Part shown: positions 1 to 64,000 of the stretch, piece after piece
Layout of the letters: each line of letters begins with the position of its first letter
How positions within the stretch are numbered: the first letter of the stretch is position 1
Source: a virus
Reading direction: 5' to 3' (one strand)
Length of the DNA: 64,000 bases
Virus record (IMG/VR): IMGVR_UViG_3300045988_098886
Notes under the pieces: model-generated
Told to the model about the DNA's origin: nothing
The model's database searches: none
Seen by the model: only the letters and a program-made list of their open reading frames with translations
Translations under genes and position numbers: made by a program

Positions 1-148
1 CTAAGAACTCTTTTAACAGCTCGTCTACCCTATGGTCTATAGCTGCTACACTATAAAGTTGGTCGTCGACGGTAAAAAAGTCCATGTTTTCTGTTGCGTC
101 TAGGATTCTAGCTAACAACAGTAATTCTACTTGTCTTTCTAATATCAT
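1..148 (-). CDS. hypothetical protein, N-terminal part only (ORF runs off the window start)
   Basis: My own translation: ATG at 148-146 (minus), MILERQVELLLLARILD..., open to position 1. A TATCTTTG box lies 14 nt upstream. Confidence 0.45.
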   Translation of the reverse strand, partial: MILERQVELLLLARILDATENMDFFTVDDQLYSVAAIDHRVDELLKEFL

Positions 149-162
149 TTCGAATTGGAATA

Positions 163-196
163 CAAAGATAATAAAAATAATTGACATTTCCAAACT
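163..196 (-). promoter_or_regulatory. Bacteroidota-type promoter (TTTG-N20-TATCTTTG)
   Basis: Minus strand reads GAGTTTG-N20-TATCTTTG, matching the -33 TTTG / -7 TAnnTTTG consensus. Sits just upstream of the ATG at 148. Confidence 0.55.
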
Positions 197-226
197 CAAG
201 TGAGATTTAGGCAAATTTAACCTAAA

Positions 227-427
227 TCACTTGGTTGGCCCTGTCCATGTTTTGAGGAAGGATTCGAGATTTCTTTGACACTCGGCTGGGTCTGCATAGG
301 TATATTTGCTATCCCAGCATTGATACCCACAGTTTAATGTCCAAGCCCATCCCCATAAATCGGCATCCTCATCGTACCAATAATTCATTGATACGTCATA
401 GTTTTTTCCTGCTTCTTGTATTGTCAT
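227..427 (-). CDS. hypothetical protein (66 aa, Trp/Tyr-rich)
   Basis: ORF track; abuts the helicase ORF on the same strand. Confidence 0.55.
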   Translation of the reverse strand: MTIQEAGKNYDVSMNYWYDEDADLWGWAWTLNCGYQCWDSKYTYADPAECQRNLESFLKTWTGPTK

Positions 428-428
428 A

Positions 429-1706
429 TTAATACCTAAACATAAAGGTCATTGGTTTCTTTTTTATTTCTTCAAAAGGTTCTCTCCTTAATACATGCAT
501 TAACTGTTCCTCATCCAAAGTTACATATTTCTTATTGACATGTGATTTATTAAACCATTCTTCTTCAACAGTTCCTCTTACCACAAAGGTAAATATTTCT
601 GCACGTTTATTCGGAGCAAACCTGACTACTCTTCCAGTTCTCTGTATCATTTTGGTGGGGCTAGAATCCATTCCTAAAATTATAGCTACAGATAGTCCAG
701 AAACATCCATTCCCTCATCTGCTTTTTTAACGGTATTTAATACCCCAGTATCCATTTTACTGAACTCTTCGAGAGTTATTCTGCTTTTCTTTTTTGAATC
801 TTTTCCAGTATAAACAGACCCTCGTTTTATTTTTTCTGCAATTTTAGTAGTTGCAGAAAATGTGACTATTTTACAATCCTGCCTGTAATCACAAATTAAT
901 TGAGTAAGTCTGATTTTATCTGGGTGGTTATAAATGAATTGTTTTCTTTGCTGCATAGTTCTTGCAAAACCAACAGCATGAAATGTGATATCCTTTAGAA
1001 TTTCAGACTTTATTTTCCCATCCTTTATCTTGTCTCTTTCACATATAAAGTCTCTATAAGCCATTCTATATTTATAACCCTCTTTACCAATCATTTGCAT
1101 GGCTAAAGAGAAGTTATAATCAAAGTAAGAGAAGTGTTCAGTAAACTCTCTATTATATTTCTGGTACTCAGAGATGTCTGCATCAATATACACTTTATAT
1201 TCAACATAATCAGAAACCCATCCATTCTGAAGAGCTTCTTCAAGAGAAATAGTATCAATAATTGGACAATATTTCTCAATAATTTTATGTCTTCCATCAA
1301 GTCTCTCAAGTGTTGCGGTTAGACCAAGTATCATTCGATATTTTACCTTTTCAAATACTTCGCTAAATGTATCAGCCCCCATTCTGTGAATTTCATCAAT
1401 AATGAGAATATCACAAGTCCATTCATGCTTTACGACTGTGTTGATTACCACAACCTCTGCGTTCATGAAAATTCCGTGTTTAGTAAGGTTCATAATCCAT
1501 TGCTCTTTAAGCAAATCAGTTGGGACTACAACTAATATTCTAAACTGTGGATATTTGGCCAATACACTTTTGGCACATTTGATTGCAGTATAGGTCTTAC
1601 CTACACCAGTACCATATTCTAAAGTTCCTTTACATTTATTATCAATCCATTTAATTCTTCCTTCTTCCTGCCGTTCATCCCTTGTTGGTGGTGTAAATAA
1701 GTCCAA
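429..1706 (-). CDS. SF2 helicase (DEAH/ResIII-type)
   Basis: Walker A GTGVGKT, DEIH box, LTATLER (motif III), QRTGRVVR (motif VI). Confidence 0.8.
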   Translation of the reverse strand: MDLFTPPTRDERQEEGRIKWIDNKCKGTLEYGTGVGKTYTAIKCAKSVLAKYPQFRILVVVPTDLLKEQWIMNLTKHGIFMNAEVVVINTVVKHEWTCDILIIDEIHRMGADTFSEVFEKVKYRMILGLTATLERLDGRHKIIEKYCPIIDTISLEEALQNGWVSDYVEYKVYIDADISEYQKYNREFTEHFSYFDYNFSLAMQMIGKEGYKYRMAYRDFICERDKIKDGKIKSEILKDITFHAVGFARTMQQRKQFIYNHPDKIRLTQLICDYRQDCKIVTFSATTKIAEKIKRGSVYTGKDSKKKSRITLEEFSKMDTGVLNTVKKADEGMDVSGLSVAIILGMDSSPTKMIQRTGRVVRFAPNKRAEIFTFVVRGTVEEEWFNKSHVNKKYVTLDEEQLMHVLRREPFEEIKKKPMTFMFRY

Positions 1707-1813
1707 ATTAGATAATAGATGCTAATACTACATAATTATCTACAGGAATAGTAACAAGTTTTCCCAACGAGAGGTACAAATATAATATAGCTTTAAGAAG
1801 GAAAAACTCAATT

Positions 1814-2677
1814 TTAGAGAGTATACCCATGATATTCAGCAACCTTTTCTATTTGCCCCATTCTGGTTTCCCACTGCTCGATGTGATACTTCACTTCCTC
1901 CTCAAGTAAGAACAATACTTTATCTCTCAAAGTAGTCAGTTGCTCGGTTGTTAAATCGAAATACTTCTTACTCTTCAAGTTAATCATCGCTCTTAATTGT
2001 CCATATGTCAATCCTCTCGAATTTACATATAGATTAGCAGTAGACTTTAGATTAAGACGTTCCCTCACCACTTCCAATCTATCTCTGATATTACCGTTTT
2101 CATCCTTTTCAGTCAAATCTTTCATTTCCTGTGGAGTAAACCATAATCCTTGTTTCAAGATAAAGGTAAGGGTTATATGTTGTTTATTAAATTTACCTAA
2201 TGCATCTAAGCATCCGTCCAATACTAGTTCGATAGGTATGCTTGCAAACTCTAATGGAATACCATTAGTAAGAGTGGAGATAGGATATTCTTTTAATTTA
2301 TCCTTAGTAAGTTGTTCCTTATTGGCTTCAATGACTTTACTCAAATCATTTCTATAAAGGAATCTTGGATAACGTTTTCTATCTTCTGTTTCTTTCTCAA
2401 GATAGCGAAGATAAAGCTCCGTATTACATTTGTCTCTCTGTTCTTTAATAATATCTAACAATACATATCTTCCCGGATGAGTTTTGTCAGTGTTATACAA
2501 CATGGACTTACAGTGCTGATAGAACTTTCTCAATTGTTCTTCAGTACAATCAACCAAACGATATTCCGGCTGAATTCTTTCTCCATTCACTTCTTCTCTC
2601 TCACCCTTCCATACGAAAGATTTAATATTGTTGTCTTTTGCTGCAAGCGCTTCTTCTAGTTTTTCTTTAACTGTCAT
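1814..2677 (-). CDS. hypothetical protein (287 aa)
   Basis: Long ORF, same-strand tiling; no motif recognised. Confidence 0.75.
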   Translation of the reverse strand: MTVKEKLEEALAAKDNNIKSFVWKGEREEVNGERIQPEYRLVDCTEEQLRKFYQHCKSMLYNTDKTHPGRYVLLDIIKEQRDKCNTELYLRYLEKETEDRKRYPRFLYRNDLSKVIEANKEQLTKDKLKEYPISTLTNGIPLEFASIPIELVLDGCLDALGKFNKQHITLTFILKQGLWFTPQEMKDLTEKDENGNIRDRLEVVRERLNLKSTANLYVNSRGLTYGQLRAMINLKSKKYFDLTTEQLTTLRDKVLFLLEEEVKYHIEQWETRMGQIEKVAEYHGYTL

Positions 2678-2754
2678 AACTTTTATAAACTTTTACTATC
2701 CTTAAATTTTCATCATCTATTTGTTTTAAAAGTTATCTATTGTGCTCTTAGCCG

Positions 2755-3051
2755 TTACATGTACATAACATACGGTTTCTTTTCCTCTGGTTTAGGTATA
2801 AACTTTATGAATTGTATGTTATTGTAATTATAGGGAATCATTTTACTCCCATCGAACCATGTATCAATTCCGGCTCTAATCTCTTTATACTCTAGAAAGC
2901 CTATTTCTCCCAGACGTAGTGAGCGATGTTCCCAATTCGGGAACTGCACACACATAAGATACTCTTTACTTTCTAAATCCTGAAATACATATGTAACATA
3001 TTGTTCGGGGTCTGTGTTACTCGCAACCAGTTTCGCAAGTATTGTTATCAT
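2755..3051 (-). CDS. hypothetical protein (98 aa)
   Basis: ORF track, same-strand tiling. Confidence 0.6.
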   Translation of the reverse strand: MITILAKLVASNTDPEQYVTYVFQDLESKEYLMCVQFPNWEHRSLRLGEIGFLEYKEIRAGIDTWFDGSKMIPYNYNNIQFIKFIPKPEEKKPYVMYM

Positions 3052-3436
3052 CCTCTATAATGTAGTCACGAATAAGGTCTTCCTTATCTGTTTCCGTGTC
3101 TTCATCTGTTGGAATTGCACAATACTCAATCCAGTCTTCCATGTAACTATCAAACACCTCATTGGCATATTCTACCAGTTCAGGGTCTTCATCGTCTCTA
3201 TCCCAACCGAGTTCTCCATGGGCTTCTTCTATTGCATCCGCATAAGTACCTAAGCCATTGGTACCTTCGTAAGAATCATACTCTTCACAAGCTGCTTCCC
3301 ATGCTTCATGTTCTGCATCTTCATGTGACTCAAATAGGCCAGTGTACTGATACTTTTTTCCACCAAAGCCCCCGCCGAGTCCGGCATAAATGTTGTATTC
3401 TTTCATTTTACTTCTATCAATTGTTTTTACTGCCAT
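3017..3436 (-). CDS. hypothetical acidic protein (139 aa)
   Basis: ORF track; very Asp/Glu-rich. The plus-strand overlap 3109..3438 is judged a shadow ORF. Confidence 0.6.
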   Translation of the reverse strand: MAVKTIDRSKMKEYNIYAGLGGGFGGKKYQYTGLFESHEDAEHEAWEAACEEYDSYEGTNGLGTYADAIEEAHGELGWDRDDEDPELVEYANEVFDSYMEDWIEYCAIPTDEDTETDKEDLIRDYIIEDDNNTCETGCE

Positions 3437-3897
3437 AATACGTCGTTTTCAGGAATTTCAATACCAATCTGTTTGCACTTATTATATTGAGCTTGAGAAA
3501 TTCTACCTCTATATCCCGGAGTGTTCCTCATAACACGAATCCAACCTGATGCTTCAAGTTGGTCTACTGATTTCTTAAAGTAGTAATAAGCAAGGTCGTC
3601 GTGCTGCATCCAGTCACAAGGATAGAGTTTTCCGTCTCTATCTATCCAACCATTACCGTTCCACTCTTTACCAGTAGGGTCTAAATAAGTGCCTTTATAA
3701 TCAAGCTCTTCGAAGCAATCTGCTTCTACTTCTTCTAATACATCAAAAGCACTTACTGGGCATCTTCCATAATTCCCGTTATAACATAGAACATCCTCTC
3801 CGTCATGATAATCCTCAATATCTTTATCGAGGATTTGTCTCCAGCCGGGTTGTGCGCGTTCTAACCCAACTTCTCTTATTTTTATAAACAAGCCCAT
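3427..3897 (-). CDS. hypothetical protein (156 aa)
   Basis: ORF track, same-strand tiling. Confidence 0.65.
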   Translation of the reverse strand: MGLFIKIREVGLERAQPGWRQILDKDIEDYHDGEDVLCYNGNYGRCPVSAFDVLEEVEADCFEELDYKGTYLDPTGKEWNGNGWIDRDGKLYPCDWMQHDDLAYYYFKKSVDQLEASGWIRVMRNTPGYRGRISQAQYNKCKQIGIEIPENDVLWQ

Positions 3898-3931
3898 ATC
3901 GTAATAAGCATTAAATAATATAAATATGTTT

Positions 3932-4195
3932 TCATTTCTTAAATAGCCAATATAAGAGTTTGTTTTCTTCCCAGCCCTTCCATTCGAACTCTATGAAGCT
4001 TATTGCAGTTACTAAAATAAATGCAAGAGCCACATTGAGAAATGGAATTATGCAAACAGCATAAAGTAATATCTTTACAATGTTAGGAACTTTAATCTTC
4101 TTTCCATCCCAACCATTGTAAGCATACTTATTTGCCATCTTTATCCACCAAGATATTACTATAATGGATACAATTATTGTTATTAAATATGTCAT
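3932..4195 (-). CDS. hypothetical membrane protein (87 aa)
   Basis: Hydrophobic segments YLITIIVSIIVISWWI and ILLYAVCIIPFLNVALAFILVTAI. Confidence 0.6.
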   Translation of the reverse strand: MTYLITIIVSIIVISWWIKMANKYAYNGWDGKKIKVPNIVKILLYAVCIIPFLNVALAFILVTAISFIEFEWKGWEENKLLYWLFKK

Positions 4196-4196
4196 T

Positions 4197-4400
4197 TTAT
4201 TTTTCTCTATAATCTACACAACCATACTTCGCAAAGTCACAAATCTTCTTTTCGATTCCTACAAAACAAGGATACTTAGCACATTCTTTACAAGTACGTG
4301 CAGGATATTTATATTTAACCCCGTCTTTATCCTTATCTATTGCCTGCTTTTTTGCCACTAGTCTTAGGTTTATAGTTTTCACAAAATTTAACAGCAGCAT
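4197..4400 (-). CDS. hypothetical Cys-rich protein (67 aa)
   Basis: ORF track; CKEC...C...C...C pattern. Overlaps the upstream ORF by 68 nt, so the start is uncertain. Confidence 0.45.
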   Translation of the reverse strand: MLLLNFVKTINLRLVAKKQAIDKDKDGVKYKYPARTCKECAKYPCFVGIEKKICDFAKYGCVDYREK

Positions 4401-4584
4401 CTAATGCTTCACTGTACTTCAAATATCCAGCTCTAGGCAATCCATTATTTGAATCTGCCCAATGTGCTGTTGTGACATTACCGATATATACCCCAGCAGT
4501 CCACAACCATTGACCTTTATTTTGTTGCGGAAAAATACAGATTCGGAATCCTTTTGCTTCCCATTGTTCAATTATATCAATCAT
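4333..4584 (-). CDS. hypothetical protein (83 aa)
   Basis: ORF track. Confidence 0.55.
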   Translation of the reverse strand: MIDIIEQWEAKGFRICIFPQQNKGQWLWTAGVYIGNVTTAHWADSNNGLPRAGYLKYSEALDAAVKFCENYKPKTSGKKAGNR

Positions 4585-4711
4585 CGGCCAACCATGCTAA
4601 AAATATTCCCCAAGTAAGACACATAAAACACATAGCTATTACATTACTTACTAAAGAAGATATTATGGCAGCTCCAACAATTAATCCAATCCAATACCTT
4701 ACGTCTTTCAT
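4577..4711 (-). CDS. small membrane protein (44 aa)
   Basis: My own translation: MKDVRYWIGLIVGAAIISSLVSNVIAMCFMCLTWGIFLAWLADD. ATGA overlap with the stop of 4708..5121. Confidence 0.4.
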   Translation of the reverse strand: MKDVRYWIGLIVGAAIISSLVSNVIAMCFMCLTWGIFLAWLADD

Positions 4712-5121
4712 TTTATAAATAATACTGCAAATAATCCTGCTGCAACAGTGAATCCACCTATGGATAAATTCCTAAGCTTCTTTACTCGTTTTTCCTTTTT
4801 GGCTAACTGTATGTTTAAAGAATTAATAACTTGGTCATTAATATCTGCCTGTAACATACATCTATTCAATTGGGACAGCCTTAGAGAATCCATTGCAACA
4901 AGATTCTTATTAACAGTCTCAAGACCGTTTACTTGCTGAATTAATAAATCCACTTCCTTAGAAAGCTTTCTATGCTCTAAAAAGATTAGATTAGTGTGCT
5001 TCAACTGTTGAGGAGTTATTACCACCAAAGAATCTTCCGTAACTTTCGGATAGGTAGTCTGAGAAAAACTTGACATCGTCCCCAAGAGGCTGATTAGTAA
5101 TATCAATATAATCTGCTTCAT
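4708..5121 (-). CDS. hypothetical secreted/anchored coiled-coil protein (137 aa)
   Basis: N-terminal signal-like MKQIILILLISLLGTM and C-terminal TM IGGFTVAAGLFAVLFI. Overlaps 4991..5362 out of frame. Confidence 0.55.
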   Translation of the reverse strand: MKQIILILLISLLGTMSSFSQTTYPKVTEDSLVVITPQQLKHTNLIFLEHRKLSKEVDLLIQQVNGLETVNKNLVAMDSLRLSQLNRCMLQADINDQVINSLNIQLAKKEKRVKKLRNLSIGGFTVAAGLFAVLFIK

Positions 5122-5362
5122 ATTTTTCGCGAATTTTTATTATTTTTACTTTAGTGGTATCAATAGCATTAAGTAAACTGTCATTGACTTTATTAATGTT
5201 ACTGATGTGATTGTTTAAAGAGTCGATGTCTCGCACCAACTCTTTATAATCATCACTAGGAGATGTCTGAAAGTTCTTCCTGTAGACTCTATCCATAATA
5301 GTCATAGTCCCTGCGATACAAAGCAATCCTATTAGTAAATAAAGAGCCCAGTGGTCTTTCAT
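4991..5362 (-). CDS. hypothetical N-terminally anchored coiled-coil protein (123 aa)
   Basis: N-terminal TM WALYLLIGLLCIAGTMTI followed by a helical region. Confidence 0.55.
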   Translation of the reverse strand: MKDHWALYLLIGLLCIAGTMTIMDRVYRKNFQTSPSDDYKELVRDIDSLNNHISNINKVNDSLLNAIDTTKVKIIKIREKYEADYIDITNQPLGDDVKFFSDYLSESYGRFFGGNNSSTVEAH

Positions 5363-5883
5363 TACAATTCCCCCTTTCTCTGCAATTCAGCATCGTACAT
5401 AAGGCACTCGATAAGAATTTCAAGTTCCCATTCTGGAGCAGTTAACAGATAATCGTGAACTTCCTGCATCTTCTTGCTCATTTTCCGACGCTTTTCTTCA
5501 AGTTCCAGTTCATAGAAATATCTTTCTGCATCTTTTCTGTATGCTTTGATATATTTACCCGGATTTCTTTCAAAGAATTCGGCTTCTTGTTCAAGAATAG
5601 CCTGTACTACAGTGGAATTAATTACTCCAAGAGTATCGGCGCGGAGAACAGAGAATGGATTTTCTTTAGCCTTTCTTTCTGCTTCTGCCATACCAATCCC
5701 ACGGACATATTCGTCACCGTCACGTCTTACTGCAATACCAAGACGAAGTTGTTTTACTTCGCTGTCACTTGCCTTATCGTCACCTTCTTCAATTGGGCAA
5801 CTCAATGCGCAGATTGTGTACTCACGTTTGTCACCTTTATAGTCAATAAAAGTTCCTTCAATAAATTCAGCTACTTTTTTCAT
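5362..5883 (-). CDS. hypothetical protein (173 aa)
   Basis: ORF track; the plus-strand ORFs 5455..5892 and 5546..5842 are antisense shadows. Confidence 0.7.
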   Translation of the reverse strand: MKKVAEFIEGTFIDYKGDKREYTICALSCPIEEGDDKASDSEVKQLRLGIAVRRDGDEYVRGIGMAEAERKAKENPFSVLRADTLGVINSTVVQAILEQEAEFFERNPGKYIKAYRKDAERYFYELELEEKRRKMSKKMQEVHDYLLTAPEWELEILIECLMYDAELQRKGEL

Positions 5884-5905
5884 TTTGTATAATTTTTAAT
5901 GTTCA

Positions 5906-6538
5906 TTAATCGTCATTTGGGTTTCTTCCCGGATAATCCAGATAGAAACTTAGGATAGTATCCTGTTTAGTTTGCCAGTCAGTATCTTCATTTGCCATTT
6001 CAGCAATAGTACGACTGATTGATTCCTCCTCGATTTGTTCCAGAACAAGTTTACCATGTTCATCGTCGTTACCTTTTAACCATGCTTCTGTAGCCCAATC
6101 ACCTTCTTGAATAGCTTGCTTAACAATCTTATTGATTGACTCCGTAGTTTCGATTTCTCTATCTACAGTAGCTTCAAATGGATAAGCTCTATTAGGAATG
6201 TCCACATTTATGGCTTCAATTCTTGGATACTGAAACTCGGCATCGTTATAGTTTAGATACCAAAGAATCCAGTTGTGATGATTATCTTCTTCGTCAGCTC
6301 TTAGAATGAAATATTCTTCAAGCTTAGGAAGTCCTTGACAACTAAAATAGTTGGCAAATGTTCTGTAAAGATTGTGGTTGCTCAATTCTGCACCGAGTTG
6401 TTTTACCAACATTTCAATCATTACATGGCTAAGAGTACATACTCTTCTGCTTTTGTCGATTGTTTGCTCGGTCTTTGCCATTGTAGGAGCAACGCTATCG
6501 TTTCTTACGACTGGTTTTTCGCTTTCCTTTTTCTCCAT
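5906..6538 (-). CDS. ferritin-like four-helix protein (weak call)
   Basis: LEEYFILRADEEDNHHNWILWYL fits a ferritin-like E/H diiron pattern. The start is placed at the internal MEKKESEK; the ORF is open up to 6604. Confidence 0.55.
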   Translation of the reverse strand: MEKKESEKPVVRNDSVAPTMAKTEQTIDKSRRVCTLSHVMIEMLVKQLGAELSNHNLYRTFANYFSCQGLPKLEEYFILRADEEDNHHNWILWYLNYNDAEFQYPRIEAINVDIPNRAYPFEATVDREIETTESINKIVKQAIQEGDWATEAWLKGNDDEHGKLVLEQIEEESISRTIAEMANEDTDWQTKQDTILSFYLDYPGRNPNDD

Positions 6539-6812
6539 TTTTATCGTATAATTTAAATCCATTACTCTCAATATATGACATAGGAGCACCAATCCATGCA
6601 ACACACTTCATGTATGTGCATGTCTTGGTTTTAACTGTTTCACACTCCTTAAATTTGCCAATAGGTTTTTCTGTTGAGTAGTGTTGAGAGCCTACACATT
6701 CAGCTCTATCTTTGAAGATTCTATAAAGATTTACTTCGTAGATAAAGCTGTCTGTCACTACTACTTTAACGTCCCCAGAATGGTAGACTGGTTCCGGTGT
6801 AGGTTTTGCCAT
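6495..6812 (-). CDS. hypothetical protein (105 aa)
   Basis: ORF track. Confidence 0.55.
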   Translation of the reverse strand: MAKPTPEPVYHSGDVKVVVTDSFIYEVNLYRIFKDRAECVGSQHYSTEKPIGKFKECETVKTKTCTYMKCVAWIGAPMSYIESNGFKLYDKNGEKGKRKTSRKKR

Positions 6813-7182
6813 TCCATGAATAATTTACAACATTATCTTTATATCGTGCCAAAATCTTAGGTATGTCACTCTGTCCACATTTAATAGACAAAGTATTCTT
6901 ACCACCCTTTGGCACCTTGTGTAACCTTACTATGAGCTTGTCATAGACCGGGATACTCTTCTTCTTTCCTGCCCATCTGGTAAGGAACTCGGTCTTGTCA
7001 CGAGCCCGCTCACGCTTCAGAATGAACTTTTCGGAAGGAGTCTTTGTCCACACCGAAGGGTCTCTCGGAACAAGTGGTGGAACACGTATTCCCAATGCAA
7101 CCATTTCTGCATCGTTATATACATCAACTCTTAATTCTTCGTCACTTTGTTGTACTCTCTTTGGTTTTTCAATCTTTTTCAT
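6766..7182 (-). CDS. hypothetical basic protein (138 aa)
   Basis: ORF track. Confidence 0.6.
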   Translation of the reverse strand: MKKIEKPKRVQQSDEELRVDVYNDAEMVALGIRVPPLVPRDPSVWTKTPSEKFILKRERARDKTEFLTRWAGKKKSIPVYDKLIVRLHKVPKGGKNTLSIKCGQSDIPKILARYKDNVVNYSWNGKTYTGTSLPFWGR

Positions 7183-7190
7183 GATTATAA

Positions 7191-7424
7191 TTATTTATTG
7201 ATTTGAATTAATGATATTCCACCCTTGTATCCATTACTGGCTACGATATATTCATTACCTTTGTAAGTAAAGGTATGTATAGTACCATCATTTCGTACAC
7301 CGGAACTGAATGTTCCTATACGATTAATAACAATACCATTATAACTCCCATTTGCAGTTGGAGTTCCACTGCAACCTACCATGAGAACTATTCCCAAGGT
7401 AAGTCCTAACAATATTTTTTTCAA
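7191..7424 (-). CDS. putative lipoprotein (77 aa)
   Basis: Signal peptide plus lipobox: MKKILLGLTLGIVLMVG|C. Confidence 0.65.
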   Translation of the reverse strand: MKKILLGLTLGIVLMVGCSGTPTANGSYNGIVINRIGTFSSGVRNDGTIHTFTYKGNEYIVASNGYKGGISLIQINK

Positions 7425-7687
7425 ATTTTCTTAAACAAAAATTTAAAGACCATACTATATTTACTAAGCTCATCCATTTCGTCTTTGGACATGTCACTTA
7501 TTGCTCTAAAAATCAATATTAAAAATGCTAAATTAATAAGTGGAATGAGTGTAGCAAGTACTCCAATGATAGCATGAATTAGTAAAACTTCGTCTCCTTC
7601 TCCCTTTGCTAGTTTATATGCCGTAATTAATAAGTCTGTTAACAACAGAACCGGCAGTACATAAAATATTAAAATTACAAATATCAT
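7421..7687 (-). CDS. hypothetical membrane protein (88 aa)
   Basis: Two or three hydrophobic helices. Confidence 0.6.
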   Translation of the reverse strand: MIFVILIFYVLPVLLLTDLLITAYKLAKGEGDEVLLIHAIIGVLATLIPLINLAFLILIFRAISDMSKDEMDELSKYSMVFKFLFKKI

Positions 7688-7738
7688 ACAGAACGAACTG
7701 TTTTGCAGATGTTACACTTATAGATTTTGTTCTCGTAA

Positions 7739-8293
7739 TCACATAAGGAGTGACTTGTCTGACCTTGACAGCGGGCACAGAAGAGACTCTTCACTGGAAC
7801 GTACACTTCTTTTCTTTCTGTCTTTTTCTTGGATTCTTTTTTCATATTCGTTAAATGCTTTAATTACCATACGTTTTACAGTAGGATTGTTCTTTCTTTT
7901 ATAAAAGTCATTCCACCTTCCTGTTTTATAAATCCAGTCAATGTCTTCGGAATTTATGTAACTTACTAAAATTACCTCACTTCTACAATCTGATTCGTGG
8001 TTGACTAATTCTCCACCTACCATTAAAGTAAAATGGTTACAATTAACCAAACTATTTCCACCAACGTAAGACTGCCTATTCTTAAGGGCTTTCCTTGCTT
8101 TTAGTCGATTGGTTTTACAAAATTTCTTTGAAAAAGTCCAATCTTCTATTGCAAGTTTATACTTTATTTTACGCTTATCAAGTTCACGAGCTATCAAATA
8201 AGCAAAATAACAGCAACCTCCAGAATTTATATTGAATTTTTCTTCACAAGTAGCTGCTACTGAATTTATAGTATTAATTAATTCTGCATACAT
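7739..8293 (-). CDS. hypothetical protein (184 aa)
   Basis: ORF track. Confidence 0.65.
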   Translation of the reverse strand: MYAELINTINSVAATCEEKFNINSGGCCYFAYLIARELDKRKIKYKLAIEDWTFSKKFCKTNRLKARKALKNRQSYVGGNSLVNCNHFTLMVGGELVNHESDCRSEVILVSYINSEDIDWIYKTGRWNDFYKRKNNPTVKRMVIKAFNEYEKRIQEKDRKKRSVRSSEESLLCPLSRSDKSLLM

Positions 8294-8556
8294 ATTTCTT
8301 TAATTTCCTTCTGAATCTGTTTATAGTCTTCCAAATACTCTTTTAAAGATATGGTTTCATCTCCACGTTTGGATTGTATTCTAAAGCTAATAATTCTTTT
8401 AATCACAGCTTCTAAAGGCAATCCATATCCAGCAACCTTGAATTCTTCTCTTGGCTCTCCACCTTTAGGCTTTACTATATGTAAGAGCTCAAGGTCGAAC
8501 ATAGGAGAAGAATCATTTACTGGAGTTAATCGAAAGTCTTTTTCTTCAATTATCAT
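8278..8556 (-). CDS. hypothetical protein (92 aa)
   Basis: ORF track. Confidence 0.6.
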   Translation of the reverse strand: MIIEEKDFRLTPVNDSSPMFDLELLHIVKPKGGEPREEFKVAGYGLPLEAVIKRIISFRIQSKRGDETISLKEYLEDYKQIQKEIKEICMQN

Positions 8557-8953
8557 GTATTATTTTATCAATTACTATACTTTGAGAGACATAGTTAGGT
8601 TCTCCACCCAATGATTCTCCCATGTAGTAAAGAGAACCTTTAGGGATATGACATCTAACTATTACCATCTTTTCTTCATCGGTACTTTCGTAACGCCCAT
8701 AGCTATCGAACGCATCTTCTAATTCAACAAAACTATGGAATCCTCCTCCGTCTATATGATAATAGTAATGTCCAGTGTAAAAAATTTCAAAGAAATTTCC
8801 CTCCACTGTGTAGGTTTTGTTTAGTTGATAAGGAAATTTCCTGACAGCCGAGTAGATGTTTTTCTCGTTACCAATAGCAACAATTTTGAAGCATTTAATG
8901 TCTTCCTCTGCTACTTTAGGCTTAAGAGATTTTTTTTCTGTCTCTGGGAACAA
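8546..8953 (-). CDS. hypothetical protein (135 aa)
   Basis: ORF track. Confidence 0.65.
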   Translation of the reverse strand: MFPETEKKSLKPKVAEEDIKCFKIVAIGNEKNIYSAVRKFPYQLNKTYTVEGNFFEIFYTGHYYYHIDGGGFHSFVELEDAFDSYGRYESTDEEKMVIVRCHIPKGSLYYMGESLGGEPNYVSQSIVIDKIIHDN

Positions 8954-8965
8954 ACATACACATAA

Positions 8966-9226
8966 CTATATCTCCTCTACTTTATAAATAGAATTTTTAG
9001 TGTAAACCAAATTGTCCTCTATTTTTAATACTTCAGAAGTGTGGAAATAATCGAGTATTCCTCTATCTCCACTCATTTCCAATATCCACCCTACTTTCAC
9101 TCCGAGAAGTCTTCCTTCCATAGTATAGCCTTCTTCAATACCATTTGGATGTCCGTCTTTATATCTTACGGACTCCAATTTGGTCAATTTTACTTTCTTT
9201 CCAATTAAGTCTTCTACCTTGCTCAT
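8966..9226 (-). CDS. hypothetical protein (86 aa)
   Basis: ORF track. Confidence 0.6.
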   Translation of the reverse strand: MSKVEDLIGKKVKLTKLESVRYKDGHPNGIEEGYTMEGRLLGVKVGWILEMSGDRGILDYFHTSEVLKIEDNLVYTKNSIYKVEEI

Positions 9227-9516
9227 TTATGCTTTCTTTTGTTGGCCACTGTTACAGAAGGTTCTTTCGGACTTGGCTCTGAAGAGTGCTTGTATGTAAC
9301 ATACGAAGGAATATCGTCAGTGGGCACAAAAAACATTTCCTCACAGGAAATGTTATCGCATACTCCTGAATCATTAAATACACAATCTGCACAACCGCAA
9401 GAATCATTTTCCGTGAGACTTGCGGGAATACATATCACTTCTCTCCCATTGAACTTAAAGACTTCGAGAGGAGAATAACTAATCATCAGCTCTCTATAAT
9501 GTGAAGTTGCTTCCAT
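9223..9516 (-). CDS. hypothetical Cys-rich protein (97 aa)
   Basis: ORF track. Confidence 0.6.
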   Translation of the reverse strand: MEATSHYRELMISYSPLEVFKFNGREVICIPASLTENDSCGCADCVFNDSGVCDNISCEEMFFVPTDDIPSYVTYKHSSEPSPKEPSVTVANKRKHK

Positions 9517-9519
9517 AAT

Positions 9520-9840
9520 TTAAAACGGATAAATTAAACCTTGGTTAACAAATTGTGTCATTAACATTTCTTCAGTAAGTCTAGGTTCAAATTCTACTCT
9601 ATTATCCAGAATGTTATTAAACTCTTTTGCAAGAGCTTTAACATCAAGGATTCGACATAGATTTGGATTCTTAACAGCACCAGTAATTGCCTTTACCTCT
9701 ATTGTATTAGTGGCATGATAATATTTAATCCTAACCTTAATGACATCAGAGAGGATTTTATACTTTAGTACGGCATGTACATACTGCCCATCCTTTGTAT
9801 CGGGAAGTAGGATGAACTTCTTAATTTTCTTTTTAGTCAT
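9520..9840 (-). CDS. hypothetical protein (106 aa)
   Basis: ORF track. Confidence 0.65.
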   Translation of the reverse strand: MTKKKIKKFILLPDTKDGQYVHAVLKYKILSDVIKVRIKYYHATNTIEVKAITGAVKNPNLCRILDVKALAKEFNNILDNRVEFEPRLTEEMLMTQFVNQGLIYPF

Positions 9841-9850
9841 AAATTAAGTC

Positions 9851-9898
9851 AAAAAAAATAAGCCCTACCCACATAGCAAGTGTATATGGATAGGGCTT
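9851..9898 (-). terminator. rho-independent terminator after the SPFH gene
   Basis: Minus strand: AAGCCCTA...TAGGGCTT stem followed by A+T8. Confidence 0.7.
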
Positions 9899-9928
9899 TA
9901 AGAATTTAGTTTTTAGATATTATTCAGC

Positions 9929-11137
9929 TTATTTGGACTTGTTCAGTTTGTCGGCGATATCCATTACCATCTTCAAACCTACTGCATCCATAGCGTTATT
10001 TCCATTACTGCCACCCATCATGACATCTGGAACCCATTTAACCTCTGATTTAGATAATGCTTCTGCTACACCAACAGTTGTCTTATAGTCCCATTCAGCT
10101 TTCTCTTGCGGAGTCAAACCTGCTTGAACTTTAAGTTTATTAGCTTCTGCTTCTGCTCTACCTTCAGCGATAATTTTCTTAGCTTTCTCATTAGCTTCTT
10201 TAGCCTGTAATTCTGCTACTTCAAATGCTTGCTGTGCTTTAGTTACTTCTACAGCCTTAACCTTTTCCTGTTCCCATTTAGCTTGAGCTGCTGATGCCTT
10301 ACCTTCTTCTTCAATTTGGATTGTTTTCTGAACGGCTTCCAGTGCTTTAGCTTTAGCGGTTACAATAGACATATCAGCTTCTCTTTGCTTAGAAATTTGA
10401 GCTAAAGTTGCTGATTCATACTCAAGGTCGTTAATTGATAATTGAGAAACTTTCAAACCATAGAAAGCAAACGGAGATTCTTCCTGTCTCTTAACACCGT
10501 TAGGTGCAAGGCTATCAGAAATCGCTTCTGCCACTTTCTGTAATTGTTTCTCACCAGTAAGAGGATTAATAGTTTCTACTGTTTTAACGCGAGTTTTATA
10601 AACACCATAATTCAACTGGTCTGTAATAAGCGCAATTAAGTCAGTTCTCTTCTCACTTACTGATTCCAATGAAGACATAAGAGGGCCACATGATATAACT
10701 ACTTTACCAAGAGTCGGCTTAACCAAGTCTTTAATAAGTCTCTCCTGTGAACCATAGTGAGTTTGAATACGTTCAAGATATTTTTGCTCTAACGGCATTT
10801 CTACTCGAACTGAGCCCAATACAAATCCCTTACCTTTATCATTGTAAGTAATAGCCATTGCTGGGTTTTCCATACTTACATCCACGGATACGTTACCATC
10901 TTGGTCTTTCTTTACTTCATTGAACCAAATCTGACTGGTCTTGTCGTAAACAGACACGTTACCGAACTTCTGCCACTGGAAACCACCATTGGTCCAATAT
11001 TCATACGTACCGGAGATAGGAATTTGATTGATACCAATCTTACTCTTGTCCATGTCTTCCATCAACATCGGGAAACAAGCAATTAACACTACGGCAAAAA
11101 TGCCAACAATAATACCCAAAAGTTTAAATCTTTTCAT
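9929..11137 (-). CDS. SPFH/band-7 (prohibitin/flotillin-like) membrane protein
   Basis: N-terminal TM, central beta-rich core, and a long Ala/Glu/Lys coiled coil (AKAKALEAVQKTIQIEEEGKASAAQAKWEQEK...). Confidence 0.7.
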   Translation of the reverse strand: MKRFKLLGIIVGIFAVVLIACFPMLMEDMDKSKIGINQIPISGTYEYWTNGGFQWQKFGNVSVYDKTSQIWFNEVKKDQDGNVSVDVSMENPAMAITYNDKGKGFVLGSVRVEMPLEQKYLERIQTHYGSQERLIKDLVKPTLGKVVISCGPLMSSLESVSEKRTDLIALITDQLNYGVYKTRVKTVETINPLTGEKQLQKVAEAISDSLAPNGVKRQEESPFAFYGLKVSQLSINDLEYESATLAQISKQREADMSIVTAKAKALEAVQKTIQIEEEGKASAAQAKWEQEKVKAVEVTKAQQAFEVAELQAKEANEKAKKIIAEGRAEAEANKLKVQAGLTPQEKAEWDYKTTVGVAEALSKSEVKWVPDVMMGGSNGNNAMDAVGLKMVMDIADKLNKSK

Positions 11138-11167
11138 TGTTTTTAAATATTTAAAAATTATACAATC

Positions 11168-11341
11168 TTATTTATAGCTCTCTGGATTTGCTATCCAGTA
11201 ATAGAATGGAATAATACACCTTACAAGTGTAATTTTCCTGTTAGTTAATTTGAACGCACCGAGCAAGTGGAACACTAACATGCCGTAATATATTGCCAAC
11301 AACAACATAATTACGAAAACCATAACTTTAAATGCTATCAT
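11168..11341 (-). CDS. small membrane protein (57 aa)
   Basis: My own translation: MIAFKVMVFVIMLLLAIYYGMLVFHLLGAF... ATGA overlap with the upstream stop. Confidence 0.4.
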   Translation of the reverse strand: MIAFKVMVFVIMLLLAIYYGMLVFHLLGAFKLTNRKITLVRCIIPFYYWIANPESYK

Positions 11342-11727
11342 TCTTTCTTTTTACTTAGAGTTTTAACAATCCAATTGCCAAAATCATCTTGAATCTTCGC
11401 GGCTTCTTCTGCTGAAAGATTCAATCCTCCAGTACCAATCAGATAACCCCAACCACGAACCAACATGATTTTAAACCATTTATCCTCCCTTTTAATGGAG
11501 ATATATCCATCCTCATATTTCAAGGGATGTTCGATATTCTGGCTGTCATCACCGTTAAGAATATTAACTATTTTCTTCTGCGATTCTTCCGCCACGTGCA
11601 CTATGTCTTCGTCTTCGCCTTTATATCTACGAAGGAAGTCAAATGCCATGTGTCCATTTGCATGAAACACTTTGTCCGTACCTTCATATTTCTCTAAAGG
11701 TAGTTTATACACATCTTTAAAATTCAT
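11338..11727 (-). CDS. hypothetical protein (129 aa)
   Basis: ORF track. Confidence 0.65.
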   Translation of the reverse strand: MNFKDVYKLPLEKYEGTDKVFHANGHMAFDFLRRYKGEDEDIVHVAEESQKKIVNILNGDDSQNIEHPLKYEDGYISIKREDKWFKIMLVRGWGYLIGTGGLNLSAEEAAKIQDDFGNWIVKTLSKKKE

Positions 11728-11729
11728 AT

Positions 11730-12053
11730 TTATATTTTTGGTTGAGTAATACTAAAATTATCAAATCCTTGTTCAATTGATTTCTTGAGTGCTTCCTCAT
11801 ATGTAGCAAATCCAAATGGAGAAAATACTCTATCAAAGTGAGGTTTTCCAGCTGTAGCCTTCTCATAATTATAGATAAAGGTTTCAGCTGTAAAGTATCC
11901 AGTTTCTTGACGAAGCCCAACTAAAGCTTTAATGTTATAGCTAAATAATTCCTTCTGGATTCTAATAAGTTCACCCAGAGTTGCGGACTGCTTGTTAGCT
12001 TCAAACAAATCTTTAAGTACTTCAAATCGTCTCTGCGTGCTCATAGTGTTCAA
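11730..12053 (-). CDS. hypothetical protein (107 aa)
   Basis: ORF track; preferred over the overlapping 11717..11920. Confidence 0.6.
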   Translation of the reverse strand: MNTMSTQRRFEVLKDLFEANKQSATLGELIRIQKELFSYNIKALVGLRQETGYFTAETFIYNYEKATAGKPHFDRVFSPFGFATYEEALKKSIEQGFDNFSITQPKI

Positions 12054-12330
12054 TTAGTTTATTAAATGCTTTAACCCTAGCAGTGTGTCCTTCCTCACTA
12101 TCTGGAGTCCACCAAAATGCTTTACCGTTTCTGTCCTTTGGAGCATCAAGAAATTTCCTATTAAATTCAGGAAATAGTGCTACTATATCACGTTCGTCAT
12201 ATATAGTAATACCTCTTTCAGTTCCAGCCATAGCATGTTCAATGCAAAAACACATTCCCCAGTATTCTGGGTGTTCTACAAACAACTTCTTAGCCTGCTT
12301 GAGAATCTTAAGTTTTTCTGAATTTGTCAT
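12022..12330 (-). CDS. hypothetical protein (102 aa)
   Basis: ORF track. Confidence 0.6.
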   Translation of the reverse strand: MTNSEKLKILKQAKKLFVEHPEYWGMCFCIEHAMAGTERGITIYDERDIVALFPEFNRKFLDAPKDRNGKAFWWTPDSEEGHTARVKAFNKLIEHYEHAETI

Positions 12331-12497
12331 AAATTTACAATAATTTTATCCTCCTCCTTTAAAGGTTCTGCGGGAGTATTGTATCCATGTAGTTTACCAC
12401 AACGAACACACCATACTACTCCATAAGAATTTTCTCTCGGTTTACATTTGCCTTTAGCACAAAACTTGGCAACTTTTTGATAGTTTTCCTTATCCAT
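12327..12497 (-). CDS. small Cys-rich (zinc-ribbon-like) protein (56 aa)
   Basis: My own translation: MDKENYQKVAKFCAKGKCKPRENSYGVVWCVRCGKLHGY... ATGA overlap with the next start. Confidence 0.4.
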   Translation of the reverse strand: MDKENYQKVAKFCAKGKCKPRENSYGVVWCVRCGKLHGYNTPAEPLKEEDKIIVNL

Positions 12498-12514
12498 TGC
12501 AATTTAATTTATAC

Positions 12515-12546
12515 AAAAAATCCCCGAACTTTAGTAAGTCCGAGGA
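12515..12546 (-). terminator. rho-independent terminator
   Basis: Minus-strand RNA UCCUCGGAC...GUUCGGGGA (9 bp including 2 G-U pairs) followed by U6. Confidence 0.65.
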
Positions 12547-12647
12547 TTAAATATTTTATACACGATTACTTAGTCTTGCCCCAACTGTTCTTGTTAGTCT
12601 CCGACTCCTCCCATAACGTATTGTAGAACTCTATACGTGTGCCCTCC

Positions 12648-12959
12648 TCATCGTGCAATTCCTATCATTTCAGCAATTTCTTCAAATGAGTGGTTTAGGA
12701 ATATTCTATCCATATCAGCATCAGTAACTACACCTTTAGGTCTTGGATAAATAAGAGTGGGAGAATGTCCTCTCTCATGTAATCCATACACTACTTCTCT
12801 TGTTCTACCGTCCTTAATAAGACGAAGGTCAATGTGTTCTGACATAGAAGAATAGAATCCTATATTGGAATCTTCTACATATGTAGAACCCTTCTTGGAC
12901 ATTACTTTACGATAAGGCTTATATCCCTTACTAATCAAATACTCTACAAATCCAATCAT
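12648..12959 (-). CDS. hypothetical protein (103 aa)
   Basis: ORF track. Confidence 0.65.
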   Translation of the reverse strand: MIGFVEYLISKGYKPYRKVMSKKGSTYVEDSNIGFYSSMSEHIDLRLIKDGRTREVVYGLHERGHSPTLIYPRPKGVVTDADMDRIFLNHSFEEIAEMIGIAR

Positions 12960-12991
12960 ATTATTACTTGTTTTGTACCTTGAACTTTAGA

Positions 12992-13138
12992 TTATTTAGA
13001 CGTTAAATGATAAGAGTTACATTCACTACAATAGTAATACCTTCTTTCGTTACGTAGAGAATTGTAATTGCCAACTCTTTTACATTGGGATAACGCAAAC
13101 ATCGTTCCCAATTTATCATATTTTCTTTTCTTGCACAT
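12992..13138 (-). CDS. small basic Cys-containing protein (48 aa)
   Basis: My own translation: MCKKRKYDKLGTMFALSQCKRVGNYNSLRNERRYYYCSECNSYHLTSK. Confidence 0.35.
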   Translation of the reverse strand: MCKKRKYDKLGTMFALSQCKRVGNYNSLRNERRYYYCSECNSYHLTSK

Positions 13139-13389
13139 TAAAGAATTTTTGCTTCATTTAAGGCATACTTGAGTCCATACTGACTAACATGTGGATTTGT
13201 TACAATCCAACCAATGTTCGTTTCATGTCCCATAACATCACCGTAAAAATAAGATGCATTAGTGGCTTTGTTGTAAAATTTTCTTGCAGTTTCTTCGTCA
13301 GAAGCTTCCACTATTAAATAAGGTCCATCAAATCTTGGTTCAGGGTCTTCCATAAGACCGCCACACATTGTTCCTACTAAATACTTCAT
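13138..13389 (-). CDS. hypothetical protein (83 aa)
   Basis: ORF track. Confidence 0.6.
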   Translation of the reverse strand: MKYLVGTMCGGLMEDPEPRFDGPYLIVEASDEETARKFYNKATNASYFYGDVMGHETNIGWIVTNPHVSQYGLKYALNEAKIL

Positions 13390-13414
13390 ATCTAATCTTT
13401 TAATTGTTAATAAG

Positions 13415-13487
13415 TACCCCGTGCTGGATTCAAACCAGCGACCCGCACATTAGAAGTGTGCTGCTCTATTCACTGAGCTAACGGGGC
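13415..13487 (-). tRNA. tRNA-Arg(TCT)
   Basis: Acceptor GCCCCGT/ACGGGGT, D stem GCTC/GAGC, anticodon loop CT-TCT-AA, T arm GCTGG-TTTGAAT-CCAGC. Confidence 0.9.
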
Positions 13488-13490
13488 AAG

Positions 13491-14120
13491 TGTAGGTATT
13501 TATCACGTTACACCTACAAGTCCGGCAATCCTGTCTTATATACCGCGTGAGCTGGCGGTCTAATGCCCAGTACAAAGACCGTAATCTCTGTGTGGGACTT
13601 TTGTCCATTTTAAAGTGCAGTGTGCTAGGATATACCTAACAAGTGCACTGTGTACTTCTAAACAGCACTCCTATGGAATTACCCAATGGTCTGTCACCTA
13701 TGCTAACAGAGGTAAGGGTCGAAATACATCTTCCTTACTTATCAGTTTTAAGGTTCAAGGGCTCTGGTTTAAGTACATTAATATAGCCCTTTGTTAAAAA
13801 AGTGTAAAGAGTGTGTTGTTACACCAAATGCTCTAGCTGGAGTTACCCGTATCTCGCTTTATCTTCTTCATTTATAGGTAGTTTCAACGAAGACCTTAAT
13901 ACGACATTATTTCATTCTTGATTCGGGGCTATCAGCAAGGCTTTCTACCATAATTACGTCCTTAATCGGACAACCTACTCGCAACTCTTTAAACGATGGC
14001 TACTTCCAAGCCTACGTCCTCTTTACTTTATATTTTGGAGAGCAGCCGTTCTCTCCATGTCCGGTTCGTGCTCTACGGAGCATACAAGGTTTCGATATTA
14101 TCGCAGAGGCCGGCTTCCCT
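13491..14120 (+). ncRNA. large structured RNA with RNase P RNA-like P3/P4 motifs (strand and identity uncertain)
   Basis: No credible ORF in ~630 nt. A hairpin (13491-13518) is followed directly by AAGTCCGGC (13518-13526). GCAGAGGCCGGCTT lies at 14103-14116. GCTAACAGAGGTAAGGGTCGAAA (13701-13724) lies in between. P1/P2 were not found. Confidence 0.35.
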
Positions 14121-14500
14121 TACTCCGAACGGCTTTCTTTCAATTCTTCCCATGGAACGTACCAATAAGTTTCAAATTCTTCACCAGACAAGATTACATC
14201 GGAGTCTTCAAACTCAGTCCAACCCATGTCGCTTCTAAATCCTACAATACAGTCATCTTCACAACTTTCAGAATTATATCCTACTAAGACAGCTTCCTGA
14301 CCTTCAACGATAAAGGTTTCTCCAATGCATCTTTTTATTTCAGTAGGAATATGTTCTTCATACAGACTTTCAGGAACCATATACGTACTATCTGGACAAG
14401 GATGCCCATCAATTGCTTGGCAGAATATACATTCTCCCCATCTTTCATGTTCCATAAAATCTTGGATTTCAGGGAACGTAACCATTACATACTTTTCCAT
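14120..14500 (-). CDS. hypothetical acidic protein (126 aa)
   Basis: ORF track. Confidence 0.65.
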   Translation of the reverse strand: MEKYVMVTFPEIQDFMEHERWGECIFCQAIDGHPCPDSTYMVPESLYEEHIPTEIKRCIGETFIVEGQEAVLVGYNSESCEDDCIVGFRSDMGWTEFEDSDVILSGEEFETYWYVPWEELKESRSE

Positions 14501-14501
14501 A

Positions 14502-14615
14502 CTATCTTCCTTTTACTGAACCAGGTTTCTTGTTTGCTGCTTGGTAATCCTTACCTTGTCTGTCCCACCAATCTTGGCGAGCTTTAAGTCTTGCTAATTT
14601 CTTTTTATATTTCAT
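14502..14615 (-). CDS. small basic protein (37 aa)
   Basis: My own translation: MKYKKKLARLKARQDWWDRQGKDYQAANKKPGSVKGR. Confidence 0.3.
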   Translation of the reverse strand: MKYKKKLARLKARQDWWDRQGKDYQAANKKPGSVKGR

Positions 14616-14630
14616 GCTTTATAAATTTGA

Positions 14631-15032
14631 TTAATCCCACCAACTTCTCATTCTGTATGTTCTAATGAGATTATACAGATGTAGTGCTTTAGCCTGTCTC
14701 AAATCATCAAGATAGTAATCATTAATAGATTCAGGATGCCAAGATATAAATCTCTTCCAATTTTTACTGTTTATATAGGGAAGTTTCTTAGTATTGTTAT
14801 AGAGATAACCTTTTTGGTCTCTTTCCATAACAACATCGATTAACTTTATACACAGATTGATTTCAGAAACCATTTGTTCCCATCCACGTACCAGTTGAGA
14901 TTCAGCAAAATATTTGGACATTCTCTTAAGTTTGAATTGCTCTAACTCAAGCATATATGCCCAGTCCCAATCTCTATCTTCTTTAAGAAGTTTAGAGTAT
15001 TTTTTAACTGTTGTGCTTCTGTTTCTACTCAT
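14631..15032 (-). CDS. hypothetical protein (133 aa)
   Basis: ORF track. Confidence 0.65.
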   Translation of the reverse strand: MSRNRSTTVKKYSKLLKEDRDWDWAYMLELEQFKLKRMSKYFAESQLVRGWEQMVSEINLCIKLIDVVMERDQKGYLYNNTKKLPYINSKNWKRFISWHPESINDYYLDDLRQAKALHLYNLIRTYRMRSWWD

Positions 15033-15036
15033 ATAT

Positions 15037-15294
15037 TTATTCGTTCACATTGAATGTTTCCTTACACCACCCCATCCATGTTCTTTTTATATTTGTCAAT
15101 ATATTTTTTATAGAAAGAGATGGAATTTGGCGCATCAAATATATTACATACAATGTATTTACAATTGGACACAAAGTGATTACGAATGAAACAGGGTTAA
15201 TAGAAACCTCTATTTTTGCATGGTCACAAATAAATGTGTATGAAATGAGAGTAACTAAATACAATACAACTAAAAATAACAATAATGTATTCAT
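15037..15294 (-). CDS. hypothetical membrane protein (85 aa)
   Basis: Hydrophobic N-terminus LLLFLVVLYLVTLISYTFI. Confidence 0.55.
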   Translation of the reverse strand: MNTLLLFLVVLYLVTLISYTFICDHAKIEVSINPVSFVITLCPIVNTLYVIYLMRQIPSLSIKNILTNIKRTWMGWCKETFNVNE

Positions 15295-15318
15295 AATCTA
15301 ATTAATTTTTAAAGTTAG

Positions 15319-15390
15319 TTGGGCTACTAGGATTCGAACCTAGACTACAACAGTCAAAGTGTTGTGTGCTAACCACTACACTATAGCCCA
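15319..15390 (-). tRNA. tRNA-Gln(TTG)
   Basis: U1-A72 acceptor TGGGCTA/TAGCCCA, anticodon loop CT-TTG-AC, T arm CTAGG-TTCGAAT-CCTAG. Confidence 0.9.
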
Positions 15391-15396
15391 ATAATC

Positions 15397-15488
15397 AGAT
15401 GGCTTTCTGCCTGTTTTACCTCTGACAGAAGAGGGGTCTACTTATCCTAACTCTAGTATCATTGTTGTTACATTGCTGTAAGCCATCT
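15397..15488 (-). ncRNA. stem-closed ACAGCAA element E1 (leader of tRNA-Gln)
   Basis: Minus strand: AGATGGCT-TACAGCAAT...-AGCCATCT. Ends 6 nt before the tRNA 5' end. Confidence 0.7.
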
Positions 15489-15498
15489 TTACTATTTT

Positions 15499-15867
15499 TT
15501 AAATAAAGTCTATCGCTTCTTTAAGTCCTTTTTCAAGAGCTTCTTCATAAGAATCATATCTCTCAAAGGAAGAGACACGTAGAGCTCCGTCATACCAAAT
15601 TTCATAATCCCATTTCTTTGAATATACTATGTCATAATCAACTATAACTATAACATTTTTTCTATTTCGCAACCATGTTTGGGCTTCAGATTGAAGAGGT
15701 ATTGCATATTGATTGTTTTCAAGGTTTGAATTTGAATGACCAACGAAATCAGCATCTATTGTACTATGTGTTGCACCGTGGTCTTCATAAACCCATTCAC
15801 ACCATTCATTAAATCCTTTTTCTTTTAACAGCTTGGCTGTTTCCAGAGTAACATATGATTTATCCAT
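15499..15867 (-). CDS. hypothetical protein (122 aa)
   Basis: ORF track. Confidence 0.65.
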   Translation of the reverse strand: MDKSYVTLETAKLLKEKGFNEWCEWVYEDHGATHSTIDADFVGHSNSNLENNQYAIPLQSEAQTWLRNRKNVIVIVDYDIVYSKKWDYEIWYDGALRVSSFERYDSYEEALEKGLKEAIDFI

Positions 15868-16304
15868 TATGTCATAAGTTGTTGACTTGTTTCTACTGCT
15901 ATTTTATCAGCCCTTGCATTAAATTCATCTTCAAAATGGCCTTTTACCCAGCCAATACGAAGATTACCAATAAGGCTTCGCTTCTCTTTAACAATATTAT
16001 CAAGTTCTTGTAAAACATCTAAATTTGTATTTCTTTTATATTTTAATTCTCCTATTCGAGAAGTTCCAATTGCATACATTGAGTCACTAATAATAGTAAC
16101 ATCTTCCATATAAGAAGTTATACATTTAAATGCAGCAATGATAGCTTTAAGCTCCATTCTGTTATTTGTTGTATTCTTATAGCCTTTAGAAACTTCTGCA
16201 ACTTTAATAAGTTTTTTATCTTCTTCCTTTACAAATACTACCCCGATTCCTCCTTGGTTCAGGGCACTACTGTATGCGCCATCAGTATAAATTCTATATT
16301 TCAA
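15867..16304 (-). CDS. rnhA: ribonuclease HI
   Basis: DEDD residues in the expected contexts: YTDGAY, NNRMELKA, ISDSMY, NARADKIA. Confidence 0.85.
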   Translation of the reverse strand: MKYRIYTDGAYSSALNQGGIGVVFVKEEDKKLIKVAEVSKGYKNTTNNRMELKAIIAAFKCITSYMEDVTIISDSMYAIGTSRIGELKYKRNTNLDVLQELDNIVKEKRSLIGNLRIGWVKGHFEDEFNARADKIAVETSQQLMT

Positions 16305-16306
16305 GA

Positions 16307-16717
16307 TTATTTTTCTTCTTGTGCTTTGCGCACTGTAATATAAGAGTCTCTACCAAGACAGGTTGCGATTCTTAGTAAATCATCGTCACTATCAACAACA
16401 ATTTTATTAAGAATGTAAGCATCCATTTCGGAGAGAATTACCATTTCACCATAAGTATCAACATACTTCTTTTTCCAGAAAACTAATTGAGGTTTATAAC
16501 GCCTAACAGCCCACTTCATTGGAGTAAGTTGTTCATCGGGTTCTCCGGTTTTGAATCCATCAGACTGCATTTCTTCGCAAACATCTTGAATAAAGAATCC
16601 AAAATAGTAAGCTCTAACTATGTCATCGTCTATAAATTCATCATAGTATTTGTCATTTGCGTACATTTCTTGTACAAAACGCTTTTTCCAATCTTCTGAT
16701 ATTTTTAATGAAATCAT
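16307..16717 (-). CDS. hypothetical protein (136 aa)
   Basis: ORF track. Confidence 0.65.
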   Translation of the reverse strand: MISLKISEDWKKRFVQEMYANDKYYDEFIDDDIVRAYYFGFFIQDVCEEMQSDGFKTGEPDEQLTPMKWAVRRYKPQLVFWKKKYVDTYGEMVILSEMDAYILNKIVVDSDDDLLRIATCLGRDSYITVRKAQEEK

Positions 16718-16744
16718 AAATTCTTAATCTTTAATTGTTGTAAG

Positions 16745-16829
16745 TGGAGGGTGTCAGATTCGAACTGACGGACCCCGAAGGGCCGGCGCCTTAGCAGAGC
16801 GCTGGTTTAAACCACTCACCCAACCCTCC
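16745..16829 (-). tRNA. tRNA-Ser(GCT)
   Basis: Acceptor GGAGGGT/ACCCTCC, loop CT-GCT-AA, long variable arm CGGCCCTTCGGGGTCC, T arm GTCAG-TTCGAAT-CTGAC. Confidence 0.9.
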
Positions 16830-16834
16830 TTCCA

Positions 16835-17074
16835 TCAACCTAACAAGTCGGTTAACTTGTTGAGTGTAGTTTCATTCTTTTCTGCTACTTCTTCAAGAGC
16901 TTTCTTCTCTGCTAGTGCAGCATCAGCTTCTTGTTGTTTGATTGCAGCTTGTTCTCTAGCTTTGGTAATTACTCCGGACAAACCAGAAACAGTGTTCTTA
17001 AATACCTTCAATAAGTTGTCGGCAGATGTTGCTAATTCAGCAGCAGTGTTAGCTTTCTTTGAAATAAGTGACAT
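16835..17074 (-). CDS. hypothetical coiled-coil protein (79 aa)
   Basis: ORF track; Ala/Glu/Lys heptad-like sequence. Confidence 0.55.
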   Translation of the reverse strand: MSLISKKANTAAELATSADNLLKVFKNTVSGLSGVITKAREQAAIKQQEADAALAEKKALEEVAEKNETTLNKLTDLLG

Positions 17075-17102
17075 AATCTAAAAAATTTAATTGTTAATAA
17101 TG

Positions 17103-17184
17103 TATCCGAGGTGAGATTCGAACTCACACGAGCTTAGCTCATTAGTTCCTAAGACTAACGCGGCTACCATTTCGCCACTCGGAC
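17103..17184 (-). tRNA. tRNA-Leu(TAG)
   Basis: Acceptor GTCCGAG/CTCGGAT, loop CT-TAG-GA, variable arm TGAGCTAAGCTCGT, discriminator A73. Confidence 0.9.
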
Positions 17185-17189
17185 AAGTA

Positions 17190-17269
17190 GCAAGGAGTCC
17201 ATAGTGGGCTGCAGGACGTCTAAATCCACAGCGAACTAAAACAATGGAAGATTTCGGGAGACTCCTTGC
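17190..17269 (-). ncRNA. stem-closed leader hairpin upstream of tRNA-Leu (outlier relative of the ACAGCAA family)
   Basis: 10-bp closing stem GCAAGGAGTC/GACTCCTTGC, ending 5 nt before the tRNA. Shares the CAAGGA lead-in but lacks ACAGCAA. Confidence 0.45.
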
Positions 17270-17276
17270 GAATATT

Positions 17277-17546
17277 TTAGTTGTGGGCTCTTAATAGCTC
17301 CCCATATTTGTAGTGATTGCAATACCTATGTAAATAGGCAATGTAGACGTACTTATCCTTTATTAAATCGTAGTACTTCTGTTGAAAGCGAAGAACAGAA
17401 TCTCTGTCTCCATTTAAAAATCCAACATGGTACTCTGCAACTGAAGGATGTACAAAGATACTACTTTTAGTCGACTGTGCAAAGACAATCGCCATAAAAA
17501 ATGTTAAAATCAATATCAGTATTCTGTTAGACTTTATAATGCTCAT
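17277..17546 (-). CDS. hypothetical secreted protein (89 aa)
   Basis: N-terminal signal-like NRILILILTFFMAIVFA. Confidence 0.55.
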   Translation of the reverse strand: MSIIKSNRILILILTFFMAIVFAQSTKSSIFVHPSVAEYHVGFLNGDRDSVLRFQQKYYDLIKDKYVYIAYLHRYCNHYKYGELLRAHN

Positions 17547-17823
17547 ATAGCAACGAAATTAAATTTGGATTAATCCATTTCTGCGTGTCTATTGTTCTAA
17601 ATGGATGCAGGAAATCGCTTACTACACGTTCATTATCAAGATACCAATCAATTTTGTTTATCTCAATTTCAAGGTCTTTGACAGACCTCTCATCGGGCAG
17701 AGACTCACAAATTCTATCAATCCTGTTATTAAGTCTCCTAGAGGACACTACTAAACAGATTATCATTGCTACTGCTCTTACAAAGTAAATCATAAGAAAC
17801 AGACATATAAAAAGATTCATCAT
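17527..17823 (-). CDS. hypothetical membrane protein (98 aa)
   Basis: N-terminal TM. Confidence 0.55.
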   Translation of the reverse strand: MMNLFICLFLMIYFVRAVAMIICLVVSSRRLNNRIDRICESLPDERSVKDLEIEINKIDWYLDNERVVSDFLHPFRTIDTQKWINPNLISLLYEHYKV

Positions 17824-24117: not shown

Positions 24118-24200
24118 TGAAAGTATTCCACGATAAGAGGTCGTTACTCTCTCACCACCACTTGTTTAAGGCGGCTATGCAACTCTACACTATATCGTCT

Positions 24201-24593
24201 TTATAATTTATAAATTAAAGTTTTGTATTTGTCTTTCATTATTTTAAATCCTAATGGAAGTAAAGCATATTCATATACCTTTCTTCTTCTCTCATCGTCA
24301 GGATAAACCTCAATAGAGTCTCCTGGGAATTTCCATTTAGCATAATCAATAAAGTCAAGTAAACATTTTTTAGCCCACAGTAGAGACTTTATTCCGTCTT
24401 TACCAGTTATTTTACCTTCTTGATAACCATGTTTTCTTTTAGTGGTTATATAAAAAGCAAAGTTTAAAGTTTCATTATAAGTTCTATATACTTCACAAAC
24501 TATTATTTGATTACACTCGTTGCGTGATTTATAAATGTAATGGTCAAGATATTCCTCGCCTGATTCTCTTTGTACATCATACATAATCCTCAC
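24201..24593 (-). CDS. hypothetical protein (130 aa)
   Basis: ORF track. Confidence 0.65.
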   Translation of the reverse strand: MRIMYDVQRESGEEYLDHYIYKSRNECNQIIVCEVYRTYNETLNFAFYITTKRKHGYQEGKITGKDGIKSLLWAKKCLLDFIDYAKWKFPGDSIEVYPDDERRRKVYEYALLPLGFKIMKDKYKTLIYKL

Positions 24594-24897
24594 ATTCTTC
24601 TTTAATTATCTTTTTAGCTTCATATCGTTTTTTACGATTTTCTTTCTTTACATCATATTGATGCATTTTACTTCTCCAAGGAGTTGTACTATGCTTAAGT
24701 TTCTTAGCAAAGATAGAATCGTTGAGAAAATCGGTAATAGATTCACAATCTCTGTAAGTTGCTATTGTGTTTGGATAACTATGTTTAATTCCTCTTATTG
24801 GAACATCAAAAGTTCCCCATGAATTGTAAATCTTTCTTGCTCTCGAAATCCATTTATTTCTTGTGCGTTCACGTCTAAGTTCTCTATTCATAAGCAA
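24577..24897 (-). CDS. hypothetical basic protein (106 aa)
   Basis: ORF track. Confidence 0.6.
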   Translation of the reverse strand: MLMNRELRRERTRNKWISRARKIYNSWGTFDVPIRGIKHSYPNTIATYRDCESITDFLNDSIFAKKLKHSTTPWRSKMHQYDVKKENRKKRYEAKKIIKEECEDYV

Positions 24898-24905
24898 TAA
24901 ATTTA

Positions 24906-24979
24906 GTTGCGAGAGCAGGATTCGAACCTGCGACCTCTAGCCGACGCCGACTAGCGAGCTAACCACTGCTCCATCTCGC
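24906..24979 (-). tRNA. tRNA-like gene with non-canonical anticodon loop (identity undetermined)
   Basis: Acceptor TGCGAGA/TCTCGCA, D arm (GAGC-AGTGGTTA-GCTC) and T arm (GCAGG-TTCGAAT-CCTGC) are all perfect. The anticodon arm is CTAGT-CGGCGTCG-GCTAG, i.e. an 8-nt loop or a 6 bp stem with a 6-nt loop, and it has no U33. Confidence 0.55.
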
Positions 24980-25041
24980 ATAGACACACATAGTGACCGG
25001 TATAATGTTATGCCTATATATGTAGCCTTCCGACTACACTT

Positions 25042-25114
25042 GTTGCGGAGCTGGGAATCGAACCCAGGACCCGAGCTTATGAAACTCGTGAGATACCACT
25101 TCTACGCACTCCGC
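25042..25114 (-). tRNA. tRNA-Met/Ile2(CAT), atypical D arm
   Basis: Acceptor TGCGGAG/CTCCGCA, anticodon stem CGAGT/GCTCG, loop TT-CAT-AA, T arm CTGGG-TTCGATT-CCCAG. The D stem needs a bulge. Confidence 0.65.
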
Positions 25115-25127
25115 AAATATATTGTTG

Positions 25128-25550
25128 TTAAATTTCTTTTTCCTTCTGCCGAAATAGTGTGTAATGCAAATTCCTATGACAGTTTGCACATAGAACAATA
25201 CATTTTTCTAGCTCCTTCTTTAACTTATTGGGAGCATCTATTAGTTTAGAGACTTCACAATCCTTTTCTGAAGGATTAGTATGATGAAAATCTAACAGCC
25301 ACCATCTACTCTCTCCACATTCAGAGCAAATTAAATGGGATTTGTACTCATTTAAACAATCTCTGCCCGCTTGTCTATATGCCTTAGCTTTATCTTTATA
25401 GTATTGTTTATTATTTTCATAATGCTGCTTTCTATAAAGCTTTACACATTCTTTACAGTGGCATTGTAAACCATCTTTTTTAGATTTATTTAATCCGAAT
25501 TCAAATATAGGTTTTACTTGTCCGCACTTTGTACATAATTTTGTTTCCAT
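25128..25550 (-). CDS. HNH endonuclease (homing-endonuclease-like)
   Basis: CTKCG...CHCKEC zinc pairs and DFHHTNP...LCANCHRNLH. Confidence 0.8.
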   Translation of the reverse strand: METKLCTKCGQVKPIFEFGLNKSKKDGLQCHCKECVKLYRKQHYENNKQYYKDKAKAYRQAGRDCLNEYKSHLICSECGESRWWLLDFHHTNPSEKDCEVSKLIDAPNKLKKELEKCIVLCANCHRNLHYTLFRQKEKEI

Positions 25551-25552
25551 AG

Positions 25553-25626
25553 TGCGAGAAAAGGGATTCGAACCCTCAACTTCCAGTTTGGAAGACTGGC
25601 ACTCTAACCATTTGAGCTACTCTCGC
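25553..25626 (-). tRNA. tRNA-Gly(TCC)
   Basis: Acceptor GCGAGAG/TTCTCGC, anticodon stem CCAGT/ACTGG, loop CT-TCC-AA, T arm GAGGG-TTCGAAT-CCCTT. Confidence 0.88.
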
Positions 25627-25694
25627 ATAAATCATACAGATTGGAAGTCAGACATGCTCAATAACCATTGACACCATACCCGCTAATTTAAAGG

Positions 25695-26009
25695 CTAACT
25701 TACCTTTTGTTTGTTATACTTTTCAATCCATTTCTTACATTTTACTTCAAGTCTTTCCTCAAATAACTTTTGGAAATCATCTCCGTAAACACTTACTCCC
25801 AAGTCTACTACATTAATAAATGTATCAACAAGTTCGTCACACAAATTGAGAGCTTCTGTTTTCTTATAATCAGATAAGCCAGTAATAATACTAACTTCTC
25901 CCATTACTTCACCACTCTCTTCTGCCAATTTGATAGCAATGTCTTGAGTTGTTCTACCATTCTTGATAGATTTGCCAACTTCAACAACGTGTTCAATTAC
26001 ATCAATCAT
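25695..26009 (-). CDS. MazG-like nucleotide pyrophosphohydrolase (all-alpha NTP-PPase)
   Basis: LAEESGEVMGE and CDELVDTFINVVDL acidic helices; ~100 aa. Confidence 0.55.
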   Translation of the reverse strand: MIDVIEHVVEVGKSIKNGRTTQDIAIKLAEESGEVMGEVSIITGLSDYKKTEALNLCDELVDTFINVVDLGVSVYGDDFQKLFEERLEVKCKKWIEKYNKQKVS

Positions 26010-26032
26010 ACTTTATTTCTTAATTGTGAGTA

Positions 26033-26063
26033 CAAAGATACTATATATTTTTGATGTTACAAA
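26033..26063 (-). promoter_or_regulatory. Bacteroidota-type promoter (TTTG-N19-TATCTTTG)
   Basis: Minus strand: TTTGTAACATCAAAAATATATAGTATCTTTG, ~25 nt upstream of the ATG at 26009. Confidence 0.55.
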
Positions 26064-26148
26064 ATAGTAACTGTTAATTTCTGTTAATAAATGAACTACT
26101 TTCACAAGCAATTCATTTCATGTCTAATAAAATTCTTACCTATGAGGG

Positions 26149-26231
26149 CTGAGCGGTCAGGATTCGAACCTGAGTGAGCTTTCGCTGATGGTTTTGGAGA
26201 CCATTCTCGTCGACCACTTGAGTACCGCCCA
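26149..26231 (-). tRNA. tRNA-Trp(CCA) with class-II-like variable arm
   Basis: Acceptor TGGGCGG/CCGCTCA, G73, anticodon stem ATGGT/ACCAT, loop CT-CCA-AA, variable arm CAGCGAAAGCTCAC (AGC-GAAA-GCT), T arm TCAGG-TTCGAAT-CCTGA. Confidence 0.75.
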
Positions 26232-26237
26232 GTGTAC

Positions 26238-26292
26238 AGATGTCCTTTTTGTATATCCATTAAATAATATTAAATATTGCTGCAAGACATCT
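26238..26292 (-). ncRNA. ACAGCAA element E9 (variant TTGCAGCAAT)
   Basis: AGATGTC-TTGCAGCAAT...-GACATCT. Ends 6 nt before tRNA-Trp. Confidence 0.65.
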
Positions 26293-26319
26293 TTAAAAAT
26301 AAGAAAAAATGAACAGATG

Positions 26320-26403
26320 TGGGCCCGGCAGGACTCGAACCTGCAGTCCATTTAAGGAGTGGATTTACAGTCCACGCGGCTACCAATTACCGGTTACGTG
26401 CCC
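26320..26403 (-). tRNA. tRNA-Tyr(GTA)
   Basis: Acceptor GGGCACG/CGGGCCC (one A-G mismatch), anticodon stem GTGGA/TCCAC, loop CT-GTA-AA, long variable arm, T arm GCAGG-TTCGAGT-CCTGC. Confidence 0.85.
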
Positions 26404-26413
26404 AAGAAAAAAC

Positions 26414-26474
26414 AGATGTGCATTTTTACAACATTCTATGGCGATTGTTTTTAAAAATTTGCTGTTGCACATCT
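26414..26474 (-). ncRNA. ACAGCAA element E10
   Basis: AGATGTGC-AACAGCAAA...-GCACATCT. Ends 10 nt before tRNA-Tyr. Confidence 0.7.
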
Positions 26475-26515
26475 TTGTAATCAATTAACAACTAAAATCA
26501 AAACACAATGGTAAG

Positions 26516-26588
26516 TCTGGATAGCAGGATTCGAACCTGCGGTCTCTTGGTCCCAAACCAAGCATCTTACCAACTCGACTATATCCAG
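26516..26588 (-). tRNA. tRNA-Pro(TGG)
   Basis: C1-G72 acceptor CTGGATA/TATCCAG, anticodon stem CTTGG/CCAAG, loop TT-TGG-GA, T arm GCAGG-TTCGAAT-CCTGC. Confidence 0.85.
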
Positions 26589-26599
26589 AATTTGGGAGA

Positions 26600-27205
26600 T
26601 TAATCATTCTCCCAATAAGTTTTTAAATCAACGGCTGGACTTCTTTCATATAGGACTCCAGCTTTAATGGCTTCATTTAATTTTTCAGTAACTACTTCAA
26701 CAGATTGTCCTCCAAACTTCAGATATACCAAATTTTTCTTTTTAACAGACATAATTTTGGAATATTTAGGAATATTTTTACTTACTTCTCCCCAAAATAC
26801 GGTCCATTCATTTTGGTTTCTTTTATTACAGGTACAATTTGCACGACTTACTTTCTTAGAAGCAGTCTTTTTCACTTTAGCTTTAGCATTGTTTTTCTTT
26901 ACTTCCTCATTTAAATTCTTTATCTCTTTTATATATAAATAATTAGAGATGAAGGTTTTAACTCCTGCTAAATTAAATGTCAATATCTGTGGTCCTTCTT
27001 TTACTTGAACCAAATATACTGTCTTAGCATTTAAAGGATTAACAATTCTAATATCACAAGTAATCTTTGAAGCTTCTGGAAAGTGGTCACTCAAACCAAT
27101 CTTAGCTTTACCAATTGTGTAGTATTTGCTATTAGTAGTTTGAGAATCACATATTGCATCCTTCTTGGTCATTAAAGACTCAAGATATTTACTTATGTAA
27201 GACAT
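26600..27205 (-). CDS. hypothetical Lys-rich protein (201 aa)
   Basis: ORF track. Confidence 0.65.
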   Translation of the reverse strand: MSYISKYLESLMTKKDAICDSQTTNSKYYTIGKAKIGLSDHFPEASKITCDIRIVNPLNAKTVYLVQVKEGPQILTFNLAGVKTFISNYLYIKEIKNLNEEVKKNNAKAKVKKTASKKVSRANCTCNKRNQNEWTVFWGEVSKNIPKYSKIMSVKKKNLVYLKFGGQSVEVVTEKLNEAIKAGVLYERSPAVDLKTYWEND

Positions 27206-27432
27206 TAGTGTTGATATTTACGGATTCTACACTTGCAATCAGGGTCATGAACTACTCCCAGAGCCCTTGTACTACCACTACCTGTGGTAAATGAAATATA
27301 CGTATGACCACTGTATTCAAATTTTCCAACTCTTGTTGAATATGCTTGAACTTTAATAACAGAGTATTGCGGCTCAACTCTAGTACATCCTACTAAGGAT
27401 ATAATAGCTAGCAGATAAATTACCTTCCTCAT
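27205..27432 (-). CDS. putative lipoprotein (75 aa)
   Basis: MRKVIYLLAIISLVG|C lipobox. Confidence 0.6.
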   Translation of the reverse strand: MRKVIYLLAIISLVGCTRVEPQYSVIKVQAYSTRVGKFEYSGHTYISFTTGSGSTRALGVVHDPDCKCRIRKYQH

Positions 27433-27466
27433 AATATTAATCTTTAATTAATAACTTATTTAATTG

Positions 27467-27538
27467 TGGGACGAGAGGGCTTCGAACCCCGACGCCAGGC
27501 TCTTCAGGCCTGCGCTCTACCAACTGAGCTATCGTCCC
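27467..27538 (-). tRNA. tRNA-Phe(GAA)
   Basis: Acceptor GGGACGA/TCGTCCC, D stem GCTC/GAGC, anticodon stem CAGGC/GCCTG, loop CT-GAA-GA. Confidence 0.88.
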
Positions 27539-27624
27539 ATTTCCTGTAGACATCACAATCTCTTTTTTAGTCTACAGGTTGCTCTCTATCCTCCCATATT
27601 CTGGGATTTCACACTATTGTTTGC

Positions 27625-27720
27625 GGATTAGGTTCGTGTTTCCTCTTACCTTTTGGTACCTTTGAGAGCTTTCCGTACTTATTTATAGAATTATAAGTTG
27701 GGCTTTGCTGTACCTAATCC
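27625..27720 (-). ncRNA. ACAGCAA element E11
   Basis: GGATTAGGT-ACAGCAAAG...-ACCTAATCC (9 bp). Lies between the vWA gene and tRNA-Phe. Confidence 0.7.
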
Positions 27721-27763
27721 TTGTTAGAAATTACCTATCTACTTAATCTTTACCTAACCGCTG

Positions 27764-29485
27764 TTAGAGAGTAAGCATATTCAATAATTCTTGATTCATT
27801 GCTGCTTGGAACAATTCCAGAGCATTCTTTGGAATACTTTCAACAGGTGTTTTACCAGTAAGGAATGCAATTCCCGCGGGGTCAAGTCCACTCATGTAGA
27901 AAGTGTAATTGTCATCACAAAGTGATTCGAACTTAGGTCTGATGTTGCTCGAATAGAAACCATTAGGAATATCCCAAAGTACCATTACAAAGTTATCAAC
28001 ATACTCTTTAGAGAATCTTGTTCCCAGAAGTTCACGGAATCTTTCAAATACTGTTTTGTCTCTTCCGGCAGAGTTGAACTCACCATCAGAAATACAGAGG
28101 ATTCCAGTTGGGAAATCTTCCTCTTTATATCCCTTATCTCTAAGTTGGATAAAGAGTTCAGCCACGGATAACAGATTGGTTGAACACCAACCGTCTCCAC
28201 TGAATTTGGTGAATTTCTCATAGGGAGTATCACCTTGCCACTGTTTCATTAAGCACCTGTCGGAGAACTCAAGGACAGTATTGGCAAATTTCCCTTCGAG
28301 TAAGTAAGAGAAATACAGAGCGATTGATTTCGCTACATGATAAGCACTTACTTCAAGACCTGCGGCTTTACAAGTCATAGAGCCAGATGTATCAAGAACA
28401 GCAATAAGATTAGTCTTGCGATTCATATCTTGTTTAGCTGTTTCAATAAGAGACATAAACTGCTTATTAACAGTGTCTATCTGGTAAGGTTTCAGAGCTG
28501 TTTTTCTCCCATTATAACAATCGTTATCAGGGAACAGTTCATATACAAATCCAGTGAATTTGGCTACTGGTTTTGCTGCTAACCACTCTTCGTATGCTTC
28601 GGTAAGATTGTGATTCTCCAAGAACTTACTACTAGCAAGTTTTGATAGTGCTCTACCAGCAATCGAATTGAAATCAAGATTTAGATAGTCTTGACGGCTA
28701 ATTGCCTGCTGCCATTTATGAGCATTACCAGATGCTTTAAGTTCACGATACATTTTATATGCACGCCACTTACCTTCCTCTGCTTCGCCATAGTCGAATA
28801 TTTCTTTCACGATTTTCTTAGCAATAAAGTTATTGCTTTGAGAACGTAAAGAAGTACACTTTTTTAATGGTTTGATTTGTGGAAGATACTTTCTCACCAA
28901 GTTGGTTTGACCATCGTCAGCTAAACCACCGACAATAAACTTAATGATGTATTTCCAATCCAGAACTTTATTGACTGCACCATTGTATTCAAGGTCTAAT
29001 CTTAATATTTCAAAGATGTCGTCCCAAGAACCAGCTGTAATGAAGACAGGCAAATTCTTTTTAAATACTTTTGGGTGTGTTGTGGCAAGCCAGATAATTC
29101 TCATGAAGAACTCGGATTTAAGTCCTTGTCCTCTTTGAACTCCTAATTTCTTACCTGTAAAGAGTTTTGGATTTCGTGTAATCAAACGGATGTACACTGT
29201 TTCTTTGATTGTTATTAAAGGGTCAACTGCCCACAATCTTTCCATAGTTGATGCGACTTCGTGAAACTCTCTAGGTTTCCTGTAGTTTCCAACGGCTGCG
29301 AAGTCGTCAACAAATACATTACCTGACGTATCATACTTCAAACTTCCATTACCAGAAGTTGTTTCATGTTCCATTTTATATGCTTCCCTTTGGAAGATAT
29401 TTTCAAACTTGGGAGCATTTACTCCCGAACCTTTAGTGACTTTAGGAGTCACTTCATAAATTGATGTTCTTTTTCTGTCAAACAT
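27764..29485 (-). CDS. vWA-domain protein with large helical N-terminal domain (Ro60/TROVE-like architecture; DUF2828-like)
   Basis: C-terminal vWA with MIDAS residues LDTSGSM ... GWCSTN ... ISDGEF, plus a ~370-aa N-terminal domain. The Ro60-like assignment is an architecture argument, not a search result. Confidence 0.8.
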   Translation of the reverse strand: MFDRKRTSIYEVTPKVTKGSGVNAPKFENIFQREAYKMEHETTSGNGSLKYDTSGNVFVDDFAAVGNYRKPREFHEVASTMERLWAVDPLITIKETVYIRLITRNPKLFTGKKLGVQRGQGLKSEFFMRIIWLATTHPKVFKKNLPVFITAGSWDDIFEILRLDLEYNGAVNKVLDWKYIIKFIVGGLADDGQTNLVRKYLPQIKPLKKCTSLRSQSNNFIAKKIVKEIFDYGEAEEGKWRAYKMYRELKASGNAHKWQQAISRQDYLNLDFNSIAGRALSKLASSKFLENHNLTEAYEEWLAAKPVAKFTGFVYELFPDNDCYNGRKTALKPYQIDTVNKQFMSLIETAKQDMNRKTNLIAVLDTSGSMTCKAAGLEVSAYHVAKSIALYFSYLLEGKFANTVLEFSDRCLMKQWQGDTPYEKFTKFSGDGWCSTNLLSVAELFIQLRDKGYKEEDFPTGILCISDGEFNSAGRDKTVFERFRELLGTRFSKEYVDNFVMVLWDIPNGFYSSNIRPKFESLCDDNYTFYMSGLDPAGIAFLTGKTPVESIPKNALELFQAAMNQELLNMLTL

Positions 29486-29514
29486 ATTCAGGTTAATTTA
29501 AACATTTTACATAG

Positions 29515-29600
29515 TAGCTCCACCCGGAATCGAACCGGGACGGCCCTTTCGGACCATCAGATTTTAAGTCTGACGCGTCTACCAATTCCGCCATAGAGCC
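29515..29600 (-). tRNA. tRNA-Leu(TAA)
   Basis: Acceptor GGCTCTA/TGGAGCT (G-U pairs), anticodon stem TCAGA/TCTGA, loop CT-TAA-AA, variable arm TGGTCCGAAAGGGCCGT, A73. Confidence 0.88.
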
Positions 29601-29611
29601 ATCCTTATTTT

Positions 29612-29743
29612 TTAGAAGCAATCATCGTCTGTATTGTCATTAGTTACATAATCAATCATTGCACCTGCAAGTATGACTAATCCAAATGAAACCAATAGAG
29701 ATAAAATAAATATTATGACTACTCCTAGTATAAATTCTGCCAT
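29612..29743 (-). CDS. small single-pass membrane protein (43 aa)
   Basis: My own translation: MAEFILGVVIIFILSLLVSFGLVILAGAMIDYVTNDNTDDDCF. A TATCTTTG promoter box lies upstream. Confidence 0.4.
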   Translation of the reverse strand: MAEFILGVVIIFILSLLVSFGLVILAGAMIDYVTNDNTDDDCF

Positions 29744-29769
29744 ACTTTTTCCTTTCTGATTAAGTGATG

Positions 29770-29800
29770 CAAAGATACTACAAAAAACTGAGCCTACAAA
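29770..29800 (-). promoter_or_regulatory. Bacteroidota-type promoter (TTTG-N19-TATCTTTG)
   Basis: Minus strand: GGTTTGTAGGCTCAGTTTTTTGTAGTATCTTTG. Confidence 0.5.
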
Positions 29801-30126
29801 CCTTTATTAGTTAAAATTTGTAAATTCTTCTTCATTTATTATGAGTTAGATTTATTTTGCTTATTTCTTAGTTATCTTTAAATATTTTAGTTGATAACCA
29901 ACAAATAAAGCTAAATCCGGCTGCTATTGCTGCCATACAGAGAGTTCCTTGAAGAAAATAAATTATAAAATCCATATTATATTCCTTTCTTCCATTTAAC
30001 ATACAAGATAGCCAATCCGTATAAAATCGGAAAGGCTATCATACCATAAATAAACTCCATTTTAGTTTGGTGTACTAAATATGAAGCAAACAATCAATAT
30101 CACGCATATTACCGTGAGGAGTCCCA

Positions 30127-30477
30127 TTACACTTCAACAATTTGAGATTTCATGCAGATATTCGGAGTACTGAGAACAGCGTATGCTTGTGCACTACCGA
30201 CTCCTACCATTTTGACCTTTACACAGTCAGAATCAACAACAATAGGTGTAACATCATCACCATATTGGTCAGTGTCAACTGTTACAGCAGCAACTCCCAA
30301 TTCAGAAGAGATGTGACCACAAATATCAGAAAGAACTTCCGGAAATGAATCATTGACCAGAATACATTCGAGCATTCCGTTCTGTGATATAACAGCCACC
30401 ACCGGAGAATCGTTACTTACTTCAATTGCCAATTTGTTTTCACCTTCTTGTACCTTTGCAAATTCTAATTTCTTCAT
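30127..30477 (-). CDS. hypothetical protein (116 aa)
   Basis: ORF track. Confidence 0.65.
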   Translation of the reverse strand: MKKLEFAKVQEGENKLAIEVSNDSPVVAVISQNGMLECILVNDSFPEVLSDICGHISSELGVAAVTVDTDQYGDDVTPIVVDSDCVKVKMVGVGSAQAYAVLSTPNICMKSQIVEV

Positions 30478-30499
30478 CTTTAAAATATGATTTTATGGA

Positions 30500-30655
30500 T
30501 TAATAAATGTCGTTTTCAAGTTGTGCAGATACACATACTTGCTCAATATCATAGTCAGGATTTTTCTGAGCTATTTCAATTGCAGATTTCACCACTTCGT
30601 TGAGACACCCATGTTCTTGAGCGTTCTCCAACATTCTTTCAATGATTCCGTTCAT
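30500..30655 (-). CDS. small hypothetical protein (51 aa)
   Basis: My own translation: MNGIIERMLENAQEHGCLNEVVKSAIEIAQKNPDYDIEQV... Overlaps the stop of the upstream ORF. Confidence 0.4.
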   Translation of the reverse strand: MNGIIERMLENAQEHGCLNEVVKSAIEIAQKNPDYDIEQVCVSAQLENDIY

Positions 30656-30903
30656 AGTTTAATTAGTGTTCCTTTTGATAAGATTTTAACTTTATTGGAA
30701 AAACACACAGCAGATATAGGAGCTGCGAGAAGAGTAGTATATGCCCTGCCCATAGGCTCACCTATTGGGATAATAATGTCTTTATATCTTTGTACAACAT
30801 CCCCAGGCCTTAAATCCTCACTGTGCCAACTAAGAATTTCCGCCACGTCTCCGTCCTTCATATCTGCAAGGCAACTTACTTGAGAGTCTGATACTTTAGC
30901 CAT
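30652..30903 (-). CDS. hypothetical protein (83 aa)
   Basis: ORF track. Confidence 0.6.
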   Translation of the reverse strand: MAKVSDSQVSCLADMKDGDVAEILSWHSEDLRPGDVVQRYKDIIIPIGEPMGRAYTTLLAAPISAVCFSNKVKILSKGTLIKL

Positions 30904-31468
30904 TTAGTTTACACTGTTTAATGATTTCTTTAGTAATAATTCCGCCTAATGCACGAGATGCTTTATCGATTGCGTCGAGATTGAATTCATCTTTATCGAA
31001 TTTGAATTGAATCCATGTTGGCTCATTTGGTCTATAGTCTAAGTATGTTTTACATTTTTTAGTTCCTAAGACTTCATGTACCATATCAAGAATACGCTCT
31101 CCTGCTTTCTTAGTTCTTACAAATCCAGATAAGTCATATCCAACACCTCTAGAGCTCCAATATTCTCCTTCTTCTGGACGCTCATCCTTAGGCATCCAAT
31201 GCCAACTTGGAATACCAATTCTTGGATGAGGAATACGGATTGCTTGTTCCATTACATATTCAGAACGAGGATTCTCTGGGTCTTCTGGATAAGCAGCGTA
31301 TTCACAAGTCGAATAGACAGTTGAACCTCTTACTTCAAAGTGTAAGCCACAATGTCTACAAGTTGCAGAAGATAGCCCTCCTCCAGATACACAACTTCCT
31401 CTTGCTGCATCACATCCACAGTTCGGACAACCAAACTGTTCAAAATCAGAATATAATATTGATAACAT
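30896..31468 (-). CDS. hypothetical zinc-ribbon protein (190 aa)
   Basis: CPNCGC ... CRHCG pairs near the N-terminus. Confidence 0.7.
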   Translation of the reverse strand: MLSILYSDFEQFGCPNCGCDAARGSCVSGGGLSSATCRHCGLHFEVRGSTVYSTCEYAAYPEDPENPRSEYVMEQAIRIPHPRIGIPSWHWMPKDERPEEGEYWSSRGVGYDLSGFVRTKKAGERILDMVHEVLGTKKCKTYLDYRPNEPTWIQFKFDKDEFNLDAIDKASRALGGIITKEIIKQCKLNG

Positions 31469-38173: not shown

Positions 38174-38899
38174 ATGGAAAATAAACCACAACACATTCAA
38201 GTTCCAAACGATATGTGTAAAGAACATAACCTAGACCCTACTGATGTCTATGTTTACAGTTACTTGAAAACGTATATGAATAAGGATACTTATGAAGCAT
38301 TTCCATCCATGGAAACACTAGCGAAAGATGCTGGAGTGAGTAAAACTACTGTTAATAAAGCTATTAAAAATCTTGTAGCTAATGGAGACATTTCAGTTAG
38401 AAAAGAGGGAAGAAAAAATGTCTATAAATTTAATCCCTCTTCTAAAAACTTTGAAATGTTTACATATAAATTTATGAGAGATGTTGACCTTACTTCCCAA
38501 CAAAGAATATATATTATATTGACACAACAATATATGTATAAAGATGAGGAAGGATATGGCAAGCTCACTTACTCAAACCAAGAACTTTCAGAAGAAATTG
38601 GATTAAGTGCTTCCACTATTTATAGAAGAAATAAAGAATTAGAAGATAAAGGAATATTACAAGTAATAGATACAGATAAGAAAGACCCAGAAACAGGAGT
38701 AGCAATACAATTGAAATTATTTGATTTATCTAAAATAGCACAAGATGTACTCTTTATAAAGAAGAAACTAGAAGAACATGATAAAGAGATTAAAGAAAAC
38801 AGTAAGACCATTAAGCTCTTATCTAAGGAAGTTGAAGAATTAAGAGCAGAGATAAAGAAATTGAAGGGAGATACAGAATTAAAAATGATAATGGATTAA
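38174..38899 (+). CDS. winged-helix DNA-binding protein (replication initiator or regulator candidate)
   Basis: Two HTH-like segments (ETLAKDAGVSKTTVNKAIKNLVANGDI; ELSEEIGLSASTIYRRNKELEDKGIL) plus a C-terminal coiled coil. Iterons lie upstream. Confidence 0.7.
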   Translation: MENKPQHIQVPNDMCKEHNLDPTDVYVYSYLKTYMNKDTYEAFPSMETLAKDAGVSKTTVNKAIKNLVANGDISVRKEGRKNVYKFNPSSKNFEMFTYKFMRDVDLTSQQRIYIILTQQYMYKDEEGYGKLTYSNQELSEEIGLSASTIYRRNKELEDKGILQVIDTDKKDPETGVAIQLKLFDLSKIAQDVLFIKKKLEEHDKEIKENSKTIKLLSKEVEELRAEIKKLKGDTELKMIMD

Positions 38900-38904
38900 T
38901 AAAA

Positions 38905-39474
38905 ATGAGTACAAAGCAAGAAGTACTTTGGATGATTGATAATTTATGTGTAACACATACAGGATTTGATACGCTTGCACTTAAAAAGATGGTAGAAAAA
39001 CTTGATGATAGACATCTAATATTAGAAGAAGACAATAACGGAGTTGTTACTGCAACTATAAAAGCTTATCCAAGTCCAGCAAAGTATGTGATACAAAAAG
39101 GAAAAGTATCTTACATACAAGAATATAGTGGAGGAACTACCAAATCCGAACGCTTAATTTCTGACTTAGAATCTTTCCTAAGAGAGTTTGAAAACCCAAA
39201 ACTAAAAGAGTTAATATTTGATAACTTTCAAAACAGGATTGATGATATTTATGTAGGAGTAAGAGAACATAGAAATTTGGATGTTCTAAGAGAAGAGTTT
39301 TGCCATTTACAGCAGGATATTTTAACTAAGCAATCCGAATTTAACAATAATACCGTTATTGAAGTATTAAGGAAAGCAGGATTTGAGATAACTAAAACCA
39401 CTAAAGATATTATTACATGTGCAATAGATAATTACTTAGACATTAACGTGAAAACAATAGACAATTTAGACTAA
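38905..39474 (+). CDS. hypothetical protein (189 aa)
   Basis: ORF track. Confidence 0.7.
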   Translation: MSTKQEVLWMIDNLCVTHTGFDTLALKKMVEKLDDRHLILEEDNNGVVTATIKAYPSPAKYVIQKGKVSYIQEYSGGTTKSERLISDLESFLREFENPKLKELIFDNFQNRIDDIYVGVREHRNLDVLREEFCHLQQDILTKQSEFNNNTVIEVLRKAGFEITKTTKDIITCAIDNYLDINVKTIDNLD

Positions 39475-40028
39475 TGAATCCAATTATAATTATACAAGCA
39501 GACTTTATACAAGAACAAGAATTTACCTTTGATAATTTCGATGAATTAAAAGGTTATCTTAAAGGTAAAACAATTTATGTGAGAGAGGAATCTTTACAAA
39601 AAGTTAAAGACATACTAGGGCTATTGGGCCTTAGACATGAAAAACAAATGGTAGAATATCGCGAGGATACCAGTAGAGTAATCGAAGTAGACAATACTAC
39701 TTATACAGTAGACTTTAGTAAGAATTATGAAGACTATGACATTGATGGAGAGGAACTTATTGAGGATTATTATAAACTCAAAGAAGAACTTATCTACTCT
39801 ATCATTCCTTGGCCCATTACTATCTCGGAAGCAAGAGAAATGAATAATCTCAAACTCTCTAAGATTCAAGCATTGGCAGAAACTATGGTAGCAGTAGTAC
39901 ATAATCTTGAGCTTACAGAAGACGATATGGAAGTAGAATGGATGTTCGGAAGACATGGGATTAAGGATGCAGCCCAATTCCTTGAAGACTTAGATATCCA
40001 GCACGATAATCTTAAATATATATGGTAG
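39474..40028 (+). CDS. hypothetical acidic protein (184 aa)
   Basis: ORF track. Confidence 0.7.
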   Translation: MNPIIIIQADFIQEQEFTFDNFDELKGYLKGKTIYVREESLQKVKDILGLLGLRHEKQMVEYREDTSRVIEVDNTTYTVDFSKNYEDYDIDGEELIEDYYKLKEELIYSIIPWPITISEAREMNNLKLSKIQALAETMVAVVHNLELTEDDMEVEWMFGRHGIKDAAQFLEDLDIQHDNLKYIW

Positions 40029-40267
40029 AAGGAATACGTAAGTGTATTATTGAATTAAAAAATCTTGAGCAAGGGATTGAATATGCAGTGGCTGACATTA
40101 ATAAAAGAAATACAGCCCTCGCATCTCAAGAACAGAACATGGTTCAATTATCATCTGAAGTTGAAACTCTTAAAAAAGAGAATGAATCTTTAAAGAAAGA
40201 AAACGAAGAACTAAAGAATAAAATAAAGGAATTGGAGAAAGATGAATCAGGAAATCAACCTAGTTGA
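40022..40267 (+). CDS. hypothetical coiled-coil protein (81 aa)
   Basis: ORF track; heptad-like LKKENESLKKENEELKNKIKELE. Confidence 0.6.
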   Translation: MVEGIRKCIIELKNLEQGIEYAVADINKRNTALASQEQNMVQLSSEVETLKKENESLKKENEELKNKIKELEKDESGNQPS

Positions 40268-40347
40268 GGAAGCTTTATATATGGATGCATACATAGTAGA
40301 AGAATGGATTTATTATTTTCCAGACATGGAAACAATATTTTTAAATT

Positions 40348-40728
40348 ATGATTAGAAACTTAAGAGAAATTATACTTAATAGAATTGCTGAAATAATCAA
40401 GGGAAATGATTATGATGAAATATATGCAACAGGGAAAAGACCTGCATTAGAAGAATTAGAAGTATTAAATAAGTTGTTACAGAATATCTCTGAAACTGAT
40501 TTAGTAAATGTTCCAGATGAGGACATCAAAGAAGGAGATGTATACAGAGTATCTGATGGCAATACTTATATTAAAGGATGCTTCGAAACTCCAGAAGTCT
40601 CAACACCTTGTAGTAAATGTTCTAACTATCTTGAGTCTTTACGGACAGGAAAGACATTAGTATGTAACTGCACATTGGGATTACCATCTATAACTTGTAC
40701 TTATGAGTATAAAAGTAACATCGAATAA
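40348..40728 (+). CDS. hypothetical protein (126 aa, Cys-rich C-terminus)
   Basis: ORF track. Confidence 0.65.
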   Translation: MIRNLREIILNRIAEIIKGNDYDEIYATGKRPALEELEVLNKLLQNISETDLVNVPDEDIKEGDVYRVSDGNTYIKGCFETPEVSTPCSKCSNYLESLRTGKTLVCNCTLGLPSITCTYEYKSNIE

Positions 40729-40903
40729 AGAAATAAGAGACACAGTTCTCGCAGGCTTAAAGAAGAACAAGGATAAATATGGCAAGAAGTACTGTCCTTG
40801 TTCTTTAGTAAGAGAAGATGATACAGTATGTATGTGTAAAGAGTTTAGAGAAATGGAAGAAGGAATTTGCCATTGCCAACTCTATATAAAGACTAAGGAT
40901 TAA
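40703..40903 (+). CDS. small Cys-cluster protein resembling the ferredoxin:thioredoxin reductase catalytic chain (weak)
   Basis: CPC...CMC...CHC spacing in YCPCSLVREDDTVCMCKEFREMEEGICHCQLY. Confidence 0.45.
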   Translation: MSIKVTSNKEIRDTVLAGLKKNKDKYGKKYCPCSLVREDDTVCMCKEFREMEEGICHCQLYIKTKD

Positions 40904-41139
40904 TGTGCATTAGTACAATGAGGTTTCCAGCTAAATCTTTTAGGATTGACTTCCCTGAAAGAACTCTTAGAAAATACGAGGTAACTCTTACGGGTTTAAA
41001 AGGGTATGGAATTAATTATGGAGTTATAGAATCTATTACTTCCCAATCTGAAGAATGTGATGAAGAACATCTAGGTCAAACTGTATTAGATTTATTAAAG
41101 AGAAGTCCAGGATTATGGAAGATTCAATTATACATGTAA
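40903..41139 (+). CDS. hypothetical protein (78 aa)
   Basis: ORF track. Confidence 0.55.
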   Translation: MCISTMRFPAKSFRIDFPERTLRKYEVTLTGLKGYGINYGVIESITSQSEECDEEHLGQTVLDLLKRSPGLWKIQLYM

Positions 41140-41153
41140 CACAATTATGAACA

Positions 41154-41411
41154 ATGCAAGTATTCGAATTAAAATATCCAATAAGTAATATACAGGGAGT
41201 CTTTATAGAGGAAGAAGATTTTGAGAAAGACCCAGCAAGAATAGCTTTAAATATAGGACATGTTTCAGTGATATTCTTTCCAGAGCAATATAAGAGTACT
41301 TACATGAATACTAATCTTTGGCATAAACTAATGCCTTGTGTAACTATTAATGGAGTCTTACATGCAAAGATATTTTTCTATTCACCCTCATTTAATCTTG
41401 ATTGGGAATGA
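41154..41411 (+). CDS. hypothetical protein (85 aa)
   Basis: ORF track. Confidence 0.55.
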   Translation: MQVFELKYPISNIQGVFIEEEDFEKDPARIALNIGHVSVIFFPEQYKSTYMNTNLWHKLMPCVTINGVLHAKIFFYSPSFNLDWE

Positions 41412-41653
41412 AAAGACCTATTTACATAGGCGAAGGACTAATCCCTCAAGTAGAAAGACACCTTATGTTTGAAGCAGTAAACACATGGAATGAAAAACAT
41501 CCAAATCAGTTATTAGTATTAAATAGATATGAAAATATATTTATCCTATGTCTTTATAATAAGAAAGAAGATGGAACTCATGAAAAGGAATTTTCAGTAT
41601 CAGGAGATAGCTTTAGAAAGGCATGGGATGCATTTATTGAAGTAACAGAATAA
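41402..41653 (+). CDS. hypothetical protein (83 aa)
   Basis: ORF track. Confidence 0.6.
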   Translation: MGMKRPIYIGEGLIPQVERHLMFEAVNTWNEKHPNQLLVLNRYENIFILCLYNKKEDGTHEKEFSVSGDSFRKAWDAFIEVTE

Positions 41654-41913
41654 TGGAATATGATATACGCGAATTTGAAATTCTGCATGAATTAGAAGGA
41701 GAAACTAAAATATTTGAGGATAAATATCCTACATATTTTCTTGTTATATTATGTGAGAAAGATATAATGTTTCTTGGTAGATATACAGGAAAACTATTTT
41801 CTGAATTTAATAAGTCAGAACCTATTGGTTATATAGGAAGAAGAAATTCAGCACGAGAGGTTAGAGAAAGTGCAGAAAAAATGATGATACAAATAAAGGC
41901 GGGCACCAAATAG
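41653..41913 (+). CDS. hypothetical protein (86 aa)
   Basis: ORF track. Confidence 0.6.
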   Translation: MEYDIREFEILHELEGETKIFEDKYPTYFLVILCEKDIMFLGRYTGKLFSEFNKSEPIGYIGRRNSAREVRESAEKMMIQIKAGTK

Positions 41914-41928
41914 GTACTCGCCTTTTTT
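41897..41928 (+). terminator. terminator hairpin at a convergent gene junction
   Basis: AGGCG..N17..CGCC followed by TTTTTT, between the plus ORF 41653..41913 and the minus ORF 41930..42181. Confidence 0.5.
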
Positions 41929-41929
41929 A

Positions 41930-42181
41930 TTATATAAGAACTAATAAAAGTCCTATTACTATTCCAATTGCATCTGCGAGAATGTCATACCAATCCCACT
42001 TATTACCCGGAGCTTTACTATCTCCGTATTCTTTACCTATTGATAAACCTGCTGCTAGACCTATACCTAGCCAGATGTTTATACTTCCAGCAATTAACAT
42101 TACTAAAAGATTAACTAAACAATGTTTCAGTTTATCACTTTGTTTTAGGAAGTTTACTATTTTCTTCAGAATTTCCTTCAT
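41930..42181 (-). CDS. small membrane protein (83 aa)
   Basis: Hydrophobic helices LVNLLVMLIAGSINIWLGIGLAAGL and AIGIVIGLLLVLI. Confidence 0.55.
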   Translation of the reverse strand: MKEILKKIVNFLKQSDKLKHCLVNLLVMLIAGSINIWLGIGLAAGLSIGKEYGDSKAPGNKWDWYDILADAIGIVIGLLLVLI

Positions 42182-42404
42182 CGCTTTTAATTTTTTTCCA
42201 AATACCTGTTACTGAATCTATTCCTAATAAAGCCATAACACATATTAAAAATGTATCTATCATTAATGGTGCTTGTATACACATTACAGTACAATATATA
42301 AGTACTGCAACTGCTACAAACCATCCTATTACTCCACACACTCGCTTAGACGAGATTCCAGAATGTGAAGTAAACATTTGTCTTACGAAAGTTATGAATC
42401 TCAT
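42135..42404 (-). CDS. holin-like membrane protein (89 aa)
   Basis: Two or three TM segments followed by a charged tail KKIKSDEGNSEENSKLPKTK. Overlaps the next membrane ORF. Confidence 0.5.
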   Translation of the reverse strand: MRFITFVRQMFTSHSGISSKRVCGVIGWFVAVAVLIYCTVMCIQAPLMIDTFLICVMALLGIDSVTGIWKKIKSDEGNSEENSKLPKTK

Positions 42405-42478
42405 TTATTCATGAGCATTTGTTATTATGTCATTTTAATTACTATCTTTGCAATTATTAATTTTAAAATTGTAAGATT

Positions 42479-42823
42479 ATGCAGTCTCCTTTTATTCTCT
42501 ATGGTAAATCGGGGAAGAAATATGAATTTCATTCTATTTGCCCTATTTCCACTCTTCCAAATCTAAAATTTCAAAAGGATTTTGGAATCATATATGTATA
42601 TCTCCATATTGATTCTAATGAGAATATACGTCTTATTTACTGTGGTAAAGACGAAAACCCTCCCAAGAGATTTAGAGAGCACGAAGAAAATGATAAAAAC
42701 ATAATCAGCAAATCTAATTTTGTTGCAATATGTCACTATCTATATCTAAAGGATATGGAAAATGACGAAATTGATTTAATAAAAGGCAATCCATTCGAGG
42801 AGAATATTCAACATAATTCATAG
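42479..42823 (+). CDS. GIY-YIG-like nuclease domain protein (weak)
   Basis: GIIYVYL ... LIYCGKDENPPKRFREHE resembles the GIY / YIG / R..E motifs. It is a lone plus-strand gene between minus-strand genes. Confidence 0.45.
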   Translation: MQSPFILYGKSGKKYEFHSICPISTLPNLKFQKDFGIIYVYLHIDSNENIRLIYCGKDENPPKRFREHEENDKNIISKSNFVAICHYLYLKDMENDEIDLIKGNPFEENIQHNS

Positions 42824-43045
42824 ATTTTTCAATATTTCTACTGGAATGTAAGTTGCCAATTTCCAATCTGTACTATTTATTTCCGCTTCGTTGAACGTGT
42901 ATGCATTATCTATTTCACATACACATATCTTTTTTGTATCATTTCTAAATATGGCTATTAACGTTCCATATACATTATTATGTAGTCGTATTTTAAGTCC
43001 TTTAACCTCCGTGTCTTTAATCCATTTATTTAATTCATTTTCCAT
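42818..43045 (-). CDS. hypothetical protein (75 aa)
   Basis: ORF track. Confidence 0.55.
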   Translation of the reverse strand: MENELNKWIKDTEVKGLKIRLHNNVYGTLIAIFRNDTKKICVCEIDNAYTFNEAEINSTDWKLATYIPVEILKNL

Positions 43046-43048
43046 AAT

Positions 43049-43408
43049 TCATTTGTTCATTTCATTTATAAAGTACTCTATTGTATTCCAATACTTATCT
43101 ACTTGCTGCTTTACATACCACATATCTAAATGAGAATATTTTCCAAAATTATCATCTTGTATATCAAGAATATACTCTCCAATAGGTTCTGGATATGGGT
43201 TAGTCACATATATATTCAATACTACTTCCCCTAAATATTTATCCAGTAGTTTAGATTCAGAATAAGGAGTTTCGATAAAATGCCCATTTGTATCACATTG
43301 ACTTAACGTAGTAACTAAGAACTCTTTAACTGCATCTTTATTAGTATCTTTATTGACTCTAATTAGTCTATTCCCATTTCCATTTATTGCATTTATTATC
43401 ATAATCAA
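43049..43408 (-). CDS. hypothetical protein (119 aa)
   Basis: ORF track. Confidence 0.6.
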   Translation of the reverse strand: MIMIINAINGNGNRLIRVNKDTNKDAVKEFLVTTLSQCDTNGHFIETPYSESKLLDKYLGEVVLNIYVTNPYPEPIGEYILDIQDDNFGKYSHLDMWYVKQQVDKYWNTIEYFINEMNK

Positions 43409-44049
43409 TTTGTTTTAAATCCGTTTTTAATTGCCCACTGCTCTTCTACTGGAGATGCAGGGTCATAGAATACTTTATTGTAAGGCATCCTATTTAAAAC
43501 AGCCTTATCACTATAAACTTGTGGATAATGGTAGCTACTAGTCACTTCTCCATTGGGGTACGTAAAATATCCCTTACTATTAGCTATTTTATCTACAAGT
43601 TCAGGGTTCAGGTCTTTTATATCTACAACCCCAGCATCTAACCCTGTATCTTTTTCTATCTTTCTATAATCTTTTATAGTAGGAGTTCCTCTCTTTGATT
43701 GTAACTTCTGAATTTCTTCTGCGTATGCTTTCTTCGATGCAGGAGACACGTTGTCTTTAAAACCAGTTTTAGCCAGTCTTCTCTGTAAGGGTGTCATCCT
43801 TGAATACCTAGTTAAATTTCCTAGATATTCTGCTTGCATATCCTCATATATCTGCCTTAACTTAGGACTACTAAGAGTACTCATTCCTTTATCTTGGGCA
43901 TTTATTAATGCTGATTTATTTCCACTTACTAAAGTCGTTTGGGACGGCTTTGCTGTTATATTAGCAAATGGATAGAATGTATCTGAAGGCTCTACAGATG
44001 CAGGCTTTAATCCTTTAGTAATTTTAGGGTCAAATATCATTAAATCCAT
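43405..44049 (-). CDS. hypothetical protein (214 aa); possibly the readthrough extension of 44209..46428
   Basis: ORF track. It is in the same frame as the upstream ORF, separated by one TGA plus 53 open codons. Confidence 0.6.
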   Translation of the reverse strand: MDLMIFDPKITKGLKPASVEPSDTFYPFANITAKPSQTTLVSGNKSALINAQDKGMSTLSSPKLRQIYEDMQAEYLGNLTRYSRMTPLQRRLAKTGFKDNVSPASKKAYAEEIQKLQSKRGTPTIKDYRKIEKDTGLDAGVVDIKDLNPELVDKIANSKGYFTYPNGEVTSSYHYPQVYSDKAVLNRMPYNKVFYDPASPVEEQWAIKNGFKTN

Positions 44050-44208
44050 GTGGTCCCAATTATTTTTCTCTGAATGAGATACAACTGGTCTGTCAGTAGT
44101 AAAATTAGTTCTGGCAAAATCAGCTCTTGGAGTAGGATTACTTACTTGTATAGTACCATTGGAATTAATGGGCGCAGGTTCAGAAATCTTCCTAAGTAAT
44201 TCTGGATT

Positions 44209-46428
44209 TCAAGCTTTAGTATTAAGATTTAGCCTTCTTCCTACTGTACCTGTAAATCTCTGTAGAGGATTACCATAATATCCGAACTTTCCACCAACAG
44301 TAGTGTATGCATCTCCTGCTATTAGTCTCGGAGTCATATTAGCTCCTAATCCACCAACAGCTCCTCCAATAAGCCCACCCATTGTTTTATAATTAGTATT
44401 ATTATCTGTTTTATCATCAATAGATTCTCCTACTTTAGTACCTACATAACTGGTTCCCAGACTTATTAATGTAGGAATTGTAGCTGTAGCAAGTCCATAT
44501 CCAAGTCCTGCTATTCCAGCGCCTGCCAGTACTGGAGTTGCTAGTTCTCCAGTAGTCTTTAGAAATTTACGCTTTCCTCTATCTACTGCACCAGCAAGAT
44601 TAATATTTCTGGGAGTAACTGTTACTTCTGGAAGAGTGACATTATTCATGCCATTCTCATTAGTAACTGGCAATACCATATTACCTCTCTTATCATAACC
44701 TCCCATATATTTAATCCCACTAGAAGGATTCTGATATTTAATAATACCACCTCTCTTTAAGTACTTATTAAGTGATAAAGTTCCATTCAAATTTCTCCTA
44801 TAAGAATCTTTATCTGCACTATAATTATACTTTCCAGAATTATTTCCATGCAATCTATCTATAAAGTCATTAGTATCTTTAGCATCTAAAGCTTTATATC
44901 TATCATTCAATACTTTTACTTTATAATTAGCATAAGACTTTAAATCATCAAAATCTATATAATCAAATCCGTCTTTGTATCTGCTCTTCTTATATTTAGG
45001 AGCTATTGAATCACCTGGATGCTTAATTCCACTTAAGTTAAACCCTCTTTCACCTCTAGGGTCTAATCCATAATTACTTTCTAATGCTGCTTGCCTTACT
45101 AAGTTATTAAGATTAGTAGTGGGCAATCCATTTTCTTCTAATGCTTCTTTAAAGATAGGAGTCATTACACTCGCAAACTCTTCAAACTTATTCCCTGTAC
45201 TTCCAAATTTATGGGAATAATCTAGAGAAGGCTTCTTTCCTTCTAATAGCTTATTGATAAAAGGATTAACACTTCCAGATAAGAATGAAGTTGCAGCACT
45301 AGGAGCATATTCTTTAATAATATCTACAACATTAACAGGCTCTTTAGGTTCTTCTTTTGGAAGAATACTCTTAACCTTATTAATAGCTTTGGTTACTATT
45401 CCGTCTTGTGCTTTAATGACACCACCATTTTCTAACTGTTCACTTTGTGGAGTTACTGGAGTTCTCGCTTCTGGTTTAGGTTTATAAGACTTATATCTGC
45501 TCCAATCAAAACCAATCATTTCTTCATTATGAGCATCTGATTTCTCTTGCCTAAATCGCCTTAATATTCTAGCTTTTAACTCTCCTGCGTTTTGTAACTT
45601 TGGAATCTTCATTCCTACTTGAGCTTTAGCTATTTGATTATAGACGTTAGATAATGCTTGTCTGTATTTAGGGTCAGTTGCATATCCACCTTTGACTACT
45701 CTATCAATAAAGTCTCCAGTGAAGGCATTATATCTTTTATTATTTAATAATGATACATGATAATTAGCATAATCATTTATATCTTTAAAGTCTCTAAAGC
45801 TATCGTTTATATGGATACTCTTTCCATTAATTACCTCTCTAGTTTTTCTTATAGTTCCTTTCCCTTTTATCCCTCCAAAGTTGAATTTACCTGACTGACT
45901 TTTTCCCCAATTACTTTCTAAAGCTGACTGGGCTACTAAATATTTTGCATATTTTGTATCCAAACCTTTAGCCTTAAGTGCATTTTCAAATGCGGGAGTC
46001 ATTGTCTTTATAAACTCATCCTTTGACTTTATATTGATAGGTGTAGATTCTTTACTTTCTACAATAGGAGTTTCTTCTTTAGAAGTGGGAAGAGGTTCTG
46101 TATTTACCTTCTCTTCAACAACTGGCTCTTCCTTCTTCTCCTCTGCTTTAGCCATTACATTCTGTCTATTAGCTTCCAATCTATTTATTGGAAGTTCTTC
46201 AATTTCAACAGTAGCTACAGGCTGTTCAAATACTGGGCCTTCATAAGGAGTTATACTATTATATGTAGTAAATATATTTCCTCCTAATTGTCGTTTAAGA
46301 GTAGTAGGTTTTTTCAAATCAGATGTAGGAGTTGTTGACTTAACAACTTTCTTTCTCATGTCTCGTTTAGTCCCTGTTAGAATTTTATGATTCTTTACTA
46401 ACGGAGACTCTTTAAATTTCATCGCCAT
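44209..46428 (-). CDS. peptidoglycan hydrolase with two glucosaminidase (FlgJ/GH73-like) domains and a Gly-rich C-terminus
   Basis: LVAQSALESNWGKSQSGKFNFGGIK and LVRQAALESNYGLDPRGERGFNLSGIK motifs. C-terminal GGLIGGAVGGLGAN-type hydrophobic Gly-rich region. Confidence 0.75.
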   Translation of the reverse strand: MAMKFKESPLVKNHKILTGTKRDMRKKVVKSTTPTSDLKKPTTLKRQLGGNIFTTYNSITPYEGPVFEQPVATVEIEELPINRLEANRQNVMAKAEEKKEEPVVEEKVNTEPLPTSKEETPIVESKESTPINIKSKDEFIKTMTPAFENALKAKGLDTKYAKYLVAQSALESNWGKSQSGKFNFGGIKGKGTIRKTREVINGKSIHINDSFRDFKDINDYANYHVSLLNNKRYNAFTGDFIDRVVKGGYATDPKYRQALSNVYNQIAKAQVGMKIPKLQNAGELKARILRRFRQEKSDAHNEEMIGFDWSRYKSYKPKPEARTPVTPQSEQLENGGVIKAQDGIVTKAINKVKSILPKEEPKEPVNVVDIIKEYAPSAATSFLSGSVNPFINKLLEGKKPSLDYSHKFGSTGNKFEEFASVMTPIFKEALEENGLPTTNLNNLVRQAALESNYGLDPRGERGFNLSGIKHPGDSIAPKYKKSRYKDGFDYIDFDDLKSYANYKVKVLNDRYKALDAKDTNDFIDRLHGNNSGKYNYSADKDSYRRNLNGTLSLNKYLKRGGIIKYQNPSSGIKYMGGYDKRGNMVLPVTNENGMNNVTLPEVTVTPRNINLAGAVDRGKRKFLKTTGELATPVLAGAGIAGLGYGLATATIPTLISLGTSYVGTKVGESIDDKTDNNTNYKTMGGLIGGAVGGLGANMTPRLIAGDAYTTVGGKFGYYGNPLQRFTGTVGRRLNLNTKA

Positions 46429-46793
46429 ATTCTTTTAATCCATTTGTATTGAAAGACTTTTCTGCTTTCATAATAATCAACCTCATATTGAGCCATTCTA
46501 GCTTCTCTTTCAAAAGAGATAGCTCTATACGCAGTATGCCAATTTCTATATATAATTAACTTAATAAGGAACTCTAATACATATAAGGGATAGTATGGAA
46601 GTATTCCAACTTCTAACATTTGTATTGTATGAGTTCCTTCATGTCTGGCTGCCATATCAGTAAAGTTTTTTAGAACATCCTTTATTCTGGTAACCATTAT
46701 TCCAAAGAAATTAAAATACTTAAAGCTCTTAAAAGGAAGTAACTTGTTAATAAAGAATAAGAGTTTTCTTTTCTTATCCCATACGAATTTCAT
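46419..46793 (-). CDS. hypothetical protein with HExxH motif (possible metallopeptidase)
   Basis: ARHEGTHTIQMLE. Confidence 0.5.
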   Translation of the reverse strand: MKFVWDKKRKLLFFINKLLPFKSFKYFNFFGIMVTRIKDVLKNFTDMAARHEGTHTIQMLEVGILPYYPLYVLEFLIKLIIYRNWHTAYRAISFEREARMAQYEVDYYESRKVFQYKWIKRIWR

Positions 46794-46803
46794 ACTCTAA
46801 ATT

Positions 46804-47190
46804 TTAGATAGATTGTTTATAATTATCATCTAACCATTTTCTAAAGGCTTGTGCATCAAAGTTTTCAAGTGGTCTAATTACTCCTCCTTTTTCATGTTTC
46901 CATTTAGCAGCATTACGAGCAAAGTTAGCTCTTTTCTTTTGTAATGGAGTTGCATTAGGATTGTTGAGTACTGAACGAGCATGTTCTTGAACACTTTGTC
47001 CTGCTTTCTTTGCAGACGCTGTGAACTTACCTTTGTTTTCAGGTTTTATATGAATTCCACTTCCGCTCTTGTGTTTTGGAATCAATCTACCTCCTCTTTT
47101 AAAATAATCTGCTTCTTCGTAGCTAAGTGAATTTACGTAGCCTACGGCTGCTTTATGCAGTCTGTCCAATAAAGTTTTATTTTCTCCCAT
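46804..47190 (-). CDS. hypothetical basic protein (128 aa)
   Basis: ORF track. Confidence 0.6.
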   Translation of the reverse strand: MGENKTLLDRLHKAAVGYVNSLSYEEADYFKRGGRLIPKHKSGSGIHIKPENKGKFTASAKKAGQSVQEHARSVLNNPNATPLQKKRANFARNAAKWKHEKGGVIRPLENFDAQAFRKWLDDNYKQSI

Positions 47191-47354
47191 AGTATAATAA
47201 AATAATTATTTCATTTTGTAGACTACAAAAATATAGCTAAATTTGCACAATAACAAATGAAAGTATGAATTATATGAAATAATGTGGAAAATTTAAGTAA
47301 AGATTTTTAGAACTATTTAACTATTTAAGAATTTAAAGAAACAGAACAATTAGT

Positions 47355-48056
47355 ATGTTAGATTTTATTAAAAAGGTGTTCAATTTTATAAATGGCTTGA
47401 ATCCTACAGTTAAAACCATAATCATAATGGGACTACTGTTTTGGTGCACACAAGTATGTTTAGTAAATCAAAGTAAGCTATTTATAACTGACTACATCGA
47501 GTCTGTTGAGTACAATAACAGAAAATCTGAGGAGTATTCTCTGAAAGTCTCTCCCAAAATTAGGAGACAAGTAGAGAACATTAGGAACAAAGATACAGAT
47601 GCTTCAAACGTTCTTCTATTATCTTTTCACAATACCAAGAAAAGTTTACAGGGTTTTTCCTATATGTATTTAACGGCATTAACTGACTCTCCAAGGGGTA
47701 TAGATGATGAAAGTTGCCTTGACATATGGACAAGTCTTCCGTATTTACAGTTCTCGGACGAAGTAGAAAAGATTAGGAGAGCCAGCTATTTAAGAATAGA
47801 TTCGCTGGAATCTGCAAAAGAAAAGTTTCCGCAATTGTACAAGAAACTAAAGATGAGCGGAGCTTGTGCCGCAGCACTGTACCCGATTGAGGGTATTGAT
47901 AGCGAAGGTTTTATAGAACCTGTTGGAATGATTGTCGTGATGTACGATGAACCAAAACGCTATTATTTAGGATATTATAACGAATGTATTGCCCCTTATA
48001 TTCAAGTACTTTCCACGCTATTAAATTATAATACAACGTACAAAAATAAACAATGA
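47355..48056 (+). CDS. hypothetical N-terminally anchored protein (233 aa)
   Basis: TM segment TVKTIIIMGLLFWCTQVCLV. Confidence 0.65.
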   Translation: MLDFIKKVFNFINGLNPTVKTIIIMGLLFWCTQVCLVNQSKLFITDYIESVEYNNRKSEEYSLKVSPKIRRQVENIRNKDTDASNVLLLSFHNTKKSLQGFSYMYLTALTDSPRGIDDESCLDIWTSLPYLQFSDEVEKIRRASYLRIDSLESAKEKFPQLYKKLKMSGACAAALYPIEGIDSEGFIEPVGMIVVMYDEPKRYYLGYYNECIAPYIQVLSTLLNYNTTYKNKQ

Positions 48057-48059
48057 ATT

Positions 48060-48962
48060 ATGCAAGTTGATAAGAAAAATGGTAATGTATGTTACAATGA
48101 TTTGAATCATATCTATTGGAACGAAAAGGACGAATCTAGATATATATCAGTTACTACACTAATACACTCTTTTACTCAACCTTTTGATAAGGAATTTTGG
48201 AGTGCCTATAAAGCATTAGAAAAACTTATTCCAAAAGAAAATTGGGCAATAGAAAAGAAATCACTTTTATCTACTAAAAGATTTGATACATCTATATTGG
48301 ATTTATATAATATTGATGCTGGAGTATTTAGTGATACACAACAGGATATACTAGATGAATGGGATAAGGCTAATAAAGACTCTTGTGAACGAGGTACTGC
48401 AATTCATGCAGAATTAGAAAATCAATATTACAAGAAGCCGAAGGATATAAGCCTTAAAAAGTACGGACTCGGAGGTAAATTCGAGTGTAAGAAAGGGTAC
48501 ACAGAATTAGATATGAAACAGGGAGTTTATCCTGAATATCTAATATCATACGAATCAGAAGACGGAATGTTAAAAATTGCTGGACAGATAGACTTATTAA
48601 TAAAAGATGGTAATGACATCTATATTGTGGACTATAAAACCAACAAAAAGATTGACCAAAAATCTGGATTCGACACATCAACAAAGAAAAATGCAACAAT
48701 GCTTTATCCACTTACTAATCTAATGGATTGTAATTATATGCATTACACTATGCAATTAAGCACATATGCTTATATGTTACAGCAATTAAATCCAGAGTTT
48801 GTAGTAAAGCAATTAATATTAGTGCATTATGACCATGATGGCAACGAAACTACATATAATCTCGATTATCTAAAAGAAGATGTAGAGAGAATGTTTAGCT
48901 TCCATAAGAAAAACATGATTAAGGAAAAACAACGAGCTAAAAGACAAAGGATAGAATATTAA
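48060..48962 (+). CDS. PD-(D/E)XK nuclease (RecB/Cas4-like exonuclease)
   Basis: GTAIHAELE, IDLLIKDGNDIYIVDYKT (D..D.K), QLSTYAYML (QxxxY). Confidence 0.75.
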   Translation: MQVDKKNGNVCYNDLNHIYWNEKDESRYISVTTLIHSFTQPFDKEFWSAYKALEKLIPKENWAIEKKSLLSTKRFDTSILDLYNIDAGVFSDTQQDILDEWDKANKDSCERGTAIHAELENQYYKKPKDISLKKYGLGGKFECKKGYTELDMKQGVYPEYLISYESEDGMLKIAGQIDLLIKDGNDIYIVDYKTNKKIDQKSGFDTSTKKNATMLYPLTNLMDCNYMHYTMQLSTYAYMLQQLNPEFVVKQLILVHYDHDGNETTYNLDYLKEDVERMFSFHKKNMIKEKQRAKRQRIEY

Positions 48963-49075
48963 TCTTAGTAGAGAAGAATAAATTTAAGGAGCATTTTTAA
49001 AGCCTTATATAACGCTTTAAATGTTAAGCAATGTAATAGAGATTCGAACGGATTAATATATCCTTATTTATAGAC

Positions 49076-49342
49076 ATGAATGTAGGACATATTGTAACTG
49101 GACACTTAAATGAAGTTCTCAATTTGAAACAAGATATTTCAAAGAAGAGACTAGAGATATGTAAAACATGTCCCTTATTTACTCCTAAATTAGGAGGAAT
49201 GTGTAATAGAAGATTATGGTATAATGCCCAGACGGGAGATGTAAGTACAGTTAAATTAGATGGATATGTGCGAGGATGTGGATGCAGACTAAAAGCAAAA
49301 ACCACAATGTCAAGAGAATCTTGCCCCGCAGGAAAATGGTAA
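49076..49342 (+). CDS. hypothetical Cys-rich protein (88 aa)
   Basis: CKTC ... C ... CGC ... C pattern. Confidence 0.55.
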   Translation: MNVGHIVTGHLNEVLNLKQDISKKRLEICKTCPLFTPKLGGMCNRRLWYNAQTGDVSTVKLDGYVRGCGCRLKAKTTMSRESCPAGKW

Positions 49343-49364
49343 AATTATAAAATGTAAATGAATT

Positions 49365-49985
49365 ATGGCACACAACCCAGGAGAATACGAAAAAGTAAAA
49401 ATAGCACAAGAATTAGTAGGTCTAGACTCAGGTGACCAACACTTTGTAATGTCAGCAGAAGAAGATGTTAAAGAAAGAATGGCAAGAGACGCTGCTGTCA
49501 AATTTAATAATAGTGTTGACGAATATACAGCTAAAATGGATGACTATATTAAAGATGTTGAAGAAAAGGCAAAGAGTATTGCTGAAAACATGAATGGATT
49601 AGAAATCATGCCAGTCTTCAACTATATGATAGTTAGACCTTATGACCAAAATCCTTATCAAAAAATTAAAGTTTCTTCGTCAGGACTTATTTATGATTTA
49701 GGTGGACACAAACCAGAGTTTAAGAACCCTGATAATGGACAATTAGAAGAAGAAGAAAACTTCATTGTTGTAGGTAAAGTAATTGAAGTAGGTCCAGAAA
49801 CTAAGTATGTTAGAGAAGGAGACGATATATTCTTTACTAAACCTTCACAGACTCCAATACCATTCTTTAAAATGGGACTTGTCTATGTAAGTGAACAACG
49901 TGTTCTTGCAGTAGTAAATGAAAAATTAAGAGCTCGTTTCCAAAGAGCTGCAGAAGGAAAACTAAAAGCATACAATAAATTTTAA
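49365..49985 (+). CDS. GroES/Cpn10-like co-chaperonin domain protein with N-terminal extension
   Basis: The C-terminal ~100 aa follow the GroES pattern: IMPVFNYMIVRP...SSSGLI...GKVIEVGP...VREGDDIFF...RVLAVV. Confidence 0.55.
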   Translation: MAHNPGEYEKVKIAQELVGLDSGDQHFVMSAEEDVKERMARDAAVKFNNSVDEYTAKMDDYIKDVEEKAKSIAENMNGLEIMPVFNYMIVRPYDQNPYQKIKVSSSGLIYDLGGHKPEFKNPDNGQLEEEENFIVVGKVIEVGPETKYVREGDDIFFTKPSQTPIPFFKMGLVYVSEQRVLAVVNEKLRARFQRAAEGKLKAYNKF

Positions 49986-49987
49986 TT

Positions 49988-50233
49988 ATGGAAGAAAAAA
50001 TATACTTTTTGCCTGGCGATGTGGTAACACTACGTCAGGCAATTCCTTATAAACCAACTATGATTGTTGTAAAGAAGGAAACAAAGATAATAAACCCACG
50101 TAAATCTGCTGGAATAGAAGGATTTACAGGAGGAAAAGAAGATTGCCTTAAAGGAATTAAATGTAGATGGTTCACATCAACTGGTGAATTACAAGAAGCA
50201 GTATTTAACACAAAGGATTTAATAAAACTATAA
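49988..50233 (+). CDS. hypothetical protein (81 aa)
   Basis: ORF track. Confidence 0.6.
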   Translation: MEEKIYFLPGDVVTLRQAIPYKPTMIVVKKETKIINPRKSAGIEGFTGGKEDCLKGIKCRWFTSTGELQEAVFNTKDLIKL

Positions 50234-50235
50234 CA

Positions 50236-51477
50236 ATGGTTTCTAGAAGAAAACTTAGACAACAGGCCGAGAGAAACTCACAAGCTGCACAATCATCTTT
50301 AGCTAACTTTAAACCAGCAGCACCTGCGACACCTTCTTACCCTAATTTGGGAACTAGAATTGGACAGCAACCTCAAGGACTTTCTTTCAGTGAAAGAAGT
50401 GAAATGAGAACTAAGTTAAATAACACTAATGGTAAGAAGATGATACAGGAAACAAATGCTAAATTTAGAGGACAGCCAAGTAGATTTACTGGCTCATTTA
50501 ATAATGCATTTGCGGCAGCTAGACAGAAAGGATTGCAACAATTTGAATGGAATGGTAAATTGTATGGAACACAATTAGCTACTCAACAAAAGGCTCCTGC
50601 ACAGCAACAGGCTGCTCCTGCTAATGAACCTACCTATCTCGATTCTATGAAAAGAGGTTCTCTACCACAAGTAGATGTAGTAGCAAAAAGAGTTTCAACT
50701 GCCCCTATTCCTGCTCCAGTGCAGCCAGCACAAAATACTCCAAGTGCAGACTCTTTAGGATGGGGAAGTAACCAAGGCCCTTATCGTTCAGCAGGAACTA
50801 TTGCTCCTACACGAGGATTTGATAATAGAGGAGCATATTCTACGACAGGTGGTTCATTTACAAATACAGTTGGAAACAATCCAAATTACGAAACTTCTCC
50901 ACAAATAAGAAGGTATACTCCTTCTTTCAGATTTCCTGGAGTTAGAAGTAACGAGAAGGGAGGAAAACTTGAAGACAAACAAAAAGCATTTGTTGCATAC
51001 TTAATTCAAGCTTCTGGAGTAGATAGTGAGGATGAATTAAATGATTACATTCAAGATTTAGGACAAGAAGGATTACAAAAAGAATTGGAGAAATTTGAAG
51101 AACTTATGACACAAGGAACTGAACAAGTACCGGCAGCAGCTAAAGGTGCAAAATTAAATTATATCAAATCATTAAGAGGACAATGTCCTGATGGATTTGA
51201 AATGCAATATTTCAAGAAAGGTGGAGTAATGTGCAGTCAATGTATTAAAAAAGCACAAGCACAGAAAGCTACTAAGGCAGAAAAAGGAACTAAAGTAGTT
51301 CAAGACTTTAAAGCCGACATGAAGAAATGTGGCGGAAAGATGAAAGGCAAAATGAAGAAAAAAGAAGACGGAGGAAAAGTAAAAACTATTCCCGGAGTTT
51401 TAGATACGAAAGAAAATAAACTGTCTCCAAAGAGTAAAGTACAAATAAAGAAACATTACTTTGGAGGAAAACTCTAA
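50236..51477 (+). CDS. hypothetical low-complexity protein (Q/A/P-rich, Lys-rich C-terminus; 413 aa)
   Basis: ORF track. Confidence 0.7.
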   Translation: MVSRRKLRQQAERNSQAAQSSLANFKPAAPATPSYPNLGTRIGQQPQGLSFSERSEMRTKLNNTNGKKMIQETNAKFRGQPSRFTGSFNNAFAAARQKGLQQFEWNGKLYGTQLATQQKAPAQQQAAPANEPTYLDSMKRGSLPQVDVVAKRVSTAPIPAPVQPAQNTPSADSLGWGSNQGPYRSAGTIAPTRGFDNRGAYSTTGGSFTNTVGNNPNYETSPQIRRYTPSFRFPGVRSNEKGGKLEDKQKAFVAYLIQASGVDSEDELNDYIQDLGQEGLQKELEKFEELMTQGTEQVPAAAKGAKLNYIKSLRGQCPDGFEMQYFKKGGVMCSQCIKKAQAQKATKAEKGTKVVQDFKADMKKCGGKMKGKMKKKEDGGKVKTIPGVLDTKENKLSPKSKVQIKKHYFGGKL

Positions 51478-51484
51478 GTAACTT

Positions 51485-52072
51485 ATGCAGAAAATATTTC
51501 TATATGATAATGTAAATAATAGAATAGAGTTAAATGTTCCGGAAATTTTACTCACTCGTGAGTTTAAAGCCCTAATGGATAAAAAAAGAAATATTACTCC
51601 CAAGGATAAAGAAGGAAAACTTGGAACTCAAGCATTTAAAGAATTTACATATATATGGCTGGCATTAGATTGGCTATCTCCTTATGCTGATTATGCAGAA
51701 CAAGAGAGACACCAAGAAGCTTTAAAGGACGCAGGACTTACTCAGGCAGAGTTTGATGACCCAATATTTAGGGCAGCTTGTAGAAAATACAGAGCTTTAC
51801 AAGAAGAAACTCGTTCAATAAAGATGCTAAAAGCAGCTCAAAACACGGTTGATAAATTTATTGACTATTTCAATAACATAGACCCAGAAGAGAGAGATTT
51901 ACAAACTGGCAAACCTATCTTTAAAGTAAAAGATATTATGGCAGAAATCTCTAGTTTATCTAAAGTTAATGATGAACTGAAGGCATTAGAAGGTCAGGTT
52001 AAGAAAGAACTCGTTGAAGATTCTTCTTTACGTGGTGGTGCTACTGATGGATTTATACCTAAAGACTTTTAA
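51485..52072 (+). CDS. hypothetical helical protein directly upstream of TerL (small-terminase position)
   Basis: ORF track. The function is suggested by position only. Confidence 0.6.
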   Translation: MQKIFLYDNVNNRIELNVPEILLTREFKALMDKKRNITPKDKEGKLGTQAFKEFTYIWLALDWLSPYADYAEQERHQEALKDAGLTQAEFDDPIFRAACRKYRALQEETRSIKMLKAAQNTVDKFIDYFNNIDPEERDLQTGKPIFKVKDIMAEISSLSKVNDELKALEGQVKKELVEDSSLRGGATDGFIPKDF

Positions 52073-52074
52073 TT

Positions 52075-54378
52075 ATGGCTAGAGGAAGAAAAAAGAAAGT
52101 TGTTGAAGAACCTACTTTAGATATCCTTCCGGAAAGAGTCCAACGAATATTACAAGAAGTAAAACAGAAAGAGGACCAAGAGTTCAAGGATGAAATTACT
52201 TCTCTAATAAAGGCTAGAAAAGGAGAATGGGATGTCACTATAAATGATGATATCCCATTTTTTGATTCCAATCTATCCTACGAACTTACAGGATATAAAC
52301 CTATTGATGACAAACACGGATTGGACTTTGACCCAGCTTGGTATACTGAAGCTAAGGATACATTTATGAGAACAGGACATTACTGTACTTATAGATTTGG
52401 AACCAAGCCTTATAATGACTTCTGGACGCAAGAATATATAAGATGTAGAGATGGAATGACAGTTAATGGATATACAATTACTGGTGATAATTATTTCTTC
52501 TTGAATTATTATCAATTAATGGACTTGACATCGGCTGACAAAGCCGGTGGTGGTAGACTTTATGACTTCCCAAGATTCTTCGTAAAGCAGTATGAATATT
52601 TCCATTACGTTGAATTATGTAAGAGATTAAGAAAAAATGCCATAGGACTTAAAGCCCGTGGAGTTGGATTCTCTGAAATCGGTGCTGCAATTGCAGTAAA
52701 CACATATAATTGTAGAAGAAACTCTGTTATAGTTATTGCAGCCCAACTTGAAAATTATCTTACTAAGACTCTTAGTAAATGTTGGAAACAGTTGGACTTT
52801 TTAAATGACTATACTGATGGAGGATTTTTCAAACTAAGGCAAGTAGAAGATACAGCTCTTAGTAAGAAAGCATCTGTTTATAAAGTAATAAATGGACAGA
52901 AAGTAGAAGCTGGATGGATGTCAGAAATCACTGGTATCAATGCTGATAAGCCAAATAAGATTCGTGGTGACCGTACCGACTTATTAATATATGAAGAAAG
53001 TGGTTCTTGGCCTCAATGGAAAAGAGCTTTCGAACAGGGAGACGCTCTTGTAGGTATTCAGGGAGCAAAGTTCGGAATTAAAATGGCTTGGGGAACGGGT
53101 GGAGATAAAGGTCCTTCACTTGAAGGATTAGCTAAAGCATATGAAGAACCTGATACATACGATGCCCTTCCTTATAGACATAAATACACTCCAACTGGTG
53201 AAGAAGTTATTACAGCTTATTTTATTCCTGCATATACTATTATTAATAGACCAGGACTTATCGATAAAAGAGGTTGGACAGACCCAGTTAAGGGTAGGGC
53301 CTATTATGAAAAGGAAAGAGACAAGAAAGCAGCCGACCCTGAAACTTTAATTATACACTGTGCTGAATATTGCTTTACAGCAGACGAAGCTCTAGCTTTA
53401 GAAGGTACTAATAAATTCAATAAGGTGCTTATTTCAGAACAGATTGCAAGAATTAGAGTTGATAAACAAGGTCAGAAAATTAGTGTAGGTTCTCTTGAAT
53501 ATAAGTTTAATGGCCCAGTACAAAAAGAAAATATAGTTGGCTTTAAATGGATAGAAAATTCTGCTCATGGTAAAGTACATATATTGGAACATCCTATTTG
53601 GACTATTGATGATAAACAACCTAAGATGAGGGATATGTATGTGGCTGGAATAGACAGTATTGATATTGGACAGAAGGAAACTTCTGATGCTACTAAAGAC
53701 CCTTCTGATTTCTGTATTGTAATTAAGAAAAGAATTAGAGGTCTTACTGACCCTATGTATGTTGCCTATTATAAAGACAGACCTCAAGACGTGAGAGATG
53801 CATATAAAATTGCACTTAGACTTATGGAATATTATAATTGCCAATGTGTAATTGAAGCATCTAAAGTTGCTATGATTACATGGGCTAGAGAAAATAAATG
53901 TCTTAATAGGTTTATGCGAAGACCTAGAGCTACTATGCCTGATGTTCAAAATGGACAAAGTAAACAGTATGGTGCTCCGGCAACAGTGGCAGTTATTGAT
54001 TTACAAACTGATTTAATTGCAGACTTTGTAAATGACTATTGTCATACAATATGGTTCCCAGAAATGCTTGATGAACTTAATCGCTATACTGATGAGAATA
54101 AGCGAAAGTTCGATATTGTGGCAGCTATGGGTATGGCTGAACTTGGTGACCAAGAGTTACAAGGAATAATACCTAAAGCTGTTGAGAATGTTGATGATGC
54201 ATTTCAAGACTTTGGATATTATAGAGACGAGAACGGAATTAAAAGGTGGGGAACTATTCCCAAAGAGAAACCTAATATTCCTAAGTATGATTTATTCCCT
54301 TATCATTATGACAACGACAGAACTAGAAGCAGCAATCCTCGACATAATCCGCAGATGCTACAAGATGGAATATACTAG
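52075..54378 (+). CDS. terL: terminase large subunit
   Basis: 767 aa. Walker-B-like DLLIYEESG, nuclease-like YVAGIDSIDIG. Immediately upstream of a portal-sized ORF. Confidence 0.8.
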   Translation: MARGRKKKVVEEPTLDILPERVQRILQEVKQKEDQEFKDEITSLIKARKGEWDVTINDDIPFFDSNLSYELTGYKPIDDKHGLDFDPAWYTEAKDTFMRTGHYCTYRFGTKPYNDFWTQEYIRCRDGMTVNGYTITGDNYFFLNYYQLMDLTSADKAGGGRLYDFPRFFVKQYEYFHYVELCKRLRKNAIGLKARGVGFSEIGAAIAVNTYNCRRNSVIVIAAQLENYLTKTLSKCWKQLDFLNDYTDGGFFKLRQVEDTALSKKASVYKVINGQKVEAGWMSEITGINADKPNKIRGDRTDLLIYEESGSWPQWKRAFEQGDALVGIQGAKFGIKMAWGTGGDKGPSLEGLAKAYEEPDTYDALPYRHKYTPTGEEVITAYFIPAYTIINRPGLIDKRGWTDPVKGRAYYEKERDKKAADPETLIIHCAEYCFTADEALALEGTNKFNKVLISEQIARIRVDKQGQKISVGSLEYKFNGPVQKENIVGFKWIENSAHGKVHILEHPIWTIDDKQPKMRDMYVAGIDSIDIGQKETSDATKDPSDFCIVIKKRIRGLTDPMYVAYYKDRPQDVRDAYKIALRLMEYYNCQCVIEASKVAMITWARENKCLNRFMRRPRATMPDVQNGQSKQYGAPATVAVIDLQTDLIADFVNDYCHTIWFPEMLDELNRYTDENKRKFDIVAAMGMAELGDQELQGIIPKAVENVDDAFQDFGYYRDENGIKRWGTIPKEKPNIPKYDLFPYHYDNDRTRSSNPRHNPQMLQDGIY

Positions 54379-54619
54379 CAAACTTATAGTGAAAGAACTT
54401 CCAGAAGGAGGTTATTCAGCTATATTTGCAATGAATAATATTGATAAACCATTGGTAATCTCTGGACAATTGGGAGCTTGCGACTTTTTAAAATATATAG
54501 AACAAGAACTTAAAGACAAATGTCTTTGGAGAGTTGAATATTCATTAGGATATCAATCATTCCCAGAGCCTTGTCCAGAATCACCTGAACAAACAAAATG
54601 TAAAAATGAAAGATACTAA
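54365..54619 (+). CDS. hypothetical protein (84 aa)
   Basis: ORF track 54182..54619, trimmed to MEYTSKLIVKE, which overlaps only the TerL stop. Confidence 0.5.
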   Translation: MEYTSKLIVKELPEGGYSAIFAMNNIDKPLVISGQLGACDFLKYIEQELKDKCLWRVEYSLGYQSFPEPCPESPEQTKCKNERY

Positions 54620-56792
54620 AAAGAATGAAGAGTTGATGGAAGCTACCAACAGGGCAATCAGCGAGCTGGTTTATCCTAAGTACAGGTTGCAAAAAGCATA
54701 CAACTACTATAACTGCAAAAGAGATGCTGAGCAGTACAGATTTCTTGAAGAAAATTATGGTATAGGTCAACCTACATCAGTAGAATTCATACCTCTTATT
54801 AGGAAACATGTGGATGCTTTAGTAGGAGAGTTTCTAGGAACTCCAATTCTTCCTAAAGTATCTTGCAAAGACTCTGCAACGATAAGTGCCATCACTCGTG
54901 AAAAAGAAGTCGCAATTTCCTCTGAGGTATATAGTCTTCTACAAAAACACTTAAAGAACTCTATGCTTAGCTTTATTGATGGAAGAGATATTACAGATAA
55001 AGCTATAGAACAACAAATACAAAAGTTGATTGATGATTTAGACCAATCATTTATCTCCCAATATGAAATGGCAGCTCAAAATGTTATTGAATATATCATG
55101 CAAAGTAGAGACACAGACCTTATGACTAAACTAAGAATATTGTTCTTAGATTTACTAATAACTGGTTATGCTTTCTATAGAGTAAAGCCATCTTCAAGTA
55201 AAGGGAATATTGATATAGAAGTACTCAATCCTTTAAATACATTTATTGATAGAAATCCGGAGTCTATATATATTAAAGATTCTTATAGAGTTGTTGTAAG
55301 AAAATGGCTTACTAAGAATCAAATCTTAAATATATATGGTAGAGATTTATCAAGAGATGATATTGCTAAAATTAAAGACTCATGGCATCAGAGCTTTGAT
55401 ACTTCACATTACTATGTAAGGTCATTTGCTGATGTAAAGAGTGGCGCTCCTATGACAGACGGACTTGAAGCAGGAAGAGAAATAGTTCCTGGATTTCCGG
55501 ATGAAGCTATTCAATCTTACAATTATAAGTTAATTCCTGTGTACGAAGTAGAATGGACTGAAACTGATAAAGACTATAACTTACAAAGATATGAAACTGT
55601 TCGTATAGGACAAGAGATTTATATCTTAAGAGGTAAAAATGAAGAAGTGATAAGAAGTAAAGATAATCCTTCTTATTGTGGTTTATCAGTAAATGGAGTC
55701 TACTTTAATGATAGAAACAATGAACCTTTCTCTCTAGTATTAGCTTGTGCTAATCTACAAGATAGATATGACTTATTACATTTCTATAGAGACAATTTAA
55801 TTGCAAATAGCGGTACTACTGGAGACTGGCTAGACTTATCAGTGCTTCCAACAGCTCTTGGAGTTAAACTTCCTGAAAGAATCCAGAAATGGATTGCTTA
55901 TAAGAAATCTGGAGTTGCAATTATTGATACATCTCAAGAAGGAAGACAATTTAATAGTAATACTACTTATTCTGGATTTGATGATACAGTTAAAGCTCAA
56001 ACTATCCAAGGTATTCAAATTGCAATTGATGCTACTGAAAACACAACAAGTTCTATTACTGGAGTCTTTAGAGAACGTTTAAATGGAATCCAACAGAAGG
56101 ATGCAGTCACTAATGTACAGACAAGTGTTAATAATTCATTTATTATTACTAAGAAGTATTACCAACAAATGGATTTAGTAACTAATGAGCTTCTTCTTGA
56201 TTGTTTAAACATAGCTAAAATAGTTTATAAGAATGGATTGAAGGGAACTTTAATTCTTGGAGATAAATATCAAAGAGTCTTTACTGCACTTCCAAAATAC
56301 TTTACTGTCAGTGATTATGATATTCATATTGTAACAAGCACTGATGTTATTAAAGATATGGAATCTATTAAAGCTATTATTCCTGAATTTATTAAGAGCG
56401 GAACTCTAGAGCCAGGAATAATCTTTGAAGCATTAACTGCTAAGAGCTTAACTGAACTTAAATATAAAGTACAGAAAGCACTTAAAGTACAGAAGGATGA
56501 AAATGGTCAGATGCAGCAACTTATGCAGCAGAATGAACAACTTCAACAGCAAGTACAACAACTTCAACAACAATTACAGCAAGCTCAAAGTAAGGTCGAA
56601 TCTCTTAATGAAGCTAGATTGCAAATTGAAGATAGAAAGGCTAAAGCTGATGAACAAATCGGATGGTATACAGCTAAGACTGATAGAAGGTCTAAAGATT
56701 CTAAAGCTGAAAACGACGATAAAAGAACTGAAATTGAGTACGCTCAATTATACGATGGCAATTCTAATAATAACGAAGTAAGAAATATATAA
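54606..56792 (+). CDS. portal protein (by size and position)
   Basis: 728 aa ORF right after TerL with a C-terminal Gln-rich coiled coil. No diagnostic motif was read. Confidence 0.6.
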   Translation: MKDTKKNEELMEATNRAISELVYPKYRLQKAYNYYNCKRDAEQYRFLEENYGIGQPTSVEFIPLIRKHVDALVGEFLGTPILPKVSCKDSATISAITREKEVAISSEVYSLLQKHLKNSMLSFIDGRDITDKAIEQQIQKLIDDLDQSFISQYEMAAQNVIEYIMQSRDTDLMTKLRILFLDLLITGYAFYRVKPSSSKGNIDIEVLNPLNTFIDRNPESIYIKDSYRVVVRKWLTKNQILNIYGRDLSRDDIAKIKDSWHQSFDTSHYYVRSFADVKSGAPMTDGLEAGREIVPGFPDEAIQSYNYKLIPVYEVEWTETDKDYNLQRYETVRIGQEIYILRGKNEEVIRSKDNPSYCGLSVNGVYFNDRNNEPFSLVLACANLQDRYDLLHFYRDNLIANSGTTGDWLDLSVLPTALGVKLPERIQKWIAYKKSGVAIIDTSQEGRQFNSNTTYSGFDDTVKAQTIQGIQIAIDATENTTSSITGVFRERLNGIQQKDAVTNVQTSVNNSFIITKKYYQQMDLVTNELLLDCLNIAKIVYKNGLKGTLILGDKYQRVFTALPKYFTVSDYDIHIVTSTDVIKDMESIKAIIPEFIKSGTLEPGIIFEALTAKSLTELKYKVQKALKVQKDENGQMQQLMQQNEQLQQQVQQLQQQLQQAQSKVESLNEARLQIEDRKAKADEQIGWYTAKTDRRSKDSKAENDDKRTEIEYAQLYDGNSNNNEVRNI

Positions 56793-56795
56793 TAT

Positions 56796-57551
56796 ATGAC
56801 TCCTGTATTTAATGTATGTAAATCTAATACTTGCGGATTAACAATCACTGGTCTTTCAAGAGAGGCCGGTGAGTATCTGCCAGAAGATTCTACTGAAAAC
56901 ATAATTAACACTTTTAAGTACAGTGAAACTGTAACTGTAAATGTTATACAATTAGATAAGATAGACGAACCTGAATTTATTAAATCTACTGTTGCGCCTC
57001 ATTTAACTAACACTGATGAAGTAAAAGTAGACATATCTAAAGATGGTAACTACCGTATCTCACATATCATAATTCCCACTACAGAGTGGTTGCAAAAAGA
57101 AATAGATAATCCCAATAGTTCTCTATCTTCTTATGCAGTTGTGTATGTTTCTGACGGTTCTACAATATATAAGTACATCAATGAAGGTCTTGTTGAATGT
57201 CCTGCACTCGAACTTGCTGAAAGGAATCCTGACGGAACTACAATTTCCATAAGTGAAAAAAATACCTTTTCCATTTGTTATTTATCCAAATGTTTTGTTA
57301 CTTTGTGCAATGAAATTTTAAACATGAACCTTCTTAAATGTAAGAGTAAAAATGCAGATTTAGACGACCTAATATTCAAGAGAGACTTTGTTTGGATGAC
57401 TATTAACGTAATTAAATATTCCGTTAGCCTTGGTCAGTATGCAGAAGCCCAAAGAATATTAGAACAAGTAAATACTTGCAATGGTTTTTGTGATTCAATC
57501 AATAACAAATATAAAACTTTAAACAGAAGTTCTGGATGTGGATGCAATTAG
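56796..57551 (+). CDS. hypothetical structural-module protein (251 aa)
   Basis: ORF track. Confidence 0.7.
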   Translation: MTPVFNVCKSNTCGLTITGLSREAGEYLPEDSTENIINTFKYSETVTVNVIQLDKIDEPEFIKSTVAPHLTNTDEVKVDISKDGNYRISHIIIPTTEWLQKEIDNPNSSLSSYAVVYVSDGSTIYKYINEGLVECPALELAERNPDGTTISISEKNTFSICYLSKCFVTLCNEILNMNLLKCKSKNADLDDLIFKRDFVWMTINVIKYSVSLGQYAEAQRILEQVNTCNGFCDSINNKYKTLNRSSGCGCN

Positions 57552-57720
57552 TTTACTTAAACAGAAAATAATTGAGGATTATAATTCTTACGTGAAAAAA
57601 CTATATAAAGGATACCGAGAAGACTATTCTTTAATTTTGCACGAAATAAGTTTTATAGAGACTCATACTAAGTTAGATAACTGTGACTTTATTTATCAAC
57701 AATTAATGTTAGCATAACAT

Positions 57721-58581
57721 ATGTCAAAATATAAAGTACTAGAAGACGGAGTTCTACTTGATGACTGGATGGAGGATAGTTCAGAACAGCCATACATTCC
57801 TAAGAATACTCCTAGCTGCAATTGCAATACCTGTCCAGACGAAGACGGGCACTTACTAAAGGATAACTTCCTTGGTGAGTTCTTAACTGAAGCTGATAAG
57901 AGAAGAGCTAGAGAGAACCTAGGACTCAAAGATATGGAAGGCGATGCAGCCAACATTACTTATAAGACAGACACTGACCCTGATATAGAATCAGTTAAAG
58001 ATGCCTTAGATAAGTTGTTCTATGTTCCAATAACTATTAGCTCATTTACTGTTTCTCCTAATGAAGCAGAAACAGGTTCAGAAGTTAATACCCTTACATA
58101 TAACTGGAAATATAATAAAGAGATTAAACAACAATACTTTGACGGAGAAGAAATTAATGCTTCACTTAGAACTAAAACTATAACTGGAGCATTTAGAACT
58201 ACAATATCTAAAACCTTAACTGCATCGGACGGAACAGAATCCAAATCTAGTACTGCATCTTTAGTATTCAAAGATGGAAGATATTATGGAGCAAGTGCAG
58301 CAGACCCAACAGTTTCAGATTTAATATCTTCTTTTACAAGAAGTCTGAATCTTACTAGAGGGAATAGTTTTACAGTTAATGCAAGAGAAGGTCAATATAT
58401 TTATCTTCTAGTTCCCTATTCTTTAAAGGATATTTCCTTTTCAGTAGGAGGATTTGAAGGTGGTTTCTTTATAATAGACGATAACTATCAATTCACTAGA
58501 TATGAAGGAGTTACACTAAGATGTGTCCTTTTTAGAAGTGATAATCCGGGCTTAGGAAGTACAACAGTAACTATTAAATAA
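57721..58581 (+). CDS. hypothetical structural-module protein (286 aa)
   Basis: ORF track. Confidence 0.7.
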   Translation: MSKYKVLEDGVLLDDWMEDSSEQPYIPKNTPSCNCNTCPDEDGHLLKDNFLGEFLTEADKRRARENLGLKDMEGDAANITYKTDTDPDIESVKDALDKLFYVPITISSFTVSPNEAETGSEVNTLTYNWKYNKEIKQQYFDGEEINASLRTKTITGAFRTTISKTLTASDGTESKSSTASLVFKDGRYYGASAADPTVSDLISSFTRSLNLTRGNSFTVNAREGQYIYLLVPYSLKDISFSVGGFEGGFFIIDDNYQFTRYEGVTLRCVLFRSDNPGLGSTTVTIK

Positions 58582-58582
58582 C

Positions 58583-61500
58583 ATGGCAGTAGAGTTAATT
58601 AGCGAAATAGTTCAAAAAGGTGGTCAGGATTTCGCTCTAGTTGATGCCAATAACATTCGTGGAGGTTTTTACCAAGTAACAGAAATGAGCGAAAGAGATG
58701 CAATACCAGACAAAAGAAAAAAGAATGGTATGCTTTGTTTCGTACTCAAAGACCCTGATAAAGTCTTTACTTACCAATGGCTTAATGGTTATTGGATTAA
58801 AGCACAATTAGGCGGCGGAGGTGGTGGAGACGGAGACACTAGAGTTGAAATAGTATCAACGCCAGAAGAGCTAGCAAATAGAGTAGACTTAGAAAGAGCT
58901 GGACAAATCGTATATGTAGAAAGTACAGACGAAGTTGCTTTTTGGTCTAATAAAAATAAATGGAGCTCTTTTGACCATATTAGAATACAAGATACAGAAC
59001 CAGTTGACGATGATGCAGTATGGATTGATACAAGTCAAAAATCACTTCCTCAATATACCAATTCAGATTTGGCTACTATATTAGAGGCAGTAGAAGCATT
59101 AAGAAAGCTGGTAAATAAGCATGAATATGCTTTTACGCATGAGATGTCTAGTGGAGACTTTGAAAACAGTGCAAGATTAGATATGATGAAAGCTGCTTCT
59201 CCTCTGGAGCCAGGAACGGAAACAGAATCAACAGCAGAAGAATATCCAGAATACACTGAATATGAAACTCCAAATTTAAAACACTTAGCTATTAAAGCAG
59301 GAACTTACTCAAGCCTGCTTGAGAACACAAGAAACTTTGTAAATAACGAATTACTATGGTGTACAGACACTAAACAATTATATATTATGAGTAATGGTAG
59401 TTTAAATTGGATTAATAAAAGCGGAAGTGGAGGTGGTGGAACCGAGTGGGACCCATCTGTTCTCGACGAACTGGATACCATTGGATTTGTTACCCCTAGT
59501 GGTCAAACATACAGGGTTAAGATAGAGAATGATGGAAAGATGGTTATCTATAAAAAGGAAATGGATACACCACAAACTAAGCCAACTGGAGGTCAAGAAG
59601 ACCCTTCTGGATGGGTTTATGTTACATCACTATTTTTACAGAAGCTATACATAAATTCCATATATTGTGGAGGATTAACATCTAATGAACATAGTTATAA
59701 CTATTGTTCACATCACTTTGTTGAACTCTCAAATCTAACTAATGAAGATATTAACTTGAATGGTCTTTCTTTGCAATATGCGACTGAAGGAACTCAATGG
59801 CAAGTACTTCCGTTATGGGGAACAATTAAAGCACAATCTACATTCTTAATTAGAGGTGCTCAATGTTCAGTAATGGATGCAAATACTACTAAGATTAAAG
59901 TAAAAACATACGATATGGAATGGAGAGATTCAAGCGGAAACTTAATGAAGTTTGATAACAACAAATCCAAATTCTTTCTCACTTGGGGAACTACTCCTTC
60001 AACAGTAAGAAACCCATATTCAAATGCTGACGGAAACTACAGAGTATCATTGGGATATATTGACTTAGTTGGATTCAACAAGGAAAATGCAGAATCCTCT
60101 GATACAATTGATGCGAGTGAAAACAAACCATATACATATTTAAGTACTGATAAACTCTTTACTAAATATTATGCAATGGACCCAGTAAGTCAGGCTACTA
60201 AAGCATTAGATAAAAGAAATAATGCTAATGACTGGTATTTTGTTGACCTCACTAAAGAGTTAGTTCCAAGTGTTGAAGCTTTTACTCCAAGAGCTTCATT
60301 TGAAAATAAAACAATATTCTATAATAAATCTAAACTAGTAAGTTTAAAGCCTAATTTAATATCTTGTACCTTTGGTAGACAAGCAACTGCTCCAAATGCC
60401 ACAAGATGCTTTAACTGGGTATCAGTAGGATATTTTGACGAGTATCTATGGCATAGACCAAAAGGAAGTAGTGGCGAAGGCCCTTGGACTAAAGTAGAAT
60501 CATTTAAAAACGAAACAGGTGTTAGAAAATACTATAATCGTATTAGAATGGAAGCTACCGATGGAACTCCGTTTACTACTCATAAAGTTATTCTTAAGAA
60601 CTTATCAGTAGGAACTTATGAGTATAGAGTAGGTAGAGCTGATGCAAATGGCAATCCAAGTGAATTTGCTAGTGATTCTTTAACATTTACAGTAAGAGGT
60701 ACTGATGATATAAAAGACGATTTTACATTTGTTCAAGTAAGTGACCAACAAGGTTTTAACTGGGATGAATATAATGTTTGGAGAATATCAGCAGAGTATA
60801 TAAAAAATCATGTTCCAGAAGCGCAGTTCACTATTAATACTGGTGATATGACACAAAATGGAAATAGAATCAATGAATGGATTGACTATTATAATGCTCG
60901 TAAATCCCTATGGGGAGTTGAAGAAATGGTGACTGTTGGTAATAATGACTTATGTCCTGCCAACATGTATGTATTAGGAAATGGCGGAGACAGTTCTAAG
61001 ATTAATCCCTCTAATATGTCGTTCTTCTACACATTTGAGATGGATGAAACTAATCCTCCTGTATTTACTATTGAAGGAAAAGAAGTGTTCATTGATTCTC
61101 TTTACTCATTTAATTATGGTAACGTACATTTCATGTGTGTAAACTCTGAAATTACTGACATGACAGAAACTAATATTTATGGATTAAGCACTGGAAAGAT
61201 AACTTATCCATATATAAAACAATGGTGTCAAAAAGATATTGATGCTAATGCTTCTGCTGCTTGGAACATCGCTTACTGTCATGAAATGCCCTTTACTATT
61301 ATTACTCAAAATGTTATCCAACAATTCTATTGGAATGACACGGAAAATGATAAAGTAGAAAGAAGTGGTAGTCATTTAAATTATAATGTACCTAATTCTG
61401 ACAAATACTGGTTTAGTAAATTCTGTCAAGAAAACAATATAAGACTTGTCCTTGGAGGACATAAACATACATATAGTGTTAGTTGGCCGCTTAAAGAGAA

Positions 61501-62053
61501 TTTCTCACAAGACGGAACTCCTATAAGTATGAAGCCAATTATTCAAGTAACTCAATCTGATTTAACTACTTACTTTAATAGTGATAGTTTATATGAAGAA
61601 ACAGAAGGAGACTTGGCTGGACAAAAATTCCCCTCTGCTTGGAAAACTGATAATAACTTTAAACAGCATAAACACTTATGTACATTTGAGTTAGTTGATA
61701 ATATTACTGCTCCTGTATATGCGATGTGTCAAGCTACTGGTTATAAACATACATCCAATAAGGAATTACCCGCACCAAATATACCTTGGTTAAGACGCTA
61801 TTTCCCTGCTACTGTTAAAGTTGTAGACCAAACCAATATCACTGCAACAGTTAACGCTGGACAGAGATATCCATTCTATATTATATGGAATGTGACTCCA
61901 ACTCAAATAACAGGTACAGTGAAGAAAATTAATTATGTATTTACCTCTGCTGGTAAATTCAATATTAATATTCAAAGTAGTGTTAACCCTCCGGAAGCTA
62001 TTGGTGGTAATGGGGAAGAAAACAACGGAAATGATTTAATTATCATAAAATAA
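58583..62053 (+). CDS. large tail/fibre-module protein with LTD-like and calcineurin-like metallophosphoesterase domains
   Basis: FVELSNLTNEDINLNGLSLQY (lamin-tail-domain-like). Phosphoesterase motifs VSDQQG, TGDMTQNGNR, VGNND, GGHKHTY. Gly runs GGGGGGDGD and GSGGGGT. Confidence 0.75.
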   Translation: MAVELISEIVQKGGQDFALVDANNIRGGFYQVTEMSERDAIPDKRKKNGMLCFVLKDPDKVFTYQWLNGYWIKAQLGGGGGGDGDTRVEIVSTPEELANRVDLERAGQIVYVESTDEVAFWSNKNKWSSFDHIRIQDTEPVDDDAVWIDTSQKSLPQYTNSDLATILEAVEALRKLVNKHEYAFTHEMSSGDFENSARLDMMKAASPLEPGTETESTAEEYPEYTEYETPNLKHLAIKAGTYSSLLENTRNFVNNELLWCTDTKQLYIMSNGSLNWINKSGSGGGGTEWDPSVLDELDTIGFVTPSGQTYRVKIENDGKMVIYKKEMDTPQTKPTGGQEDPSGWVYVTSLFLQKLYINSIYCGGLTSNEHSYNYCSHHFVELSNLTNEDINLNGLSLQYATEGTQWQVLPLWGTIKAQSTFLIRGAQCSVMDANTTKIKVKTYDMEWRDSSGNLMKFDNNKSKFFLTWGTTPSTVRNPYSNADGNYRVSLGYIDLVGFNKENAESSDTIDASENKPYTYLSTDKLFTKYYAMDPVSQATKALDKRNNANDWYFVDLTKELVPSVEAFTPRASFENKTIFYNKSKLVSLKPNLISCTFGRQATAPNATRCFNWVSVGYFDEYLWHRPKGSSGEGPWTKVESFKNETGVRKYYNRIRMEATDGTPFTTHKVILKNLSVGTYEYRVGRADANGNPSEFASDSLTFTVRGTDDIKDDFTFVQVSDQQGFNWDEYNVWRISAEYIKNHVPEAQFTINTGDMTQNGNRINEWIDYYNARKSLWGVEEMVTVGNNDLCPANMYVLGNGGDSSKINPSNMSFFYTFEMDETNPPVFTIEGKEVFIDSLYSFNYGNVHFMCVNSEITDMTETNIYGLSTGKITYPYIKQWCQKDIDANASAAWNIAYCHEMPFTIITQNVIQQFYWNDTENDKVERSGSHLNYNVPNSDKYWFSKFCQENNIRLVLGGHKHTYSVSWPLKENFSQDGTPISMKPIIQVTQSDLTTYFNSDSLYEETEGDLAGQKFPSAWKTDNNFKQHKHLCTFELVDNITAPVYAMCQATGYKHTSNKELPAPNIPWLRRYFPATVKVVDQTNITATVNAGQRYPFYIIWNVTPTQITGTVKKINYVFTSAGKFNINIQSSVNPPEAIGGNGEENNGNDLIIIK

Positions 62054-64000
62054 TGTCAGGTAAAAGTGTAAGTATAAAAAACAAAACTACTAATGAATGG
62101 GAAATCGTCGCAGGTAGCGACGCTTCCCAAATTAGTACTTCTAATCCTGACGTGCTAGTAAGTGGAGAAGTAAATATCTCTGTTGACCAAGCACTCAGTA
62201 GAACTACTAAAAAGATAGAAACACTTCAACGCAATGTTTCGTGGTTAGCGGAACATGGTGGAGGTGGCGGTGGTGGAGGAGATTTTACATCTTCTATTAA
62301 GTTAACTAACGGTGGTATTACAACATCAGAAGGAGTTAATATTCTATATTCTACCACTAAAGAAGTTAAATTAGATTACTTAATCACAGCATTAAAGAAT
62401 AATCAGAAATTTACAATAACTGTTTCCCTTGACGGAAACAATGTTATTTCAGGACAAGAAGGATGGTCTGGAACCCCGGGAAGTTTAATTATTAAAAACA
62501 TATCCCAATATTCGTCATCAAACAGTCACTCTATTGTAGTTACTGCTACTGATGCAGAAGGAATTAATGCTACTCCTTATATGCTTACTGTAATTGAATC
62601 ATCTATTAATTTATCAAGTAGTGTTTCTTCAGTTACTGCAACAATTGGATTAGCATATAAAATAACATATACAGTTACTAATAAAGTACTGGCAGCAGAC
62701 ACATCTCTTATTGTTAATAATGTTACCAATGGTGTTTCTAAAACATTCGAACTTGGTAAGTTTACATCTACTGAGCCTTTGTTATATGATGTTGATTTCT
62801 TCAGTTTATTTACTGGAACACCAACGGCAGGTTCTTCTTACACTATTGAAGCATTTGCACAAACATCTATTGACGGAAAGACTATTACTTCTGATAAAGT
62901 AACTAACAAGGTTGTAGTAGAAGACGGTACTTCTCTTGTAGTACTTGTTGATGGTATTACAACTAAAGATGAAGTAGAAGCTGGAACAGCTCCGACAGAG
63001 TTCCCTCAAGGTGGTAATATCTCATTTTCATTTACTCCTTATCTATCAGGAATCAGTATTATTTACTATGCTGTAAGAATGAAGAGAGGAAACATCATAA
63101 GAGATATTGGGACATTTGAACCTGATGCAGAAAATCCTTTTAACGAGAACCAGTACGTACAAAGAGGTAAGCAACAAATCTTTAGCTGGGCAGTAGCACA
63201 GAATGATGATTACTTAGGTGAGTGGGAAATTACTCTAAGATGTTGGTCAGAAAAAGGTTCTCCTATGACTGATACTGAATTAAGATGTATTGTAGTAAAA
63301 TCTGCGCAATCTTTAATTGCTGACCAAAACCCTAGAAATACTAGATATGCAAGTTGGAATATTAAAAACGAATTCCCGACTGCTCCCACAGCAACTTCTT
63401 GGATATCAGAAGAATTAAACTATATTTCTCCTGGAACAACTAGCCCAGTAGTTGTAAAAACTCCTTTAAATGTGTATAATACTAATGGAGAACTATCTGG
63501 ATTCTTATCTAGTAATGGGCAAACAAAATTAAGACTTAGTGGTGAATCTTACGGTATAGTGGATTTACAGCCATTTAAGGATGATATAAGTGATAACAAT
63601 AACTGGTCTAGACTTGGATTTACATTCTCTGTAACCCTGAAAACTGACCTACACCCGTTCTCTGATAGAACTGTATTCTTTATTGGAAATTATAGTTCGG
63701 ATGGAACATTCTCTGAAGGTATTAAAGTTGGGCTAGAAGACATTATATGGTCTTATACTGACGGAAATATCAAAGAAACAATCTCTTGTAAGTTACAACA
63801 AAACGTTATAAATACTCTAGATTTTATTGTTGATAAAAATAATAATGAAGTAAAAGTCTTTGTTAACGGAGTCCTAAATGCTGCAAGAGAAATCAAATCT
63901 GACTTTACTTGGAAAACTACAAGTAAGTTCTATTTGGCTTGTGATGCTGATGCCAATGGAAACATAGGTAATTATGCTGATGTTGAGCTTTATGATATGA
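62053..64000 (+). CDS. tail fibre-like protein, N-terminal ~649 aa (ORF runs off the window end)
   Basis: My own translation: the ATG overlaps the previous stop (TAATG), giving MSGKSVSIKNKTTNEWEIV..., and no stop occurs to 64000. It contains a G8 run. The late part resembles LamG/ConA-like folds (NNEVKVFVNGVLNAAREI). Confidence 0.7.
   Translation, partial: MSGKSVSIKNKTTNEWEIVAGSDASQISTSNPDVLVSGEVNISVDQALSRTTKKIETLQRNVSWLAEHGGGGGGGGDFTSSIKLTNGGITTSEGVNILYSTTKEVKLDYLITALKNNQKFTITVSLDGNNVISGQEGWSGTPGSLIIKNISQYSSSNSHSIVVTATDAEGINATPYMLTVIESSINLSSSVSSVTATIGLAYKITYTVTNKVLAADTSLIVNNVTNGVSKTFELGKFTSTEPLLYDVDFFSLFTGTPTAGSSYTIEAFAQTSIDGKTITSDKVTNKVVVEDGTSLVVLVDGITTKDEVEAGTAPTEFPQGGNISFSFTPYLSGISIIYYAVRMKRGNIIRDIGTFEPDAENPFNENQYVQRGKQQIFSWAVAQNDDYLGEWEITLRCWSEKGSPMTDTELRCIVVKSAQSLIADQNPRNTRYASWNIKNEFPTAPTATSWISEELNYISPGTTSPVVVKTPLNVYNTNGELSGFLSSNGQTKLRLSGESYGIVDLQPFKDDISDNNNWSRLGFTFSVTLKTDLHPFSDRTVFFIGNYSSDGTFSEGIKVGLEDIIWSYTDGNIKETISCKLQQNVINTLDFIVDKNNNEVKVFVNGVLNAAREIKSDFTWKTTSKFYLACDADANGNIGNYADVELYDM

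Follow-up and report, generated by a model that had tools for sequence, protein, structure and literature searches.

What is encoded in the gap between the tRNA-Arg(UCU) gene and the 126-aa ORF at 14120-14500 (minus strand) of the phage record IMGVR_UViG_3300045988_098886? The gap lies within a 64,000-nt stretch of DNA, the whole of which was analyzed and is referred to here as the window. The original prediction was that it holds a structured RNA, read on the plus strand as a phage RNase P RNA and closed by a long-range CCGG helix. A conserved, structured, noncoding RNA locus in a tRNA-rich phage region is upheld by GC content, conservation, and covariation. The region is, however, probably not one RNA but a row of five independently folding RNA modules (M1 to M5; Table 1) on the minus strand, upstream of tRNA-Arg(UCU) in the tRNA array of a crAss-like phage.

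The phage is a distant crAss-like phage of the human gut. Its large terminase shares 27-29% identity with the terminases of crAss-like phages and 49-53% with those of unannotated faecal phage contigs. The minus strand carries all of the window's 25 tRNA genes and its tmRNA gene (33165-33715, a one-piece gene ~20 kb from the region). The region was confirmed to be free of ORFs: each of the six frames contains 5 to 19 stops, including both TAA and TAG, and four frames also contain TGA, so that the reassignment of one stop codon cannot open a frame. A protein gene with a reassigned stop codon was thus rejected, since no frame opens on single-codon read-through and relatives differ from the window by 1-nt indels, in addition to one 237-nt indel. 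The GC content of the region is 0.38-0.475, compared with ~0.30-0.37 in the flanks, and its fold energy relative to that of shuffled sequences gives z = -3.3 for the minus strand and z = -1.4 for the plus strand. The modules are 91-99% identical to those of relatives, and against the short-form relatives described below, the identities are 98.8% for M1, ~95% for M3, 94-96% for M5, and 89-92% for M4, compared with 88-90% for the adjacent CDS. Conservation above that of the flanking CDS indicates, at the level of sequence identity, purifying selection on the modules. A scan for sigma-70 promoters and terminators returned nothing above shuffled expectation, and a BLAST search of the region against GenBank phages returned only tRNA matches and a 72-nt match to M5.

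Table 1. Features of the region and the adjoining tRNA gene (positions in the window)
Feature	Coordinates	Strand	Evidence	Remark
tRNA-Arg(UCU)	13414-13487	-	ARAGORN; Rfam tRNA model, 64.8 bits	downstream gene of the same putative transcription unit
M5, 68-nt element	13491-13558	-	covariation in hairpin B	ends 3 nt before the 5' end of tRNA-Arg
M4, lineage-specific hairpins	13559-13650	-	compensatory changes in first hairpin	89-92% identity to relatives
M3, double-pseudoknot RNA	13651-13797	-	covariance model; covariation	
M2, discrete 223-nt structured RNA between M1 and M3	13804-14026	-	covarying closing stem	absent from five close relatives
M1, lineage-restricted 5' module	14037-14135	-	alignment of relatives; covariation	
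GCAGAGGCCGGCTT, "P4 3' strand" of the original prediction	14103-14116	+		on the minus strand, the 5' part of M1, which has its own local partner

Loci related to the region were collected from IMG/VR via the neighboring ORF and via DNA words. Homologues were retrieved by exact words of 20-23 nt, and therefore the apparent invariance of the cores described below is partly a selection effect. On the minus strand, the order upstream of tRNA-Arg(UCU) is M1-M2-M3-M4-M5 in the window, and the combination of modules differs among the other loci. Five close relatives (L006, L011, L018, L025, and L031) lack 237 nt comprising M2 and its flanks, L046-48 contain M3 alone between the ORF and tRNA-Arg, and L043 and L050 contain a variant of M1 (M1'), M3, a variant of M5, and extra sequence. 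In L042 the second half of M4 is replaced, and in L146 M2 adjoins M5. The modules are thus autonomous, being found apart and in other combinations in other phages.

This mosaic bears directly on the RNase P reading, in which a plus-strand phage RNase P RNA has the hairpin TGTAGGT/ACCTACA (13491-13518) as its P3 and a P4 formed by AAGTCCGGC (13518-13526) with GCAGAGGCCGGCTT. The strings on which it was built are all present, only GCTAACAG starting at 13702, one base later than had been given. Those strings do resemble CR-I, P4, and CR-V, the bulged U is on the correct strand, the proposed P4 helix appears in the plus-strand minimum free energy (MFE) fold, the locus is rich in tRNAs, and the short form without M2 has, at ~400 nt, the size of an RNase P RNA. 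Covariance models nevertheless did not recognize the region. The RNase P models (RF00010 and RF00011; also RF00373 and RF02357) gave no match in the whole window at the gathering threshold, at which Rfam 15 identified only tRNAs and the tmRNA. On both strands of 13300-14400, the models of RNase P, GOLLD, ROOL, HDV-like, and Y RNAs were all without a match at an E value of ≤10, and the short-form relatives L006, L018, and L025 (~400 nt, without M2) gave no RNase P, GOLLD, or ROOL match at an E value of ≤5. The remaining Rfam families likewise had no match in the region or in these relatives. The lack of a match on either strand is the outcome that the original prediction had itself named as speaking against RNase P.

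The strand and the distribution of the motifs point the same way. Every tRNA or tmRNA gene near the modules is on the strand that corresponds to the minus strand of the window, to which the plus strand is antisense, and the proposal that the plus strand is the functional one is not supported. No partner was found for the closing helices P1 and P2, which would have to fall in the antisense of tRNA-Arg, this being the plus-strand sequence upstream of the "P3" hairpin. Each of the RNase P look-alike motifs falls in a different module, and the modules occur independently in other phages. The motif for P3 and the 5' strand of P4 lies in M5 and is found independently of the other motifs, the "P8" motif GCTGGCGGTCTAATGCCCAG (13551-13570) straddles the border of M5 and M4 and is lost wherever M5 has other neighbors, the CR-II/III look-alike GGTAAGGGTCGAAA sits in the variable stem of M3 and has no counterpart in most M3 members, and the CR-IV look-alike CAGCAAGGC (13933-13941) is inside the M2 insert that close relatives lack. 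These look-alikes of conserved regions are therefore located in segments that are dispensable or missing in homologues. The two strands of the proposed P4 are not inherited together, because crAssphage cr115_1, L014, L029, L137/138, L146, and L153 have the "CR-I" strand (in M5) and lack the "CR-V" strand (in M1), and where both are present in L043, the plus-strand helix is broken (AAACUCGGC versus ACCAGCUU). It is thus extremely improbable that the region encodes an RNase P RNA. As this case shows, chance readily produces short strings that look like parts of RNase P RNA, a palindromic CCGG helix among them.

The long-range CCGG helix can be considered apart from RNase P, as the closing helix of one large RNA. 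The GOLLD (RF01998) and ROOL (RF03087) RNAs also adjoin tRNAs in phages, and the region, a structured and ORF-free RNA locus next to tRNAs in a phage genome, shares their genomic context. A single large, ornate RNA analogous to these (~400 nt without M2 and 630 nt with it), read from the minus strand in this lineage and closed by a helix between M1 and M5, would be consistent with single-sequence folding, which predicts the CCGG helix on both strands, and with the minus-strand MFE fold (z = -3.3), which closes the region with AGCCGGC/GCCGGAC. Three lineages (the window, L042, and L043 types) have both M1 and M5, and in each of them a minus-strand version of the helix is possible provided that G.U pairs and a shift of the bulge are tolerated. 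A further likeness to GOLLD and ROOL is that the M2 family reaches ~420 nt and carries E-loop-like AGUA/GAA strings. Comparative evidence, in contrast, favors a local alternative. The plus-strand version of the long-range helix is broken in L043, and no double-sided compensatory change was found for the M1-M5 helix. The only such change (C-G to U-A) is in a competing helix inside M1, in which GCCGG (within 14116-14108) pairs with CCGG (within 14066-14059) and CCGG/CCGG is replaced by CUGGU/ACCAG in L043. No GOLLD or ROOL match was obtained for the window, its relatives, or the large M2-family loci. Instead of one fold of 600-800 nt, the region resolves into autonomous modules of 70-230 nt, of which M2, M3, and M5 are each independent in other genomes, where their termini adjoin tRNAs, and L046-48 retain M3 alone. 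We therefore regard the single large RNA as improbable and the locus as a mosaic of modules that are found separately elsewhere.

The two modules that are confined to this lineage are M1 and M4. M1 overlaps the last 16 nt of the ORF at 14120-14500, including its stop codon, and its pattern was found in only 17 IMG/VR loci, all of them relatives of the window phage. In the M1 hairpin GGAGAG...CUCUCC (14056-14037), the loop GAACGGCU has its complement in AGCCGUUC at the end of the ORF (14134-14127), and the stem covaries (GGAGAG/CUCUCC, GGGGAG/CUCCUC, and AAGGGAG/CUCCCUU). M4 consists of a long hairpin (13650-13614), GGAC-AAAA-GUCC (13606-13595), and ACAGAGA...UCUUUGU (13591-13572). Pairing in the first of these is kept through the changes GUUAGG/CCUAGC, GGUAGG/CCUGCC, and GUCGGA/UCCGGC.

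The overlap of M1 with the ORF, its confinement to this lineage, and the position of M5, which is always upstream of a tRNA-like 5' end, might suggest that the region is purely cis acting, that is, a long structured 3' untranslated region of the ORF or a 5' leader of tRNA-Arg that has no function in trans. This is very unlikely, considering that M2 and M3 occur with unrelated flanking genes, that some of their copies have U-rich 3' ends of their own, and that the conservation of the region exceeds that of the ORF.

M2 is present in a single copy in the window. It is closed by an 8-bp stem (GUAAAGAG/CUCUUUAC), which is kept in the MFE fold, and its 5' hairpin, whose loop is UNNNAGU, precedes the conserved string UUUAAAGAGUUGCGAG. 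Its 3' motif, GAGCAUUUGGUGUAACAACACAC, was found at 19 IMG/VR loci, in RNAs of 223 to ~420 nt. In an ungapped alignment of nine distinct sequences, which was fitted to no structure, 92.8% of the cells are paired, 12 of the 17 pairs change on both sides, and the covariation score is 0.663, compared with 0.172 in shuffles (none of 500 reach it) and ≤0.147 with the partners slid. A search of Rfam with the M2 region and with large M2-family loci gave no match. The distance from the 3' motif to the start of a tRNA is 12 nt in five contexts, and in some genomes M2 ends ~3-4 nt before the 5' end of a tRNA.

The paired 5' and 3' ends of M2 and its T-loop-like hairpin are reminiscent of Y RNAs (YrlA; RF02553), which carry the Ro-binding motif GNCGAAN0-1G near their paired termini (PMC4201824). 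That motif is absent from both strands of 13488-14140, the YrlA model gave no match, and an identity as Y RNA was rejected. The same tRNA array encodes a 573-aa protein that belongs to PHROG 850, a family labeled "RNA-binding protein" in PHROG. No sequence match was found between this protein and Ro60. The window encodes a DUF2828/DUF7788 protein at 27764-29485.

A covariance model of M3 (R1) identified one copy in the window with 96 bits and an E value, which for these models is rough, of about 1e-18. From 5' to 3', M3 consists of an A-rich leader, the 5' strand of P1, AUAGUA, the 5' strand of the pseudoknot helix PK-a, AAAC, the 5' strand of a second pseudoknot helix, PK-b, the 3' strand of P1, UGA, a variable hairpin of 11-148 nt, the joining region GACAGACCAUUGGGUAAUUCCAUAGGAGYG, the 3' strand of PK-b, UUAGG, and the 3' strand of PK-a. 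In the window, the two strands of P1 are AGGGCU (13790-13785) and AGCCCU (13763-13758), those of PK-a are UGUACUU (13777-13771) and AAGUACA (13657-13651), those of PK-b are CAG (13766-13764) and CUG (13665-13663), the variable hairpin occupies 13754-13696, and the 30-nt invariant core is GACAGACCAUUGGGUAAUUCCAUAGGAGUG (13695-13666). Across 57 distinct sequences, the structure comprises P1 (7 bp), PK-a (6 bp), PK-b (3 bp), and the variable stem. In the alignment of these sequences, in which PK-a, PK-b, and the variable stem were fitted to the model and P1 was not, 98.2% of the cells are paired, 16 of the 20 pairs change on both sides, and the covariation score is 0.727, compared with 0.18 in shuffles (none of 500 reach it) and ≤0.126 with the partners slid. 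P1 lies outside the model and yet is 99.5% paired. The structures of both M2 (closing stem and hairpin) and M3 (P1, two pseudoknot helices, and variable stem) are hence backed by many compensatory changes.

The M3 22-mer CCATTGGGTAATTCCATAGGAG was found at 81 IMG/VR loci and on at least 120 metagenome contigs, while among 185,579 species genomes the exact 22-mer occurs on only seven contigs of metagenome-assembled genomes. M3 has no match in 50,697 GenBank phage records, and compact M3 loci have none in Rfam. The 162 unique contexts of M3 contain 332 tRNAs within 1.5 kb, all on the M3 strand, and the nearest downstream tRNAs begin 2-4 nt after PK-a. No conserved protein partner was found, and the only recurrent neighbor was RNase H, at 11 of 60 loci. 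With a 30-nt invariant joining region fixed in a double pseudoknot and without a conserved protein-coding neighbor, M3 would most likely function in trans, either as an RNA that binds a protein or ligand or as a ribozyme, and may be tied to tRNA, tmRNA, or the takeover of translation.

Whether such a function could be catalytic was considered against the known ribozymes of gut phages. Theta ribozymes, which are minimal HDV-like ribozymes, process the 3' trailers of gut-phage tRNAs, and a cleavage site within ±5 nt of a tRNA 3' end is expected of them (PMC10879173). M3 and/or M5 might likewise be small ribozymes of a new kind that, by self-cleavage, trim the precursors of phage tRNAs or tmRNAs, as do the theta and hatchet (RF02678) ribozymes beside gut-phage tRNAs. 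Both modules occupy the same tRNA-side niche within a few nucleotides of tRNA or tmRNA ends, and hatchet ribozymes and RAGATH-7 and RAGATH-9 RNAs are found in the same neighborhoods of related phages, the hatchet ribozymes near M5 in cr115_1 and L029. In L070, L091, L109, and L134, the A-rich leader of M3 begins 2-5 nt and P1 9-12 nt after a tRNA 3' end, while most M3 copies have no upstream tRNA so close. Also in favor is the topology of M3, a nested double pseudoknot whose peripheral stem varies and whose joining region is invariant, and the P1 and 3'-terminal helix of M3 are arranged as P1 and P2 of HDV, with the variable stem in the place of "P4."

The details of the HDV-like fold, on the other hand, do not agree with M3. 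Instead of a local P3/L3 hairpin and P1.1, M3 has a 3-bp long-range helix and a 30-nt joining region; at the place of P3/L3 there are only 7 nt (AAACCAG), 3 of which pair with the 3' region, and neither P1.1 nor a catalytic C could be assigned. For M5, a manual check found no partner for an HDV-like P1 starting at its 5' end. An HDV-like or theta fold was thus rejected for both. No Rfam ribozyme model was matched, and the HDV-family models gave no match in the window region, the short-form relatives, or the compact M3 loci. RNase P and RNase Z alone can explain the processing. A role of M3 or M5 as self-cleaving trimming ribozymes is unlikely. The broader proposal, that the nested double pseudoknot of M3 is a new class of catalytic RNA, self-cleaving or processing tRNA or tmRNA, and that M2 and M5 are further undescribed classes of functional RNA, is likewise unlikely.

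M5, also present in a single copy in the window, comprises hairpin A (CCGC-CAGCUCAC-GCGG), the invariant linker UAUAUAAGACAGGAUUGCCGGAC, and hairpin B, which on the opposite strand was taken for P3 of RNase P, just as GCCGGACUU was taken for the 5' strand of P4. Two scans of IMG/VR gave 30 and 54 loci. There is almost no variation in the 5' hairpin or the 23-nt linker, and hairpin B covaries (GUAGGU/ACCUAC, GCAGGU/ACCUGC, GAUGCU/AGCAUC, and GGCGCU/AGCGUC). A pseudoknot of GCUCACG with the hairpin B loop CGUGA fits the window, L043, and L146, and is not claimed here, because most variants have CGAGA and thus a central A.A mismatch. M5 is 92% identical over 72 nt to a sequence of crAssphage cr115_1, where it is located 44 nt upstream of tRNA-Leu, and this is the sole DNA similarity between the two genomes.

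L014 and L029 contain permuted tmRNA genes, called by both RF04321 and ARAGORN and having a tag reading frame. In these genes, M5 is exactly what separates the acceptor piece (...GCUCCAcaaaa) from the coding piece (GGGGCAUU...), and the whole intervening segment is nearly identical to the M5 of the window. In L137 and L138, M5 is found between two tRNAs, and CAAAA again precedes it. A tRNA or tmRNA 5' end follows M5 at a distance of 1-4 nt in 12 contexts. In contrast to the two-piece tmRNAs, the M5 of the window is flanked by M4 and a normal, complete tRNA-Arg rather than by tmRNA halves, and no permuted tmRNA was matched in the window. M5 is most likely a processing or leader element that would be removed from the mature tRNA or tmRNA.

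The orientation of the modules is uniform. Neighboring tRNAs and tmRNAs on the module strand outnumber those on the opposite strand by 82:0 for M5, 26:0 for M1, and 22:0 for M2, and a separate count of tRNAs for M3 gave 498:0. In the M3 helices, the ratio of G.U to A.C combinations is 28:7 when they are read on the minus strand. For each of M2, M3, and M5, some genome has a tRNA 5' end 1-4 nt beyond the end of the module, and this abutment implies their release by tRNA processing. The region would be transcribed within a polycistronic precursor of the tRNA type, in which cleavage by host RNase P at tRNA 5' ends would create the 3' ends of modules, the 5' end of tRNA-Arg(UCU) being the expected cut that frees the RNAs upstream of it. 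Processing at tRNA 3' ends, or by other endonucleases, may create the 5' ends. The modules could then be released as stable small RNAs, in the manner of extra "genes" in the array.

There is a precedent of a kind in phage T4, whose tRNA cluster contains the stable non-tRNA RNAs "species 1 and 2" (rnaC and rnaD), which are cotranscribed with the tRNAs and matured by the tRNA-processing machinery. By analogy, the modules may be regarded as non-tRNA small RNAs inside a phage tRNA cluster. M3 is without any match in the GenBank phage collection. Keyword and motif-string searches of an incomplete collection of papers gave no description of these RNAs, and the motif strings had no match in the first 200 of the 408 supplementary files of one microbiome RNA discovery paper. 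M2, M3, and M5 belong to phage-specific families that are widespread in the gut and rumen and absent from Rfam 15.

Phage tRNA arrays are usually annotated as tRNAs and spacers, and the "spacer" described here corresponds to at least three families of conserved structured RNA (M2, M3, and M5). M3 recurs in well over 100 contigs of gut and rumen phages, though it is missing from all of the 50,697 deposited phage genomes. M5 connects the leaders of ordinary tRNAs with the segment that is excised from two-piece tmRNAs, which provides a handle on the processing of such precursors. The covariation of M3 is comparable to that of accepted riboswitch and ribozyme classes, which makes it a concrete candidate for biochemistry. 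Should the less likely reading of M3 as a ribozyme be correct, uncultivated phages of the gut and rumen would use it in maturing the tRNA arrays that they encode.

Permuted, two-piece tmRNA genes were found in gut phage contigs, with tag peptides GNTMFVTDYTGLVAA and GNYSYITDYTRIAA. Hatchet ribozymes and RAGATH-7 and RAGATH-9 RNAs of crAss-like phages are grouped around these genes and M5, the last of the five structured modules upstream of tRNA-Arg(UCU). In crAssphage cr115_1 (L001), the GenBank record leaves 1.1 kb past tRNA-Leu without annotation. In one of the gut phage contigs (L085), M3, the double-pseudoknot module, lies 45 nt downstream of a sub-threshold permuted tmRNA.

The window itself has a tmRNA, found with the Rfam model and not called in the ARAGORN scan of the window. 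It probably contains an insertion of ~180 nt, because it spans 551 nt, compared with 374 positions in the RF00023 model. The tRNA to which ARAGORN assigned a four-base anticodon scores as normal with the Rfam model (56.9 bits). Some relatives (L043, L153, and L137) have a tRNA gene interrupted within its anticodon loop; the tRNA following M5 is split in L153 and L137 and intact in L138. These splits are suggestive of introns in phage tRNA genes.

A second, weak match to the M3 covariance model was found in the window; its 5' half (AACAAGGAAGUAUAGUA) is similar to the leader and P1 region of M3, and a similar partial copy is present in L166. The large members of the M2 family, which are located immediately 5' of tRNAs or close to tmRNAs, contain repeated AGUA...GAA and ACGAGAGGA strings resembling sarcin-ricin or E-loop motifs and may constitute a separate, larger class of ornate RNA.

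Features of the window and of other phage loci (L-numbers)
Feature	Location	Strand	Details
573-aa protein, within tRNA array	window 27764-29485	-	PHROG 850 ("RNA-binding protein"); Pfam DUF2828 and DUF7788
RNase H gene, within tRNA array	window 15867-16304	-	PF00075
Large M2-family members	L146, L172, L169, L177, L173, L175		~350-420 nt upstream of M2 3' motif
Weak M3-model match	window 20090-20151	-	16 bits, E = 0.58
Partial copy similar to 20090-20151	L166 2079-2168		
Permuted tmRNA	L014 630-996		
Permuted tmRNA	L029 4133-4514		
Permuted tmRNA, sub-threshold	L085 1343-1559		
tmRNA	window 33165-33715	-	RF00023, 75 bits
tRNA, four-base anticodon (gcgt), identity undetermined	window 24906-24980	-	ARAGORN
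Split tRNA-Arg(UCU)	L043 3801-3856 and 4607-4640		halves ~750 nt apart
Hatchet/RAGATH-7/RAGATH-9 cluster sites	L001 (cr115_1) 3376-3499, 1185-1323		
Hatchet/RAGATH-7/RAGATH-9 cluster sites	L029 782-889, 2373-2506, 1-160, 3985-4148		

Homologues of the RNase H encoded within the tRNA array are the sole recurrent protein neighbor of M3 (11 of 60 loci). The 573-aa protein, also encoded within the array, had no sequence match among PDB chains, Ro60 included; it could be a protein partner of the small RNAs of the array.
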